The position numbers were made by a program, and so were the translations under genes. From positions 95,579-159,578 of the IMG/VR virus record IMGVR_UViG_3300006735_000013: 64,000 bases of DNA. One strand, 5' to 3'. This stretch comes from a virus. Under the pieces are notes generated by a model. That model saw only the letters and a program-made list of their open reading frames with translations, was not told where the DNA came from and searched no databases. This document shows, piece by piece, positions 1 through 64,000 of this stretch. The stretch's first letter is position 1. Every line of letters begins with the position of its first letter.

Positions 1-17
1 CAAAGTGAAGTTTCCCG

Positions 18-515
18 TTAATTATCTCTGACATTGAATAAGCCCTCCCTTGCTCTCACACATGAAGCAGCAATCTCAAAACTTGACTCAACTTGACCAA
101 ATAACCACTTTGGCTCTTGCAAAGACAGTATTTCGTACATGTTTTCACCGTACTGAACAAAATCTCCTTCTCTTACAAACAAATCTTGATCCTCTGTTAG
201 CCTTCTCTTATGGAAAGCAACTGAGATCTTCTCTACTCTGTCAACACCAAGTGGCGTTGTTGTTGTGTTTTGTGATTCCCACTTCACCATTGCGTATACG
301 CGGATTGGATCAAGGAAGCTTTTATCTAATGCTTCACCATATAAGCTATGAAAATTGGTGTGTTCAAGACTTATAGGGTAATATATGATGGTTTGACCAA
401 TGACTCGCTCAATAACCTCATCATTTATCTGCTTTACAAAGTCCTTTTCCTTTTTTCCCGTAAATAGCGGTGGAGGTGGGCTATCCGGCTGTGACCATTT
501 ATTATCATCAGACAT
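18..515 (-). CDS. Neck/head-closure protein, T4 gp14-like
   Basis: Follows the gp13-like gene; has 'IIYYPI..E.TN.H.LYGEA' and 'REGDFV' motifs typical of gp14-like proteins. Confidence 0.65.
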   Translation of the reverse strand: MSDDNKWSQPDSPPPPLFTGKKEKDFVKQINDEVIERVIGQTIIYYPISLEHTNFHSLYGEALDKSFLDPIRVYAMVKWESQNTTTTPLGVDRVEKISVAFHKRRLTEDQDLFVREGDFVQYGENMYEILSLQEPKWLFGQVESSFEIAASCVRAREGLFNVRDN

Positions 516-520
516 TTATG

Positions 521-1780
521 TTACCCCACGTATATATGATACGGAATCTTTTGCATTGTTTTCTCTGCGTTCTCTAGTTTCTGAGCATCCTGCTCTGCTA
601 ACTTAACATATGTTAGCTCTGCAAGTGTTTCTTTTAGTTCTGTTCTCAGTTTTTCCTGCTCGTCTTTGCCCTCAGACAATAGCGCAGGACCGTTGAGAGT
701 TACGCTCTCGCCCGGTATTGGTACGGTTCCGAACTTAGACCTTACTTGACCCAAAGTCTCCTTACAGAGAGCCAATGCGAACCTTCTAATCCACTGCTTG
801 CCTATTGCGTTGATGCTAGTAAATGGTATGTTACCAATTGGCAGTGTGTTCATGTTGTTGACACCATCTCTCTTTGGATCTGTTCCAGACCAAGAGTCTT
901 CTGGTATCGAAAACTCTATCGACATTTGGCTTGGGCCGCCAGTATAGGGTATCGGGAAAATTCTTAGTTTATTTCCTTTTATCTCATAAGAATAATGTGA
1001 CATCCTTGTGTATATTGCATCTTCAAACGCCATAGCTTGTGCTTTGTTGTGCCAAGCAGGTACTAGCTGGAATGTAGAATCATCTGAAAACTGCCCATAA
1101 TTATGCAGGTTTCCAACAACGTTGAGTCCACCATAGTAACCAAAGAATCTCCACATTGCATGCGGCGTTTTATAGTATACCTTTTTGATTAATATCTTCT
1201 TGTTGCCAATAGATGCAGAGAATGCTGCATTCGTCGATAAGATGCTTTGCAAGTCATAGTCTTGGACACCTTCGGTGACGTTGAAGCTGGCAGAATATTG
1301 AACCGAATCTTTCAGGCCAACTTCTGCGCCAACACCTTCGGAAACTTGTCTTCCGATCCCATAATCAAATTTAGGATACTTTAGAGCAACATGAGTTCCC
1401 TCAAGCGATGAGCTAAGTGGGCTAGTTTGAATATTTCCTTTAGAATCAAAGCTTCCTGTTGTGTTTCCAAGTGTATTCGATAAGATATTGGTAGCTTGAT
1501 GAACGTTGACTAAGTAACAATATTCCAACACTGCTTCTTCATAGGCTGCATAAACATTTCCCTCTGTTAGCTCTATGTCTAGGACATCACCTCCAAGTTT
1601 CTTGTAGACATATGACACCTGGTCGACAGCGCCATTCAAAAACTCTGATGAATACAGGGCTACTGATGTATCGGAGTAGATCTTGTATGGTAAGGCTGCA
1701 TTAACATTTCCGGCCGTCCCAGTGATAGGCAAGATAACCGCTGATAACGTACTGGCCGGTGTAAGGGTAGGTAAAGACAT
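521..1780 (-). CDS. Neck/head-tail adaptor, T4 gp13-like
   Basis: 'KKLGGDVLDIELT' near N-terminus; C-terminal 'QWIRRFALALCKETLGQVRSKF..VPIPG..VTLNG..L..EG..E..KL' is the gp13 signature. Confidence 0.8.
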   Translation of the reverse strand: MSLPTLTPASTLSAVILPITGTAGNVNAALPYKIYSDTSVALYSSEFLNGAVDQVSYVYKKLGGDVLDIELTEGNVYAAYEEAVLEYCYLVNVHQATNILSNTLGNTTGSFDSKGNIQTSPLSSSLEGTHVALKYPKFDYGIGRQVSEGVGAEVGLKDSVQYSASFNVTEGVQDYDLQSILSTNAAFSASIGNKKILIKKVYYKTPHAMWRFFGYYGGLNVVGNLHNYGQFSDDSTFQLVPAWHNKAQAMAFEDAIYTRMSHYSYEIKGNKLRIFPIPYTGGPSQMSIEFSIPEDSWSGTDPKRDGVNNMNTLPIGNIPFTSINAIGKQWIRRFALALCKETLGQVRSKFGTVPIPGESVTLNGPALLSEGKDEQEKLRTELKETLAELTYVKLAEQDAQKLENAEKTMQKIPYHIYVG

Positions 1781-1832
1781 TTAGTGTCCCTCGCTAAATA
1801 GAGTTATTCAATATAACTAGTATTTGAGGGAA

Positions 1833-2198
1833 CTAATCGGCGGAAGTCGTTTTTTTAGTTGCTCGCTTTCTGCGAGTTGTCGTCTTCTTTGTTGTGGCCT
1901 TTTTCGATGTTGTCTTTTTAGTAGTTCTAGTTTTAGTTGTTTTTGGTGTTTCAACTGTTGGCTCTTCAATCTGAATTGTTTGAAGTTGTGGTTCTGGTGC
2001 TGGCACTACAACCTCTTCGGCAGCTTCTGGTTCCGGTTCTTTGTTTGTGATAACTTCAACTGTTTCGTCTTCGGTTATCTCTTCCCCGGTATTCATATCG
2101 ATCTCGATGACGCCGCGTTTTCTTGCTAATGCTTCACGCTTGGTTGCGTATTTGCTAGCATATTTAGACATTGTCATTCTTTTCTTTCTTTTTCCCAT
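1833..2198 (-). CDS. Hypothetical protein with acidic middle and Lys/Thr-rich (histone H1-like) tail
   Basis: ORF with an AAGGA SD-like sequence; tail KTPKTTKTRTTKKTTSKKATTKKTTTRRKR. Confidence 0.7.
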   Translation of the reverse strand: MGKRKKRMTMSKYASKYATKREALARKRGVIEIDMNTGEEITEDETVEVITNKEPEPEAAEEVVVPAPEPQLQTIQIEEPTVETPKTTKTRTTKKTTSKKATTKKTTTRRKRATKKTTSAD

Positions 2199-2212
2199 TG
2201 TTTTTCCTTTTC

Positions 2213-2242
2213 AAAATAAAAAGCCCCCCTTTGCAGGGGGGC
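2213..2242 (-). terminator. Rho-independent terminator
   Basis: Minus strand GCCCCCCT-GCAA-AGGGGGGC (8-bp stem, GNRA loop) followed by TTTTTATTTT, 10 nt after the stop at 2252. Confidence 0.9.
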
Positions 2243-2251
2243 ATGAAGATT

Positions 2252-2368
2252 TTACTCTTCTTTGGCTTCTTTAGCCTTTGGTTTTTCAGCCTTTGGTTTT
2301 TCAGCCTTCTTGGGGGCTGCCTTTTTAGGGGCAGCTTTTGCTTTTGCTCTTCTTGCTCTAGATGACAT
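2252..2368 (-). CDS. 38-aa Lys/Ala/Pro-rich basic peptide (not in ORF track)
   Basis: MSSRARRAKAKAAPKKAAPKKAEKPKAEKPKAKEAKEE; AGGAG SD upstream; terminator downstream; internal AAPKK and KAEKP repeats. Confidence 0.8.
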   Translation of the reverse strand: MSSRARRAKAKAAPKKAAPKKAEKPKAEKPKAKEAKEE

Positions 2369-2381
2369 GGTTCATTTCTCC

Positions 2382-2972
2382 TTACAGATCTGCAGGAACC
2401 GCAGCTCCATATATGGTAATAAGTAATTTTCCAGCTGTTAAAGTAGCAGCGGTATCATTTTCACCCTGACAAACATAAAGAAATTTATCAGCTACTGCAT
2501 TGTTATCATACAAAACTGATGTGTCTACACCTACGGTGTTTGCGATGCCTGTGATGGCTGCAGTTTGAGTGTCGGCTTGAGTTCCGCCAGCGGCGGTAGG
2601 CTTGCCTACACCATCAACACCAAACTCAAGGTCAATTGTGGTTGTGCCGCCGACGAGAGCTTCTAAAACTTGAACTCTCAGTTCATTGACCACTCCAACT
2701 TTTGCTACTGTTAATTGCCCTATACTAGAGACTGTATCAATAACTCCCATCGCAGCCGTATCACCGTTGCCGCCGCCGTTACCTGATGTGCTAATTGCCG
2801 CCTTAGATGTGCCAAGGTCTAATGCAATTTCTGTGATTATCTGATGACCTTCTCTTTTTTGTGTTGTTGACACAATAGCGTCCTTAATTCCTGCGCCGGC
2901 ACCCAGATCAACCGATTGTCCTTTCTTGTCCAAAGAGAACAGTCTCTTTCTACCTAATCTTCTGCTACCCAT
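2382..2972 (-). CDS. Putative virion (capsid decoration-like) protein with Arg-rich N-terminus
   Basis: Strong AGGAGG SD; first gene after the major capsid; small-residue/beta-rich body ending 'LTAGKLLITIYG'. Function is inferred from position and composition. Confidence 0.5.
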   Translation of the reverse strand: MGSRRLGRKRLFSLDKKGQSVDLGAGAGIKDAIVSTTQKREGHQIITEIALDLGTSKAAISTSGNGGGNGDTAAMGVIDTVSSIGQLTVAKVGVVNELRVQVLEALVGGTTTIDLEFGVDGVGKPTAAGGTQADTQTAAITGIANTVGVDTSVLYDNNAVADKFLYVCQGENDTAATLTAGKLLITIYGAAVPADL

Positions 2973-2978
2973 AATTAT

Positions 2979-3085
2979 TTCCTCCTTATTATGTGGTTAA
3001 CGTTAACGCTTATCATCCACGAAACATAGCCAGCCACCTCGGCTATATCTCTTCAAGGGCCAGTGGCGTTACGACCCAGGAGGAA
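2979..3085 (-). ncRNA. Candidate structured cis-regulatory 5' leader RNA (kissing hairpins plus anti-SD helix)
   Basis: Hairpins GGGUC/GGCCC and GAGAUAUAGCC/GGCUAUGUUUC with complementary loops GCCACU/GGUGGC; 5' UUCCUCCU complementary to the AGGAGGAA SD. Confidence 0.6.
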
Positions 3086-3112
3086 TCAAAGTCACTAATA
3101 AATAGCTTTCAG

Positions 3113-3148
3113 AAAAAAGAAAAGCCCCACCAAGTTAATGATGGGGCT
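3113..3148 (-). terminator. Rho-independent terminator after the major capsid gene
   Basis: Minus strand AGCCCCATC-ATTAACTT-GGTGGGGCT followed by TTTCTTTTTT. Confidence 0.85.
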
Positions 3149-3176
3149 GAATCTTTTTGTTATCGGACTTTAGCTA

Positions 3177-4988
3177 CTAGCTAGAGCCTTCCTCACCTAA
3201 GAGGCCGCGGACGACAACAAGACCGTACATATCAGGTCGTACCATCTTCTTAGCGTAACGGGTCATGACACCCTTACGTGGCACGAAGTCTTCCGTACCA
3301 AAGATGGTTGGTGTTACCTGCAATGGTACGTAAGGAGCGTAGACAAATCCGCTTTCGAGGAATGAACTACCCTTACGGCCAACGAGGAGTACGTTACGCA
3401 AGAAATATGGATCAACGTAAACGTCGAACTTCTTGCTCAAGCTACCAGCCTTGACAGCACCGATGGTGCCGCGGTCCGTATCAGCAGTTACGCTTGCGCG
3501 GAAACCGCTTGTGAACTCAAGGATGTTGGCAACTTCTGGTGAACAAACAACAAAGTTTGCACCACCGCGAAGTGTCTTTCTGTGGATCTGAGCGCTAACG
3601 TCATTGATAGTCTCGATGAGTGTCTCATACCACTCACTGACTGTACCAGTGAAATCAGGAGCTGCGGCTGAAGCGCCAAGCTCATTACCGTTGCTGTCAA
3701 CAAAAAGACCAGGAGCACGACTCCAGTAACGAGTACCAGCGGTTGCACCGTCGATCAATTCGTGAAGAAGTTCACGGTCAATTTCAAGAGCGATCTGCTC
3801 AGAAAGAATACCAGTCAACTCAACCTCAGCGTCAAGGTTGTGATAAGCATTGAGGTCTTGACCCAATTCTGGGGACCACTTTGCCTTCAACTTCTTGGTC
3901 TGAGCTGTAACAGCGATACTGTCAACCTTGATGTCGATCTCAGCGATAGTGTTCTTAGCTACACCAGAACCTTGATTTCCGGTACCTGTATCCGGCTCTT
4001 CAAGGGCCCATGCGTCTCCACCAACAACAGAACCAAGTCCGTTCCCAGCTTGTAATTGATCCTTAAGTGGCACAGTCATGACTGAAGCCTGTGCTGCGAT
4101 CGTCGCGGCGCCGGCGTCATGAATAACAACAACAAGGTGATTTACACCACTAACGGTTTCAACTCTTGTAAGTCTCCTGACAAGTGAGCCATTATCAGTT
4201 GGCAAGGTGCTGAAGTCGATTGCTGCCAATCGACCCAAATCAACTTGAGTATTTGCGCCGCCGGCTGGACCGCCAAAGGCCACGTCCGAGGTCGCTGGGC
4301 CGCCAATTGAACCAGTTGACATAATAACAGAAACTGTACCGCCTGCTGCGAGAATATCCGGGTCGAATCTGATCGCCTTCTTCTGTGCCTGAGTCAATGA
4401 TGAAACTGTTGCACTAGTAACTGCTTCTCCACCTAGTCGGTTGAGCACAGTACCGGAAAGGGCGACGAAGCCGCCGGCCGCGCCAATTGTAGTCGAACCA
4501 GTTGCAGATGTCTGAGAGATACCTGCTTCATAGTGTCCACCAGGGCCTGAAGCGTCTGGTGAGCCGGCAAGATCAACACCGCCAGTCAACTGGCGAGCGA
4601 CAACGTTGCCACCATATATTGAAGCGCCTTTTGCTGCCCCTCCGCGGGCTGATTCGTGTGTAAAGTCAAGGAAGAAGATGAGGCCAGATGGCAAGCTCAT
4701 CGGCTGAACCGAGACAAGATCGTTTGCAATCAATCCACCGAATACACGGCGAACGATTGGGAATGCAACTGCTGCGAAGCCTTCGACATCGCCAGCAGCC
4801 ATAGAAGAAGCCTCACGCAGAAGCTCCTTGGCCTGGTTTTCAAGTAGGACGGCCATCCCCTGCTTTTGTTGTCCTTCGTTGAGTCCGTCGAGAAGACCTG
4901 TCTGCTGCCACTTGTTAAGTAGAGCTTCGCCTTCCTTCTGAACATTACGCTGAACAACACCTTCAGTTAGTCTTTGTAATACAGACAT
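3177..4988 (-). CDS. gp23: Major capsid protein, T4 gp23 family
   Basis: 'LLNKW', 'MAVLLENQ', 'VSVQPMSLPSGLIFFL', 'TKKLKAKWSPELGQDLNAYHNLDAEVEL..ILSEQIALEIDRE', 'SGFVYAPYVPL', 'F.PRKGVMTRYA'. Confidence 0.97.
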   Translation of the reverse strand: MSVLQRLTEGVVQRNVQKEGEALLNKWQQTGLLDGLNEGQQKQGMAVLLENQAKELLREASSMAAGDVEGFAAVAFPIVRRVFGGLIANDLVSVQPMSLPSGLIFFLDFTHESARGGAAKGASIYGGNVVARQLTGGVDLAGSPDASGPGGHYEAGISQTSATGSTTIGAAGGFVALSGTVLNRLGGEAVTSATVSSLTQAQKKAIRFDPDILAAGGTVSVIMSTGSIGGPATSDVAFGGPAGGANTQVDLGRLAAIDFSTLPTDNGSLVRRLTRVETVSGVNHLVVVIHDAGAATIAAQASVMTVPLKDQLQAGNGLGSVVGGDAWALEEPDTGTGNQGSGVAKNTIAEIDIKVDSIAVTAQTKKLKAKWSPELGQDLNAYHNLDAEVELTGILSEQIALEIDRELLHELIDGATAGTRYWSRAPGLFVDSNGNELGASAAAPDFTGTVSEWYETLIETINDVSAQIHRKTLRGGANFVVCSPEVANILEFTSGFRASVTADTDRGTIGAVKAGSLSKKFDVYVDPYFLRNVLLVGRKGSSFLESGFVYAPYVPLQVTPTIFGTEDFVPRKGVMTRYAKKMVRPDMYGLVVVRGLLGEEGSS

Positions 4989-5012
4989 TGTATTATTCCT
5001 CCAAAAATGTTT

Positions 5013-6326
5013 TTATTTCTTTATTCCTGCTAATTTTTGCATTCTACTATACAAAGGATTAGCGGCCTTCTGTTTTTGCTCATTACGAGCGCCTACAAGT
5101 AGTGTTGAACGTCTCGAAACTGCTTCGCTAAGAGTTCCCGACTTCTTCTCTGCAGGTGAAGATGTCACTGTCTCTTGGAGCGTCTCAAAGACTATCCTTG
5201 CTTCTTGTACAGTCGTGGCTTTTGAAATAGACTCGACAATTTTCTCTTTTTGTCGCTCATTCAGGGAGGTATTCTCTAAAGCACGGTTAATATACAGCAG
5301 CTTTGCGTTAGAAACATTTGTGGTTTCCAACTTTTCTTGCAAAGTTTCAAATGCTGTAATATATTTATCGTTCTGCGCCTCTAATTTAGTGGCAGCAGAA
5401 GCTAAAGTCTTGTTTTCTTTCTGTAAAGCTGCTACTGTTTTACGCAGCTCTTCGTTTTCTTCTTTTACTTCGCTATCTTGTTCACGCGCAAGGAGCATTT
5501 GCTCATACTCGCGCATAATAGATTCTGGTGTTCCGGCCCATCCGGACTTTTGTGGCTCAAAGTCGACTCTTACAGCCTCATCTATGGCCCAGTCCTCGTC
5601 TAACTCCATCTCTTCAAACATCTCATCCTCTTCGAGGTAGTTTTCACCAATACCAGTATACTCATCCTCTTCTGCTACTTCCATCTCTTCAAGCGCATCG
5701 TCTTCGTCTTCATAGAGAAAGTCGCGAATCGCTTCTGCAAGCTGGTCTTGTGTAATATCGACGTCTACATCTGCGTCAAAATCAGGAGTATCTTGTATAT
5801 CTATGCCAATATCGTCGTCAAAATCGAAGTCGTCTTCAAAATCATCTTCGAAATCATCTTCGAAATCATCCTCAAAATCGTCTTCATCAGTTATATCAAT
5901 ACCTATTTCATCATCAGAAAATTCATCATCGCCGGCAAATACCCCGCCTTGTTCACTTGGAAGCTCCTGTCTTATGCTGTCAAGCTTAATATCCACAATC
6001 TCGTCGTCTGGATCATCTAAGTCAGGGTCGAAGCCGTCTGGTATAGACCCTATCAAACTATCTGCAAACTCTTGTGTTGCGTCTCCCTCTTCAGCAGTTG
6101 GGTCGCCAGCCATGGGATCTGCACCCATACCAGGATCCATTGCCATCGGGTCTTCTTCCATACCCATTCCTAGATCAGCAAAGGGATCCTCTTGCTCTAA
6201 GAGCTTGCCGACCGCTTCCTTTACTTCGTTTGAGTACTTCTCTATCACGAGGTTTTCCGCGTTCTTTAGGGCAGCTTCCTTGAGAGCCTTAGCATCGATA
6301 ATTGCTTTCTCTAGTAGACTTGACAT
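5013..6326 (-). CDS. Prohead scaffold/core protein (gp22-like position)
   Basis: Immediately upstream of the capsid gene; highly acidic, coiled-coil C-half; ends 'RMQKLAGIKK'. Confidence 0.75.
   Translation of the reverse strand: MSSLLEKAIIDAKALKEAALKNAENLVIEKYSNEVKEAVGKLLEQEDPFADLGMGMEEDPMAMDPGMGADPMAGDPTAEEGDATQEFADSLIGSIPDGFDPDLDDPDDEIVDIKLDSIRQELPSEQGGVFAGDDEFSDDEIGIDITDEDDFEDDFEDDFEDDFEDDFDFDDDIGIDIQDTPDFDADVDVDITQDQLAEAIRDFLYEDEDDALEEMEVAEEDEYTGIGENYLEEDEMFEEMELDEDWAIDEAVRVDFEPQKSGWAGTPESIMREYEQMLLAREQDSEVKEENEELRKTVAALQKENKTLASAATKLEAQNDKYITAFETLQEKLETTNVSNAKLLYINRALENTSLNERQKEKIVESISKATTVQEARIVFETLQETVTSSPAEKKSGTLSEAVSRRSTLLVGARNEQKQKAANPLYSRMQKLAGIKK
5828..5888. repeat. Imperfect 12-bp coding tandem repeat (EDDF)n
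   Basis: About 4-5 copies of a TCTTCRAAATCA-like unit on the plus strand, encoding EDDFEDDFEDDFEDDF. Confidence 0.8.
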
Positions 6327-6382
6327 TCTTTTAAACTCCTAAAATAATTTGTTCTCTTGCAAATAAGAAAACTTTCTCTAGA

Positions 6383-6390
6383 TAAATAGT
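6383..6390 (-). promoter_or_regulatory. ACTATTTA putative late-promoter motif upstream of scaffold/capsid
   Basis: Same octamer at 8328, 9969, 14041, 18920, 24395 and 46180, with variants near 1795, 3099 and 60078, each upstream of a minus-strand start. Confidence 0.6.
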
Positions 6391-6430
6391 ATTTTATTTT
6401 GGTAAAGGGATGGAAAAAATTTTGAGGTGG

Positions 6431-6811
6431 TTAGAAGGTGGAAAGTAGGAGCCAAACCTTTTCGGTATCATCTGCGTTGGTACCATTATGAGTAACCCTA
6501 ACTTTGTCTGCTCCGGCCACTTCGAAAATTCTTGTATGACCATCTGCAACTACAATTGTTGACTCGTCTGATACCTCAACAAGCTCTGACCATATGCCGG
6601 CGCCGTGATAATATACTTCGACCTTGGTTACCGAGGCAGCGGTACCGCAAACAATATGCAAGAACCTTTGGTTTTCTGTAAAATATGCAGTTGTACTTAT
6701 AGCGTGTGCAGTGCTGCTTGCACCGTTAACATTCTTTGGTCTTCTGGTTCTACCCCAGCTGCTATGTCTGTGAAATTCTGATGCTGGTGGTGTGTTGCTA
6801 AATCCTGCCAT
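6431..6811 (-). CDS. Hypothetical protein
   Basis: 126-aa ORF with GGAG SD, inside the head operon. Confidence 0.75.
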   Translation of the reverse strand: MAGFSNTPPASEFHRHSSWGRTRRPKNVNGASSTAHAISTTAYFTENQRFLHIVCGTAASVTKVEVYYHGAGIWSELVEVSDESTIVVADGHTRIFEVAGADKVRVTHNGTNADDTEKVWLLLSTF

Positions 6812-6823
6812 TATAATGCTCCG

Positions 6824-7063
6824 TCACTTATATTCGTTTTCTAAACGCTTTTTTTCTTTTGCGTTTGCTATTTTAATTAGTCTCATCTTTTCTAATTTCT
6901 TTTTTCTTCTCTTCACTGAACGCTTGGTGTAGTGTCTGCGTTCGCGAACCTCTTCCAGAATGCCACATTTCTTTACTTTTCTAGTAAACTTTTTTATCAT
7001 TCTTTCGACCTGGCTTTGGTCTGTAATTTTTATTTCTGCATGAACTGGTGTTCTACGTCCCAT
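6824..7063 (-). CDS. rpsU: Phage-encoded ribosomal protein bS21
   Basis: 79 aa, very basic; 'ERMIKKFTRKVKKCGILEEVRERRHYTKRSVKRRKKK' matches the S21 pattern (E..L..FKR.....G.L.E.R.R..Y.KPS..R..K). Confidence 0.85.
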   Translation of the reverse strand: MGRRTPVHAEIKITDQSQVERMIKKFTRKVKKCGILEEVRERRHYTKRSVKRRKKKLEKMRLIKIANAKEKKRLENEYK

Positions 7064-7073
7064 TTTACTTCCT

Positions 7074-7496
7074 TTATTTTAGTTGATCCCATCTCTGTCC
7101 TGCTAAACTAAACAAACCGCTGATATCCACCCCTGCGTCGCTAGGAGCTCTACCAGCAAGTGGCCCTTGGGGCGAGGCGGCGCTACCTGGTTTCCCGGCT
7201 GAAGTCAGAGGCTCAGTGCCTTCAAAAATCTTTGCCATTTTATCATTACCAATTGCATCGAGCATCTTTCTTTTGGTTTCAAGCATGCGCTTCCGTTGCT
7301 CTTCTTGCTTTTCTTCTTTTATTTGTTGTTGTATTTCTGGTCTTGGCTGGTGAGGTGTTGCAGTTTCAACCATCAAATTTTGAGCCTTAGTTATTCCAAA
7401 GGCGACTTCTGCTATAATTTCGGACAAGACACCTTCTTCAAATAATGTTTCTTTGACGCACTCTTTTATTAGGGCTTTTAGTTCTGATTTCTTCAT
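7074..7496 (-). CDS. Hypothetical protein, probable internal head protein
   Basis: N-terminal MKKSELKALIKECVKE motif; directly downstream of the protease. Confidence 0.7.
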   Translation of the reverse strand: MKKSELKALIKECVKETLFEEGVLSEIIAEVAFGITKAQNLMVETATPHQPRPEIQQQIKEEKQEEQRKRMLETKRKMLDAIGNDKMAKIFEGTEPLTSAGKPGSAASPQGPLAGRAPSDAGVDISGLFSLAGQRWDQLK

Positions 7497-8102
7497 TTAT
7501 TCCTCAAACTTATATAGGATATTGTTCAAAGAGCGATTGATCTTGTCACCCCGAGTAAATATATTTGGCCTCTCTCTTGCTTCTTTCAATTTCATGAAGG
7601 CGCCTGGAGTGGAAGGGTCAGAAACCATATCAAAACATATAAGCTGAAAATCGTCTTGGACTTCCGATATTCCGTCCTTCTCTTTCAAGGAGCCTAGGCC
7701 GCGTGAAGAAATGCCAAGCTGTACTCCAGAGTCGACAAGCGACCTAAGTATAAGTCCAGAGGGCGTGTTTAGTACTTTAATTTTTCCATAACATTTTGGG
7801 CCATCCATCCAGATTGCTGTAACAAGGTGAGATGCGTTAACAAGATTTATAATTGAAGATTCTGGGTGGTCTAGTTCTCCCAGGGCCCTGTTTTCTGCCA
7901 CCAGCTTGTTATAGGTTCTTATCTCTCTTTCCAGTATTCTTCTTGGATAAGAGCGCCCATTTCCATTCTTTACCTCTGCTTCCTGCATTAGTCCAGAGAG
8001 AATGCAGCCACCTTCCGCAACAAACTTCTTTTCAGCCTCTGTTAGAAGGTCTTGGCAGATTCCTCCATCGCAGAGTTCATAATACTCTCTTATAAGCTTC
8101 AT
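7497..8102 (-). CDS. gp21: Prohead core protease, T4 gp21 family
   Basis: 'KNGNGRSYP', 'RALGELDHP', 'LNTPSG', 'LGISSRGLGS', 'FDMVSDPSTPGAF'. Confidence 0.95.
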   Translation of the reverse strand: MKLIREYYELCDGGICQDLLTEAEKKFVAEGGCILSGLMQEAEVKNGNGRSYPRRILEREIRTYNKLVAENRALGELDHPESSIINLVNASHLVTAIWMDGPKCYGKIKVLNTPSGLILRSLVDSGVQLGISSRGLGSLKEKDGISEVQDDFQLICFDMVSDPSTPGAFMKLKEARERPNIFTRGDKINRSLNNILYKFEE

Positions 8103-8139
8103 ATTTACCTCTACTATAAGCGGGGGTCACCCGCGTCAG

Positions 8140-8205
8140 CTAAGCTCCCTTACAGCAATTTGCAACAGGGCGTAAGAACCATCTAATATTGTTTATGTTA
8201 TTCAT
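8140..8205 (-). CDS. 21-aa Cys-Cys peptide (not in ORF track)
   Basis: MNNINNIRWFLRPVANCCKGA*; GAGGAG SD 5 nt before ATG; in frame with the upstream gene's TGA. Confidence 0.55.
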   Translation of the reverse strand: MNNINNIRWFLRPVANCCKGA

Positions 8206-8214
8206 TGTAACTCC

Positions 8215-8511
8215 TCAGTTATAATCTATCTTGATTCCATGGTCATCAAAAACGGCGTCAAAGACGTAACTAACTAACGAGCCAAGACAACCAAGAAATA
8301 ACCCTGTAACAAAAGAATAATCAAAAGTAAATAGTGTGGTAAAAGCGTTTACAGACCACAAAAATAATCCAACCCAAAAGCCGGTGCACATAGAACAAGA
8401 GAAGAGTTGCCCAAACCATCCGGATGTGGGCCTTATCTTTTCGAATATTTTACCGTAGACTAAAATTTGTGTCATACCAGCAGCAATAAGACTAAAATAG
8501 AGTAAGTGCAC
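8215..8511 (-). CDS. DUF1360-like membrane protein
   Basis: Three hydrophobic segments; 'GQLFSCSMCTGFWVG' CxxC-xxxW motif. Confidence 0.65.
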   Translation of the reverse strand: MHLLYFSLIAAGMTQILVYGKIFEKIRPTSGWFGQLFSCSMCTGFWVGLFLWSVNAFTTLFTFDYSFVTGLFLGCLGSLVSYVFDAVFDDHGIKIDYN

Positions 8512-9056
8512 TATTCCCCTTTTTCTTTTCGCTCTCTTACGAGAGAGTAATTGTACATAAACCCATATGGGCCGCGGGTGAAACCGTGTGATCCTTTCCG
8601 ATCGGAATGAGGCACGTCACCTAATTCTGTGGAATCTTCCGCGGAAGGGGTAAGTAGTGCTGTCAGCCTATCATCTTCAATTTTGCCTGTCTTCTTGAAA
8701 AATGGCTTTTCTTGGTTTAGATATTCACTAATGACATATAAGCATGCTTGGATAGAGTCCACACCTGGAACCTTTGATTCTGGGATTTTGCCCTCTAGGG
8801 ATCCGTGCACATTTCCCCCCCTAACAGATGAAACGTCAATGACGCCATGGCGCGAAAGGTACTGAAACATCCTATCTTGAGATTGATATGCTTTATCGCT
8901 CATGCCTTCTTTTGGGAACGACACGCACTTTTTCGCTTCGACTGAAAGGAATATGTCTATATCTTCGTGGTCGAAGATCAAGATATTTCCGTCCAACGTT
9001 CTTCTAGCTTTTAGGGAGATTCTGGGATCTCTTTCAATATCAACTGTTATTGTCAT
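8511..9056 (-). CDS. Hypothetical protein
   Basis: 181-aa ORF overlapping its neighbours in the head operon. Confidence 0.75.
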   Translation of the reverse strand: MTITVDIERDPRISLKARRTLDGNILIFDHEDIDIFLSVEAKKCVSFPKEGMSDKAYQSQDRMFQYLSRHGVIDVSSVRGGNVHGSLEGKIPESKVPGVDSIQACLYVISEYLNQEKPFFKKTGKIEDDRLTALLTPSAEDSTELGDVPHSDRKGSHGFTRGPYGFMYNYSLVRERKEKGE

Positions 9057-9879
9057 CTTCTGATATCTCTTCTAGTAGGTCTTGCGTTTTAAGTACAACC
9101 TCAATCAGATCGAGATCCACTTCCTTTTCTTTGTACGATTCAAGTATAGAGTATACCTTATCTATTTTGATTTTTAAATCATTATCGCTTATAATATCTT
9201 CATCACTTTTACACTCTAAAAGTTGATCTTTGAGTGTGCTAACTTCTTCATTTAGGTAATACTTTAGCTCTATGCCATTGTCAGAAAAAGAAGATATATA
9301 TTTTTGCAGAAGGCTTCTCTGGTTTTCGCTCAGTTTGCTTGAATATTCTTCGTTAAATTTACTTACAAACGTACCATAAATAATATTATCCATGGGCTGT
9401 TGCTCTTCTTTGATTGCTTCACAAGACTCAGACATTTGCTCTATGATATTCTCTTCTAATAGGACTCTGTCTTTTACTGGAAGTGTTTCTTGAAATATAG
9501 AATAAACAGTGGCTATATTCTTATAGTTTGGCACAAAGGTGTTATAGAGATCTTTAGAGAGCGTTTTGTTTATCTTGTTTATAAGTGCTGACTGTTCTCG
9601 GAAGATGTTCTTCTTATCTAGGACTTGATAATTTTTCTTTGCCTCAACAACAATCTTTTCTGCTAGACGCTTCTCTATATCCCTTGTTTCGTAAACGCTT
9701 TTGTACAAGCCAAGCTCTTTGTTCAACTCGGTTCCTTTTGCAAAGTGCTCCTTCATAATTGATACAATCTTCATTTGTTTGTTTTTATTGTTCTTTACAA
9801 TACATTTAGTCAACTCTCGGACGAGGGCTTCATAAACAAATGCTGTATTTCTCTTTTTATTGTGTTTTAGTCTCATCAC
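9040..9879 (-). CDS. Hypothetical helical protein, possible prohead core component
   Basis: 'KHNKKRNTAFVYEALVRE' N-terminus; overlaps the portal end. Confidence 0.7.
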   Translation of the reverse strand: MMRLKHNKKRNTAFVYEALVRELTKCIVKNNKNKQMKIVSIMKEHFAKGTELNKELGLYKSVYETRDIEKRLAEKIVVEAKKNYQVLDKKNIFREQSALINKINKTLSKDLYNTFVPNYKNIATVYSIFQETLPVKDRVLLEENIIEQMSESCEAIKEEQQPMDNIIYGTFVSKFNEEYSSKLSENQRSLLQKYISSFSDNGIELKYYLNEEVSTLKDQLLECKSDEDIISDNDLKIKIDKVYSILESYKEKEVDLDLIEVVLKTQDLLEEISEDDNNS

Positions 9880-11914
9880 TATCTTTCCTTGAATCTTTGT
9901 CTAGGTTTTCAAACAAAACTTTTAACTCTTCTTGGTTTTTTAGAAGCTTCTCTTCCTCCTCCCTAGAATAAATAGTCAACTTACTCTCATAAACGCCAGT
10001 ACCTCTAACTAAGCTAGATAATTCTGAGGCGCCTGGAAAGTTTTTTCTCTTTGTTCCAAACTCTGGATTTGCCGCTCTGGCCATATTCTTCCTTCTAGGG
10101 CCAGAGGATTCTCTTCTGTCTCCCCCGGACCAATTCATTCGGGGCTCGTACCATCCATGAGATTTCTCAGTGGTTGTTTTTACTTTACCACCATCCCTTT
10201 TCATTCTGTGGCCTTTGTCATCTCTCTTGCCAGGGGGCGCCGCCAATAAGTCCCCTTCCTCTGGGCCGGCTGGTGTGTCGCCGCCGGCTGCGTCAGCTGC
10301 GGCGCCTACGTCACCTCCTCCGAGATCACCCAAACCACCTCCTTCGTCCGGAGCGGCGCCTATTTCTGGCTCTTGGCCAACGGTACCTGTGCCACCTGCA
10401 TCAGCGGCGCCGCCTAGATCGCCGCCTGGAGCAGTGGCTGCAGCTTGTTCTGCTTCTGCTGCAGTCTCTAGTGCTGCCTCAAACCTCCGATCATAGAACA
10501 TCTCTCGACGGTTCCTGATAAACTCTTCTTCCGATAAACCAAAAAGAGTCTTCGCGAGCCACTGTTTGGAGAAGAAGCCTTCCGTTGCAGAAGATGCTAT
10601 ATCAAATTTTGTTTTCCAGTGTTCAAGTTCTTGCATTTCTGCTATCTTCGAAGGGTTGTTGAGCTTCAGCTTGAAGCTAACCAAATCTTCCTCTCTGTAG
10701 CCTAGCGTGTACAAGTGTATTATTCCAATTTTTTCCAATTCAGATAAGACAGATCTTTGTAACCTTTGTACTGTTCTCGCAAACCTAATATCTTTTTGAG
10801 CCAAGGTCGTCTTATCCTCGGCGGCTTTTTCCGCGTCGGAAGTTAGATAAGATGCTGGAATCTTGAGTGCAGAGAACAGCTTGTCTCTCAAGTACTTTAC
10901 ATCGTCAATGTCGCCAGTATACTTTCCGCCGGCCAATGGTTCTATCTTTGTGCCACTCTGACCACCACGAACAGGAATAAAATAATCTTCTTCAACTGAA
11001 AGTGGGTTGTACCTCAAATCTACGCGTCCAGTGTCTGGGTCGACTACTTGATTCCTTTTCATCTGCGTCATCGCTTTCTGCATGTACTGTTCTATATCTT
11101 GTGGCGGTATGGCCCCGACGTCGATATAAAACACCCTTCTTTCTGGTGATCTGACTATTCTATATGCCATCATCGCATCTTCGATCAATGTCAGTTGGCG
11201 CCAGATGCGGCGTGAGGGTTCTAGGACCGATGTTCCATATGGGCTATACTTGTCGTTGCCAAGAACACGGAAGTGCCCTATTTGCCAATTTTCAAATGTC
11301 AAGCCGGCTGAGTTCCACTGATATTGTATGTAATTAGGGTTCTTCTTGTCTTCGCCTTCCAATCTTTCGACCTCTGCCGTAGGCAATCCGATGACACTAG
11401 TGATGCCAATAGACTGGTCTATATCTAGATATAGGAAATAATCCCCATACTTGCACATCGCGCGACACCAGGAGAAGAGGTTGTATTCTACGTTTATAAC
11501 GTCATAATATAGCGACTCAAGTAACAGCTTTATCTCTTCATTCTCACACTTTACGGAAAGTACCTTTTGGAGATCACTGTGTGTGGTCATTTCATCTGCA
11601 TAGATATCAAGGGCTGAGGCTATTTCTGGTGTGTACTCCATTTGGTCGAAGTCTACATACCTCTCAGCTCTTGCTTGGCTGGCCATGGCCTGGGCTTGTA
11701 AATTATCATAAGGGTTGTATGCTGTCTTTTTAAAATCTTTTCCCGAAGCTGACGTGAATTTACCAGAGTACTTGTCTAAGTCTATCCTTCGAAGTCTATG
11801 GTTTGTTTGAGTCCTATAATTGACGAGTGGGCCTGATAATAGCCTTGTTAACCTTCGAAACAATAAACTTTGGGAGTTACGAGGGTTATTTTTTATCTTC
11901 TTTTCTTTAGCCAT
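9857..11914 (-). CDS. gp20: Portal protein, T4 gp20 family
   Basis: 'PEIASALDIYADE', 'YGTSVLEP', 'QLTLIEDAMMAYRIVRSPERRVFYIDVG', 'EEDYFIPVRGG', 'DIDDVKYLRDKLFSALKIP'. Confidence 0.96.
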   Translation of the reverse strand: MAKEKKIKNNPRNSQSLLFRRLTRLLSGPLVNYRTQTNHRLRRIDLDKYSGKFTSASGKDFKKTAYNPYDNLQAQAMASQARAERYVDFDQMEYTPEIASALDIYADEMTTHSDLQKVLSVKCENEEIKLLLESLYYDVINVEYNLFSWCRAMCKYGDYFLYLDIDQSIGITSVIGLPTAEVERLEGEDKKNPNYIQYQWNSAGLTFENWQIGHFRVLGNDKYSPYGTSVLEPSRRIWRQLTLIEDAMMAYRIVRSPERRVFYIDVGAIPPQDIEQYMQKAMTQMKRNQVVDPDTGRVDLRYNPLSVEEDYFIPVRGGQSGTKIEPLAGGKYTGDIDDVKYLRDKLFSALKIPASYLTSDAEKAAEDKTTLAQKDIRFARTVQRLQRSVLSELEKIGIIHLYTLGYREEDLVSFKLKLNNPSKIAEMQELEHWKTKFDIASSATEGFFSKQWLAKTLFGLSEEEFIRNRREMFYDRRFEAALETAAEAEQAAATAPGGDLGGAADAGGTGTVGQEPEIGAAPDEGGGLGDLGGGDVGAAADAAGGDTPAGPEEGDLLAAPPGKRDDKGHRMKRDGGKVKTTTEKSHGWYEPRMNWSGGDRRESSGPRRKNMARAANPEFGTKRKNFPGASELSSLVRGTGVYESKLTIYSREEEEKLLKNQEELKVLFENLDKDSRKDSDETKTQ

Positions 11915-11917
11915 TTT

Positions 11918-13504
11918 CTATCCCTTGAACAGCCATGGAAACTGCTCTAATGCACTGGAGTGCTTTTTCATGCTTTCTTGAAATTTCTTGTTATTTGTGC
12001 CTATCATTCCATTTATCCTAGTGTCTATATGGTTAGCCTTTCTTGTTATAGCGCCTAGAAAGGCCTTATTATATTCCATATCTTTTTTGTTAGTATCCAA
12101 CACCGTGTCCAGAACCCAGCACCCAACGGCGCAGGCCATTATTAAATCATCGTTGTAAGATCTCATAGCTTCGGCGCGACCGTGATTCCAAACAAAAGTT
12201 TTCATCTCGCTCAATAGTCGAGAAGAATATATCTTAATTAGATTGTTTCTTATAAATTCTTCCATCTTTGCTATAATCAACGGCCTAGTCTTAGAGGTCA
12301 TAGAGAAACCAGCTACAGCATTGCTCATATTTTCCGCTCGGTATTCTTCTACAAATTCGTGAGTTGATTTTATAGAAAAATAAAGATTGGGATATTGGCT
12401 TTCTCTCAACTTGTCTAGCACTGCGAAACCCACTGCATTATTTTCTACGACCAATAATGCGTTTCCATATTCTAACCCAATATCATATAAAATTTTAGAA
12501 AAAACATCTGGAGTGCATTTTCCTTTATATTCTGCTACAATCTCCATATTACTTGCCTTGAATACTAGGGCAGAAGAGTAGTCTTTTCCATCTCCGCGCG
12601 CGACATCAGCTGATATGAAGTATTCCTCGCCCTCTTCTCTACCCTGCCATATCCACAAGTTCCTATCAAAGCCTGTTTTGTACTTTGGTTCCGTACACAT
12701 ATTAAGATATGTCTCTAGGTCTTCCGGCGAGAATACAGTCTCTCCAGACATATTAAAGTTACACTCAAGCTCTTGAGCTATTTCGCGGCGCGACATGTTT
12801 CGAGTTTCTTTTTCAAACCATTCTTGGTCGCGGTCGGGATGTACGCCCCAAGGTAGAACCACTGGGTGGAAATCATTCGTACCCGAGTCGGCCTCAGTGT
12901 ATATCTTGTGAAACCAGTTACCGACGCCATTTGGAGTAGATAGTGCGATGCAGCGGCCGCCAGTAGATAATGTAGGGTACAGACCCATCCACAGCTCATC
13001 AAGACCTTCGACGTGTGCTGCTTCGTCAATAACAAGAAGAGATAGCGCCTCGGAGCGGCCGGCATCTCCGGAAGTGGAGCTTGCTTTTATTTGCGATCCA
13101 TTTGAGAGTACAAAGCTTGTTCTATTGTCTATGTCTACGTTAGATATTCTCAGCCACTCTGGTAAGTTTCTTATAATTGCTTTCACTTTCTTTACTAAAT
13201 TTGCCGCTGTATTGAATTTGGTGGCAATAACCAGGACATTCTTTTCTCTATGAAACATCATCAGCCAAGCTACATAAGCGGCTGTAATTGTAGATATTCC
13301 CAACTGTCGAGCCTTGAGAATCACATTGAAGCGATAGTCTTCAAAGTCTTCTAGTAAGTCTTTTTGAAAATTGTAAAGATGAAAAGGTATTAGACCGCGT
13401 TGAGGATGTGTTATTTTTGCATAGGTATTGATGAAATAATCGGGCGTCTTTCCACACTTGACTATCTCTTTCATTATTTCCTTCTTAGATAAGGAAAAAG
13501 ACAT
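11918..13504 (-). CDS. gp17: Terminase large subunit, T4 gp17 family
   Basis: Walker A 'LKARQLGIST', Walker B 'LLVIDEAAH', 'LSTPNG', nuclease motifs 'ISADVARG' and 'YNDDLIMA'. Confidence 0.96.
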   Translation of the reverse strand: MSFSLSKKEIMKEIVKCGKTPDYFINTYAKITHPQRGLIPFHLYNFQKDLLEDFEDYRFNVILKARQLGISTITAAYVAWLMMFHREKNVLVIATKFNTAANLVKKVKAIIRNLPEWLRISNVDIDNRTSFVLSNGSQIKASSTSGDAGRSEALSLLVIDEAAHVEGLDELWMGLYPTLSTGGRCIALSTPNGVGNWFHKIYTEADSGTNDFHPVVLPWGVHPDRDQEWFEKETRNMSRREIAQELECNFNMSGETVFSPEDLETYLNMCTEPKYKTGFDRNLWIWQGREEGEEYFISADVARGDGKDYSSALVFKASNMEIVAEYKGKCTPDVFSKILYDIGLEYGNALLVVENNAVGFAVLDKLRESQYPNLYFSIKSTHEFVEEYRAENMSNAVAGFSMTSKTRPLIIAKMEEFIRNNLIKIYSSRLLSEMKTFVWNHGRAEAMRSYNDDLIMACAVGCWVLDTVLDTNKKDMEYNKAFLGAITRKANHIDTRINGMIGTNNKKFQESMKKHSSALEQFPWLFKG

Positions 13505-13505
13505 A

Positions 13506-14021
13506 CTAGCTCTTTATTTTTTCGTTTGATGGACGTTTGCCGCCAAGCCCACTCAGTGCCACCATCTTTTCATATGCCGGATCTATTTCCCTTTCAGGCT
13601 CAACCGGGATTCCTCCGATCTTATAACATTTATGAACCTTAACGCTGCAGCGGATTCTAGAAATATATTCCACTAAGACATCCACTTCACTTGGGTCAGA
13701 AAGAGATAGGGATCCTTTTGTCACTTTTCCAAATTCTTTTTGTATAAAAGATTTTACCTTTTCCACCATTGACTCCATTTCAGATTCAAAGCCATTTGAG
13801 TGGACCTCTTTTAGTGGAATCTCGCTGTGATATTTGATATGTAGGCGATTGCCCGATACGTATGCACCGAAACCATCCATGATTCGATGATCCAAAAGGG
13901 GATTCCCCTCCTCCCTTCTTAGACCGATTTTTACTGGTTCACCTTTTTCGTCTTGGGCACCATCATAAGAATTAGCAATTACTTGCGAGATTCCATTAAT
14001 AATTTCTAAAGTTGTAGCCAT
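13506..14021 (-). CDS. Hypothetical protein
   Basis: 171-aa ORF with GAGGT SD; ACTATTTA motif at 14041. Confidence 0.75.
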   Translation of the reverse strand: MATTLEIINGISQVIANSYDGAQDEKGEPVKIGLRREEGNPLLDHRIMDGFGAYVSGNRLHIKYHSEIPLKEVHSNGFESEMESMVEKVKSFIQKEFGKVTKGSLSLSDPSEVDVLVEYISRIRCSVKVHKCYKIGGIPVEPEREIDPAYEKMVALSGLGGKRPSNEKIKS

Positions 14022-14063
14022 TTGTTTTTTACCTCAAATATAAATAGTCTATAATATAAGTAG

Positions 14064-14438
14064 TTACTTATTTGGTCTCCATCCAGTTTTCCACCTATCC
14101 TCGCGATCTTCGACATACTGTATATAACAATCAAAACAGCACCCAAACTTAAACATATAGATATCGTCGTCTGACCTGAATGAATACTTATCGCAAACTG
14201 GGCAGGAGCGATCTTGGTTAGTCTTGTTCTTTTTTTGTTTTATGGTAAATCCGGAAGCGGACAGCAATTGCTCTTTCTCTTGGCCGTCGGTTTTTGAATA
14301 AAATTTCTTTAGGTCTTCAAGGTACTTCTCTTCCTTTTCTGTAGACCAAGAACTCTTGGGGTTCTTTATAGCATCTAAGCCATATTTATCTTTTATGGCT
14401 TTCTCGTATTTTGCAATCTTGTCATAGTCTTTGTTCAT
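14064..14438 (-). CDS. Hypothetical Zn-binding protein
   Basis: Start reassigned to MNKDYDK (ATGA overlap with upstream stop); CPVC...CCFDC. Confidence 0.7.
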   Translation of the reverse strand: MNKDYDKIAKYEKAIKDKYGLDAIKNPKSSWSTEKEEKYLEDLKKFYSKTDGQEKEQLLSASGFTIKQKKNKTNQDRSCPVCDKYSFRSDDDIYMFKFGCCFDCYIQYVEDREDRWKTGWRPNK

Positions 14439-14920
14439 TTTATTGCAAAAAAGATAGCCACAACAGTCAGGGCGCCAGAGACAAAGCCGCCGGTGGCCCA
14501 CCAAACGCTGTAATCGTTTGGTCTTTTGAGGGCCGTGGACGTCAACCTCTCTATTTCGTGGTCTTTTATAATATTTATCTCTTTGTGTTTTTGTCGAAGT
14601 GAATCGATACTCGCAGTGAGGCGCCCAATGTCAAATTCATATTTTGCCTTCTGCTTTTCGAGCCGGTACATGATGTCTAATTCACACTCAGCTTTGGCTC
14701 GAGCTGGGGCTGTAATCAAGATTGCATTTGCGTCAATATCGTAACAAAACGCTGGTCCTGGATCCAAACCCAGCCTTCTCAACAGATCTACGTCTCCGTC
14801 ATCTACATAAGTAAATGAAGCTGGTGGCAGGATTAGGTCTCCTATTTGTGGATCGGCCGCTGCAGCCTGGGGATTTACCATGCAAAAGGCCAACAAAAGT
14901 GATAAAAACTTACTTAACAT
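14435..14920 (-). CDS. Envelope protein, spanin-like candidate
   Basis: N-terminal signal 'MLSKFLSLLLAFC', coiled coil, C-terminal transmembrane helix. Confidence 0.45.
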   Translation of the reverse strand: MLSKFLSLLLAFCMVNPQAAAADPQIGDLILPPASFTYVDDGDVDLLRRLGLDPGPAFCYDIDANAILITAPARAKAECELDIMYRLEKQKAKYEFDIGRLTASIDSLRQKHKEINIIKDHEIERLTSTALKRPNDYSVWWATGGFVSGALTVVAIFFAIK

Positions 14921-15335
14921 ATTTTATACCAAATTCCTCTTCTATTCTTTTTATAATTTCATCCGGCTTTTTTCTTGTCTTTATTATAACATCTTTTACT
15001 TTTTCTTTTTGCAATTCTGTTAGTTTTTTTTGCTTTTCTTTGAAGGCCTCATCTAGTGCAGATACTGTACTCTCATATTCTCTAATAAGGTCCTCCCTTT
15101 TTAGGATCTCATCTTTGTGTAGTCTGTTTATAGTTTCAACTTGTTTTTTGTAGGAGTCTTTTTTCGTGCTTAGGACTTCTATAATCGCGTCTGTGTTTCT
15201 CCTCGAAAAGAGGTAAACAATTATTGACCACAAAATTATTGCTGGAAAATACCAGTAGGTCTTTATCCAGGCCCAAAATTTAGAAAAAAGAGCCTTGACT
15301 GCTAGAATACTCACTGCTTTGGCCCGTGCCGCCAT
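14910..15335 (-). CDS. Membrane-anchored coiled-coil protein, inner-spanin-like candidate
   Basis: One TM helix (YWYFPAIILWSIIVYLF) then charged coiled coil; start is probably 15335 (ATG) or 15314 (GTGA overlap). Confidence 0.5.
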   Translation of the reverse strand: MAARAKAVSILAVKALFSKFWAWIKTYWYFPAIILWSIIVYLFSRRNTDAIIEVLSTKKDSYKKQVETINRLHKDEILKREDLIREYESTVSALDEAFKEKQKKLTELQKEKVKDVIIKTRKKPDEIIKRIEEEFGIKYVK

Positions 15336-15511
15336 TGAGTCGCGAGATCTACGAGGGCTTGGGAACCAATATAAGCTAGTGTCACTGCGACCCAATCACT
15401 ACTGGTAACCATCCCATACACACAAAGTCCTGTCGCCGTCAACCAGGCTAAAAATTTACGAGATATAAATCTCTCTGTATATTTATCTGTAAATGCTTTT
15501 ATTGCTGTCAT
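15311..15511 (-). CDS. Putative holin
   Basis: 66 aa from ATG 15511 with AGGAGG SD; 'ISRKFL' then two short hydrophobic helices. Confidence 0.55.
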   Translation of the reverse strand: MTAIKAFTDKYTERFISRKFLAWLTATGLCVYGMVTSSDWVAVTLAYIGSQALVDLATQWRHGPKQ

Positions 15512-15522
15512 TATCAATCCTC

Positions 15523-18018
15523 CTATATGCTCACATGAGCAAAACCTTCTTTTCTTTCGATGTTTATCTGCATGTCGACACAATCCTTTAGGCTGTCTAA
15601 GTGTGAAATGAGGATCACCGTCTTAAAATACCCCTTTATCATGTCGAGAATTCGAACAAACCCTTCCATATTCTCTTCATCTAGTGCCGTGCCCGGCTCG
15701 TCTAATATAAATAGATCAGACTTCGGTAAATTTGAAACAGTCAAGAATGCTAAGCGGATGGCCATTGAGGCTATAGTTTTTTCAGCTCCTGAACCCATTT
15801 CCAAAGGTCTTGGTTCATGCTTTGCATGTTTGATAAATATGTCCAGCTTGTCTTCACTGTTCTGAATGAAAACTTCAAAGTCTACAATATTTGTAAGTAT
15901 CTTAGCTATTTCTTGATTTATATGAGGTAACCTTCGCTTGATTACCTCATATGACACACCATTAGGATGGCAACAAGTCATCAGCAGGTGGTAGGCTGCA
16001 AAGTTTTGTTCTAGATCTTTCTTTTCTTTTAGCTGAGATTTGGTATGTTTTAGTTTTTGTTCTAGCGATCCGTGTCTCTGGTGTAGTTTCATGATCTTGT
16101 TTTCACACCCTTCTATTGAAACCTCCTTCTCTCTAACTGCATTTTGCATCTGCTTTAGTTGAGAAAGTAATTGCTTCAAGTTTTCTATCGCTTCCTTATT
16201 CTGGTTGTATTCCTCGCTTTTATTCTTCAAGTTTTCGAGCTCGACTTGTTCCCGGAACAGCAGGGCGTCAGCTCGTTCAACAACAATCTTGGACGTAGCT
16301 ATTGCTGTAGCAATATCGCCCTTCTTTTGCACCAGCATATCGTATTTGTTTAAGTGATCTTCTACAATGCCGGGGTTCAAGTCTCTAATTTGTAGACCTA
16401 TGTTGTTGGTGGATACAGCATTCTCCTTCATCCTACTATCATATATCTGAATCAATTCACCAGCTTTGTGAGCATCCTTAATAAATTTACAAGATGGGTA
16501 TTTGCTACCACAGGGAACTTCAGACAACAGATCATGCCTCCTACTATACCTTGTTTTTTCATCTGAAAAGCCAGCCATCTCCTTTATCAGCTCACTCAAT
16601 TCACTTTTTTTATTATCTAAAATAATCTTCTTTTCCCTATAGGAAGATACCTCAAAACTATCCAAAAAGTCACTAATCTTTACAAATCTAACTTCATCTT
16701 CCTCTACTTGTCTCTGAGTTTTCAGCCTATTTGCATTGGCTTCTAGTATGATTCTTTCTTTTCTGTCAATTTCCTGCTGTGTCAACACCGGATCAATGAT
16801 CTCGGCCGGTACAGAGTCTATCTTTTCCGATAGTTGTTTTAAGCTTGTTGACAAATCTTGCAAATCTTCTCTCATGCACTTACATTCTGCCTTGTGTGTT
16901 TCAATGCCTAGTTCGCTTTTTGTGATGTCTAACTTGATCGATTTGATCTCTTTTTCAAAATCAGTGCCTTCGAGTCGTTTCAAGGCAACTTTTGTTGCTG
17001 CCGACTCCTCTTTTGCTATTTTGAATTTTTTATCAAAAATTTCCAAATCTAAAAACTTAGCTAAGAATTCTTTTCTCTTTGTTGATCCCTCATTGATGAA
17101 AGATAGAGAATCTATTTGGCTTGCCATTGAGGTAGCTAAAAAATCACCAAGTGTGCCGAAATACTTTCTAACATTTCTATCCGTATCCTGCCTTGATGTT
17201 CCGTTCAATTCCACAACAGTACCTGACATGTCTTTGCTATAAAATTCAAGATCAGTACTTGCTTCGAGTGTTTCTACACCTTTTAATCTTTTCTTATATT
17301 TTTCTGATGTTCTCTCTACCACATATTCTGTGTCATCTATTTTTATAGTTGCAGTGGCTTTACATAGAGGCATGTTCTGGTTTATGATATTTAGGTTTTT
17401 ACGAATAGATTTACTAGTTGAGTTATACATAGAATACAGAAGTGTGTCCACAATTGATGACTTTCCGGAATAATTCTTTCCAAAAATCCCCACAATGCCT
17501 TCCAGTTTGGTAAAATCAATAGAGTTGCCCAAACCATAATTGAAAAGGCTATCCCACTCTAGACTCTGTAGGGACCAATGGACGTTCCTCATCACATCCT
17601 CGTCCTCTTCAATACGCGTGTTATATTTCTTATTTAGATCGTATACCTTTTTCATTACCTCATCTGTAACGTCAAACTCCTTTAGGTATTCTGACATTAG
17701 ATCTTCTTGGGTCTTGAGGTCTCTCAGGTCCTGTTTTTTGATTCCTTCTGGTGCTTCAACTGTTATTTGCTTGCCGGCGGCGCGGTTCAAGTAAGTTACC
17801 GACTCCGGGTTGTAGCGGTATTTTACTACATCGACGGCTTTTCTAACTTTATCAAGAGTAACATTCTCGTTCGAGACTATACGCAAACGTGCACCAGAGG
17901 GCGGTTTTGCTCTAGGTAAGTTTCCTGATTTTGTTAGCTCTAAAGTGACAAAGGGTTTGGGGTTCTCAAAAGTGATAAGTCTATTGGTAAACTTGTCCTT
18001 ACTTTCAATATCCCACAA
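15523..18018 (-). CDS. sbcC: SbcD C-terminal part plus Rad50/SbcC (gp46-like) ATPase
   Basis: Walker A GKNYSGKSS, Q-loop SMASQ, coiled coils, signature GSGAEK, Walker B LFILDEP, H-loop ISH. Confidence 0.9.
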   Translation of the reverse strand: MWDIESKDKFTNRLITFENPKPFVTLELTKSGNLPRAKPPSGARLRIVSNENVTLDKVRKAVDVVKYRYNPESVTYLNRAAGKQITVEAPEGIKKQDLRDLKTQEDLMSEYLKEFDVTDEVMKKVYDLNKKYNTRIEEDEDVMRNVHWSLQSLEWDSLFNYGLGNSIDFTKLEGIVGIFGKNYSGKSSIVDTLLYSMYNSTSKSIRKNLNIINQNMPLCKATATIKIDDTEYVVERTSEKYKKRLKGVETLEASTDLEFYSKDMSGTVVELNGTSRQDTDRNVRKYFGTLGDFLATSMASQIDSLSFINEGSTKRKEFLAKFLDLEIFDKKFKIAKEESAATKVALKRLEGTDFEKEIKSIKLDITKSELGIETHKAECKCMREDLQDLSTSLKQLSEKIDSVPAEIIDPVLTQQEIDRKERIILEANANRLKTQRQVEEDEVRFVKISDFLDSFEVSSYREKKIILDNKKSELSELIKEMAGFSDEKTRYSRRHDLLSEVPCGSKYPSCKFIKDAHKAGELIQIYDSRMKENAVSTNNIGLQIRDLNPGIVEDHLNKYDMLVQKKGDIATAIATSKIVVERADALLFREQVELENLKNKSEEYNQNKEAIENLKQLLSQLKQMQNAVREKEVSIEGCENKIMKLHQRHGSLEQKLKHTKSQLKEKKDLEQNFAAYHLLMTCCHPNGVSYEVIKRRLPHINQEIAKILTNIVDFEVFIQNSEDKLDIFIKHAKHEPRPLEMGSGAEKTIASMAIRLAFLTVSNLPKSDLFILDEPGTALDEENMEGFVRILDMIKGYFKTVILISHLDSLKDCVDMQINIERKEGFAHVSI

Positions 18019-18063
18019 TAAGTAACCCTTATCTAATGATTCGCCGAAGTTTTGCTGGACTGT

Positions 18064-18660
18064 TCAACCTGCATACCAAACTCTGCCTTCGGCGTCAAGT
18101 TGCTGGGTCTTGTGTATATCGCCAAGGAAAGCGAAGTCAAAACTATCAAAAATGCTAATATCATGATCCCCTCCGAGGGTCCAATTTTGGTCAGTCTTAG
18201 ACTTGTCTATGGACCCGTGATATAGTGCTATATTAATTATATCCTTATTTGTAGGTTTTACCCAGTTTTCTTCGTCAAATACTGACAGGACATTTAGACA
18301 GAAATTCTTATCTATGTTAGTCTCGCCAGCATTTCTAAGCAGTATAAGGTTAGGATTACTAATCGCCCTAACAATTGGCGATATTGCATCCTGTCTGCTA
18401 TCATTCCTCAAATTGCCGTCATGGTTTCCCAAGATAATATATGTGGGTGCAATAGCCGCCAGATTCACAAAGAATTCGCGACAAAGGTCAACAAATTCTG
18501 GTGAAATTTGAGTTTTAGTGTGGGCGATATCGCCGCAATGAATGATATAGTCTACTTTCTCTTCTTTTATTGATTTGTATAGTTGCTTGAATACTTCTCT
18601 ATATTCAAAGTGATATTTTAGATTCCGGATATGGGTGTCCGCAATATGAGCAAATCTCAT
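18064..18660 (-). CDS. sbcD: Mre11/SbcD (gp47-like) metallophosphoesterase nuclease, truncated at TGA
   Basis: Motifs ADTH, GD, GNHD, HG and GDIH; ends WYAG-TGA. Confidence 0.88.
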   Translation of the reverse strand: MRFAHIADTHIRNLKYHFEYREVFKQLYKSIKEEKVDYIIHCGDIAHTKTQISPEFVDLCREFFVNLAAIAPTYIILGNHDGNLRNDSRQDAISPIVRAISNPNLILLRNAGETNIDKNFCLNVLSVFDEENWVKPTNKDIINIALYHGSIDKSKTDQNWTLGGDHDISIFDSFDFAFLGDIHKTQQLDAEGRVWYAG

Positions 18661-18689
18661 TTATCCTCCGATAATTATGTTCTGGATAT

Positions 18690-18718
18690 AGTATAGCAGT
18701 GATTGCTGAGGGTGTCAA
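18690..18718 (-). promoter_or_regulatory. Sigma70-type promoter for the SbcD-SbcC gene
   Basis: TTGACA-17 nt-TATACT, then GGAGG SD before ATG 18660. Confidence 0.85.
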
Positions 18719-18889
18719 CTAAATTCTTTTTAGTCCTAACTCTTCCAGTTCTACCGGTGAGAGTTTTTCTAGAATGATTTCAAACGCCATCTTTTCTGAT
18801 TCGGTAAGAGCTTCGAGGTCACCTGTTTCTGCAAGGTGGTCCATCTCTTCTTTGATGATTTCTTTTAGTCTTCTTTTTGTAATTTGCAT
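18719..18889 (-). CDS. 56-aa acidic protein with a 'ITKRRLKEIIKEE' N-terminal motif (not in ORF track)
   Basis: MQITKRRLKEIIKEEMDHLAETGDLEALTESEKMAFEIILEKLSPVELEELGLKRI; AGGAG SD; ACTATTTA at 18920. Confidence 0.85.
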   Translation of the reverse strand: MQITKRRLKEIIKEEMDHLAETGDLEALTESEKMAFEIILEKLSPVELEELGLKRI

Positions 18890-18898
18890 TTTAGGCTC

Positions 18899-19816
18899 CT
18901 AAAAATCAAGTTTATAATGTAAATAGTCTAAATCTGTTATAAAGTCTGCATTTTGTTTTCGAGATAAGAACTCAGTTCTCGGCATCTCAGCCAGGTCAGC
19001 ATATGGCTTTACCGGGATGCTCTTACTAGCTATCCCGTATTCTCTGAGCTTCTTTGCTATCCCAAGCTCTTTTACTTTTGCATCTTCGTCTAAAGCAAGG
19101 TACACTTCGCTTTTGTTGCGACAAATTTTTTGAAACAATTTATGGTTCTCTCGCAGGCTAGATCCAAGAATCGGAATACAATTCTTATGTCGTATTGCAT
19201 CAAATGCGCCTTCGACAATTATTATATCATCTTCCCAATCAATATTTATATCATTAAAAACGAGATCTTTGCTTGCTCTTGGGTTTTTGTATTTCATCCA
19301 GTCATCTGTATACGAGCGAGCTACAAAATAATTCAGTTGGCCTTTTCTATTGAAAGACGGTATTATAATACGACCTTCGTATTCGCCAAAATCACAAAAG
19401 CCAATTTTCCACCTGAGAATATCCAAGTCTGTAATGTCTCTGGAATATAAGTACTTCAAAGCTTTCTGCTTTTCACCAGTCTTAGGTCCGGTTAGCGTCT
19501 TGAACTCATCTGGTAGAGAAACTATCTGATCTGGTGAGGTTTCCTGCTCATTGAATATAAATTCGTATTGTGCAAGGTCGATATCCTCTGCCAGGGAGGA
19601 CCACTGAGCATAATAATCTGGTGCATATTTGCTTATAAGATACGATATTTTGTTGCCGGAAAAGCCACAAACCCAGCACTTAAAGGCATTTTTCTCAATA
19701 TTTACAGACAGTTTTAGCTTTTCGTGCTCACACTTTGGGCATCGAAACAGCATCTCGCCGCCGGAAAGCCAATGCCGACCTAGAGCCCTACTAAGAATTT
19801 CCCTCTTCTCTGACAA
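18899..19816 (-). CDS. dnaG: DNA primase (Zn finger plus TOPRIM)
   Basis: CPKC...CWVC Zn finger, 'YLYSRDI', 'GRIIIP', 'KYKNP', TOPRIM 'IIVEGAFD' and 'LALDED'. Confidence 0.9.
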   Translation of the reverse strand: MSEKREILSRALGRHWLSGGEMLFRCPKCEHEKLKLSVNIEKNAFKCWVCGFSGNKISYLISKYAPDYYAQWSSLAEDIDLAQYEFIFNEQETSPDQIVSLPDEFKTLTGPKTGEKQKALKYLYSRDITDLDILRWKIGFCDFGEYEGRIIIPSFNRKGQLNYFVARSYTDDWMKYKNPRASKDLVFNDINIDWEDDIIIVEGAFDAIRHKNCIPILGSSLRENHKLFQKICRNKSEVYLALDEDAKVKELGIAKKLREYGIASKSIPVKPYADLAEMPRTEFLSRKQNADFITDLDYLHYKLDF

Positions 19817-20345
19817 CGCTGTCTCCCGCTAAAGCTACAATAATACTATCGCACATATCTAAAACCCCTGGTTTTGGGTTTCCATGCTTTGTATATTGTA
19901 TCTCAATGCTGGGGTACTTGTCAATAACAAATTCTAAAACTTTTTGCTTTGCGTTATCCCCTCGCTTGATTGACACTCCGGCGCGCTTACGTGCTGAGGT
20001 AGCAGCGATCATTTGTGGTTCTATTTGAAAAATATCTGCACACAACCATGATACTATGCCATTAAATCGCGACAAAGTCGAGAGGGTCTGCGCAGAAGAG
20101 AAGCCTGATCTAAACGAATGCAGTGATTGTTCTATGAATATAGAGTCAAGATGGTGCCGGTCCTGAATATCTTGGAGTTTGTCACGTATGTGGCGCGCCT
20201 TATGGTATATCGATGAAAAGTGCCTCTTGTTTCTGGTGTCCCAGAAAGAAGTTTCCACTATTTTGCCATCCTGCAGCACTGTTGCGCCGGTGATAGATGT
20301 TGATATGTCAAGCCCTAGCGTTACGCATTTCTTTGAGTTTTTCAA
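19791..20345 (-). CDS. ruvC: RuvC-like Holliday junction resolvase
   Basis: 'LGLDISTSITG', 'IFIEQ', 'DMCDSIIVA' RNase H-fold acidic residues. Confidence 0.8.
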   Translation of the reverse strand: MKNSKKCVTLGLDISTSITGATVLQDGKIVETSFWDTRNKRHFSSIYHKARHIRDKLQDIQDRHHLDSIFIEQSLHSFRSGFSSAQTLSTLSRFNGIVSWLCADIFQIEPQMIAATSARKRAGVSIKRGDNAKQKVLEFVIDKYPSIEIQYTKHGNPKPGVLDMCDSIIVALAGDSVVREEGNS

Positions 20346-20958
20346 TATATTTATCCATTACTATTTCTCTAACCTCCTCATCTCCATGATACCAATTCCA
20401 AACAGCAGAGTTCTTTATCTCATTTATCTTTTTCTCTAAAATGCTGTTTCTCTCTTTCATGAGCCCTATTTGCTTTTCGGTGGGCGGAGGTGGCTCAATT
20501 CCAAGCTCTTCTGCTACTTGCACTATACCATAGTAATCATTTTTTTCAAAGCTATCTCTTGCTTTTTCAAATAAAGCCTCTTTGTACTTTCTTTCAAACT
20601 CCGAAGAGGATAGTAGCTTATCTGGGTGTGTTTTGAGTGCTATTTTCCTAAATACTTGTTTTAGATTTTGATCTTTTTCTTCTTTTTCTATCTCGATTCT
20701 CTCTCCGTCATCAGTGGGCGGTTTAATTTCAACAGGAGGGGGTGACGGTTCTTTTTTGTTTTCTTCTTGTTTGTCTTCTTTTTTTTCTTGCTTGTTTTCT
20801 TTCTTTTTTTCTGGAGCAGGAGATGAATCTAATCGCGAACCTAGGGACTCACTAAATTCGGAAAAAGCATTTTGAAACATTGTTTCGGACTCTTCCAGAG
20901 TACTCTTCAGATATTTAGATCGTATAACGAGCAGCCTATATTTGCCCTGAGTGTCCAC
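20308..20958 (-). CDS. J-domain (DnaJ-like) protein
   Basis: 'LKQVFRKIALKTHPDK' helix II plus HPD motif. Confidence 0.8.
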   Translation of the reverse strand: MDTQGKYRLLVIRSKYLKSTLEESETMFQNAFSEFSESLGSRLDSSPAPEKKKENKQEKKEDKQEENKKEPSPPPVEIKPPTDDGERIEIEKEEKDQNLKQVFRKIALKTHPDKLLSSSEFERKYKEALFEKARDSFEKNDYYGIVQVAEELGIEPPPPTEKQIGLMKERNSILEKKINEIKNSAVWNWYHGDEEVREIVMDKYIEKLKEMRNARA

Positions 20959-20967
20959 ATACTTCTC

Positions 20968-22167
20968 CTAAAAATCTATTCTCATCTTTATCATGAAGTC
21001 CCTGTTTGGCGTTTTCTTAATGGGGTTTGCAAGAGTGGCCACTGCAATCAAATTTTTGTTCTCGTCATATATACCAACCTTTGACACATAGGTTGTGCTA
21101 ACATATGGTGCATCGAAGTTTTCAAAATCAGAATTTGTTATATTTGCAATGTTTATACTTGGCTCAATGTATGATCTAGAATTCGAAGTTGATGTGTTGT
21201 TGCTTTTTGAAAGAAAAGTTGGGTTAGACGAGAATGAATAGGCGCCCTTTTCAGCAAAAGTAAACATTGTTAGTGTGGGTATTTTGTTTGTTCCCTTGAA
21301 ATTTATTTCATAACTGGAGGATAGTACACTTTGGCTTGTAACGGAAGTCCCAACAGTTGGCAGGCCGGTGCCAAAATTTATCCAAGTAGGGTCAGTAGAG
21401 CCCACTGACGTAAAGTGATCCTTATATCCTGATCCTTGGGCCCAAGCACCAGTTAGCAGCATCATTCCCTGCTCGTAAATAACATAGCCAGCAGTGGATC
21501 CAGTTAGGGATCCTGTTGTTTCTATTAGTAGACCGTCTTTATTTGTGTCTTTTACTTGTGCCACGAGTGTGCCAGTTACATAGTAGTTTAGCTCAATCGA
21601 CCCAGGGTCAAGCCTTGATCCATAAAATATCCCGGGGACACAAATCATATTTACTTTCTTTGTCCCTAGGTCACTGTAATCAAAAGATTGTATAAACTTG
21701 TCTCTACTATTAATTACGTTCTTTAGTGCTCTAATATATTTCTTGTTATCTGCAGCAATGGTCATAGCACCAACGTCGGCAAAGCCAATACTGCTAAATT
21801 CAACCCCCTCATCAACAAAGATTCTGCTCAAGCCGGCTTTCATTGGATAACTTTGGGTAACCTGTGCTCCAAGAGCGAACTGCGATTGATCGTCAAAGTT
21901 TCTAGTAGATATACTCCTGTTAGCATACCTAGTGGTATCCTTCTCTATAAATGAATAGACTAAGGAGTCGGCTGGTCTGTTTATATTTATCTCGTGAAGG
22001 CTTATCTCGCCATTTGAAATATGCTTTTCTTTATTGGAAAAGTCGCCGTTTTGAAGGATTTCTAAATTTTTATAGACAGAACCGCTGTGCACAGTAAACT
22101 TATAGGCAGGCTTAGCCACCAGGGTACTGTAAATCAAATCCTGCGGGCCAAACCGTTTATAAGACAT
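20968..22167 (-). CDS. Baseplate/tail structural protein
   Basis: C-terminal 'YVSKVGIYDENKNLIAVATLANPIKK'; paralogous to the neighbouring gene. Confidence 0.65.
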   Translation of the reverse strand: MSYKRFGPQDLIYSTLVAKPAYKFTVHSGSVYKNLEILQNGDFSNKEKHISNGEISLHEININRPADSLVYSFIEKDTTRYANRSISTRNFDDQSQFALGAQVTQSYPMKAGLSRIFVDEGVEFSSIGFADVGAMTIAADNKKYIRALKNVINSRDKFIQSFDYSDLGTKKVNMICVPGIFYGSRLDPGSIELNYYVTGTLVAQVKDTNKDGLLIETTGSLTGSTAGYVIYEQGMMLLTGAWAQGSGYKDHFTSVGSTDPTWINFGTGLPTVGTSVTSQSVLSSSYEINFKGTNKIPTLTMFTFAEKGAYSFSSNPTFLSKSNNTSTSNSRSYIEPSINIANITNSDFENFDAPYVSTTYVSKVGIYDENKNLIAVATLANPIKKTPNRDFMIKMRIDF

Positions 22168-22168
22168 T

Positions 22169-23236
22169 TTAGTAGTCCAGTCTGACCCTCAAGGTCAATT
22201 CGTTGGTTGGATCCTTTCTAAGTGGTTCTGATAATTTAGCCACTGCCAGTAACTCATTGTCTGCAGAGTAAAGGCCAACAGTTGTGACATATGATCTAGG
22301 GGGATTCATGTTGTCGTTATTCTTAACTCGGACCGTACTTGAACTTAGGTAAGTTGGATTAGAGCTATAGTTGAATTCATTATGATTTGCTCTACAAAAA
22401 TAAATCGTAGAATTCAACTCTGTAGTGTTATTGAATGATATGTTGTGTATTCTTCTTGTCAGGCCAGTTGCAATCCTAGAAATGGTAGAGCCGGTTGCTA
22501 ACGAGTGGATATCGCCGCGCAAAGAGCCAGTCATCAAGACAGAGCCGGCTGCGGAGCCGGCCGGGCCCTGCATGACTGAGGAAGTTAATACTGCAACGCC
22601 GGCCTGATAATATATGAGGCCCAGCTTCTTTCCACTTTCCTTATCAGAAAGTATACCATATTCACCTGCTGGTGAATTTGTATAATACGTTGTTAGCGAT
22701 CCAGTATCGTTTATTGTAAGTCTAGATGCGTGACCCGATGATGCCGAGTAAGCTGAACCGGTTCCAAGTATCATAGAGAAGCTTCCCTTCTTTATCTCAT
22801 CCTTTACAAGAAGTCTTGAAAAATTTATGAAGAACGCGTCACTATGCTTCGTTCCGGATGACAAATCGCCATCAGCATCAAATTCCCTAACAGATCCGGA
22901 TGCGTTGAATCCTGCCAATATTTGAGCCATCTGGGAATATATATTCAATTTCTTTGTGTGATCTGTATTTGTAGAAGCTGTAGAATAAACTGCATTTGAT
23001 GAATATCCATATGATACATCAAAGATGTGATTAGCTGATGAGCTTAGATGTGGATAGTCATACACCGAATTGAACATTGCATGAGAAAACGTCTTTATGT
23101 TTTCTGTGCTAGCATTATCGGTCGCAGTATAGGTCGAATGAACCATTGACCCAGTTATTGGTATAACTTCGTGAAGCAAAGTTCTAGAAGATGTCCTATC
23201 TGCTTCTGAAAATGCTTTAAAAAATGTATTGGCCAT
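22169..23236 (-). CDS. Baseplate/tail structural protein
   Basis: C-terminal 'FNYSSNPTY...YVTTVGLYSADNELLAVAKLSEPLRKD...LRVRLDY'. Confidence 0.65.
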   Translation of the reverse strand: MANTFFKAFSEADRTSSRTLLHEVIPITGSMVHSTYTATDNASTENIKTFSHAMFNSVYDYPHLSSSANHIFDVSYGYSSNAVYSTASTNTDHTKKLNIYSQMAQILAGFNASGSVREFDADGDLSSGTKHSDAFFINFSRLLVKDEIKKGSFSMILGTGSAYSASSGHASRLTINDTGSLTTYYTNSPAGEYGILSDKESGKKLGLIYYQAGVAVLTSSVMQGPAGSAAGSVLMTGSLRGDIHSLATGSTISRIATGLTRRIHNISFNNTTELNSTIYFCRANHNEFNYSSNPTYLSSSTVRVKNNDNMNPPRSYVTTVGLYSADNELLAVAKLSEPLRKDPTNELTLRVRLDY

Positions 23237-23250
23237 TACTGTCTCCTAAG

Positions 23251-24360
23251 TTATGATTTCTTTACTATTCTGATTGGGATATCTATTGAGTATCCAGTTG
23301 TCACACCGACAATATTTATAAGCGTGTCAATATATTTGTAGCTAGATATTTCAGTACCTGTTTTGATTACAACTGCTGATGTTCCAGTGTTTCCCAGTTC
23401 GTCAAAAAGAGCTGTAGATTGCCTTACAAAGTCTGACGACCTAGGATAAAACCTCAATATCGATCCCAAAGGTCCAGGAAACGCCTCTCCTATTTCCGAA
23501 GGCGTTGATATGCTCTGATTTGAGTCTATAATACCAACGCGGCCAGGCGGTGGCGCGTTACCTTCGCCCGCGGGGCCGCGGCCGCCATTCTTCTCTACAA
23601 GCATCCGCGGATCGCCGGGGCGGCCCTCGACAAAAGTGGTGCCATCGTTCATGGCAACATAGTAGGAAGCTATACCATCATCATCAACAAACTGATTTGG
23701 CTGAGCCCTCGTAGAAGTTGGTATTGCCCCGGGGTTTGGTGCATCATTTACTTGGTGTAATCTCAATAATCTATGATCCATTCTAATCAGAAATGCGGTT
23801 TCCATAAGGTCAGTATCTAGCAAGTGCTTGAATGACTGACCTCCTGCATCCGTGTTTATACCCTGGTCAATAGCTATATGATTTGTAGTATCTCCTGCCA
23901 GACCCGAATTGCTAACACCTCTGAGTATTCCTTGGTTAGCTTGGTCAAAAGGGGTTGCAGTTCCGTTTTGTTCAGTCCTAGTGTCAGCTAGTAATACATA
24001 GCCCGTATTAAAGCTCATCTTTCCGGCTGCGCCGTCGTGTTGTGCAGTGCCGTTGTTTAGTCTATTATTTGGTCTGAGAACCGGCATATATAGAATATTG
24101 TTTCTGCTGATTGTTATTAGCTTACTCTTCATCATAGAGGTATTGTTAGTGAATGCTTCAAGTACTGGAGTCTGCATTATCTCTAAATCATAAAATGCTG
24201 AGCCGCTAGTGTGGGCTCCGTTGAAAGAACCGTAATTTACTTCTTCATCTCCTAGGGCAAATTTTGTAATCTTAAAATTTCCTCTTGCCATTCGTTGCCG
24301 GCCGGCGTCTGTCAATACTGCGTCCAATATTATGTCGCCAGAATTGTCTAAAAATGCCAT
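23251..24360 (-). CDS. Baseplate/tail structural protein
   Basis: N-terminal 'LDAVLTDAGRQRMARGNFKITKFALGDEEVNY', similar to tail-fibre/baseplate attachment domains. Confidence 0.6.
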   Translation of the reverse strand: MAFLDNSGDIILDAVLTDAGRQRMARGNFKITKFALGDEEVNYGSFNGAHTSGSAFYDLEIMQTPVLEAFTNNTSMMKSKLITISRNNILYMPVLRPNNRLNNGTAQHDGAAGKMSFNTGYVLLADTRTEQNGTATPFDQANQGILRGVSNSGLAGDTTNHIAIDQGINTDAGGQSFKHLLDTDLMETAFLIRMDHRLLRLHQVNDAPNPGAIPTSTRAQPNQFVDDDGIASYYVAMNDGTTFVEGRPGDPRMLVEKNGGRGPAGEGNAPPPGRVGIIDSNQSISTPSEIGEAFPGPLGSILRFYPRSSDFVRQSTALFDELGNTGTSAVVIKTGTEISSYKYIDTLINIVGVTTGYSIDIPIRIVKKS

Positions 24361-24430
24361 AAAAGATACTCCTTTTTATATTGAAAATCAATAATAAATA
24401 GTATTTTGGAAACAATAATTCTTTTTTATT

Positions 24431-27400
24431 TTAATAGCCACGGTCACCTCCATTGGGGCCCCTATTCGAGTTTCGATTCGGAGGGCGCGCCGGAACCAAG
24501 GACTCTACTTGCGATGGTGCAGAGGTACTTCTGTTAGGAAAATTTCTATCTTTTGCTGTTTTTTCAATCGGCGTGTCAATTATAACCTTACCTTGAACAA
24601 AAGATATGTTTATGTCTATCTTCTTTCCTGTTGTTTTTGAAGTACACCTAATTTTATATTTTTTGTTCCATATAGAGTCCTTCCCTTCTTTGGTGCCTAA
24701 AGAGAGCATCTCTTCCAATGGGGCAGATCTCTGAAAGTCTTTTTCTGATGTCTCATCTCTCAGACCAAGTTCTTTTCTAATCCTTTTTAGTTCAGAGATC
24801 TCCTCTGCTTCTTCTCTTTCTTTTATTTCTTCTAGTTTCTTTGAAAAATTTATAACGCGCTGGTCAAAACTTGGAGAAATCTTTAACATTTTCTCAAAAG
24901 ACAATTTGTATTCCTTCTTTTTCTTTTTCATTTCATATTCTTCAACTTCCATAAATATTCCATTCTGATAGCTGACCATTCGAACTTTAAAAACCGATGT
25001 TGGATTCGAAAGACCACCATCATCGTATGTCCTGAAACAATAATAATAATACTTGTTAGGCAAAATATCCAAATTTACATGAGCAGTTTTGCCTGTTGCT
25101 GGAACCTGCAAAACAATTGCGTCAGCGTCTGAAAAGTCAGAATATGCTTCCGGTTCAAAATCTATTCTTATTATTTCAAAGCCATTTGGCAATGAATCTG
25201 ATTTGTATAAAATGTTGCCACCTGGTGGAATGGTCTGGCGTCGATACATGTCCCTTACGTAGGTCTCATCTTCCGGGAAGATTTTTACTGGTGGCACAAA
25301 CATCTCTCCATAATTTGATTGCAAAAGCAGCGCGTGTACGTTGTCCATTCCTTGGTACGGCAAAAAATCAACTTGAGGAAAAATAGGGGGTTTATCAGCT
25401 AAAGACACAGTTTTTTCAAAATATGGTGCATAGATGATTGATGGTACCATCCCGGTGACTGCGCCGACGGTAAAGGCGCCGGGGTTTGGGGCCGGCCCTT
25501 GAGCGTTTAGCTCGTTTGTGGCGCGGTTTTTCCAAGAATACCTTGTCACATTTGGTTCGGATGTGTACTGATACACGGAACCTAATACTAGGTTTATTGT
25601 AAAAATCTTATACTTATACTTTCGATCGGGTATAACTTGTGAATCAATAAAATTAATATCTTGGATCTCGTCACTGTCCATCAGGAAAAATTGCTGAATC
25701 TTTCTGTCTATCTCTTGCCCTTGTTCATTTACGTCTACTCGGTACTTCTCAATTTTATATCCTAAGACTTCAGCATAAGCTTTAGATCCATGTATGATAT
25801 CAGTATAGTGCCTATACAGCTGATTTGTAGATATGTGTTGTTCCATTTTTCTTAGAAATATCTGACTTGTTATTGTCTCTTCAAGCTTTAATAAATCTTC
25901 CCTATCCCACCCGCTATAATATAGTGGGTACGTCTGGAGATTCCTGGGCCAGGAAAAATCTCTTTCTGCAATATTTGCGACATTTTCCAATATTTCATCA
26001 AAATATAGTACAACTGGTTCTGTTATATTGGTAACAGCCTTATCATTTATCGTAGCCTGTAAAGACTGCTCAGCGTCTGCAGAAATAAACTCATCGTCCA
26101 GAACCTTTGTAAATTTCCTATATCCGAGTCTGGAGCGTATTACGGCCGGTGCTTGCAAGGGGGCTGCTGCCCTTACAGCTACGGGATTATCCACCTCCAC
26201 CGCTACATTTTCCAGCATCTCTAACAATATCAGATCCATCTTATTCTGCTGAAGGATAGAATTGATTGGTTGCCCTTGTCGAGTTTTTATCGAAATCTCA
26301 ACAAAATTAGTAAGACTTCCTCTGATAACTTCGTTTATCTCTTCTAATTTTTCAACTTTGTCGCTTGGGAATTTATGGATGTTTACACTTGTAAATTCAT
26401 TCACATTAGAAAGTTCGTCAAAGTTTCTTATTGTCCTTTGCGCGAAATCCACTTGGCCGGCCGGGAGAACTTCTGAAATTGCTTCATTTTCGTCTATTAT
26501 TTTTTCTAACTGCTTTGATTGATAAAAATCGTAAACACTGGGTATTTCCATCTCATCTTCTATATCTTGAAAGATTTCTTGACTTTGAACCATTACTGAT
26601 ATATTCGCGACATCTGTAGGCTTAACTATCAGTCTATCTGCCTCTGTTTCTAAAAATGCTGCGGGGGAATCAAAAACAAAATCATAATATTCTGTATTAT
26701 ACGAAATGTTTGGGACAGAATATTGTAACCTCTTGAGAGGGTTCTGCGAAAAAAAGTCAGGACCAATGTGAGCAAAGCCTGGTGAAGATGAACCTTCTAG
26801 AAACATGTCTTGAAACGCATTGTATGTATTGTCTTGGGGCCAATTTGCAGACCTTAGTTCAGTATCTATTACATTTTTTCTAAACTTAAAAGGAAGTATT
26901 TCAAGTGAAAAGTATTTTCCAGAATTATAGGGCAGCTTTCTATAAGAGAAATTATATGCCGGGTCTATTATTTGACTTTGAAACTGTATCGCCCTGTAGG
27001 GGTCCAAGGGGGCCATGAAATCTACGGCCGGCTGTACTTCGGGGATCCTAGGGTTCGTGATCACTGGACTATACATAGATTCTGACTCTCCGTCAAATAT
27101 CCAAAAGTTACCCATAGAAATTCTAAAATTATCCATCTGTGACTGATTTAGTTGAATGGTATTTTTTTGTTGAGACCATATGTAATAGTTGCTCATCTTG
27201 AACATTTCTTCAAAAATTGCTAAGGGAAACCTCATAAAATAGTTATTTTCGTCTATTGTTGTCAGATCTCTTGTTGCTGCAATATAATCAATCATCGCGG
27301 GAGGAACAACTACTTCTTCTGCATTTTCAGCATCTGGTACCTCTTCTTGTTCTTCTGCTTCGTTTGCTCCAAAATCAAAATTTTGACCCGGGGGCGCTAG

Positions 27401-27580
27401 TAGGGCATCGACTGCAAATGGATTTCGAGGTATTGGTGGAACTTCTGTAACTGCAGTCCTGACTTCTTCCTCCGGCACACAAACACCTTGCTCATTTCTG
27501 ACATACCCCTCTTGACAAGGATTCCTTCTTTCTTCTTGATCTGGTCTGACTTGATCTCTACATGGATTTCGAAGTGTCAT
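24431..27580 (-). CDS. Large virion protein with FN3-like domains
   Basis: 'GYKIEKYR...FIDSQV.PDRKYKYKI' and 'PNKYYYYCFRTYDDGGLSNP' FN3-like patterns. Confidence 0.6.
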   Translation of the reverse strand: MTLRNPCRDQVRPDQEERRNPCQEGYVRNEQGVCVPEEEVRTAVTEVPPIPRNPFAVDALLAPPGQNFDFGANEAEEQEEVPDAENAEEVVVPPAMIDYIAATRDLTTIDENNYFMRFPLAIFEEMFKMSNYYIWSQQKNTIQLNQSQMDNFRISMGNFWIFDGESESMYSPVITNPRIPEVQPAVDFMAPLDPYRAIQFQSQIIDPAYNFSYRKLPYNSGKYFSLEILPFKFRKNVIDTELRSANWPQDNTYNAFQDMFLEGSSSPGFAHIGPDFFSQNPLKRLQYSVPNISYNTEYYDFVFDSPAAFLETEADRLIVKPTDVANISVMVQSQEIFQDIEDEMEIPSVYDFYQSKQLEKIIDENEAISEVLPAGQVDFAQRTIRNFDELSNVNEFTSVNIHKFPSDKVEKLEEINEVIRGSLTNFVEISIKTRQGQPINSILQQNKMDLILLEMLENVAVEVDNPVAVRAAAPLQAPAVIRSRLGYRKFTKVLDDEFISADAEQSLQATINDKAVTNITEPVVLYFDEILENVANIAERDFSWPRNLQTYPLYYSGWDREDLLKLEETITSQIFLRKMEQHISTNQLYRHYTDIIHGSKAYAEVLGYKIEKYRVDVNEQGQEIDRKIQQFFLMDSDEIQDINFIDSQVIPDRKYKYKIFTINLVLGSVYQYTSEPNVTRYSWKNRATNELNAQGPAPNPGAFTVGAVTGMVPSIIYAPYFEKTVSLADKPPIFPQVDFLPYQGMDNVHALLLQSNYGEMFVPPVKIFPEDETYVRDMYRRQTIPPGGNILYKSDSLPNGFEIIRIDFEPEAYSDFSDADAIVLQVPATGKTAHVNLDILPNKYYYYCFRTYDDGGLSNPTSVFKVRMVSYQNGIFMEVEEYEMKKKKKEYKLSFEKMLKISPSFDQRVINFSKKLEEIKEREEAEEISELKRIRKELGLRDETSEKDFQRSAPLEEMLSLGTKEGKDSIWNKKYKIRCTSKTTGKKIDINISFVQGKVIIDTPIEKTAKDRNFPNRSTSAPSQVESLVPARPPNRNSNRGPNGGDRGY

Positions 27581-27595
27581 GGTGCTTCCTCATTA

Positions 27596-30500
27596 TTAGT
27601 ATTTGCCTCTACCTGCAGGCTTGCCTGCTTCTTGTTTGTTTATTCCCGGTGACGGGGTAGCTTTTTGAGACTCTGGTGTCTGAGTTTGCGAATTATCATT
27701 GAATTGCACATTGTTTACCAAAACCGCGTCTGCATACTGTGAATTACTTTTCTTATGTATGACTATTCCATAAGATACTTCTTCATCCAGAATTTCAAAG
27801 GAAGTAAAAGGGTCTACCTTTTCTTTCAGAGAGTCTTCGTAGGATTCTGATGAATTAGATCTTTCTGTTTTTGAATCCGTATTTGACATAACTTTGCTTT
27901 TGTAAGTTTCCTTTGTCTCTTCTCTTGAATTATTTAGTAGGTCATAGTTTGACATTGATTCTTTTACCACGCTATATAATCCTCCTAATGCTTTTTTTGA
28001 AAAAAACAAATCTTTATAATTTTTTTCAACTTCCTCCTCAAACATGGTCGAATTATCTGATTGAAGAATTGATGCTAAAATTGATTCCTGCACCTCTTTA
28101 CCTATGAATTTCTGGGCGCGCCCTTCCTTATCTGACTCTTTTTCTACCGGTTCTGTTGCTTCTGATACCAGAGATCTAAATGTGGTGTTTTTATAACTTG
28201 ATAACAAGTTATCTATTTTCTTGTATTCGTTTGAAATGTGCTCCTCCCCCTCAACACTAAGTGCTCCGCCAAACTTAGATTTATTTATAGCGGCTGATAC
28301 TTCTGCAAATGACTCATTATTCTTTTTAGAAGATAAACTATTATTTATGGTTGCTATTTGAGAAAAAGAAAAATTGATTCCAGACCTTGTAGATCTTGAA
28401 ATAGAATCTGCTCTATTGATCGCAAAGAAATGGGCGCCGGCGGTGATATTGCTGGCTAGGTTTGATGTTGGTAAATCAACAGACATGAAGACGGAATTTT
28501 TACTCACAGCTTTCGCAATTACGTTTGTTGAGCCATTAAGGTGAATAATACTCTTAGGTGTGCGCGAAGAGCTTGAAACTGGTTTTAGGTTGCTTCCCAA
28601 AGAAGTAACTTGTGAAATATCTATTCCGGTTTTTTTCAAAATACTTTCAAACCTGCTTTCAAGTTTTTTGCATAAAGATAAGAAAAATTCCAAAAATTGC
28701 AAGGTTGCATTTTGAGCTAATAGAGATTCTTTTATTTGCTGCTTTTGTGCCTCCGTAAAGGCAGGATTTGCAGTCAACAAAAAATAAGAATCAAAATAGG
28801 AGTTCACCACACTGTCGCTCCTACTTCTCAAAGCTGTGGACCTTCTTATAAACTCCGCAGTGAATCGGTCAGTTGAGTGATTGTAGTTCCCTAATGTCCT
28901 GGTTGTTTCTTGTGAGTTATCTAGAGTGCTACCGTTATAGTAAGAAGATTGCGCTACATCCAGATAGGGCCTACTGGCTTCTTGTACATAAGACTCATAT
29001 TCTTTTATGGACACCCTTAGTCTTTGCAGCGCGCGACGCATATATATAAGAATGCCGTCGCCAATTTTTAGATCTACTTTGTATTCATAGTTTCCAAAAG
29101 AATGCCTTTCAAATAAGTCATAATCTTTAAAGAAAAAAACTTTCCTAAGCGTACTTGGTGATGGCGAGCGCTCTGATATTTCACAAAAGTTATTTTCAGA
29201 TCTTAATATTACTGAGCCATCTCTAGTAGAACCTTGGTTCGGGCGCGCGGGACTAGTAGATGTTATCATTTTTTTTATAATCTCATCTTCTCCTAGAGAC
29301 TCATAATCCGGAGTAGACACAACGTTGTTACCTTTTGGTAGATTAGACACCCTTTCTCTAAGAATATCTATATTGTATATCTTGCTAAGATTTACAAACT
29401 CCCTTAGCAACTGCTGGCTTTTTTGTATCGTTGGGCGCGCTGAAGGGTTTGGGTTGTCTATGTTATTTACTGAGTGCCTTTCCGCTATATGGCCATATTC
29501 AGAATTATACCTCAAGAGGTTATTTAGATCTAGTGCAAACAAGTTTCCATGATATGGGCGGCCGCCTTGAATATTTATCCAAGATAAATCTTTTGGAGAT
29601 AAATTTGTAAAAGAGTGGACAATATTTAGTTTACCCTTTCTTAGAGAAGCAACAGAAAGATCTTTTAGTCTTTTGTTTTTTTCTCTATTTGAAATATTCG
29701 GTGAGGTTGATATTATTGTTCCGTATTGAGATCTCAGTGCCGACAGTATATTATCCCCTAACGACAACATTCCATAGTCTTCTGCTTCGAAGCTAGAGTC
29801 ATTCCCGAATCCATTATAAGAATTATTTTGTGTTAGCAATTCACCATTTGCGTTGAGTGCAACATCCGTTAGGACTTTTGCTACAACTTTATTATTTGGT
29901 ATCTCCCTAACCGACAAAGTTTCCCTATTCGACATGTCTCCTGCTGCAGGGCCGGCCATGTACCCAACATAACCATTTGGGCCGCGGCGGCCGTCTACAT
30001 CTGGATGATAATGCACTGGGCCACTGTACATGCGGCCGTCCGGCAAGGAAAACACTTTTCTCGTGCGGGGTACAACCATTCCGAAATTAGATTGGGCTGA
30101 TTTTATTAAGCACTTCTCTAAAACTAATTCGCCGCCGATCTGAGATAGGCCTGAATCCTTTGGGTGAATTCCGAAATCCTCTTGTAAGGCCTTGACATCA
30201 ATTTGTGCGAAAGCCATTATATTTACCTCATCTGGGCGTTGAGGACTTCTGCCAGGGCCGGATGGTGGTGGAAAAATATCTTCAGATAATTTTATTGATA
30301 TTTCAAAATAAACGTTATGACTATCAGATAAGGAACCCGGGGCGTCAATCACAGACTCTCGGTGCATTTGAGACAGCGGATCTTGGTTTGTAAAGTGTCC
30401 TTGCAAAATTTGATTTAGATTCACTTTCTCGTAACCATAGAGTCTGTAGATATTTTCGACCTCCTCTTGGCCGGAACGCGGTCCAAGGGCCCGTTCCCAC

Positions 30501-30766
30501 TGCTGTATTGGGGCCCGGGCTCCGGAAGACAGGTCTCTAACTCGAGTTCGAGGATAGTAAAATCTTGACATCACAGCTTTGCCTAATTTAGGTGCTGCAA
30601 TAAAATAAAAGTTTATATACTGGTATAGATCACTCGATCCAAACCACCCTGAATAATTTAGATTTGATGGCCTTTGCAGAGAGCATGACATCTTCATCTC
30701 TTCTAATGAAACCACAACCCTATTTATAGAAAATATTGGAAGCAAATCTAGATCAGATACTCTCAT
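27596..30766 (-). CDS. Large hypothetical protein in the tail/baseplate block
   Basis: 1056-aa ORF abutting its neighbours. Confidence 0.7.
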   Translation of the reverse strand: MRVSDLDLLPIFSINRVVVSLEEMKMSCSLQRPSNLNYSGWFGSSDLYQYINFYFIAAPKLGKAVMSRFYYPRTRVRDLSSGARAPIQQWERALGPRSGQEEVENIYRLYGYEKVNLNQILQGHFTNQDPLSQMHRESVIDAPGSLSDSHNVYFEISIKLSEDIFPPPSGPGRSPQRPDEVNIMAFAQIDVKALQEDFGIHPKDSGLSQIGGELVLEKCLIKSAQSNFGMVVPRTRKVFSLPDGRMYSGPVHYHPDVDGRRGPNGYVGYMAGPAAGDMSNRETLSVREIPNNKVVAKVLTDVALNANGELLTQNNSYNGFGNDSSFEAEDYGMLSLGDNILSALRSQYGTIISTSPNISNREKNKRLKDLSVASLRKGKLNIVHSFTNLSPKDLSWINIQGGRPYHGNLFALDLNNLLRYNSEYGHIAERHSVNNIDNPNPSARPTIQKSQQLLREFVNLSKIYNIDILRERVSNLPKGNNVVSTPDYESLGEDEIIKKMITSTSPARPNQGSTRDGSVILRSENNFCEISERSPSPSTLRKVFFFKDYDLFERHSFGNYEYKVDLKIGDGILIYMRRALQRLRVSIKEYESYVQEASRPYLDVAQSSYYNGSTLDNSQETTRTLGNYNHSTDRFTAEFIRRSTALRSRSDSVVNSYFDSYFLLTANPAFTEAQKQQIKESLLAQNATLQFLEFFLSLCKKLESRFESILKKTGIDISQVTSLGSNLKPVSSSSRTPKSIIHLNGSTNVIAKAVSKNSVFMSVDLPTSNLASNITAGAHFFAINRADSISRSTRSGINFSFSQIATINNSLSSKKNNESFAEVSAAINKSKFGGALSVEGEEHISNEYKKIDNLLSSYKNTTFRSLVSEATEPVEKESDKEGRAQKFIGKEVQESILASILQSDNSTMFEEEVEKNYKDLFFSKKALGGLYSVVKESMSNYDLLNNSREETKETYKSKVMSNTDSKTERSNSSESYEDSLKEKVDPFTSFEILDEEVSYGIVIHKKSNSQYADAVLVNNVQFNDNSQTQTPESQKATPSPGINKQEAGKPAGRGKY

Positions 30767-31588
30767 TTATTGCTTTCTCCGAAACCTTGAGTCCCTAATA
30801 TCAGAGACTGGCTTTTCTTCTACTTGTTCATCTACTTTTATCTCAAAAAACTTTTCTACCTCTTCTTCATCCAGCATTCTTACGAGTTTATCATCTTCAT
30901 CTATTTCAAAAATTTCTATTTCAAAATTTCTCAGATTATCTAAAACGCCTCTCTCCTCCAAGTCTATCACTATATCGTCTTTTTTTATTATTACTTTTGA
31001 CTTATCCAAAAACTCAACTTCATCGGCTACCAAGTCCATATAATATTGGTATTCTAGTATCTCTGGTGGTACTTCTTTTTGTTCTGATCGATCAATGAGC
31101 AGCCCATATGAAGATGTGAAATTTAGTTGTGGAATATTCAACAAGACACCTTTCGCATTGAGGGTATCGCTAGAGCTACTAAGAGAGTTTTTAATAACAT
31201 TTGCTGAAAAATTAGGATTTTCTTGTGAGTTTATTTTTGAGTTGTACAATGGGTATTTACAAATCTTGTCAGCTAACAAAGGATCCTGGTTTCTACTCAT
31301 TTGCATAAACGTAGTGATTGAGCCTGTTTCTATCATATCTTGCTGAAAGTCGTATCTCGTTTCGACGCCAGCAACCAAATATTGAGTTCTTATTCTTGGG
31401 CACTCGTCGACTCTTTGCGTTGCTCTGTTTTGTGTTTCGGTGAATCCCGCTTTTTCAGAATTGTACAAAATTCCATCATCAAAGAACCTATAATATGCTG
31501 GCTTGAATCCACCTCTAGCTAACAAGTTCTTACCAAACTGTGTAAGTTTTATGTCTATTACATCTTGTTTTTTATCAAAAAAAGCCAT
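30767..31588 (-). CDS. Baseplate/tail structural protein
   Basis: N-terminus 'IDIKLTQFGKNLLARGGFKPAYYRFFDDGILY' resembles that of 23251..24360. Confidence 0.6.
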   Translation of the reverse strand: MAFFDKKQDVIDIKLTQFGKNLLARGGFKPAYYRFFDDGILYNSEKAGFTETQNRATQRVDECPRIRTQYLVAGVETRYDFQQDMIETGSITTFMQMSRNQDPLLADKICKYPLYNSKINSQENPNFSANVIKNSLSSSSDTLNAKGVLLNIPQLNFTSSYGLLIDRSEQKEVPPEILEYQYYMDLVADEVEFLDKSKVIIKKDDIVIDLEERGVLDNLRNFEIEIFEIDEDDKLVRMLDEEEVEKFFEIKVDEQVEEKPVSDIRDSRFRRKQ

Positions 31589-31605
31589 TCTATTTTTCTC
31601 TTCTT

Positions 31606-34600
31606 CTATTGCTTTTTGAAGTTAAAGCTGTCAATTTTAGTCTCAAGTTTAATTAGCTCGACAAAAGAAAAGTAGTCATACGGCCAGTTATATTGTACGC
31701 TCATGGTACCATCTTGTTGCAAGCCGGCGGTTCCAGCGGGTAAAGTATCGTCAGTAAAAGACTCCTTACTGTTCTTCACATACTCAAGTTTCTCTACATT
31801 AGAAACTCTTGGATCTATTGACGCTTTTCTTATCTCTTCTAAGTTTGTCTTGCCTCTTTGTTTTACTTTAAAGACTAACCATCTAGTTTTATTTTTATCA
31901 CCAAAAGGTGAAAAAAGATCCCGTGGACTGTCGACAGGGCTTAGATTTTGACCAGAGACGTCAATTGTCTCTAAGTAATGGCTTACATACGATACATCGC
32001 CATGAACCCGTAGACGGCCGGGAACTCGCTTATTTGTCTGGGAGTATCTTGGAGATGCGGTGCTATTAGCTGATACTGGGTACATGTTTTGCCAAATATT
32101 TGCAAGATCTTGCCTGTCAAAAGAGGCATGAAACTGAAAAAAGTACATCATAAAAGGCTCCAAATCATGGTGCACCTGAAATTCTCTCGAAGTGTTTACG
32201 AAATCAAATTCTGGCGGGAGAATAAATTCCTCCATCATCAGTAACTGATACTCTATTGCATCTACTGGACAGTCACTTTGAGGTTCTTTTGTTTTTCTAT
32301 CTATTGTTTTTGTAAACCTTTGATAGTCTCTTATCGATTGTATCTCTTCTGAATCTGATAACGGCTTTGTCGCCATCTCTTGTTTCACTATTTGTATATT
32401 ATTGACGGCCTGATCATAAAACTGTTGATTAAATTTTACAAAGTCTACCTTATTATCTTCATCTTCTCTTATCACATAAGGTATTGCAACAATCGCCTCT
32501 TTTACGACTTTTTTATTTTCTACGCTACCAATACGTGATCTGTAGTTCTTAGCCTTTTTCAGCACTGCGGTAGACTGTTCTTCCTCTGCATTGAATCCTA
32601 GCTTAGATGCCAGCCCAGGGGAGCCGGCGGATCCGGTGACGTCTTCAACTCTTAAAAAATACCCCTTCTGTGAGTTAGGGTTTATAGCAGATCCATTTTG
32701 GTGCCACATACCCACAGAGCAAGTCAAAAAATTACCAATAGTAGCTGAGGCGTTTGAGCGACCTCTCTCATAGTAGCTATCCCAGTATTTCTCCTTCCAC
32801 GGTGAGCCACTGGTTTGTGTTACCTGACCTGTCGCTAAATCGATGGCGCTAGCTGTCACAAAACTAAAATCTAATACTGGTGTTTCCCACTTTGTTTGTA
32901 TTGCCCACCTTGAAAGCTTCTTGTTTTGGTTTATGTCAAACCGGTTTGCAGCCTTCCCTCTCTGCTTGGAATCCTCTATTGTTTCTACATTATCAGTCCT
33001 CAAACTAACACACAGGCCCAAATTTAAAGATGCGCTCAGGCTCATGGCATGCACATAGTTTGTATTCGTGCTTTTATTGGTTGGATCTTTATGAAAATTA
33101 TAATATTCAAATGTACTATCTTGAATAATATCTTTTGCTTCATACTTTTTAGTTTCGCTTGGAGTAAAACTTATCTCAACATATGGATCTGCGTTAGGAT
33201 CTAAGTATGGCGGCACATAAGGCATAAAGCCGTGCTCTGATTTAGAGGTTGAAACTGATGATGTCCAAAGACTAGCTGGTGGCTCTGTACCATTCGAGAA
33301 AGGGGTTGTAGGCGAGCTTGCGCTTATCAGAGTACCATTCCACTGATAAGTTACGCCTCCTTGCTTCCATGGCTCAAAGGACCAACGAAAGCTTGATCCG
33401 GTTGCACCGATATTATTCATCTCTAACTTAACTGTCGCGTCAGTCTTAGTTATTTGCCAAAGATAACCTACACCGCCTGTGCCCCCAGTTGCATTCAAGA
33501 CTGAGCCGCTCAGGTCTATAGAAGAACTAAACGCTGTTGCTAAGTTTTTCCCAACATCGATAGAAAATGAGCTCAGATCGACATACATCTGTTTAGCAGT
33601 AGACGCTAGCGTTGGAGTATAAGTTGCACTGTTGTAAAAAGTAATATCGCCGCCGCTCGATCCAGAAACTGAATTAACATTCCAAGATATACTTGGCAAA
33701 ACATTGTTTGCGTTTTCTGCGACTATACTTTTTATCTGAGCGGCGTCAGCTTCCCAGTCGCGGAAAGCAAACTCAACTGAGGCTCTTGTTCCCGGTGTGT
33801 TAGCGGTGTAGTTTGTGACCTGGACACCGTCGCCACTATCGTCTACTGGAGGGCCAAAGGCTGAGTGGCGATCATACATTGTCGTATCAACATTTGTGAC
33901 CCTGACTTTCATCTTATAAGTCGTTCCTGAAACAAATGTTTCATCTACAGGCTTTGACATAATTGTTGTGAGATGACCGTCTTCAACAAAAAAGTTTACT
34001 GATTCTGCTGCAAAGTTTTGCATGGCCAACGTATAAGGTAGCAATTGCCTAGAAAGGGCTTCCCTAGTATTGTTGAGTCTAAGTCCCAACCTCTGAGACA
34101 TGTCTGCATTGTTAAGGCCTCCAAAAGTTGTTGGCCTCTCAATAATTTTATGCCATTGATCGTTTCCGTATACCAAACTCGCGCTTGGGTGAGGCTCATT
34201 GTCATAGACTGTTTCTCCGTATAGATTGACAGGATTTAACATATCCTCAAATTCTACTCTAGATGTTGTGTAGCTCTTGATTCTAGGTATACCAGTATCG
34301 CCGTCGGCTGTATCATTTATTATAGAGCCTGTAAAATTTGATGTACTGCTAATGTTTAGAGACTTGAAGTCTTGAATTGCTACACCTAAAGATGCACTAG
34401 ATTCAAATTGTGTTATAACACTTGAATAGTCCGTAAAAAATATTGGATAGTCTACGGCCAGGCCGGCTTTGATGGAGTTGAAAAGTATACCAGGACCGAA
34501 CAAAGGCTTTGTAACTTGATATCTTGAAGCGTTTGCTCTAAGTTTTGCAAATCTATAGACTTGATTTGCTTTTAGATCTTGAGGGATTCTACCAATTCTA

Positions 34601-37600
34601 GCAGAATCTACAACTGAATCACTTAGATATAATTTGTTGAACAGTCTAGTGATTTCTGTGGCGCGCTCAGCTGGATAGAATCCCTCATATGGCAAAAATT
34701 TCATTGCAGCTTTGCACCTAAAATTTATTCTAGCATGCTGAATATTGTTTTTAGGGTCTTGAGGGTCCCCTGCTACCTCTTCATCATAAGTGGAAAAGTA
34801 TTTCAAGAATTCAGAATTGGAATAGCTTTTAAAGAATTGGCCGCCGACAGAAACATCTGCAGAAGACTGACTATTTGATGTGCCTGTCATAATTAAGAAG
34901 TCCGCTCCGATTGCTGGATATTCTCTCTCGCCTGATAAGATTTGCTCTGTAAATTCACTAATCCGGAATTCTGGTACTAGGGAGTGATCTTTTGACGTCT
35001 GTCTAATTTCCTCAGCATACTGATCATAAGAATCGTAGAACGGACCAAGGGTGGCGTCAGCTGCTTCCCATTTTGCCTCTCCTGCTAAGAATATTGTTTC
35101 CTCATTGACAAATTGTGGTATTCTTCTATTGTATACTGTTGAGAATGGCGGCGTGCCATAAAGATTGTTGTACCCTAAAGGAAAAGTACTGAAATCATTC
35201 TGTAAAATACCTTCTCCAGAGGATCCCTGGGCTACGTATGCATTCGGAAAGGCAGCAGTTCTTGAACTAAAAAGGCTTAAAAAGTTAGCTCCAAGATTGA
35301 AAAAAGAATTGTGAATATTTACTGGTTTTTTTGAAAAGTCCGTTCTCGCATCTAGCGGCCAAGTAGAAGAAGTTATATGACGATAAGACTCTAAATTATC
35401 TGCTCCGAAAGCACCAGCTGCTGATCCAGACTGAACAGTGCCTATGTTTATAATATCGTACTTTCCATAATGTGCTAGTCTGCTACTATCAGAATCTGTA
35501 TAGTCAACAGAGGTGGGGAAAGCTTTTAATCTCGCTGTGGTGACTAGATAATCTTTGCTGTAATTTACACTTCCAGAAAATAGTATGTCTCTTGCTGTCC
35601 TCAAAGAATCCCACGGATGGTAGTCAAACAACTCTCTTTTTCTTGTCTGACTTAGGAACATATTTTCTTCTCTAGGATAGATTGTTTCAGTATAGCAAAG
35701 CTCAACCTGCTTTCCTAGATCTAAATTATCTCCTTCGAGTTCTTCTGGTGAGGACACTGGGTTTTGTGATTCTAATGATGAAAATATGTTATCTGCAAAT
35801 GAAAAGAAACTGTGTTTCTTATCTAAAACGTGGCCCATATCTCTTAGTAACTCTTTATTTGAAAATGTTACAAAATCATTCTGTAAGGTTTCTGAACTTA
35901 TGAAAATAGAACTATTATCAATTCTTTTATCTCTGTAATATTGGTTTGTGGTAAACCAGTTTGATTCCCTATTATTTTGGTAAAGAAGTTGCCCCTCAAC
36001 GCTTGACGTAGTAAAGTACTGAGGCCTTCTAAAGTCTAGACCTGGTACCCATTCACCTGCTCTGTTTATCTGATCAGCTTCTCCTGGTCCGTGAATTACC
36101 ATTCTTATAGGAGAAAAATTTGTAGTAACGGGAGACTCTTTATAATTTTTTACTAGTCTAGACTTAGTCTGTGCAAGGACTAGTCTGTCATCACGGGCTC
36201 TTTCATACGCATCTGATAAGCCTCCTATTAGAGAGGCCCCAATGTTCATGCTTGGAGTTGTAACTGTAGTGGATATTGAGCCAGTTCCTACCAGGGGGAT
36301 ACCCAAGTAAACTCTGGATATTGTATTCGTCCTTCTATGTAAGCGCGCTATAGGATGTTGAGCGGTCCTTAGTTGTTTCCATGATGGCCAGCCATATGGA
36401 CCTTGCCTGTTCAAGATTGCAGAGTTTAGTGTTGCTGCTACGCCATGGCGTGTATCAGATTGGTTTAGCCAGGTTTCTTGCGTTTGCGAGTCGCCCGGGA
36501 CGACGAGGAGATCCGGACCATCAACAAAGTCCTGATTAATATAGTTGTTATCCGTGCTTATAGAGTTGAAAGTTATGGTGAGCGCGGAGCCTAGAGTGTT
36601 ACTTTGCGCATCTAATTGTTCATGAATATTTGTATTCAATCCAACGAAATCAACAGGAATAAAATCATCGAATGTAGTTGCAGAGACTACGCCATCTGCC
36701 GGTATGGGCGTCTCGACTCCAAAAGTTCGTCCGTATTTATGAGAAACTGTACCAGAGGATATCTCAGTATGCGCGCTTCCGTAGACACTTGCGCTAAGGA
36801 ACTGTATAGATTCACTGCTTTTGTAGTGGTTTGTTCCGGCGTTTTTGCCACCAGCGAACAATGCAGGAGCAGCCACGTTAGACAAATTGCTAGTTATTGT
36901 TGTGTTACCAGCGGTACCACCTGTTAGCTGCGTAAGAATGACCTGTATATTTGTGGCACTAACTGCATTGTATTCTGCTTTTATTTTTCCAAAATGGGCA
37001 CTTGGAAAACCGAGTTCTCTATCAATTTGATCTGCAAGACTCTGGGCACTAGTGGCGCCGGGTGAAAGTCCCGAAGTTGGTGCGCTAATTACTGTTGAAG
37101 ATGTTATTGATCCTGTTGACGCAAAATAAGTAACTTCTGTCCCATCAAAAGAAGTTAGGGTTATTTTCTCCCCATTAGATGGGGCAGTGTTAGCGTCTGT
37201 AAACGTTATGATTGCCGTAGCTGCAGTGGCGCCAAAAGGAATACTTGAAGATATTGCAAAATTATGCTGATGTCCGAAGCCTGCATTTTTCTTAACAAAA
37301 TCAAATTTAGTATTCATAGCACTTGCAGTTATCCAAGAATAACTAAAATCATTCTGTGGAATTGGATGCTGTACAAAAAAGTTATCTTGCTTTGTCTTTT
37401 GTGAGTATGTTCCCGTTACATAAAGGTTGTTTCTATTTGTCATGTGCACAGAAGCCTGTGTTGCAGACCCTGAACGATATCCGCGCTTTTCTGTCTTCTC
37501 TGAATGTAACTTATTTAGAGGGTCTCTTACTGAAAGATTTCTATAGTTTATTGTATTATATATCGAAAACTCTCCCGTCTCCTTATCCCTGCCATACGCT

Positions 37601-40600
37601 CCCTGAGTTTCTGGCCCTCCAGGAGAGGAGAAAGTATTAACTATAACATGCTCGTTTCTAGCTCTAATTGGAGTCTTGTAATCTGGTAAACCAGATATGT
37701 AATTACTAGATACTGGTAAAATACTAAAACTGGATGTCTCCGCCAGATGCCTATTGTTGGCGCTGCGGCCGGCTGTCATAACAATATCATAATCGTGGCT
37801 ATAGTTGCCAAGTGCATTTGGAAGAGATCCTGTTGTTGATTTTATATTCTGAAATATATATGCAGAATTGATGCCCGTGCCTCTTTCGTACAGTGAACGA
37901 GCCCCAGAAGCTTGCTCTATGGTCATCTTGTTAGTTGACAAAGTGATTTTATATGCTTCTGGGCGATCAATATCCGGCGTGTTGATTAACACTCTTCTAT
38001 GTGGCATGCCACCGTTGTGAATTCTAGAGAACGTCGATTGTATTGACGGTACATTATCATCATGATTATTAGTTATCTTTAGCTTATCTTTGAACAAGCC
38101 AGTATTTGGCGAAGGCGCTGATGAACTGTACATGCTAAATGGCAACAACATATCGGAGTCTGCGTCTAAATAGCTTACTGTTTCTGTTACGTTTGTCTTT
38201 GCAGAATAAACCTTTTCGGCTTGTGGAGATAGAACATCATCGCAAACCTTAAATTCGTATATATCAGATTTGTTAATAACTATACTCTTGCCAGTGTTTA
38301 CAAGCTTGTAAAGCTCCTTGTTCTTGTTTGCATTTCTGTTCGAACCTATCTCTATTGTCTTTATATTATCGCCAGTAAATCGATATGGACGTGAGAGTCT
38401 TCTAAGTGCGTAAGTGGAGCCACTAACATCAGTTACTGATATTCTTCTCAGATCTTCCCTCTTTGCATCTAGGTCTGTGGATACCTTATGATCGTCCTCT
38501 CTATCCGCCCTCTCTTTCCACCATAAACAGTTGTCAGACTGGCTGTCTGACAATGGGGCATGCCCATGCTCCCAATCATATAAAAGTTCGTTTACGCCAA
38601 GGATTTGGCCACTTATTTTAGGGTCTTTATATTCTAACTGAGGTGACTGGTGCTTGTATTTGTTTCTCTCAAACGTATGGCTTTCAACCGTGTCCTCTAA
38701 GCCGACGTGCATAGCCGAAGTAGCCGGTTGTAACTGCTCTAACATTTTCCCTAAAGCTGAATCTATCCACTTATAGTATTCTATAAACCTCTCAAGAGAT
38801 ATATCATTTTCAACTTTTGAGAAAAATTTGTCTCTAAGTTTCTCTAAAGACTTATACTCTTGCCTGTATTTATATACTGGTTCACCTATTATTTCATTAT
38901 AAGCAGAGACTCCAGCTATCATATTCAACATTTCTCTTGAAATTGCCTGATACATACTTTTTTCAAAAGTGTAAAGGTAGGTTATTGGCCTACTTTCAAG
39001 CTCAAAAGATTCTATTTCTCTGCTTTTTATTTCCACTTTAGATCTGGAATAAAGATTATCGATTGGTATGTGTCTTATACTGTCTGGGAACTCTACCTGT
39101 GTGATAGTTTCTTGATTTTGTAAGTTGTAAGTTACCCCTGGGTACTTATATCCTAGTGCTCCGTACGAAACTATATCCCTTACTGACCCACTTGAATGAT
39201 CGTAAACCAAAGTTGTATTTGCATCCAGATTGTCAACTTCTTCAAATTGCCAATGCAAAACTAGAGAATCACTGCTGTCAATATTGTCTCCTTGGTTTGA
39301 TTTTCTGTTTTCTAGCGGATTCAGGCGGCCGAGGTTTTCAGCATTTTGAGCATGAAGTTGTAATTCTGAGTCATTTATATAATCATCCCAATAACTAAAT
39401 GATATTATCTTGCAGTCACTGCTATTAATAAGCGATCCAGTAACTCCCTGCCTATTTGCACCAAGGAATACGCTCTTGTTTCCTGATAGGATGTTTTGAA
39501 AATTGGTCGAACTAATTGAAGAAGATAGATGAAAGCTTGATATTTTAAGATCCTGCTCATATTGGTACCCAACAAATTCAACCTTATATTTCTTATCAGA
39601 TGTGAGCTTGTTGTTCACATTATAAAATGACGCGTCAGTATCTTCCGAAAATCTTATCGATAAAAACCAAGGCTTATTGGTAAAGACTTCCCTAAAATAA
39701 TCTGTGGTTATTTCAGTAAAAACCCCTGATGATGATGATAAGTTAAATTTTGCGCCGTTGTTCGTTTTCTTTGACTTCACTGCGGTGACAACTAAGCCGG
39801 AATTGTTGTTTGCCGTAATTTCCAAAACATTTCCCGTAACCTCGTTCATGCCAAAAATAGAAGTTGTTAGATCGGTACTATTATCACTTGTTAGAGCAGG
39901 CATAAAGGCCTTGCACTCCATAGTAAAAGCAGCTGGAGTAGCCTTTCCTCCAATATAGTTCCTCTCTTCTGATGTACTAGCAGTTTGATGTAGCGTTACA
40001 TTTCTATTCGAACCTGTAAAAGATAACAGTTGAGCACCGTAGGCCTCGTATATCGGTTCATCTTTTATTTCTTTTTCAATGTTTTGTGCATAAACATTTG
40101 GTATTACTAGTTTTTCGTCTACCCCAAAACATCTTATAAGGTTTCTAAAAGATTCATAAGTGCCTTTTGTTTTATAAATCTTTGGAAGATTTATGTGTAT
40201 TGCGTTTAATATTCTGTTCTTTACCGCTTCTGCTTTTGAGTGTATAAAGTGGTGTGACAGTCCGTTATTTTTGTCAACAAGATCAAATTTTAGATTATAG
40301 AAAAACTCATTTATATCAGTCTTATTAGTTACGGGACTCTCTTCAACAGAAAAATTTCTGCTTATAAGGTTTTGCACTGAAAAATTCTCTTCCGACTGCA
40401 GCAGGCCATAAGATAGATCAAAGTCACCTGAACATCCCAGAAGAGTACTAAAATTTTCAGAGTGATTTGCTGACCCCTTTGAGTAAACGAAATCTTTATA
40501 TTGTGTGAAGCCTATTCTAGGCACGCCATCTATCATCATTCTAATAGAGTCAAATTTTTCAGCGATGGTCTGAAGCAGAATAGAGAAATTGCTGTCTAGA

Positions 40601-42024
40601 TTACTCGAACCCTCTTTTGTCTCATAAGCCCATTGGGGCACTGTCTTGAAAATCGAGCTATTATTTCTCTTGTCGTAAGCTTTTCCTATCTCTATTAGTT
40701 CTGATAGTTTTGAGGTTACCAAGCTAGATTTTGAGTTTAGTATAGGATCCCCAACTTCAGATTGTGTTGTTACTGAAGCCTTTGTTATTGCTGATGACGC
40801 ATTCCTATTTGATGAGGCGTATCCAACAAATTCACCGTTGTTAAGTCTTCCTGAATAATCTAGCACTACCTTATCTTGGCTGGTGATGCCTGTTATACCT
40901 TCGTTGAATTTATAAGAAACCCCTAAGACACTATCGATTGTCTCTGTGTCTGTGGCGCCGTTTACCGAGAAATCATAATAATTACCTATCTCTTCTGCCG
41001 TTCTTTTGGTTTTCCAAAACCTAAAACTATCAACAGATCCACTAAATTGGCCATAGCCCAAGCCGCCAGTGGAATTCTTTTGAGCGCGTAATGCGCCGAT
41101 GGCACCATTAAAGTAACCTGTCACTGCGCCGAAAGAGGGCGCGCTGACCGTTGTTGTGCTATTATATATACCATCAATATAGAAATCTAAGAGAAGATTT
41201 GATCCAGTGTGAAAGGTCGATATTGCATAGTGATGAAAGTTTCCATCCGCGACGGCTGCAGAAGTAACTCCGCTGCCTATCTGCTGCCTGTCGGCGCCGG
41301 CGGTACCAGACATACAAGTAACATAAAATGGTGAGCCCGCGCTAGAACTCAGTTCTACTAAAAACCTGCCATAGGATGAGTTCCCTTCTGCAAAGTCTAT
41401 GGTGTGAGAATCAAAGACGACTTCTGTTTGTGTATTTGCATCTGAAACAAATGCATCTTTTTTCATCCAAAATTCTACAGTGTTTCCTTTAGACGCATCT
41501 ATTTTAAGATTACTACCTCTTTGGGTTGAGGAATCAAACACGCTACCTATGTAGGGTCCTCCAGAAAACTTTATATATTGTGGGTTGTTTGATAATCCAT
41601 ATCTTCCAGAAGTGGCAGCAGTGGTACCCCAGCCAGAAGCTGCAATGTCAACATATCCAGTTGTTTTTGGATATTCATGCTGCAATATTGCCAGGTCAAT
41701 CGCGCTAGCGCTCAGAGACCAGTTGATTTTTTCTAGCGCTGAGCCGTCGTAAGGGTATGAATCAGAAATGTATGAGAAAGCAGACTCATAATATTTCTCT
41801 GCGCTGCCGTAGACTGCCCAGGTTGAAGGGTCTCGGACATCTACAGAAGGTATAACCCTTTCCAATAGCTTTCTATAGGCCTCTGGGAATCCGTTTGAGC
41901 TTAGAGTGCTGTTTCTTTGGTCTGCATCTGCTGATGACAGCGCAGCTCTTTCGTTTCCTTGAAACGTTTTCGCTCTAATTGCTTCTTCTATGGAGTTAGG
42001 GAGATCATTATCTTTTCTTTTCAT
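31606..42024 (-). CDS. Giant baseplate/tail protein (3472 aa) with LamG/ConA-like domains
   Basis: 'NTVEFWMK', 'DGNFHHYAI', 'FSGSVDSFRFWKTKRTAEEI', 'YKFNEG...DYSG..NNG'; also 'IYKTKGT..S.RNLIRCFG', a baseplate-wedge-like motif. Confidence 0.75.
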   Translation of the reverse strand: MKRKDNDLPNSIEEAIRAKTFQGNERAALSSADADQRNSTLSSNGFPEAYRKLLERVIPSVDVRDPSTWAVYGSAEKYYESAFSYISDSYPYDGSALEKINWSLSASAIDLAILQHEYPKTTGYVDIAASGWGTTAATSGRYGLSNNPQYIKFSGGPYIGSVFDSSTQRGSNLKIDASKGNTVEFWMKKDAFVSDANTQTEVVFDSHTIDFAEGNSSYGRFLVELSSSAGSPFYVTCMSGTAGADRQQIGSGVTSAAVADGNFHHYAISTFHTGSNLLLDFYIDGIYNSTTTVSAPSFGAVTGYFNGAIGALRAQKNSTGGLGYGQFSGSVDSFRFWKTKRTAEEIGNYYDFSVNGATDTETIDSVLGVSYKFNEGITGITSQDKVVLDYSGRLNNGEFVGYASSNRNASSAITKASVTTQSEVGDPILNSKSSLVTSKLSELIEIGKAYDKRNNSSIFKTVPQWAYETKEGSSNLDSNFSILLQTIAEKFDSIRMMIDGVPRIGFTQYKDFVYSKGSANHSENFSTLLGCSGDFDLSYGLLQSEENFSVQNLISRNFSVEESPVTNKTDINEFFYNLKFDLVDKNNGLSHHFIHSKAEAVKNRILNAIHINLPKIYKTKGTYESFRNLIRCFGVDEKLVIPNVYAQNIEKEIKDEPIYEAYGAQLLSFTGSNRNVTLHQTASTSEERNYIGGKATPAAFTMECKAFMPALTSDNSTDLTTSIFGMNEVTGNVLEITANNNSGLVVTAVKSKKTNNGAKFNLSSSSGVFTEITTDYFREVFTNKPWFLSIRFSEDTDASFYNVNNKLTSDKKYKVEFVGYQYEQDLKISSFHLSSSISSTNFQNILSGNKSVFLGANRQGVTGSLINSSDCKIISFSYWDDYINDSELQLHAQNAENLGRLNPLENRKSNQGDNIDSSDSLVLHWQFEEVDNLDANTTLVYDHSSGSVRDIVSYGALGYKYPGVTYNLQNQETITQVEFPDSIRHIPIDNLYSRSKVEIKSREIESFELESRPITYLYTFEKSMYQAISREMLNMIAGVSAYNEIIGEPVYKYRQEYKSLEKLRDKFFSKVENDISLERFIEYYKWIDSALGKMLEQLQPATSAMHVGLEDTVESHTFERNKYKHQSPQLEYKDPKISGQILGVNELLYDWEHGHAPLSDSQSDNCLWWKERADREDDHKVSTDLDAKREDLRRISVTDVSGSTYALRRLSRPYRFTGDNIKTIEIGSNRNANKNKELYKLVNTGKSIVINKSDIYEFKVCDDVLSPQAEKVYSAKTNVTETVSYLDADSDMLLPFSMYSSSAPSPNTGLFKDKLKITNNHDDNVPSIQSTFSRIHNGGMPHRRVLINTPDIDRPEAYKITLSTNKMTIEQASGARSLYERGTGINSAYIFQNIKSTTGSLPNALGNYSHDYDIVMTAGRSANNRHLAETSSFSILPVSSNYISGLPDYKTPIRARNEHVIVNTFSSPGGPETQGAYGRDKETGEFSIYNTINYRNLSVRDPLNKLHSEKTEKRGYRSGSATQASVHMTNRNNLYVTGTYSQKTKQDNFFVQHPIPQNDFSYSWITASAMNTKFDFVKKNAGFGHQHNFAISSSIPFGATAATAIITFTDANTAPSNGEKITLTSFDGTEVTYFASTGSITSSTVISAPTSGLSPGATSAQSLADQIDRELGFPSAHFGKIKAEYNAVSATNIQVILTQLTGGTAGNTTITSNLSNVAAPALFAGGKNAGTNHYKSSESIQFLSASVYGSAHTEISSGTVSHKYGRTFGVETPIPADGVVSATTFDDFIPVDFVGLNTNIHEQLDAQSNTLGSALTITFNSISTDNNYINQDFVDGPDLLVVPGDSQTQETWLNQSDTRHGVAATLNSAILNRQGPYGWPSWKQLRTAQHPIARLHRRTNTISRVYLGIPLVGTGSISTTVTTPSMNIGASLIGGLSDAYERARDDRLVLAQTKSRLVKNYKESPVTTNFSPIRMVIHGPGEADQINRAGEWVPGLDFRRPQYFTTSSVEGQLLYQNNRESNWFTTNQYYRDKRIDNSSIFISSETLQNDFVTFSNKELLRDMGHVLDKKHSFFSFADNIFSSLESQNPVSSPEELEGDNLDLGKQVELCYTETIYPREENMFLSQTRKRELFDYHPWDSLRTARDILFSGSVNYSKDYLVTTARLKAFPTSVDYTDSDSSRLAHYGKYDIINIGTVQSGSAAGAFGADNLESYRHITSSTWPLDARTDFSKKPVNIHNSFFNLGANFLSLFSSRTAAFPNAYVAQGSSGEGILQNDFSTFPLGYNNLYGTPPFSTVYNRRIPQFVNEETIFLAGEAKWEAADATLGPFYDSYDQYAEEIRQTSKDHSLVPEFRISEFTEQILSGEREYPAIGADFLIMTGTSNSQSSADVSVGGQFFKSYSNSEFLKYFSTYDEEVAGDPQDPKNNIQHARINFRCKAAMKFLPYEGFYPAERATEITRLFNKLYLSDSVVDSARIGRIPQDLKANQVYRFAKLRANASRYQVTKPLFGPGILFNSIKAGLAVDYPIFFTDYSSVITQFESSASLGVAIQDFKSLNISSTSNFTGSIINDTADGDTGIPRIKSYTTSRVEFEDMLNPVNLYGETVYDNEPHPSASLVYGNDQWHKIIERPTTFGGLNNADMSQRLGLRLNNTREALSRQLLPYTLAMQNFAAESVNFFVEDGHLTTIMSKPVDETFVSGTTYKMKVRVTNVDTTMYDRHSAFGPPVDDSGDGVQVTNYTANTPGTRASVEFAFRDWEADAAQIKSIVAENANNVLPSISWNVNSVSGSSGGDITFYNSATYTPTLASTAKQMYVDLSSFSIDVGKNLATAFSSSIDLSGSVLNATGGTGGVGYLWQITKTDATVKLEMNNIGATGSSFRWSFEPWKQGGVTYQWNGTLISASSPTTPFSNGTEPPASLWTSSVSTSKSEHGFMPYVPPYLDPNADPYVEISFTPSETKKYEAKDIIQDSTFEYYNFHKDPTNKSTNTNYVHAMSLSASLNLGLCVSLRTDNVETIEDSKQRGKAANRFDINQNKKLSRWAIQTKWETPVLDFSFVTASAIDLATGQVTQTSGSPWKEKYWDSYYERGRSNASATIGNFLTCSVGMWHQNGSAINPNSQKGYFLRVEDVTGSAGSPGLASKLGFNAEEEQSTAVLKKAKNYRSRIGSVENKKVVKEAIVAIPYVIREDEDNKVDFVKFNQQFYDQAVNNIQIVKQEMATKPLSDSEEIQSIRDYQRFTKTIDRKTKEPQSDCPVDAIEYQLLMMEEFILPPEFDFVNTSREFQVHHDLEPFMMYFFQFHASFDRQDLANIWQNMYPVSANSTASPRYSQTNKRVPGRLRVHGDVSYVSHYLETIDVSGQNLSPVDSPRDLFSPFGDKNKTRWLVFKVKQRGKTNLEEIRKASIDPRVSNVEKLEYVKNSKESFTDDTLPAGTAGLQQDGTMSVQYNWPYDYFSFVELIKLETKIDSFNFKKQ

Positions 42025-43871
42025 GGGTCTACTCTAAATTTGAACTTTTCCTGCTGCTCTGTATAATTAGAGCCGTCTTTTGAAACAAAAGATATTTCAT
42101 ATGCATTATTGGGCTCAAGTATGCTCATATCTAAATCAAAGTGAGAGCCACTAACATCATATGATAAAGAAGAATAACTAGGTACGCTTCCTGTTGAATA
42201 CGATATTACATCAAAATTATCTGAAACTTTAGTTATTTTGTAATAAAGATCCCTTATCGTGTTTACGGGCGCTGTGCTGCGGGCTTTCGTATATACAGTT
42301 GGTTGCCAGTTTTTGTTCCTAGTGTACACTCTAAGCGTTGCCTTCTCGCTCTGTAAGTAGGTATCCTTTAGATTGGTTATCGATAACTTGTAGCTGGGAG
42401 TTTCATAATGATTGTCTGGACTCTCAGTGTGGACTGTAAACCCCGAACCTGTTGCTAGCGTAGAATCCAGATGACTTGTTGAAGAGGACCATACATCGTA
42501 TAAGTAACTGGCTGTTCCAGCATAAGCAAATTGCGCCTTATATACCCCCTTGCTTTCGCGGCTGGCAGTTATAAACTGTAAGGGGGCATCTGATACACCT
42601 CCTGCGCTAGGTGAGAGTGATTCTGCTCTCAAGAAAGTGCTTCCCAATTCATCTTTGTGATAAAGACTAGCAACAATTGTTGTATTACTTCCTGTGGGTA
42701 TATCAGATAGCTGTCCCCTAACTCGATTATAAAAATAAATACTATTCAAGTTGTCAGCAGCAGGCGCCAAAGAACTAGACTTAAGTATATAGCCTCTGTC
42801 ATCTCTTATCGAACCATCCCACTGAGCTTCAATTTTAGGCTTTAGAAAGAATTCATGAGAACTTCTAGAATAAAACTTTTTAGTATAATAAGAGTGTTCG
42901 CGTGAGCCATCTTCATATGTGTGGTCAAGCTTTAGTAACACTCCGTAATTTGGCATTCCGGTGCCACCATCAAAGCTGTTGTAAGTTATTCTTGCTGGCG
43001 GAGCAGAAGTGGAAACAACCGTGTTTCCATGTAAACCAGCAACTGATTGGGTGAGAGACAAATATGCTCCTTCGAGCGTTGTCTGCAATGTACCTGAAAA
43101 ATCTCCAGATATTGAATCTTTTAGTGCACTTATTGTTCCCTCTTTTGAGCCGCTCAATTTTAAGAAAACTGATTGGCCCAAAGAATATCCCGAAGACGTT
43201 ATAAAGGTGTAGGTCACTTCTTCCCCTTCATGCGATCTTAGTTTGATTATATCATTTTCATTCAAATTACTTACTAGGTTTATGCTACCAGTAGCACGGA
43301 GGGCAGCATCATTATTATATTTTACCCACTCCTCAACTAAGCCTGTTATATCAATATTGACATCTTCGGTACCCTGTTTTAAAAATTGGTTATATTCAAG
43401 AGGTATCACACTTGAGGTAACAAAGTCGCTGCTTACAAAGTCCGAACCTGTACTGTGCCATGCAATTCCAGTAGAAGCTGAAAGCCAGTTGCTGGATTCA
43501 AGATCTAGATAGTTTTCCATGTCGAGGCCGTCACCTTCATTCCAAGATCTTGCCAAAAGGTGCACAGACAATTGGTAGTCTTCTGGTGTTGTCTGTCCGT
43601 GTGAAACGTTATGTACTCGAAGCTTATAGTTTACAGATCCTGATTGAGGCAGGACATCGATGGACCTATCTGTTGCTATCTCACTGACTGGAAACTGCAT
43701 CAGGACGCGGGTCTTTTCAACTGAGCTGCTGGCAGCTTGACCATATATTGAAAATATCTCTAAGATATCAGACGCGCCCATGTTGGCCTTTGTAGATCTG
43801 GCAGATAAATTCTCCCTATATGCAGTTGAGATTGTGTTATCTTTTTCTGAATTATATCTTTTAATACTCAT
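42021..43871 (-). CDS. Virion structural protein (DNRLRE-like N-terminal domain)
   Basis: Start reassigned to MSIKRY (TAATG overlap); 'KDNTI', 'RVLMQF', 'RSWNEGDG', 'DITGLVEEW', 'NYGVLLK', 'KFYSR', 'PKIEAQW'. Confidence 0.6.
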   Translation of the reverse strand: MSIKRYNSEKDNTISTAYRENLSARSTKANMGASDILEIFSIYGQAASSSVEKTRVLMQFPVSEIATDRSIDVLPQSGSVNYKLRVHNVSHGQTTPEDYQLSVHLLARSWNEGDGLDMENYLDLESSNWLSASTGIAWHSTGSDFVSSDFVTSSVIPLEYNQFLKQGTEDVNIDITGLVEEWVKYNNDAALRATGSINLVSNLNENDIIKLRSHEGEEVTYTFITSSGYSLGQSVFLKLSGSKEGTISALKDSISGDFSGTLQTTLEGAYLSLTQSVAGLHGNTVVSTSAPPARITYNSFDGGTGMPNYGVLLKLDHTYEDGSREHSYYTKKFYSRSSHEFFLKPKIEAQWDGSIRDDRGYILKSSSLAPAADNLNSIYFYNRVRGQLSDIPTGSNTTIVASLYHKDELGSTFLRAESLSPSAGGVSDAPLQFITASRESKGVYKAQFAYAGTASYLYDVWSSSTSHLDSTLATGSGFTVHTESPDNHYETPSYKLSITNLKDTYLQSEKATLRVYTRNKNWQPTVYTKARSTAPVNTIRDLYYKITKVSDNFDVISYSTGSVPSYSSLSYDVSGSHFDLDMSILEPNNAYEISFVSKDGSNYTEQQEKFKFRVDP

Positions 43872-45691
43872 TATGCTAAAATCGTTCCTTTGATATCGTC
43901 GATAAACTTTACTTCCCATATACTATTTTGCGGTATATAGATGTAGCTGTTGTCAGGTGCAGTGTTTTCTCTAATTTCATAAAAATAGTCAGTGTAATTA
44001 TTGCCGGTCAAAGAGGTAACCACGATTCCGTCTCTTGGGGATAGTCTGTCTACTTCAGGAATGTTTTGTACAATTCTCATTATCTCTGTTATATAAAGTG
44101 GTTCGCCAATTTCGGGTGGCACTGCTGAAAGTTCGTCAAATAATCTTTTCTTTATGTCTTCTATAGCCGTCTGTTGATTGACACCGGTCTGAAGACTGAG
44201 TCTGAACTCTATTCCAAGATTTATAATATTTGCATCAAATAGGTCAATACTGTCAGATATCATTCGTACAGAGTTTATCCATGTTTTTGTGTTTTGCTTT
44301 AGTAAAGATGAAGGTTTCTGCATCTTTCCGTCGGCGCCCTCGGCGATAAGGTAAGCGTTCAGATTCCTTCTAAGGTCGTTATCATCTCTAACTACTGACG
44401 CTCTTTTTATCGCCCCATATATTGCAGGCATACTATAGATAGCGGACACATAATCTTGTCGAGTGACCGCCCTCCCTTGAGCACCGAAGGTGCCTAAGTA
44501 CCTTCTTTTCAATTCCTCTGTATTGGGAATTGAAATATTCCCATTGATAGGTTCTTCGTTAGAGACCTGAACATTTTGTCTTATAAAATTGACTTTTGCT
44601 GAATCTAAATTCTGCTCATTCTTGAAAGACATGATAGGGTTCACAATCTGGTTAACTGTTCCGGCTGCAGCATTCGAATTTAAAGAAGTGTTACTCCTGT
44701 AGGTTATAGTCAAGGTTGTATTCTGTGGTGAGATCCCAAGACGATCAGAAGACGCCAACCTAGTTGGGTCAAGAGAAGGTGAGGAAATGTATGTTTTTCC
44801 TGATAACTTCACTGCCACTTTAGATGGGTCTGCAACTGAATTTGTCTTTAGGTCTGCATCTGAGCCGTGGCCGAATACGAGATAGTTCCTATTTAGACCC
44901 TTTTCTAAGACAAACCTTCTTGGTACTGGTTTTGCTTTTAATATTGAAGAGACCATGGGGTCTCTATTTTCAGGGTCTCGAATTGGGCGATAAATAACAT
45001 TTTGACTAAGATTATCAACTTGAAAGTATAAGTTACCTTCACTGTCTTCTACCTTTATCACTTCGGTCATAGTGGAGTCAGGTATTTCTATCTTTACAAA
45101 CCTTCGATGGGCCCCGACCTCAACAGTATGTGTACGCTCTTCGCCAGAAATAACAGGGATTCTTGCTTTTAGGATATAGTATTCTGGTCTGAATCCATCT
45201 GCTGTGAAATTATAGGCTGAGATTCTAGAATTGCTCTCATTTAGTGTTACATCATTTATCTGTGTGTACGTTGTTCCGCCCTGAGATCTATAAGTAGATC
45301 CTGCTTTTAGATTTATCTCATATGCAGTCTCTAGGCCAGGACCTATTGCGCTGGCCGGCTGAAGGACTGTGATGTCAACCTCTCCCACTCCGACCGGGTT
45401 TAGTTCCGGTGTTCCCCCATACGCCTGAATGTGTTGTATCAATATCTGAGGGTCTTTTGTAAAGTACGGTATTGCCTCATTGGCATTGTGATCCATATAA
45501 TAATGTAACTGATCTCCTATATAAGAGACCAAGTCTAACATCAGAGATCCAAATGATGACTTCTTGAAATCTTTGTAGGTGTCAGGATAGTATCTCTTTA
45601 CATTATCCATCAACTGTTCTCTTATTTCATTGAACGCAGTTTTTGTATAATCGACAGGTTGGACGTTTTTTGTCCTGTTGGTAGTAGTCAT
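43871..45691 (-). CDS. Baseplate wedge protein, T4 gp6/baseplate J-like
   Basis: 'DYTKTAFNEIREQL', 'YPDTYKDF..SSFGSLMLDLVSYIGDQLHYYMD', 'QGRAVTRQDY'. Confidence 0.85.
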   Translation of the reverse strand: MTTTNRTKNVQPVDYTKTAFNEIREQLMDNVKRYYPDTYKDFKKSSFGSLMLDLVSYIGDQLHYYMDHNANEAIPYFTKDPQILIQHIQAYGGTPELNPVGVGEVDITVLQPASAIGPGLETAYEINLKAGSTYRSQGGTTYTQINDVTLNESNSRISAYNFTADGFRPEYYILKARIPVISGEERTHTVEVGAHRRFVKIEIPDSTMTEVIKVEDSEGNLYFQVDNLSQNVIYRPIRDPENRDPMVSSILKAKPVPRRFVLEKGLNRNYLVFGHGSDADLKTNSVADPSKVAVKLSGKTYISSPSLDPTRLASSDRLGISPQNTTLTITYRSNTSLNSNAAAGTVNQIVNPIMSFKNEQNLDSAKVNFIRQNVQVSNEEPINGNISIPNTEELKRRYLGTFGAQGRAVTRQDYVSAIYSMPAIYGAIKRASVVRDDNDLRRNLNAYLIAEGADGKMQKPSSLLKQNTKTWINSVRMISDSIDLFDANIINLGIEFRLSLQTGVNQQTAIEDIKKRLFDELSAVPPEIGEPLYITEIMRIVQNIPEVDRLSPRDGIVVTSLTGNNYTDYFYEIRENTAPDNSYIYIPQNSIWEVKFIDDIKGTILA

Positions 45692-45694
45692 GGC

Positions 45695-46162
45695 TTATTC
45701 GAATCCTCCCATCTTTGCGATTTCACTATTAAGGTCGCCTATGTACACTTCACTTGGTTCAACTTTTGTCAGGTTTATCTCCAATGTGTCTGTTGCATTT
45801 AAGTTTCTTATGGTATATGATATCCTCAATACAGTTGATAGATTGTCTTGATCATTTTCAGTACTCACAAATTCTGCAGACCCTAGACTCACTATAGGTA
45901 AATACTTCTTTAGCTGCTCTGCTATTTTATATCGAATATTTGATAACTCTTCTGATCCATAAGTTTCAAACAAGTATGTTGGCAACCCGATTCCTAAGTC
46001 TGGTCTATTTGGCCACTCGCCCTGCACTGTTTTGAGCAAAAACACAAAATCTTGTTTTATCGATTCTTGCACATTAGCAACTGATGCGTAGGGCCCGAAA
46101 GTGTCATCAATTCGCAGCGGCCATTTAGGTTGCAGCTGATTTGGTACGTTGTATATCGCCAT
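45695..46162 (-). CDS. Baseplate wedge protein, gp25/GpW-like
   Basis: 'IKQDFVFLLKTVQGEWPNRPDLGIGL..YLFE', 'I.EQLKKYLP'. Confidence 0.85.
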   Translation of the reverse strand: MAIYNVPNQLQPKWPLRIDDTFGPYASVANVQESIKQDFVFLLKTVQGEWPNRPDLGIGLPTYLFETYGSEELSNIRYKIAEQLKKYLPIVSLGSAEFVSTENDQDNLSTVLRISYTIRNLNATDTLEINLTKVEPSEVYIGDLNSEIAKMGGFE

Positions 46163-46216
46163 ATTATAAACCTCAAACTTAAATAGTACTGTGAATCATA
46201 ATTTCTTTCGCTGATG

Positions 46217-49200
46217 TTATTCTTCAGGGGTTGGCATGTCTCCAAATGGCTTAGGTTCCTCGTTGCTGTTGGGGCACTCTGGGGCATTTTGGATTTGCTC
46301 CTTTGAATATGGGGTCTCTCCGCAGCCGGAAAGCTCCCTCTGACGGATGTCTCCCGGCAATTCTTGGAAAGATAACGCCAAGGCTGTCAATGGGCTTAGC
46401 GGATGTCCATAGCGGCCGAAATTCCAAGGCTTTGCTTCTTCTGTTTCCCAGAGTGGTTCTTCGTCTTCCCTACAAGGTATATCAAAAACAAATGCGCCGT
46501 CAACAAGGGCAATGGGGCCCTTATACATATAACCTAAAAAGTGCTTCATTGTCCTCTTCATTGGTGTTGTGCTGGGGCCGTTGATCACGTCAAATAATTT
46601 ACCTATAGAATACGCCAGATCGCCGCCGAAAGCGGAAACAAGTGGTGCATATCTGCCCGTCTTGAGACCGTCTGGAATCTTGTCTAGTCCTGCGGTAAGC
46701 TGCTCCACCTCACCTTTATACTTCTTATTCCACTCTGGACTCCACTGCACTGCTGACCATTTCAACTTGTCAATATCGCAATTATCCCAGTGTAATTTCA
46801 TCTCTTTATAAGCAGGATCTACTGCAGAGGCCATGCCTCTAAACAATATCGCTGGAAACAGCAATATCATTTCCAGTAGCCTATCCCAGAAGTCCTCAAT
46901 AATCTCGCCAAAAAGATTAGGAAAGTCGAAGCACTTCATCTCCGCGGCGTTGGATGTTGCATTATTTGTTGCAAAATTATATAAATCAGATTGACTCAGC
47001 GAATCTAAAATCTGCAAGCGCTCTGATGAATTCATTCCTGTAGCGGCCATTAAAAATGCCAGTGCGCGTTTGGGAGATTGCATAACTGTTCTCATATCTC
47101 CATAGCCTGCGAGCATAGAGGTAACAAACGCAGTGGAAACTGCCTGATACCTTTTTATTGGATATATATAATTGAATACCTGTTTAGAATCATTATTGTT
47201 TATAAGCTCCTGGGTCATCCAGTTTTTCCTTCTATTGAAATCAAACTCAAAAGTATTCCAATTTATACAAGTAAAATCACTAGACCCAAATTCACTAAGA
47301 GTCTCATCATAACTTGATACTGGGGATGTTAGATACCTTGACTTTTCTTCATCTCCCAGAAACATCAAGAAGCTTCTATATTCTTCAGAAATTTTCTGTA
47401 TTGGGCCGGATTGATTAACAAAGTTTCTGTATTGCTGCTCCGTCAAATCACCATCACCATCTTGACCTAAATAGGAGTTTGCCACAAGTCTAGATACTTG
47501 CTTCACTTCACTTCTACGATAAAGGCCGCTGAGGGTTTGACCATCAAAGCCAGAGAGATCAAGTAAGGCTGATCTTATAAAATTTTCGGATATACCCGAA
47601 TGCCTAGTAAACGCCGCTCTATATTGATCAGCGTGCCTTGTTATTATGGATTCCTGGCGCTGGCCTGGTCGAAGATATGAAAGTTTTTGATGCTCTAGCA
47701 TTTCAGAATTTAGGTGAATCGCCGACATAACATTTCTATATACGTCTTCATAATATACCTCCTCTGTACCTTGTGATAAATTCACTCCCAACTGCCTTTG
47801 AGAGTAATTTGATAGAAAGCTGTTTCGATCTTGCTGTTCTAACACTAATTCGCTGAAAGTATAAAAGTCTAACTTTGAAAGAAACTTCGAAATATTACCG
47901 GAATCGATATCTTCAATATCTAAATCTGACCTCATTCTCTCAACTGTAGAGGCATCTGGTCTTAGTGAATTGTTGTATATAAAATCTATCCACTGCTCTA
48001 AACTATAAAGACCTTCGTCAGTGGTTGGGCGCTGCAAGGTTTTTGCAAAGTTTGGGCGGCCTGAAACTGCCAAAAGATACAATATCTCTGCAGAAGTATA
48101 TGCAGCTGAAGTCTCTAACACCATCTTCATGAAACTATGCAGATAATATAAGCGGTAGCTAGAGGACAAAAAGTGCTCATTTTGCATAGTATATTCGGAC
48201 TCTACGCAAAAAGATGTTGAGTATACTGACTTATAATAAAGCTTTGTGATTACATTATATACACTTTCAAATGCAGAGATCGCAAGATCTTTTGGTATAG
48301 CGCGAATCTGCTCTTGTGTCTGAGCATCTATGCTGCTTAATATAAAAGCGTCAGATATTGCATAAGGAGCTCTATCTTCGTCTCCCGGGGTGAGTGGGAT
48401 AGTTGATTGAACGAGTCTTCCAGCATTAAATTCAGACGCAAATTTTGTAAAATCAAACACCGAGAGCGGGTTACCGCGGTCGAGTGATGTATTACTTACA
48501 GTTACATAAGATACTAAACTTGAAATAAACAGACTAAGGTCTTCTAAAGATATACGGCCGTCATTTATATATAAAGATGATCCCGCCTCTTTTGTGAAAA
48601 AAGTTTCCATCTTGTTGTAGTTGACATTATTGTAGCCCGGGCCGTCAATCTGAATTCCTACCGGGCGATCAGTTGTTATGAAGTCAGGATCATATTGATC
48701 TCCCAAGATGTGTAAATATTTTACTACTCCCCTGTAGTCGTCATCTCTAGCTACATCATCGCGTGGTATGGCAATATCTTCAACGTCCCTTTCACCTGGG
48801 AATATAGTGCAGAAACCAGGCTGCTTCCATGGTGATTCATAATAATAATAACTGGGTTCGAGTATTCCGTCACGGTCAATTTCTTCCTGAGTTTTACTTA
48901 CTCGGGTGCGGAAGCCATCTAGCTCATTGCCGCCAGGCCACTGGGCGTTGTCAGATACTCTCCAGTATAGTTCCGCCCTTTTTTGAGGCAGCGGATTCAT
49001 TGTCCAAATTGTATACGGTGTCAATTTTCTGTATTCTTGGCGGCGATGATGGCGGCCTCCGTTGCGGGCGATGTTTGAACCCCACTGAAACTTATCCGAA
49101 TAACTTAAGCATAATGGTATATTTTGCTGCCATGGAGATCGGTTATAGTCTGTCAAATTTGCTCTCATGTAGGAATTTGTTCCCAGTGGGCCGCCCAATA

Positions 49201-52200
49201 TATCACGAATTGCTGAGGCAGGCTGAACATCATTTCCAGTAGTATATTTCCTAGAAGTATGGCCCCATAAAGAATCTGATCTTCTACTGTTAGTATAATC
49301 CTCTATAACATTGCCCAAAGAAAAAGACATTTTGTGAAAGCCGGCAAAACTAAAAACATCAACGTCTTCATAAAAAAAGTGAAAAGATCTTAGATGGTTT
49401 CTCTTGATATACTTGCCATTTTCTTCGTAGCGCGTGAAATTTGCAACTGTTGGCACACGAGAATCAATTCCTGATGGATAGAATAAGACACCAGTACCAT
49501 CCATATTTTCTTGTGGTGTCCTATACTGTGATTTTGCCAACAGTTTGCCGCGGTCGGCGAAGAGTCTATCTAATTCGTCGTCACTATTGAAGGTCGGCGA
49601 GCTTGTTTCATTCTCGAATATTCTTGAATAAATTCGCTCGATTGAACAAAATTGATTGTTTATATCTGGATTTGCTGGATTTGCAACATAGATCTCTTCA
49701 TTAGCGCGATGATCTCTTATAAAGTCTGTTGTTAGATCTGGAAATTCTTCATATCCTGGATACTCTCTAATATTTTCAATTTTTAGTGCTAAGTTTCTTG
49801 CTTCGTCAAAGGGCATATTGTCGGCAAACCTTTGTGCGATATCTTCTGATACATCCCTGTGTGTTTGATCGACAAATGCTACATATTCAGACATGATCCC
49901 GTTTAAGGCAGCATTTAGCTTTTCAGTGTTTTCTTGCACCGCGTGAGCAAAGCCCAGGCCGTCGGCGTTGGGGGCGCGGTCGGGTGTCAGGATATCGTGT
50001 ATATTTCTTATGTATTCAGGCGGAACGATTCGGCAATAAGCTTCTTTTGGAGTGACACTACCCTCATCAAACACCTGAGTTAACAACACTCTAATCGGAA
50101 TTTTATAAAAATTAGCTGGTAGTAAGTTATCTTGTTCAACTGACAGACCTTCTTCTGTTCTTTCTGGAGTCTGGTGGAGCAAGATTTTAGATTTTTCTCT
50201 TGCTGCAGAAAAATCTATAGGCGCCACTGCAAGGTCTCGGCCGTAAAACTTAGATCTTGTTACATCTGTAGTATTTATTGTTGGCGCTGTCCAATAAGAA
50301 GTATTGCTGTAATTAGTCTGTCTATCTATTCCCATTGGGCGGGCCAGAAATGGTGCTGCACGGCCGTCGATGTCCCTGCTATAGAGAATCCTGCCGGTCT
50401 GTGTTAGTTTGACATCGCCAGTGCCATATTCTAGCCAGGCGTTGTTCCGCGTGGCAAAAGCCACGCCGTCATTGATAGGGGAGGCGGCCTCGCCATATAG
50501 ACGTTGAATTTGATTCATTGCTGAAGAGAAACTGCCCATCAATTCTTCTGATGGGGAAAAATTCATAACAGAAGGGTCTTGCGTTTCCCCTATAGAAAAT
50601 GATCCGTTCATCCCTATTATCAGAGAAGCTGTATCTGCAAAAGTAAATACCGTTTCTTTCCATACCTCTTCTGTGTATAATGGGCCCTCATCGTCAGAGT
50701 ATATTTGTTTTATACGATCGTATATTTGTTCTGTCCTTATTTTTCCAATTGGATTAGTATAAACTCTTTGTGGTGCAAAATTATCATTAGGATCTCTGAC
50801 ATGTTCTAAAGAATCACCGGGACCAGATTCATAATCCCCGTCTAAGTCACGGCCGAAAGTGTGACCCCTGAGTAGTGAGATATCGTGCACAGAACCTACA
50901 GATGCTCTAATAAGCGTATTTGCTGTACTGTCTTTAAACGTCTCTACGTTTACAGAATTATCAAACTTAGAACCTCTATACCTTCTGTAGTCATGGTTAT
51001 TATCTCTTGAAACCAGATCTATGAATCCGGGATTGGCCTCTAATAGCTCCATATCACCATCATTGATATCATTTACTAAATGAAGATATTCCTCGCCATT
51101 CGCTGGTAATATGTAATACTTAGTATCTCTTTGCGTACGCTCAACATATGGGAAAAAATCAACGAATGGCTGTGTTACATCGCGATTTCTCACTGCGTCT
51201 CCTTCGATATAGTCAGACGACACTAGGCCGTCGATGATCAAACCACCATCGGGAGAAGAGCTGACATCATAAGCATGTAGGCCGTTGTAATAATAGGCGT
51301 GTTCATCCCTGATTGTATCGATTGGTTCAGTTACGAAATCTTTTGTAAAGTTTATAATCCTTCTTTCTTTTCTTATGAATCTCGTGGGTGTCCTTCGAAT
51401 AGAATCTGGAAAGCTATTAGCTGCAGGATAGGGAGTGTATCTTCTATCATCAGTATCCCTACCTTCTTCGTATACCATGCAGCCTAGCAAGTGGCTGATG
51501 AGTTTTTCCATATCTCCGCCGCCTGTTATTGAACGAATTCCATCAATGAAGTCCCTTACATGGTATACTTCAAAAAGGGCCGAAACGTCGTCTGTGCTTT
51601 CCGCTGTTGTTCCGCTTGATGAACCCGGTAAATCGGCCTGAAACAGGTCATAGTCGTTGAGATCTGGAAATCTAAGGTTTGTAAATCTGGAAAAAGAATC
51701 CCTTAAATTCAACCTCTCTATATTCCTGTTTCTTCTTTCTACTCTTGTCAGATGCTCATCTGGTGAGTTAGCAATATCGGCGTCAATAAAATTGAGTATT
51801 ATTTCCCTACTTGGCAAAATTATTGATTCCATTCTGGCTAGGGGGCCCCTCACTTCTAGAAGGTGCTCAATATGAAAAAAGTTCTTTTTTCCCTCTAAGA
51901 ATTCATTATTAGCACGTTCGCTATAAAGTGGATGTTGCCAGTAAAAATCTTGCGGCACTTGATCTAAAACAATGTCTCTGTCTCGCACTCTGTTACCCTC
52001 AATGTCTACCACTTCGTTGGAGACTGGGTCTACTCTGTATCTTATTTCGTTTAGGTTACCCGGAGAAACTATGCGAGATACATTTGTTTGCGGAACAAAG
52101 TTCATTATAAACCAATTATAATAATCGACTCCTCTTTGATTATCGAAAATTCTCTTGCAAGAATCTTGTACCTGGTACACCTGTGTCATAACCAAGTTTC

Positions 52201-55200
52201 TCAATGCTGATTTTGATTGCTGTATGCCTGTCACTCTCTCTGCTATGTCTTTCCATTTCCCATCTAGTATTTGTGAGCTTTCTAATTCTTGAAAGATAAA
52301 CTCATATACAAAATCTTGAAAGAATGGCTCGTCGGCAATGGATTCTATGTCCCAAACAGAATATGCTATAGATCCCTTGAGCAACAATTCCACCAAACAT
52401 ACACGAACAAAACCAACAAGAGCAACATTTTGAATTGCTTTTTCGATTGGGCCCAAATCATCAATATCTAAGTTTTCTGGATTGTTTTCCGGTTTTGACA
52501 TCTCTTTTCTTATTTGGTCATTCAACTCATCTGTCACCATTTTTTCGAATGATAGAATACCAAATTGGGATACATTGTATTTATTCTTGTAGCAGCCCTC
52601 TTCTTGTGAAAAATATAACTCTCCGTTCACTCTTCTTTTTAGTTCTGGGTAGTAATTTTCTTCATCAAACATTCTAGAATTCTCTAGAGAAAAGAATATT
52701 TGCTCAAAAATACCTTCTGAAAACTGTAATGTTCCTTCCCTATAAAAATATCTTTTTATAAAGCTTTCTGGGTCTGAATTCCAGTTATTTATACCTAAGA
52801 GGTCTTCTCTTTCTCCGTCTTCTAAGTTTTCTAAATCTTGCCTTGTGTCATATATAGAATTTGCAGAATCTTTGATACTATTCCAAAACTTTCTGGTAAA
52901 AAGTTCTCGCCTAGTATAAGACCCTGGAGATATATCTGAGATCGCCTCTTCGTATATTTGTCTTTCTTCTTCTTGTTCCGGAGTTATACTCGATTCATCT
53001 AGGCCCGGGCCAGGAATTGTATCGCAATATTCGAAAGTTTTTGGGCCGCGGAAAAGAGGACTATCCTGTATTCTAATGGTATACGGGTCGAAGGCGCTAG
53101 TATTTGATTCTTCTGGACTCTTGAATTCCAGCATTTCGACATTCGATGAAATTGGTCCTAAATTAGCTGATAACTTTAGAGTTTGAGTCTCTCTCCCCGT
53201 GCTCGCCTCTTCTATCAGCTGCCTTGATGATCTTGTTCTTTCGATTTCGTTTTCATAAGATAGTGTCATTACTTGTCTTATGATATCTAAATAGCCATCG
53301 TAGTTTATTGTAGTGGATATACTTTCAAGATGTGTTTGCAATTCTCCCTGAAGTTCGCCCAACCTATCTGATATCAGTTCCAGTAGTATATTTTCGCGCG
53401 CGTTTGGAATATCACTTTGTTTTGCTATCTTATATCTGTACACAAATCTAAAGTCTTTTAGTGGTGAATTATCTCCGTCTATTTCTATGTTTCTGTTTCT
53501 TCTTGAATAGTCTTGTATATTGTTAGTATTGAATCTGTATGAGTCTTGACTGACGCCGATTGGCTTTAAGGCCAAGGCAAATATGTTTCCATAGCTGCCT
53601 CTATTATCGTATTCTATTTTCTCACCATTATTTGGATAGTCTTGTGGAATAGAGCCATTTGGCACAAAAGCAAATCCGGAGTATGCTTGCATGACTTTTA
53701 TTCCAGTATCTCTGTACTCAGCGGTCTCGTAGACTTGATACAATACATGAAGTTGTTCGGTTAGATTTCTTACATTGTTGTCCCTGTCAGCTAACATCGA
53801 AAATAATTTAAGATTTTCTGCAATGGTTTCCACAATTATTGACGCTTCTTCATTGTATTCTCTATCGGAAGGTATAGGTAACCTTGAGCTTTTCAAAAAC
53901 AATGCTGGCGAGTATGCTGTTAGAGAGCTGATATAGCCCTTTTTAGCTGTGTCAAAAATGTCTTTTGCAGAGTTTGACATCTGTTTCATCAAGACAGGCG
54001 GAAGGCCATTCATTATAGAATCTGGATTTGAAAAATTCACAATATCTGGCATTGCTGCAGACAAACCACCACGCATCAAAGCTTCGATGGCTGTGGCTTC
54101 AGACATCATGTTTTTGTTTGCCATGTCAAGAGCATGCTCTATTTCCTCATCTGTTGCGTTATTAGCTAACATCTGCCGTCTTATTTGGTCTAAATAACTT
54201 GATGTATCTTCGCAACTTGAAGAGCCAATAACTCTAGTTACTTGAGACAACTGCTGACACATTGACTCTGGAATATAAAAAGAGATTGTTTCAAAAAAAC
54301 TTCTTAGTGTTTCTTCTGCGTTTATTTCTCTTATTCCCGCTTTCTTTGCCAGTTTCAAAAGAAGGTTCATGGTTGGGTCATCTATGGGGCCGCCTTGCAG
54401 AATTCTGCACAATTCCTCACCTGTAAGTATTTTTCCCATATCATCTATGAATTCAGGTGCTTTTTCAATACTCTCTTCGCTTAGAAATAGATCAGTCAAA
54501 GCGTTCGTAAATGCCTTTTGCATTAATGGTGATGCGGCTGCAGCCTGGCCGAATAATTCGTCCCTTAAATGCTCTCCACAAATTGGAACTTTCAAAAATT
54601 GAAGCAACATCTTTACAAAAGAACATAATATTCTATTTAATATCTGTTCCCATTGGTCCATCAAGAAACCTATCAAACCCTTATACCACCCAAAAATAGA
54701 AAAATCCGGAGTGCCTGGTAATGAGAATTTTGGTATGTCGAATCTTACTGCTGGTATTTTTGTGCACTTTAGGTAGTCACACAATAATTTTCCTGGAGAA
54801 AAGTGATACACAAAGTCCATCAATAATTCTCTATAACTGGTGCACTCAGGGCCGAAGAGATCCAGGGCTTCATCTGTTCCAAAATCAGCTTCCAAGAACT
54901 GAGATGTGAAGTTTTCCGTTTGACCCTTCCACCAACCCTTTGCCGTATCGGTGGCGCCATTTACCGTTGCTTCATAATATCTATAGATAGGGTTGTGTTT
55001 TTCGGGCTCTATCGCCTTGATTTTTGGTGTATATTTTATTATAAATGCCAAACCTTTCTTACCGAACCCTAAGCCGCTAGCGCAAACAGAAAGACCATCC
55101 AAAGCCCAATCTGTCGCATGCGAAGCAGCACTACCGAGGGGCTTGCCTAAAGTGTCTTGAAAGCTTTCTAAAAATCTTTGATCTGAGCCTCTCATGGCTT

Positions 55201-57691
55201 CTGATTGTGCTAGGTATGCTAATGTTCTTGGCCTCTTGAGGGCGACACTATTTTCTAGAATACTCTTAGCTTTTTGACTTTTTATTAACTTTCCTGCCGC
55301 AATGATTTTGTTTATTGTCAATCCAGTGCCATTTTTATGTGCTTCAAAATTGATCTGTATAGAGTCTGCTCCCCCAAAAACACCTGTTATAGAAGTGCTG
55401 GCTTCTGTCGCCGAAGTGTCCCCAAAAAGGCCATTCGCGTAGTCGGCGCCTTTCGATTCTCCAAAATTATAATTCGGTATTTGCGCTACTATTACTTTTT
55501 TCAAATCCTCGACCGCGGTCTTCAAGTGGTCTACTTCTGCTTGACCAGCAAAGGCCGGCTTAAATCTAATTTTTGATGTATCACAATTTTCAGAAGCCTC
55601 TTTCAAGTTTCGGGCTGCAGCCAGAACATCTTCTTTGAAAAATTTAAAATCTTTGTTCACCTGCATCGATGAAAGACTTGGGTTTTCTATTCCAGTTGCA
55701 TCGTTTGCTGAGAAAGGAATGTTGTGACCACCTGAAGTACCAAACCTAGCTGCGCCTTCTGCAAGGGTTGCAAGGAACCCTTGTTGCCCTGTGTTGAACC
55801 TCAATTGGGTGTTACCTATGACTCCAAGCTCTACAGTTGCCTCTGATGCTTTTTGTTCGTTACTGTAATTTTCTATGGCCGCCTCTCGAAAAGATCTAAC
55901 AATTTCTCTTCTATTTCTTGAGGCTAAAGCCATATATTCATTATATCTATTTTCTAGTTCCGAATCTGACAGGGGGCCATTCTCGCAATCTGTCCCAAGC
56001 TCGCTGTCGAGGTTTGAGGTTTCATGACTAGAGTTTAGTGCACTTTCTGCTGGCGTGCCGGCCGGCTCCACTGATTCTTCGAATTCAACGCCCGGGCTTA
56101 TAAGGCGGAGTTTTTCTCTGTTAATAGTAAACCTCGCCCTATAAACATCACCTGGTCTGAGTGAAGGAGTGACGAATTCTACAAACTTAATAATTGGATC
56201 TGACTGCTGGTCTATCAGTTGATTTGAGGTGTTTTCCATATATTCTATGCGATTATAGATCTCCGCGGATCCTAGTGGGTCTAGGGGACCATAATCCTCA
56301 CCATAAACAGTGAGATCCAAATTGTTGTTTTCAGCAATTGTTTTAGTTGTCAATACAAATACGGATGATTCGCCATAAGTCTGATCATGGCTTGGACTAC
56401 GTGAAACTAGGTCTGTTTTATATGTCTGATTATATCTTTGATCGTTCGAATCTAAGAACCACAAATCCGGTTTATTATAGAATCTAAGTATATCCGTGAG
56501 GGCCCTGTCCTCGATTTCCCTAATGGCAGATATGTAATTATCGTCTGTCTGCTTAGGGGGCAAATTAACCGGACTTATTGTATAATCTGTTGGCATAAAG
56601 TAACCAATTCTCTTGGTGTCGACAACAAAAGGATCAGGATCGATGAATGGGTCAGGTTCGACAGATCTTCTAGAAAAGCTTGAAAAGTCTTGCTCTGACA
56701 ACATTGCTACGTCTGCTGGGCGGCCCTCCTGTTTTGGTATTGCGCGTAGGGCAGAATACAACAAGCTTTCTGATTCCTTGGACACCAATTGGTATTTTAC
56801 ACCAACAAACAAGGTAGGTTTAGTTTCGTATCCTGGTACCTCTTGTTTATTGGGAGATAATATATCTTCTATGTTTGATACTTGATTTTGATAATTTTTG
56901 TAATATTGGTCTCCAGGTATGGCTCTTCCGGTTGGAATATAAGCTAGAAGACTTCTCTTTGGCTCTAGAATCTCTTCTGAATCTTCTGGTTTTTGGATAA
57001 AATTTCCACTTAAAAAAGAGTCGTAGACGCCCAACAACACTAAATCGTATGCTCCATCTTGCTCTGCCGTGGCGCGACGATCATGGTAGTAAGTAGAGTT
57101 TCCTGCCTTTGTTCTGGGTTTCCAGCCGTGCAATACTGCTAGGGTTGCCTCGCCCAACATACCAAATTCTTTAGCCCAAAGACCTTGAAGTATTTCTGTC
57201 TGAGTTGATACAAAGCTATTATTAGTATAATCTGCCGCATATCCCCCTTCCACATTCGATATTGTTGGTGAGAAAAAACCGCCCCCTTCTAGTAGATATG
57301 GATCAGTAGTTCTGTTTAGCTTTTGAGCTAATCCATATTGCGGGTCGATTGGAGTCTGCAGTGATATTTTTGAAAATAGGTAACTTATTATATAAAATTG
57401 ATTATCTTGCTGATACTTGATCAAATACCTTTGCATGTTTCGGTCAAAAGTGGCAGCTTCCAGGTCCGAAATTTTTTCTGCAGATGTACAATCAAACCAG
57501 CCCGAGGGGGATTCAAGCGAGGGATTGTTATCACCTTCATGTATGAGTGTAGAATAATCTACGATTGCTCCAAGGGCTTTCTTGACGACAAGTATGTCTT
57601 TCCCTATTTGGCCAAGCTTTCTTGGCCCAAAATCTACCTGATTATCTTTTTCATTATCTATTAACTGGATCTTGTAAGTTCTAATCTTCAC
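46217..57691 (-). CDS. Giant hypothetical virion protein (3824 aa)
   Basis: Uninterrupted 11.5-kb ORF between gp5-like and gp25-like genes; possible degenerate peptidoglycan-binding N-terminus. Confidence 0.75.
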   Translation of the reverse strand: MKIRTYKIQLIDNEKDNQVDFGPRKLGQIGKDILVVKKALGAIVDYSTLIHEGDNNPSLESPSGWFDCTSAEKISDLEAATFDRNMQRYLIKYQQDNQFYIISYLFSKISLQTPIDPQYGLAQKLNRTTDPYLLEGGGFFSPTISNVEGGYAADYTNNSFVSTQTEILQGLWAKEFGMLGEATLAVLHGWKPRTKAGNSTYYHDRRATAEQDGAYDLVLLGVYDSFLSGNFIQKPEDSEEILEPKRSLLAYIPTGRAIPGDQYYKNYQNQVSNIEDILSPNKQEVPGYETKPTLFVGVKYQLVSKESESLLYSALRAIPKQEGRPADVAMLSEQDFSSFSRRSVEPDPFIDPDPFVVDTKRIGYFMPTDYTISPVNLPPKQTDDNYISAIREIEDRALTDILRFYNKPDLWFLDSNDQRYNQTYKTDLVSRSPSHDQTYGESSVFVLTTKTIAENNNLDLTVYGEDYGPLDPLGSAEIYNRIEYMENTSNQLIDQQSDPIIKFVEFVTPSLRPGDVYRARFTINREKLRLISPGVEFEESVEPAGTPAESALNSSHETSNLDSELGTDCENGPLSDSELENRYNEYMALASRNRREIVRSFREAAIENYSNEQKASEATVELGVIGNTQLRFNTGQQGFLATLAEGAARFGTSGGHNIPFSANDATGIENPSLSSMQVNKDFKFFKEDVLAAARNLKEASENCDTSKIRFKPAFAGQAEVDHLKTAVEDLKKVIVAQIPNYNFGESKGADYANGLFGDTSATEASTSITGVFGGADSIQINFEAHKNGTGLTINKIIAAGKLIKSQKAKSILENSVALKRPRTLAYLAQSEAMRGSDQRFLESFQDTLGKPLGSAASHATDWALDGLSVCASGLGFGKKGLAFIIKYTPKIKAIEPEKHNPIYRYYEATVNGATDTAKGWWKGQTENFTSQFLEADFGTDEALDLFGPECTSYRELLMDFVYHFSPGKLLCDYLKCTKIPAVRFDIPKFSLPGTPDFSIFGWYKGLIGFLMDQWEQILNRILCSFVKMLLQFLKVPICGEHLRDELFGQAAAASPLMQKAFTNALTDLFLSEESIEKAPEFIDDMGKILTGEELCRILQGGPIDDPTMNLLLKLAKKAGIREINAEETLRSFFETISFYIPESMCQQLSQVTRVIGSSSCEDTSSYLDQIRRQMLANNATDEEIEHALDMANKNMMSEATAIEALMRGGLSAAMPDIVNFSNPDSIMNGLPPVLMKQMSNSAKDIFDTAKKGYISSLTAYSPALFLKSSRLPIPSDREYNEEASIIVETIAENLKLFSMLADRDNNVRNLTEQLHVLYQVYETAEYRDTGIKVMQAYSGFAFVPNGSIPQDYPNNGEKIEYDNRGSYGNIFALALKPIGVSQDSYRFNTNNIQDYSRRNRNIEIDGDNSPLKDFRFVYRYKIAKQSDIPNARENILLELISDRLGELQGELQTHLESISTTINYDGYLDIIRQVMTLSYENEIERTRSSRQLIEEASTGRETQTLKLSANLGPISSNVEMLEFKSPEESNTSAFDPYTIRIQDSPLFRGPKTFEYCDTIPGPGLDESSITPEQEEERQIYEEAISDISPGSYTRRELFTRKFWNSIKDSANSIYDTRQDLENLEDGEREDLLGINNWNSDPESFIKRYFYREGTLQFSEGIFEQIFFSLENSRMFDEENYYPELKRRVNGELYFSQEEGCYKNKYNVSQFGILSFEKMVTDELNDQIRKEMSKPENNPENLDIDDLGPIEKAIQNVALVGFVRVCLVELLLKGSIAYSVWDIESIADEPFFQDFVYEFIFQELESSQILDGKWKDIAERVTGIQQSKSALRNLVMTQVYQVQDSCKRIFDNQRGVDYYNWFIMNFVPQTNVSRIVSPGNLNEIRYRVDPVSNEVVDIEGNRVRDRDIVLDQVPQDFYWQHPLYSERANNEFLEGKKNFFHIEHLLEVRGPLARMESIILPSREIILNFIDADIANSPDEHLTRVERRNRNIERLNLRDSFSRFTNLRFPDLNDYDLFQADLPGSSSGTTAESTDDVSALFEVYHVRDFIDGIRSITGGGDMEKLISHLLGCMVYEEGRDTDDRRYTPYPAANSFPDSIRRTPTRFIRKERRIINFTKDFVTEPIDTIRDEHAYYYNGLHAYDVSSSPDGGLIIDGLVSSDYIEGDAVRNRDVTQPFVDFFPYVERTQRDTKYYILPANGEEYLHLVNDINDGDMELLEANPGFIDLVSRDNNHDYRRYRGSKFDNSVNVETFKDSTANTLIRASVGSVHDISLLRGHTFGRDLDGDYESGPGDSLEHVRDPNDNFAPQRVYTNPIGKIRTEQIYDRIKQIYSDDEGPLYTEEVWKETVFTFADTASLIIGMNGSFSIGETQDPSVMNFSPSEELMGSFSSAMNQIQRLYGEAASPINDGVAFATRNNAWLEYGTGDVKLTQTGRILYSRDIDGRAAPFLARPMGIDRQTNYSNTSYWTAPTINTTDVTRSKFYGRDLAVAPIDFSAAREKSKILLHQTPERTEEGLSVEQDNLLPANFYKIPIRVLLTQVFDEGSVTPKEAYCRIVPPEYIRNIHDILTPDRAPNADGLGFAHAVQENTEKLNAALNGIMSEYVAFVDQTHRDVSEDIAQRFADNMPFDEARNLALKIENIREYPGYEEFPDLTTDFIRDHRANEEIYVANPANPDINNQFCSIERIYSRIFENETSSPTFNSDDELDRLFADRGKLLAKSQYRTPQENMDGTGVLFYPSGIDSRVPTVANFTRYEENGKYIKRNHLRSFHFFYEDVDVFSFAGFHKMSFSLGNVIEDYTNSRRSDSLWGHTSRKYTTGNDVQPASAIRDILGGPLGTNSYMRANLTDYNRSPWQQNIPLCLSYSDKFQWGSNIARNGGRHHRRQEYRKLTPYTIWTMNPLPQKRAELYWRVSDNAQWPGGNELDGFRTRVSKTQEEIDRDGILEPSYYYYESPWKQPGFCTIFPGERDVEDIAIPRDDVARDDDYRGVVKYLHILGDQYDPDFITTDRPVGIQIDGPGYNNVNYNKMETFFTKEAGSSLYINDGRISLEDLSLFISSLVSYVTVSNTSLDRGNPLSVFDFTKFASEFNAGRLVQSTIPLTPGDEDRAPYAISDAFILSSIDAQTQEQIRAIPKDLAISAFESVYNVITKLYYKSVYSTSFCVESEYTMQNEHFLSSSYRLYYLHSFMKMVLETSAAYTSAEILYLLAVSGRPNFAKTLQRPTTDEGLYSLEQWIDFIYNNSLRPDASTVERMRSDLDIEDIDSGNISKFLSKLDFYTFSELVLEQQDRNSFLSNYSQRQLGVNLSQGTEEVYYEDVYRNVMSAIHLNSEMLEHQKLSYLRPGQRQESIITRHADQYRAAFTRHSGISENFIRSALLDLSGFDGQTLSGLYRRSEVKQVSRLVANSYLGQDGDGDLTEQQYRNFVNQSGPIQKISEEYRSFLMFLGDEEKSRYLTSPVSSYDETLSEFGSSDFTCINWNTFEFDFNRRKNWMTQELINNNDSKQVFNYIYPIKRYQAVSTAFVTSMLAGYGDMRTVMQSPKRALAFLMAATGMNSSERLQILDSLSQSDLYNFATNNATSNAAEMKCFDFPNLFGEIIEDFWDRLLEMILLFPAILFRGMASAVDPAYKEMKLHWDNCDIDKLKWSAVQWSPEWNKKYKGEVEQLTAGLDKIPDGLKTGRYAPLVSAFGGDLAYSIGKLFDVINGPSTTPMKRTMKHFLGYMYKGPIALVDGAFVFDIPCREDEEPLWETEEAKPWNFGRYGHPLSPLTALALSFQELPGDIRQRELSGCGETPYSKEQIQNAPECPNSNEEPKPFGDMPTPEE

Positions 57692-57695
57692 TACT

Positions 57696-59174
57696 CTAAT
57701 TCACCGTATTATGTTTACTATTTATATAGATTTCACTACTTGGGTCTAAGTAACTAGAGTTGATATTGAAATTATTTAGCTCCTGTTTTACAGAATCAAA
57801 TCTTGTCTTAACGAGAGTTTGTATTTGCGTCACTAGCTCCGCGACCTCTCTAAATGGATTGCCTGCTGTTATACCACCAGGTATGGGCATGAATTCAAAC
57901 GATTTAGCCACATGACTATTTAATTTAGATTGAAATGTCACATATGCATCGAGGGACTGGTTTAGGTCACTTATTCTTTTCATTATTGACTTTAGGCACC
58001 TTTCTAAATTGTCTCCCAAAGGGATGGGCTGTTGATATAGCCTGTTGCCTTCTCTATCTATTCCGTTTTGCGCAATCAAGTGAATTCCATGGTTTCGCTT
58101 TATTGAGTTTCCTTGAGAATTGTGCTGCTCAAAGGGGCCACCAGTAACTATCTTTATATCCTGTCTTGCATGCAATCTTACTTTATCAGCTTTCAGTATT
58201 ATTCCACTAGTCGGCGCGACCTTTGGAGATGGTCGCCTAGATGAAGTTAGAGCTTTTGAGATCTTAAAGTTTTCATCAACTGCGGTCATTTGACTTACAT
58301 AAATGCGCGCAGCGTCCATGACCATCCCCGGATGAGAGCCACCTTCCAACGGATAATCAGCTATCTCTGGTGGGTAACTAGTATTGAAACTTGGGCCCAA
58401 GACTATACTGTCACCAGAAATTGATTCCTCCAAAGGGAATGGCGCCATTCTCCCGGCGACAATATCGATTGCACCTGCACCCATATGATCCGAAAATCCT
58501 GAGTTGTAGTTTCTCTCTAGGATGCTTTTTGTGTATACTTGGCTTTGTTGCGGCGCGTGGTCTCGACCAAGCATAATCATTGTATTGTTCATGCCCCTTA
58601 TAATATTGTCTCCTGGTCGGACGAAAGGTTCTGGGTTTGGCTCTTCTAATTCTTCCTCTCCTACGCCATCTATTTCGTCCCCTAGGCCAAACCATGTAGA
58701 GGACCACGGAACATGATTGCGAGGGCGCCCTTTGACCATATGACTTTTTGTTTCTTCTTCTTCTGAAGTTTGTTTTATATTTTTCTCTTCTTCTTCTGAC
58801 AGCGCTTTTGGGTCCACCCTCACTTGAGCTGAAAGGTTCGATAGTCCCTCCGTTGTTGTTCTATTTTCTCCCGAAATGTTACTATTGTAATCATAGCTAC
58901 TATCTTCCTTTGTGGGGATTCCAGCCTGTCGATCTAGGGCCCTCTTGGACGTCTGGCCTGTTTTGTTTGCTGCGGCTTTATAATACCGGGTGCGCGCTCC
59001 GGATTCGGCTGCAGAAGGGTCTGCAGCAGAAAATTGCTCTGTTATTTTCTCTCCATCAATCTCAACTGTGTAAGTTGAGACATACCTTCCGTCAGGTTGG
59101 CGGACAGTTGAATATCGTGGTGGTCTTGTCACTACTCCTTTAGGCATTTTATATACTCTCCTACCTCTTGTCAA
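57696..59174 (-). CDS. Baseplate hub/spike, gp5/VgrG-like
   Basis: 'PGDNIIRG.NNTMIMLGRD', 'SGIILKADKVRLHARQDIKI', 'QPIPLGDNL'; position in the baseplate block. Confidence 0.5.
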   Translation of the reverse strand: MTRGRRVYKMPKGVVTRPPRYSTVRQPDGRYVSTYTVEIDGEKITEQFSAADPSAAESGARTRYYKAAANKTGQTSKRALDRQAGIPTKEDSSYDYNSNISGENRTTTEGLSNLSAQVRVDPKALSEEEEKNIKQTSEEEETKSHMVKGRPRNHVPWSSTWFGLGDEIDGVGEEELEEPNPEPFVRPGDNIIRGMNNTMIMLGRDHAPQQSQVYTKSILERNYNSGFSDHMGAGAIDIVAGRMAPFPLEESISGDSIVLGPSFNTSYPPEIADYPLEGGSHPGMVMDAARIYVSQMTAVDENFKISKALTSSRRPSPKVAPTSGIILKADKVRLHARQDIKIVTGGPFEQHNSQGNSIKRNHGIHLIAQNGIDREGNRLYQQPIPLGDNLERCLKSIMKRISDLNQSLDAYVTFQSKLNSHVAKSFEFMPIPGGITAGNPFREVAELVTQIQTLVKTRFDSVKQELNNFNINSSYLDPSSEIYINSKHNTVN

Positions 59175-59787
59175 CTGATGTTATCAGTCCATATGAAAAA
59201 TCATAATTATATGGAAATTTAACTTTTATTGAACTGGCCAGGGTTGGCTCAGTTGTGTCAGACCCTTCAGACTGGATATAATAGGCTTTTGGGAATCTAG
59301 ATATTTGTTTGATTATTTTGTCAAGTTTTGCATCTTGCTCATCATTAGCCTGTTTCTTAAATTGATCAGCAACAGCAGATAACCTAGTGGTGGCAAGTGC
59401 TCGATTTTTATTGATGTCACTCATCAACTTGAAATAGTCATCACTATCTTCAGGCTGAGGTAAACAGGAGCAAATTTCTGGAACGTAGATTATTGCTTCT
59501 ATTATCTTTGTCTTTTTTGGCTGCGGGGCTTTTGAAGCTTTCTTTTTTTTCCAGCCCATGCAAAATTCGACAAAAACGTTGTTGTATTTTTTTTCAAATT
59601 CTTCATAGGTTATCATTGTTTTGTAAAGTATTATTCCGCGGAAGTCCGTTGTTTGATATGGTGAATCTGGCGCCCGATAGCTTGCCAGCATAGCATCTAC
59701 ATTTTCACTCTTGTTGCCCGTCGCGGGCTTGGGGTCTGGCTTTTTTTCCTGCGGCTTAGGCTTGAGGAGGTTATCAAACGTCTTCAT
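59161..59787 (-). CDS. Hypothetical protein
   Basis: 208-aa ORF overlapping its neighbours. Confidence 0.7.
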   Translation of the reverse strand: MKTFDNLLKPKPQEKKPDPKPATGNKSENVDAMLASYRAPDSPYQTTDFRGIILYKTMITYEEFEKKYNNVFVEFCMGWKKKKASKAPQPKKTKIIEAIIYVPEICSCLPQPEDSDDYFKLMSDINKNRALATTRLSAVADQFKKQANDEQDAKLDKIIKQISRFPKAYYIQSEGSDTTEPTLASSIKVKFPYNYDFSYGLITSVDKR

Positions 59788-60073
59788 CAGCAGACTCCTT
59801 TATCATGTCAAAAATATCTTGCTTGTCTTCCTCTGTGATGTTTTGATTTTCTTTTGCTTTTTTCTGCACTAGTGCTGCTAGCTTGACAAGCTGCTCGTTT
59901 GACCTCTGTAGCGTCTCTAGATATTTTGCCGCGACTAGGCCAACCTCGCGATGTCGATCATCGCTGATTTGCATATATTTCATCAAACCCATGAGTAAAG
60001 CTTTTGTCGCGGCGCGGTCTTCGTTGATGTTACTTTTTGCTTGATCTATAAAATCTTCTACTTTCTTTGACAT
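59774..60073 (-). CDS. Small helical protein (possible terminase small subunit)
   Basis: 99 aa, all-helical 'AAKYLETLQRSNEQLVKLAALVQK'; the functional guess is weak. Confidence 0.4.
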   Translation of the reverse strand: MSKKVEDFIDQAKSNINEDRAATKALLMGLMKYMQISDDRHREVGLVAAKYLETLQRSNEQLVKLAALVQKKAKENQNITEEDKQDIFDMIKESADEDV

Positions 60074-60100
60074 ATAATAAATACTTTTTACCTGAAATAT

Positions 60101-60820
60101 TTACTCTTTATCCCACTTGGTTTTAAAATTTCTATATCTCTCTCTTATCTTATTGAGGTTGTTCACGACTTGCTTTGTGTTTAGCCCTGTAAGTTCTCTT
60201 AGATAAAGGTAGACTGCTTTTTTATTGAAAATTTCGATATCGTCAATATTATGCAATAATATCCTAACCGCATCCAAAACAGATTTCTCGTTTTTCTTTA
60301 GAGAGCCCGTGTCCCATTTTTCTACATTTTCTAAAAGATTGTTCCAAAATTCTGTCTCTATCCTTTGAGCTATATAACCATCACTAGGGTCTGTTGTTCC
60401 TAATATGTCTGCTCCGCCATTTTCAACTAGATTTTCAAACGAAACTTCTTTTTTTATTTTTTTAGAATTCTGTTTTACTTTGTGAATAAACCAGTTTTTT
60501 GTAACTACTGAAAAATATGAGAAGGCCTTCGATCCTTTGTCTGGGTCGTACTTGTTCAATATGGTTGTTAGCCAAACTTTGCAATCATCTCTGAGTTGGT
60601 CTATGTTCGGTAGAATATTGAATTTGTAAGTAAAGATTATTTTATTTACCATCTCGTTGAATGCTGGCTGGATGAGATCTTCATAAAGTTTTGATCTTGT
60701 TTTATAGCAATTTGTTTTGCAGTAATCAATTATTGCGTTTTCATGAACCTTTGTGAAGTACAGGTTCTTGGTGCGCCGTCGGCGGCGGCGTGGCTTGGAA
60801 ATGGAGGCTTTGTTAGTCAT
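60101..60820 (-). CDS. Phage sigma factor, T4 gp55-like (late transcription)
   Basis: 'LYF', 'FNEMVNKII', 'LNKYDPDKGSKAFSYFSVVTKNWFI' region-2 motif; start probably ATG 60820. Confidence 0.75.
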   Translation of the reverse strand: MTNKASISKPRRRRRRTKNLYFTKVHENAIIDYCKTNCYKTRSKLYEDLIQPAFNEMVNKIIFTYKFNILPNIDQLRDDCKVWLTTILNKYDPDKGSKAFSYFSVVTKNWFIHKVKQNSKKIKKEVSFENLVENGGADILGTTDPSDGYIAQRIETEFWNNLLENVEKWDTGSLKKNEKSVLDAVRILLHNIDDIEIFNKKAVYLYLRELTGLNTKQVVNNLNKIRERYRNFKTKWDKE

Positions 60821-61106
60821 TAGGCGCCTCCACGTCATCCGGGGGGGTCAGAACAATATAATCAAATTCTTGTACTTTTTCAATTAGATCTGAACCGTGA
60901 GAAATCAGAGATTTTAAAGTTTCATCTCCATAAAACATCTCCATTTCATGAACAGACCTTACGTGATTCACGTACTCGTTAACTATAATAGATAAACTTT
61001 CCGCTTCCTCTTCTTTTACTCTCACTATATTTATGAGCCATCTAGAATATAAAAGAAGAAGTATGTTTGCAGACACACTCAAAACTAAAAAAATTGTTTC
61101 TATCAT
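60813..61106 (-). CDS. Small membrane-anchored hypothetical protein
   Basis: N-terminal TM helix; 'EMEMFYGDETL'. Confidence 0.65.
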   Translation of the reverse strand: MIETIFLVLSVSANILLLLYSRWLINIVRVKEEEAESLSIIVNEYVNHVRSVHEMEMFYGDETLKSLISHGSDLIEKVQEFDYIVLTPPDDVEAPND

Positions 61107-61360
61107 TTTTTATATTCGTCCATTATCATCTCTTTTTTTTGCTGTTTTAGTTCTTTTTTTGCGTCTGAAATAAATTCGTCGACAACTTTTCCTGTTTTTT
61201 GCTTATCTTTTTGAATAACCTTGTTTATTGAAAAACTGGGTACTTTTACTAGCGTTTCTATTCTCTTGCAAAGAACGCAGTGCCTTTGTTCGTGGAACAT
61301 CCCATGATTGATTTCAAAACTTTCCCTACAGGCTGTACATTCATATACGTATCTGGGCAT
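61103..61360 (-). CDS. FmdB-family zinc-ribbon protein
   Basis: 'MPRYVYECTACRESFE...CVLC'. Confidence 0.8.
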   Translation of the reverse strand: MPRYVYECTACRESFEINHGMFHEQRHCVLCKRIETLVKVPSFSINKVIQKDKQKTGKVVDEFISDAKKELKQQKKEMIMDEYKK

Positions 61361-61567
61361 CTAGTCTGAGCCAGTTGTAGTGTTCATTTCTGGTTCAAAC
61401 ACTTCACCGTCTATCTTGAAGTTTGGCGGGTTTGTAACAGTCAGGCATTTATCTTCGTTACATTCGAATTCAAAAGACTGTAGTGTTGGCACTATGTCGC
61501 TCTGCTCCAACAAACTCTTTTGTAAGGCCATCATGATGGCGCCCATGGCTTGATTAGATAGTTTCAT
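61361..61567 (-). CDS. Hypothetical protein
   Basis: Start reassigned to MKLSNQ (AGGAG SD, ATGA overlap). Confidence 0.7.
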   Translation of the reverse strand: MKLSNQAMGAIMMALQKSLLEQSDIVPTLQSFEFECNEDKCLTVTNPPNFKIDGEVFEPEMNTTTGSD

Positions 61568-62439
61568 TTTTTCTCCTTTTTTAGTGCAGTAAAACACTTT
61601 TTTATTCCTTTTTTCACACTTATCTTAGCACTCCAGCCAAATTTTTTAAACGATTTAGTTTTAGCTTTTGTTATCATCACTTCGCCCGGGCGCGGATCTT
61701 CATAAATAAATTCCAAATCCGGAAATACTTTTGTCACAATCTTCTTCATTTCATTCAAAGATATGTTTGTACCTGTCCCTACATCAAAGACTTGGCCGCG
61801 GATATCATCAATATTGTCAATACAAAAAATATTAGCAGAAACCACATCTTCGACATGCGCCATATCTCTCCTCTGTAATCCATCACCGGTGATAAAGGGG
61901 ACTTTTTCATCTCTTATATATTGCATCCAATTAGCAACCGCGGTCGCGTATGGGCCATCGGCCTTCTGATCTGCAGAATACACATTGAAATATCTTAAAG
62001 ACACTGTCTTTATATCATACAGCTCATTATACAGAACTGTTTCCATCTCCCCAACATATTTTGAGAGAGCATAGGGACTTGTTGGCCCGTTGCCATTTCC
62101 GACGACGGAAGAAGAACTTGAATATACAACCGGAATAGAAAAATGTTTTGCAAATTTTAGTATCTTAGAGGTTGAGAGTACATTATTTCTCATTACTTCT
62201 ACTGGGTTTTTTATACTATAACCAACTCTGGGGATGGCTGCTAGGTGAAATATAAACTCAGGTATGAATTCATAAAACTGCATCGGCATGCCGTCACAAA
62301 TATCCTCACCTGGTAGGTCTTTCCCAGCTATAGTGCAACCTTCCAGGTCTATACCCGCTACCTCATGCCCAAGAGCCTCTAATGCTGAAAATAGGTGACC
62401 ACCGATGTAGCCTTTATGTCCTGTTACTAAAATCCTCAT
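61564..62439 (-). CDS. NAD-dependent nucleotide-sugar epimerase/dehydratase
   Basis: 'ILVTGHKGYIG', 'FHLAA', 'YSSSS', 'PYALSK', 'LRYFNVY', 'GDGLQRRD'. Confidence 0.93.
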   Translation of the reverse strand: MRILVTGHKGYIGGHLFSALEALGHEVAGIDLEGCTIAGKDLPGEDICDGMPMQFYEFIPEFIFHLAAIPRVGYSIKNPVEVMRNNVLSTSKILKFAKHFSIPVVYSSSSSVVGNGNGPTSPYALSKYVGEMETVLYNELYDIKTVSLRYFNVYSADQKADGPYATAVANWMQYIRDEKVPFITGDGLQRRDMAHVEDVVSANIFCIDNIDDIRGQVFDVGTGTNISLNEMKKIVTKVFPDLEFIYEDPRPGEVMITKAKTKSFKKFGWSAKISVKKGIKKCFTALKKEKK

Positions 62440-62440
62440 T

Positions 62441-63016
62441 CTATATCCAATCTAAATTTATGTTTGTGATGTCTAAGGCTTCTATTTTTCTGCGGACTTC
62501 TGCCATTCCTGGCCGGCATGATGGTACTTTCTTTTCATGAGTCTCAACAAAAACAAACGGGATTGAAAGAATCGTTCCATTATCAATCATTTGGTTTAAA
62601 ATTTTGTGTTCCTCACCTTCAATGTCAATTTTCAGAACTTTTACTGGCTTATCTAAGTCTGATATAAATTCTGATAAGTTTATTATCTCTACTTCTTCAA
62701 AGGTTTCTTCATTTGCATTGTTTTTATCTCCTACCATTGAAGATCCAGTAGAATATTTCACATGATCTAGGCTTGCGGACTCATGAAAGAACAGTTTGCC
62801 AGTTCCGGAAGCGTCAGAAACTGCCTTTTTGATGCAAATTACTCTTTCATTTCCTCTAAATCTGTACTCAAGTACCCTGAAAGCGTACGGATTTGGTTCG
62901 AAAGCGTAAACTATTGCGCCCTTTTCAACAAAATAATTGGTGACATCTCCAACATTTGCGCCACAATCGATGACTATATCGTCCTTTTTAATGTTTATTT
63001 GCTCTAAACTACTCAT
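62441..63016 (-). CDS. FkbM-family SAM methyltransferase
   Basis: 'VIDCGANVG', 'VYAFEPNP', 'LKIDIEGEE'. Confidence 0.92.
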   Translation of the reverse strand: MSSLEQINIKKDDIVIDCGANVGDVTNYFVEKGAIVYAFEPNPYAFRVLEYRFRGNERVICIKKAVSDASGTGKLFFHESASLDHVKYSTGSSMVGDKNNANEETFEEVEIINLSEFISDLDKPVKVLKIDIEGEEHKILNQMIDNGTILSIPFVFVETHEKKVPSCRPGMAEVRRKIEALDITNINLDWI

Positions 63017-63893
63017 ATCTTGAAACCAAAATGGCCCTCACTGCCTTTCCACCATACACATTATCGTGTAAATTTGTTGTAATCCTGATTGCATCATCGT
63101 TATCCACTCCTGTATATATACTGCGAATCCAACCATCAGATGGCATCTCTAGGTCTGCAGTATAACCCAGCTCCTTGAAGGGCGCAGGATTTGAAACCGG
63201 TGTCGCGATTATCTTCTCTATTTTGAATCCTATTGATTCATATTTTTTTAGTACTTTTGCAAAATCATTATTTTCATTATATTCTTTTGCATGTACTTCT
63301 AACAAAAAGTGTGTTTGTCCTCTATTTTTCTTAAAGTATTCAAAGGCGCCTTCGAAGACGCTAACTTCGTGCCCCTCAATGTCCATCTTTATAAAGTTGG
63401 GATACCTCCTAGATGAACAAAAGCTTTCTAAGGAAAAGCAAGGTATCCGTTCCTCTCTAATACTATGCCTAGTTTTTGACACGCTATTGAGATTTGGTTG
63501 GTTAGCTATCCAAAATGGAGATTCGCCATCATGGTCTGTAATCACACAACGAGCGATCTCTACCTTTGCATCGTCATGGTAGTTGTTTAGCTTTATATTG
63601 TGCTCTAAGAATTTTAAATTATGGCTGTCTGGCTCTATTGCATAAACAAATCCGCTAGGGCCCACACCCCTAAGCATAAACATAGTTGCATACCCTATGT
63701 TTGAACCTAGATCTATGCAGGTCATACCCGGTTTCACAGTATTGATTAGGGTATTCATAAAAAGCTTCTCTCTCGCAAAAGAAAAATCTGTACCAGTAGT
63801 GTTAGCTGAATTGAGAACCCTGCCTATGCCTCCATCTTCAATGTCTACAGCCCAATCAAAGCCATCGACGGTTTTTTTCACAATCTTGCTCAT
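63009..63893 (-). CDS. FkbM-family SAM methyltransferase
   Basis: 'CIDLGSNIGY', 'VYAIEP', 'FIKMDIEGHE', 'LEVH'. Confidence 0.92.
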   Translation of the reverse strand: MSKIVKKTVDGFDWAVDIEDGGIGRVLNSANTTGTDFSFAREKLFMNTLINTVKPGMTCIDLGSNIGYATMFMLRGVGPSGFVYAIEPDSHNLKFLEHNIKLNNYHDDAKVEIARCVITDHDGESPFWIANQPNLNSVSKTRHSIREERIPCFSLESFCSSRRYPNFIKMDIEGHEVSVFEGAFEYFKKNRGQTHFLLEVHAKEYNENNDFAKVLKKYESIGFKIEKIIATPVSNPAPFKELGYTADLEMPSDGWIRSIYTGVDNDDAIRITTNLHDNVYGGKAVRAILVSRYE

Positions 63894-63896
63894 AAC

Positions 63897-64000
63897 TTAT
63901 GTATATAGGTAGTCCTGGTTATATTCCCTTACATTGTCACTTCTTGTGGGGGTTTTCCAATCCTTATAAAGATAAGATAAATATTCATCTGCAGGGCCAG
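63897..64000 (-). CDS. 3' end of a probable LicD-family nucleotidyltransferase (partial)
   Basis: GPADEYLSYLYKDWKTP...* matches the LicD C-terminal P...YL...YG.W..P pattern; only 33 codons are visible. Confidence 0.5.
   Translation of the reverse strand, partial: GPADEYLSYLYKDWKTPTRSDNVREYNQDYLYT

What the first reader, a model, noticed from the sequence alone, without database searches (positions are those of the whole stretch)
2973..3105. Candidate riboswitch-like leader RNA: kissing loops plus long-range SD sequestration
Seen on the minus strand, between the capsid terminator/CTATTTA motif (3099-3105) and ATG 2972: (i) UUCCUCCU (3085-3078) is perfectly complementary to the SD AGGAGGAA (2986-2979); (ii) hairpin 1 GGGUC-guaacGCCACU-GGCCC; (iii) hairpin 2, an 11-bp stem GAGAUAUAGCC-gaGGUGGCu-GGCUAUGUUUC; (iv) the loops are complementary (GCCACU/GGUGGC, 6 bp); (v) a possible third stem GUGG..CCAC. 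The non-Watson-Crick pairs are G-U on the sense strand, as expected for selection on RNA. Inference: a multi-way junction closed by an anti-SD helix, acting as a translational switch, protein-binding operator or packaging-type RNA. I do not recognise it as a known family.
Basis: partly seen in the sequence, partly recalled or inferred. Interest (0 to 1): 0.85.

Follow-up and report, generated by a model that had tools for sequence, protein, structure and literature searches.

The report
Kissing-loop leader RNA hiding ribosome site
A group of uncultured marine phages keeps a tightly folded ~125-base RNA in front of a probable capsid-cement gene. Its two hairpin loops have co-evolved to pair, and an unchanging CUCCU can cover the gene's ribosome-binding site, so it most likely controls how much of that protein is made.

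Summary
The element is a conserved RNA family, not a chance fold.

- **Conservation:** 64 of 64 distinct leaders found through the downstream protein alone carry it. A gene-blind pattern scan gave 120 more hits, and 119 sit 104-118 nt before an ORF starting M-G-x-R-R-L-G-R-K-R.
- **Covariation:** hairpin 1 and the 5-bp loop-loop helix are paired in 100% of sequences. The kiss occurs as GCCAC/GUGGC, GCCCC/GGGGC, GCGGC/GCCGC and GCCGC/GCGGC. Hairpin 2 covaries at most positions (0 of 500 shuffles match).
- **New here:** a further helix, P1, pairs the transcript's 5' end with the segment after hairpin 2 and covaries strongly. It cannot nest with the anti-SD:SD helix.
- **Anti-SD:** CUCCU and AGGAG never vary, so their pairing is plausible but cannot be tested by covariation.
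- **Databases:** no Rfam 15 match; one copy per genome.
- **Context:** the gene encodes a jelly-roll protein resembling phage capsid cement proteins, in a Far-T4-like phage that also encodes bS21.

Most likely it is a cis-acting translational lock of the MS2 maturation-leader type; its trigger is unknown. This scan noted the same family earlier on other DNA (e1-5660372).

The parts
3113..3148 (-). Intrinsic terminator of the gp23-like major capsid gene (stem 3148-3123, then a T-run)
   Evidence: Terminator scan. Capsid ORF 4988-3177 matches Pfam Gp23 at 1.3e-71.
3099..3105 (-). CTATTTA (family consensus ACTAnTTA), the likely late promoter of the leader transcript
   Evidence: Conserved in all leaders 4-7 nt before P1. 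The same motif lies 15-60 nt upstream of five other start codons in the window. ACTATTTA occurs 9 times against 3.7 expected. Promoter function is inferred; no transcription start data.
3088..3094 (-). P1 5' strand (UGACUUU), pairing with 3010-3004; degenerate in this window
   Evidence: CM alignment gives 6 of 7 pairs here. The window duplex is only -4.2 kcal/mol, against -8 to -27 in relatives. The P1a core is 94% paired across 89 sequences. The inner part covaries, e.g. GCGCGG/UCGCGC and UCCUAG/CUAGGA, and L147 ACUUAAAAUUA/UAAUUUUAGGU.
3078..3085 (-). Anti-SD UUCCUCCU (invariant core CUCCU 3082-3078), directly abutting hairpin 1
   Evidence: CUCCU is present in 64 of 64 leaders found by protein homology only. 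Predicted pairing probability with the SD is 0.99 in the window.
3057..3077 (-). Hairpin 1 (H1/P2): stem 3077-3073 with 3061-3057, plus an invariant G3072-U3062 closing pair. The loop carries the kissing 5-mer GCCAC at 3067-3063.
   Evidence: 100% paired, with 3 of 5 pairs showing double changes.
3021..3051 (-). Hairpin 2 (H2/P3): stem 3051-3041 with 3031-3021, plus an invariant G3040-U3032 closing pair. The loop carries the kissing 5-mer GUGGC at 3037-3033.
   Evidence: 95% paired, with 6 of 8 scored pairs showing double changes. All 12 pairs were counted on A2.
3033..3067 (-). Loop-loop (kissing) helix: 3067-3063 pairs with 3037-3033. This is a pseudoknot.
   Evidence: 100% paired in 64 and in 89 distinct sequences. 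Four complementary variants occur: 40 GCCAC/GUGGC, 16 GCCCC/GGGGC, 7 GCGGC/GCCGC and 1 GCCGC/GCGGC.
2993..3020 (-). Third hairpin (H3): GUGG 3020-3017 with CCAC 2996-2993, enclosing the perfect palindrome GUUAACGUUAAC at 3007-2996. Positions 3010-3004 double as the P1 3' strand.
   Evidence: Family-wide this is a perfect 12-16-nt palindrome in at least four variants, and it is absent from the GCCCC-loop subgroup.
2970..2993 (-). Start hairpin: CAUAAU 2993-2988 with AUUAUG 2975-2970, with the SD in its loop
   Evidence: Duplex energies run from about 0 to -9 kcal/mol, mean -4.7. Variant pairs fit each other, e.g. CCAUUU/AAAUGG, CCGUUUU/AAAAUGG, AUAACAA/UUGUUAU and UUAUUGCA/UGCAAUGG. This is moderate evidence only, because the region is AU-rich.
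2979..2986 (-). Shine-Dalgarno AGGAGGAA (invariant core AGGAG)
2382..2972 (-). 196-aa ORF (MGSRRLGRKRL...): jelly-roll protein, probably a capsid cement or decoration protein
   Evidence: No Pfam or PHROG family. AlphaFold2 model has pLDDT 91. Best structural matches are capsid chains of phage GP4 (Z 7.4) and cyanophage Pam1 (Z 7.2) and the KHP40 cement protein (Z 6.9). The Z scores are middling.
2213..2368 (-). Coupled 38-aa Lys/Ala/Pro-rich ORF (2368-2252) and terminator (2242-2213) that end the transcription unit
   Evidence: Read directly from the sequence.

Best explanation
The stretch is the 5' leader of a separate late transcript, lying between its own promoter-like motif and terminator. 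The transcript encodes a jelly-roll, cement-like capsid protein.

The leader folds into a compact junction. Two adjacent hairpins (H1, H2) lock their loops together through a 5-bp kiss. An invariant CUCCU immediately 5' of H1 pairs with the invariant AGGAG ribosome-binding site about 95 nt downstream, shutting out the 30S subunit.

A second long-range helix, P1, joins the very 5' end of the RNA to the segment just after H2. It is transcribed before the SD emerges. It either delays the closure, leaving a time window for translation as in the MS2 maturation-gene leader, or forms together with the closure as a pseudoknot that tethers the SD region next to the anti-SD.

The net effect is a cap on, or a gate for, translation of this one virion protein.

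- **Shown:** the family, H1, H2, the kiss, P1, invariance of CUCCU and AGGAG, and exclusive linkage to this gene.
- **Inferred:** that CUCCU really pairs with the SD in vivo, that this lowers translation, and how the lock is opened.
For: 1. **Conservation.** All 64 distinct upstream regions retrieved through the protein alone carry the element, down to about 30% protein identity. Of these, 119 are followed 104-118 nt later by an ORF of the same N-terminal type. There is one copy per genome.

2. **Covariation.** On 89 distinct sequences 96.9% of cells are paired, against 85.3% when shuffled. There are 242 double-change cells against 72, and 0 of 500 shuffles reach this. Sliding the partners drops pairing to 26-49% (likewise). 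The kiss has four complementary variants.

3. **Anti-SD and SD.** CUCCU and AGGAG are invariant in the unbiased set. The next pair outward is pairable in 124 of 133 leaders. C goes with G and U with A (odds ratio 12.8, p = 1.7e-4, not corrected for phylogeny). Most SDs read AGGAGA. By textbook knowledge, that A would mismatch the canonical 16S anti-SD but matches the leader's own U.

4. **Energetics.** With the closure enforced, the fold is 2-9 kcal/mol better than any fold leaving both sites free in about 115 of 132 leaders. In the window it is 7.0 kcal/mol better, with P = 0.99.

5. **P1.** It covaries and begins 4-7 nt after the promoter-like motif. RNA starting upstream of the anti-SD is therefore under selection.

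6. **Leader length.** Other genes behind the same motif have 15-60-nt leaders, so this long leader is special to this gene.

7. **Strand.** The invariant G-U closing pairs and many U-G pairs fit only the sense RNA.
Against: - The key helix (CUCCU:AGGAG) shows no covariation because neither side varies. SD invariance is expected anyway.
- In the 16 leaders of the GCCCC-loop subgroup, P1 is so strong (-17 to -27 kcal/mol) that a nested anti-SD closure is never predicted: P is about 0, and it is disfavoured by roughly 6 to 20 kcal/mol. There the model needs an untested pseudoknot.
- P1 strength and anti-SD:SD strength are uncorrelated overall (Spearman 0.02). That fits neither a finely balanced switch nor strict compensation.
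- A cement protein should be needed in many copies, so a repressive leader is not obviously useful.
- The host is unknown. If it is a Bacteroidota bacterium, SD use itself is atypical.
Confidence: 0.6

Rival explanations
1. Autogenous operator. The gene's own product binds the folded leader through its arginine-rich N-terminal arm (MGxRRLGRKRL) when it is not sequestered on capsids. This stabilises the closed form, so synthesis tracks capsid availability, by the same logic as T4 gp32 or ribosomal-protein operons. It is a proposal for the trigger and is compatible with SD occlusion.
For: - The basic arm travels with the RNA in 119 of 120 gene-blind hits, even where the rest of the protein varies from 164 to 300 aa.
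- The arm is a low-confidence appendage on a well-folded jelly roll: pLDDT is 57-66 over residues 1-20.
- Jelly-roll capsid proteins with basic arms that bind RNA are well known (general knowledge).
- First-reader note e1-5667142 proposed the same idea.
Against: - No binding evidence of any kind.
- The arm may simply contact an acidic capsid or scaffold surface, or DNA.
- No correlated change was seen between arm sequence and kissing-loop class (informal).
- Synonymous constraint on codons 2-6 suggests part of the conservation is at RNA or initiation level rather than protein level.
Confidence: 0.2
2. Mainly an mRNA stabiliser. The 5'-terminal P1 helix and the compact kissing-loop fold protect a highly expressed late mRNA from 5'-end-dependent decay. 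CUCCU:SD pairing would be incidental, or would only shield the SD between ribosomes.
For: P1 starts within a few nt of the predicted 5' end in all members. The unit is a separate transcription unit with its own terminator. 5' stem-loops such as ompA and T4 gene 32 are known stabilisers (general knowledge).
Against: A simple 5' hairpin would be enough for that. It does not explain the absolute invariance of CUCCU, the constrained 104-118-nt distance to the start codon, or the start-codon hairpin.
Confidence: 0.12
3. A small-molecule riboswitch. The three-way junction with kissing loops would be an aptamer, as in purine riboswitches, and ligand binding would set whether the SD is free.
For: The architecture (P1, P2, P3, L2-L3 kiss, SD downstream) is that of purine-type translational riboswitches. 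Two mutually exclusive closures exist.
Against: Junction strands are not conserved. J2/3 reads UAGAAAG, UUGAA or CUG, and J3/1 reads AUCAUUGA, GUGA or ACGA. Invariant bases lie in the loops and in CUCCU. A virion structural gene gives no metabolic logic. No Rfam riboswitch matches.
Confidence: 0.05
4. Intermolecular pairing. The complementary loops and the perfect palindrome H3 join two copies of the mRNA into a dimer, which changes translation or stability.
For: Covariation cannot tell intra- from intermolecular kissing. H3 is a perfect palindrome including its centre, in at least four variants, which is more than a hairpin requires. An earlier follow-up on another genome (e1-5660372) raised this.
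Against: The hairpins are only 5-7 nt apart on one molecule, so the intramolecular kiss is kinetically favoured. H3 is missing in the GCCCC subgroup. There are no data.
Confidence: 0.05

Closest known systems
5' leader of the maturation (A-protein) gene of RNA phage MS2 and other Levivirus (Groeneveld 1995; van Meerten 2001; reviewed in PMC4615214)
   Same: A multi-arm 'cloverleaf' is closed by a long-distance pairing between an upstream complementary sequence and the SD (AGGAGGU), roughly 80-100 nt apart. The equilibrium fold is untranslatable. An alternative 5' pairing that forms first gives a short translation window. It controls a virion protein.
   Different: There is no sequence or evolutionary relation. 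This is an mRNA of a large dsDNA phage, not a replicating RNA genome. It has a covarying loop-loop kiss between two arms, which MS2 lacks. Here the alternative helix P1 overlaps the anti-SD by only 0-3 nt rather than sequestering it. Kinetic behaviour is untested.
Purine (add adenine) riboswitch class, RF00167
   Same: A three-way junction of P1, P2 and P3 with a kiss between L2 and L3. Translational control works through SD accessibility, with P1 as the switching helix.
   Different: The kiss here is a 5-bp Watson-Crick helix in 7-9-nt loops. The stems are very unequal (5 bp against 11-12 bp). The junction is not conserved. There is no Rfam hit and no sign of a ligand.
SD-sequestering pseudoknot riboswitches (SAM-II, SAM-V, preQ1-II)
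   Same: If P1 and the anti-SD:SD helix coexist, the SD is buried in an H-type pseudoknot, as in these classes.
   Different: Those are about 50-80 nt with conserved ligand pockets. This one is about 125 nt, has an inserted kissing-hairpin domain and has no conserved pocket. There are no Rfam hits.
T4 translational controls of late or structural genes: the RBS-sequestering hairpins of soc, e and 49, and the gene 32 leader pseudoknot
   Same: A T4-type phage uses mRNA structure at the RBS of a capsid decoration gene (soc). A 5' pseudoknot serves as an autogenous operator (gene 32). This is from general knowledge; gene 32 is also mentioned in PMC10690425.
   Different: In T4 soc the late promoter lies inside the hairpin, so late transcripts escape. 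Here the anti-SD lies downstream of the promoter-like motif. There is no sequence similarity.

Membership tests
Any Rfam 15 family | Covariance-model match at or near the gathering score | tested here: not met
   cmscan with E up to 10 on window 2000-4000 gave nothing inside 2973-3098. Only sub-threshold terminator-like hits fell at 3112-3189. Five divergent relatives searched at E up to 1 gave nothing at their leaders.
MS2-type long-distance SD-occluding leader (mechanistic class, not homology) | An upstream sequence complementary to the SD, about 80-100 nt away, closing a multi-arm junction | tested here: met
   UUCCUCCU at 3085-3078 faces AGGAGGAA at 2986-2979. The MFE fold closes a junction over H1, H2 and H3. 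The CUCCU and AGGAG cores are invariant in 64 of 64 leaders.
MS2-type long-distance SD-occluding leader (mechanistic class, not homology) | Covariation in the long-distance interaction itself | tested here: inconclusive
   The core never varies. The flanking pair shows a C-G versus U-A association (p = 1.7e-4), but this rests on about two independent clades.
MS2-type long-distance SD-occluding leader (mechanistic class, not homology) | A mutually exclusive, earlier-forming alternative structure (kinetic trap) | tested here: inconclusive
   P1 covaries, is transcribed before the SD and cannot nest with the closure. However, it overlaps the anti-SD by only 0-3 nt and might coexist with it as a pseudoknot. 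Folding kinetics cannot be tested here.
Purine-riboswitch-like aptamer | Three-way junction with an L2-L3 tertiary contact | tested here: met
   P1, H1, H2 and the kiss are all supported by pair counts.
Purine-riboswitch-like aptamer | Highly conserved junction nucleotides forming a ligand pocket | tested here: not met
   J2/3 and J3/1 differ in sequence and length between clades. The invariant columns lie in CUCCU, the loops and the closing G-U pairs.
Hammerhead ribozyme (three-way junction with loop-loop contact) | Core CUGANGA ... GAAA ... UH | tested here: not met
   No CUGANGA lies in any junction strand. No Rfam hit.
Autogenous protein operator (T4 gp32 or ribosomal-protein type) | Specific binding of the encoded protein to its own leader | not testable with these tools
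   Only the co-occurrence of the arginine-rich N-terminus with the RNA is available.
Phage capsid cement or decoration protein (for the regulated gene) | Jelly-roll fold similar to solved cement proteins, with the gene next to the major capsid gene | tested here: inconclusive
   The AlphaFold2 model has pLDDT 91. The top matches are 8h89_J (Z 7.4), 7eel_H (Z 7.2) and 7dou_4 (Z 6.9), but Z below 8 is within the range of common folds. Foldseek gave no hit at E of 0.001 or better. The gene lies directly after the gp23-like gene.

The most novel reading that the evidence does not exclude
The leader is a protein- or ribosome-sensing riboregulator of virion assembly. There are two versions:

- The cement-like protein's arginine-rich arm binds the kissing-loop junction. 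Its synthesis is then titrated by free capsid surface. This would be the first autogenous translational circuit for a decoration protein of a dsDNA phage.
- The CUCCUU strand, which resembles the 3' tail of 16S rRNA, makes this mRNA readable only by ribosomes remodelled by the phage's own bS21. That protein is encoded in all five related leader-bearing phage genomes tested.
Probability: 0.2. Interest if true: 0.8.

Novelty: new variant of a known kind. Interest (0 to 1): 0.66.

Why it matters
This is an abundant, uncatalogued RNA fold, with at least 200 instances in marine viral contigs. Its pseudoknot covariation is unusually clean, and it sits on a virion gene of a widespread, uncultured lineage of large T4-type phages. 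Structured leaders that gate translation are well known in bacteria and in RNA phages. Very few are documented for late structural genes of dsDNA phages.

The element is small enough (about 100-125 nt) for probing, toeprinting and structure determination. Its natural 'address' variants of the kiss make a ready-made compensatory-mutation series. If the trigger proves to be the capsid protein itself or the phage-encoded bS21, it would link RNA structure to assembly control or to ribosome takeover.

Tried and rejected
- **Rfam:** searched the window and five relatives; nothing at the leader.
- **Cultured phages:** tblastn of the 196-aa protein against 50,697 phage records found no match. No cultured carrier is known.
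- **Pfam and PHROGs** for the protein: none. Foldseek against PDB gave no hit at E of 0.001 or better.
- **Published catalogue:** I tried to find the motif among the more than 10,000 candidate viral RNAs of PMC10690425, but no supplementary text is held. Prior listing there cannot be excluded. Two literature searches for a described equivalent found none.
- **RNAalifold** on the raw MAFFT alignment found only H1 and H2. P1 and the SD region needed anchored analysis.
- **Rejected readings:** hammerhead or another ribozyme (no core). An internal sigma-70 promoter using the conserved CAUAAU (the -35 is not conserved, and a start there would remove the SD). A T4 prohead-protease site at ITE-I, which lies inside a confident beta-strand. 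A leader peptide (the only AUG gives 4 codons and is not conserved). CUCCU pairing with loop-1 GAGG (conflicts with H1, and the window clade lacks GAGG).
- **Correlation** of P1 strength with anti-SD:SD strength: none overall.
- **Unaligned hit:** one locus of the pattern scan (L117) is not followed by the gene and is not aligned by the CM. I treat it as a chance hit.

Full report
**1. What is in the window**

All features below are on the minus strand. A gp23-like major capsid gene (4988-3177; Pfam Gp23 at 1.3e-71) ends in an intrinsic terminator (3148-3113). CTATTTA follows at 3105-3099. Next comes a 126-nt untranslated stretch, and then ATG 2972 of a 196-aa ORF starting MGSRRLGRKRL.

- Anti-SD UUCCUCCU at 3085-3078 faces SD AGGAGGAA at 2986-2979.
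- Hairpin 1 is 3077-3073 with 3061-3057.
- Hairpin 2 is 3051-3041 with 3031-3021 (11 bp).
- The complementary loops are GCCAC 3067-3063 and GUGGC 3037-3033.
- GUGG 3020-3017 pairs with CCAC 2996-2993.

The MFE fold gives exactly the anti-SD-closed four-way junction: -42.8 kcal/mol and z = -2.73. That alone would be weak evidence.

**2. It is a conserved RNA family tied to one gene**

The 196-aa protein has 161 relatives in metagenomes and none in 50,697 cultured-phage records. Eighty viral-contig loci encoding relatives, at 28-75% identity, were fetched using the protein only. Among those with enough upstream DNA there are 64 distinct leaders, and each carries the element.

The reverse test used a DNA pattern that ignores the gene. 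In 119 of them, an ORF beginning M-[GAS]-x-R-R-[LIMV]... starts 104-118 nt after CUCCU. This held even where the protein body ranges from 164 to 300 aa.

A covariance model built from 42 leaders finds exactly one site in the window (3001-3096, E = 1e-11). It also finds one site in the 159.6-kb viral record that holds the window, and one in each of 99 of 100 sources searched (the window and 99 loci).

Rfam 15 has nothing at the leader, in the window or in five divergent relatives.

**3. Which helices are proven**

Pair counts on the MAFFT alignment of 64 sequences and on the CM alignment of 89 distinct sequences agree.

| Helix | Cells paired | Covariation |
|---|---|---|
| H1 | 100% | double changes at 3 of 5 pairs |
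| Loop-loop kiss | 100% | double changes at 2 of 5 pairs |
| H2 | 95% | double changes at 6 of 8 scored pairs |
| P1a | 94% | double changes at 5 of 7 pairs |

For the whole structure, 96.9% of cells are paired against 85.3% in shuffles. There are 242 double-change cells against 72, and 0 of 500 shuffles reach either value. Sliding the partners by 1-3 columns drops pairing to 26-49%.

The kiss occurs as GCCAC/GUGGC (40), GCCCC/GGGGC (16), GCGGC/GCCGC (7) and GCCGC/GCGGC (1). Both hairpins end in an invariant G-U closing pair. That fits only the sense RNA.

**4.

The first nucleotides after the promoter-like motif (consensus AACUUGA...) pair with the segment just after H2 (...UCAAGUU). Inside this lies a variable inner part that covaries freely:
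- UUCUGGU/ACCAGAG
- GCGCGG/UCGCGC
- GCCCGG/UCGGGU
- UCCUAG/CUAGGA
- GAGUUGUGGU/ACCACAACUC
- L136: CC-AAGAAAU/AUUUCUU-GG
- L147: ACUUAAAAUUA/UAAUUUUAGGU

Cognate inner strands pair at a mean of -2.9 kcal/mol against -0.3 for non-cognate ones.

In the window itself P1 is degenerate. It has 6 of 7 pairs in the CM register and -4.2 kcal/mol.

P1 encloses CUCCU, H1 and H2. P1 and the anti-SD:SD helix therefore cannot both be nested. They are either alternatives or form an H-type pseudoknot.

**5. The anti-SD question**

CUCCU and AGGAG are invariant in all 64 unbiased leaders. The pairing therefore cannot be proven by covariation. Four points support it:
- The neighbouring pair is pairable in 124 of 133 leaders. 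C goes with G and U with A (p = 1.7e-4, not phylogeny-corrected).
- CUCCU has no other conserved complement in the leader.
- Its distance to the start codon is tightly constrained.
- Enforcing the closure improves the predicted energy by 2-9 kcal/mol in about 115 of 132 leaders. The gain is 7.0 kcal/mol in the window, where P(anti-SD:SD) is 0.99.

One point weighs against it. In the 16 leaders with the GCCCC loop, P1 is -17 to -27 kcal/mol. The nested closure is then never predicted, yet CUCCU is still invariant. Either a pseudoknot forms or CUCCU has another role.

By class, mean P1 and anti-SD:SD energies are -18.7 and -8.8 (GCCCC class), -8.7 and -10.3 (GCCAC class), and -4.2 and -13.3 (the window). 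There is no overall correlation (Spearman 0.02).

**6. Further features**

- **Start hairpin.** A weak hairpin (CAUAAU with AUUAUG, 2993-2988 with 2975-2970) places the SD in its loop and the start codon in its stem. Variant start regions have matching upstream partners. The evidence is moderate because the region is AU-rich.
- **Palindrome.** Between P1 and this hairpin the main clade always has a perfect palindrome of 12-16 nt, in at least four variants. Its 5' end overlaps the P1 3' strand. The symmetry extends through what should be the loop. This is unexplained.
- **Codons 2-6.** These are almost fixed at synonymous sites (AGA in 89 of 89 at codon 5), and variation is free from codon 7 onward. 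The constrained RNA region therefore runs to about +18.

**7. Context**

The 196-aa protein has no Pfam or PHROG family. Its AlphaFold2 model (pLDDT 91) is a jelly roll with a poorly ordered basic N-terminal arm. In a Foldseek-independent search, the best structural matches are capsid chains of Ralstonia phage GP4 (Z 7.4) and cyanophage Pam1 (Z 7.2) and the KHP40 cement protein (Z 6.9). These are middling scores, but they agree with the gene's position.

Its stop codon overlaps the SD of a 38-aa Lys/Ala/Pro-rich ORF, followed by a terminator. This is therefore a small separate late transcription unit.

The CTATTTA/ACTATTTA motif lies 15-60 nt before five other start codons. The roughly 125-nt leader is exceptional in this phage.

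The phage is Far-T4-like. Its capsid protein is about 47% identical to that of Flavobacterium phage immuto. It encodes bS21 between the protease and scaffold genes, as do five of five related leader-bearing records. This resembles the freshwater Bacteroidetes bS21 phages of PMC9723584. The host here is unknown.

**8. Mechanism**

The best-supported reading is a cis-acting translational lock. CUCCU sits flush against H1, captures the SD, and closes a junction whose two arms are clamped by the kiss.

An inference from stem lengths: H1 (5 bp) plus the anti-SD:SD helix (7-8 bp) roughly equals H2 (11-12 bp). This would put the two loops level only when the closure is stacked under H1.

P1 forms first during transcription. 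It either postpones the closure or tethers the SD region beside the anti-SD as a pseudoknot. Postponement would give each new mRNA a burst of translation, as shown experimentally for the MS2 maturation-gene leader (PMC4615214).

What opens or sets the lock is unknown. Candidates are folding kinetics alone, the protein's own arginine-rich arm, or bS21-modified ribosomes.

A small-molecule riboswitch is unlikely, because the junction strands are not conserved.

**9. Novelty and verdict**

This is a new RNA family with a distinctive architecture: a three-way junction, a covarying kiss and long-range SD capture. The principle, an SD-occluding leader, is known.

It is absent from Rfam 15. It may be among the unnamed candidates of PMC10690425, which mined the same viral collection, but that could not be checked.

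This scan had already met the family on other DNA (e1-5660372, probably also e1-5679132). That follow-up supplied the MS2 comparison and the dimer idea. I checked the MS2 comparison against the paper and list the dimer idea as a rival.

Noticed in passing
window 6824-7063 (-): A 79-aa ribosomal protein bS21 homologue lies between the prohead protease and scaffold genes (PHROG 21469, E = 3e-6). Pfam Ribosomal_S21 is present above its cut-off in five of five related leader-bearing phage records. Many late genes here carry strong GGAG-type SDs.
   Followed up: partly
window 2252-2368 (-), terminator 2213-2242: An unlisted 38-aa Lys/Ala/Pro-rich ORF (MSSRARRAKAKAAPKK...). Its SD, AAGGAGAA, overlaps the stop codon of the 196-aa gene. 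It is followed by a GC hairpin and T-run terminator. It may be a translationally coupled small basic protein.
   Followed up: no
window, minus strand: 1795, 6383, 14041, 24395, 46180 (and 8328, 9969, 18920): The (A)CTATTTA motif lies 15-60 nt upstream of several start codons. It is strand-biased: 14 of 19 CTATTTA copies are on the coding strand. ACTATTTA occurs 9 times against 3.7 expected. It is a likely late promoter of this phage lineage, and it is conserved as ACTAnTTA in all related leaders.
   Followed up: partly
window 2996-3007 (-); L008 and many other loci: The spacer between P1 and the SD is always a perfect 12-16-nt palindrome, including its centre: GTTATTGCAATAAC, GTTATCGATAAC, GGTTAACGTTAACC or GGTTACGTAACC. 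This is more symmetry than a hairpin needs. It could be an RNA dimerisation site or a DNA site for a dimeric protein.
   Followed up: partly
window 2955-2972 (-) and homologues: Codons 2-6 of the gene family are nearly invariant at synonymous positions (GGA in 104 of 114, AGA in 89 of 89 at codon 5, TTA in 48 of 52). From codon 7 on, synonymous codons vary freely. The nucleotide-level constraint therefore extends about 18 nt into the ORF.
   Followed up: partly
window 5013-6326 (-): A 437-aa, extremely acidic (D/E/F repeat) protein lies between the bS21 and capsid genes, in the scaffold position. It has no Pfam hit. It could be the partner of basic N-terminal arms such as MGSRRLGRKRL.
   Followed up: no
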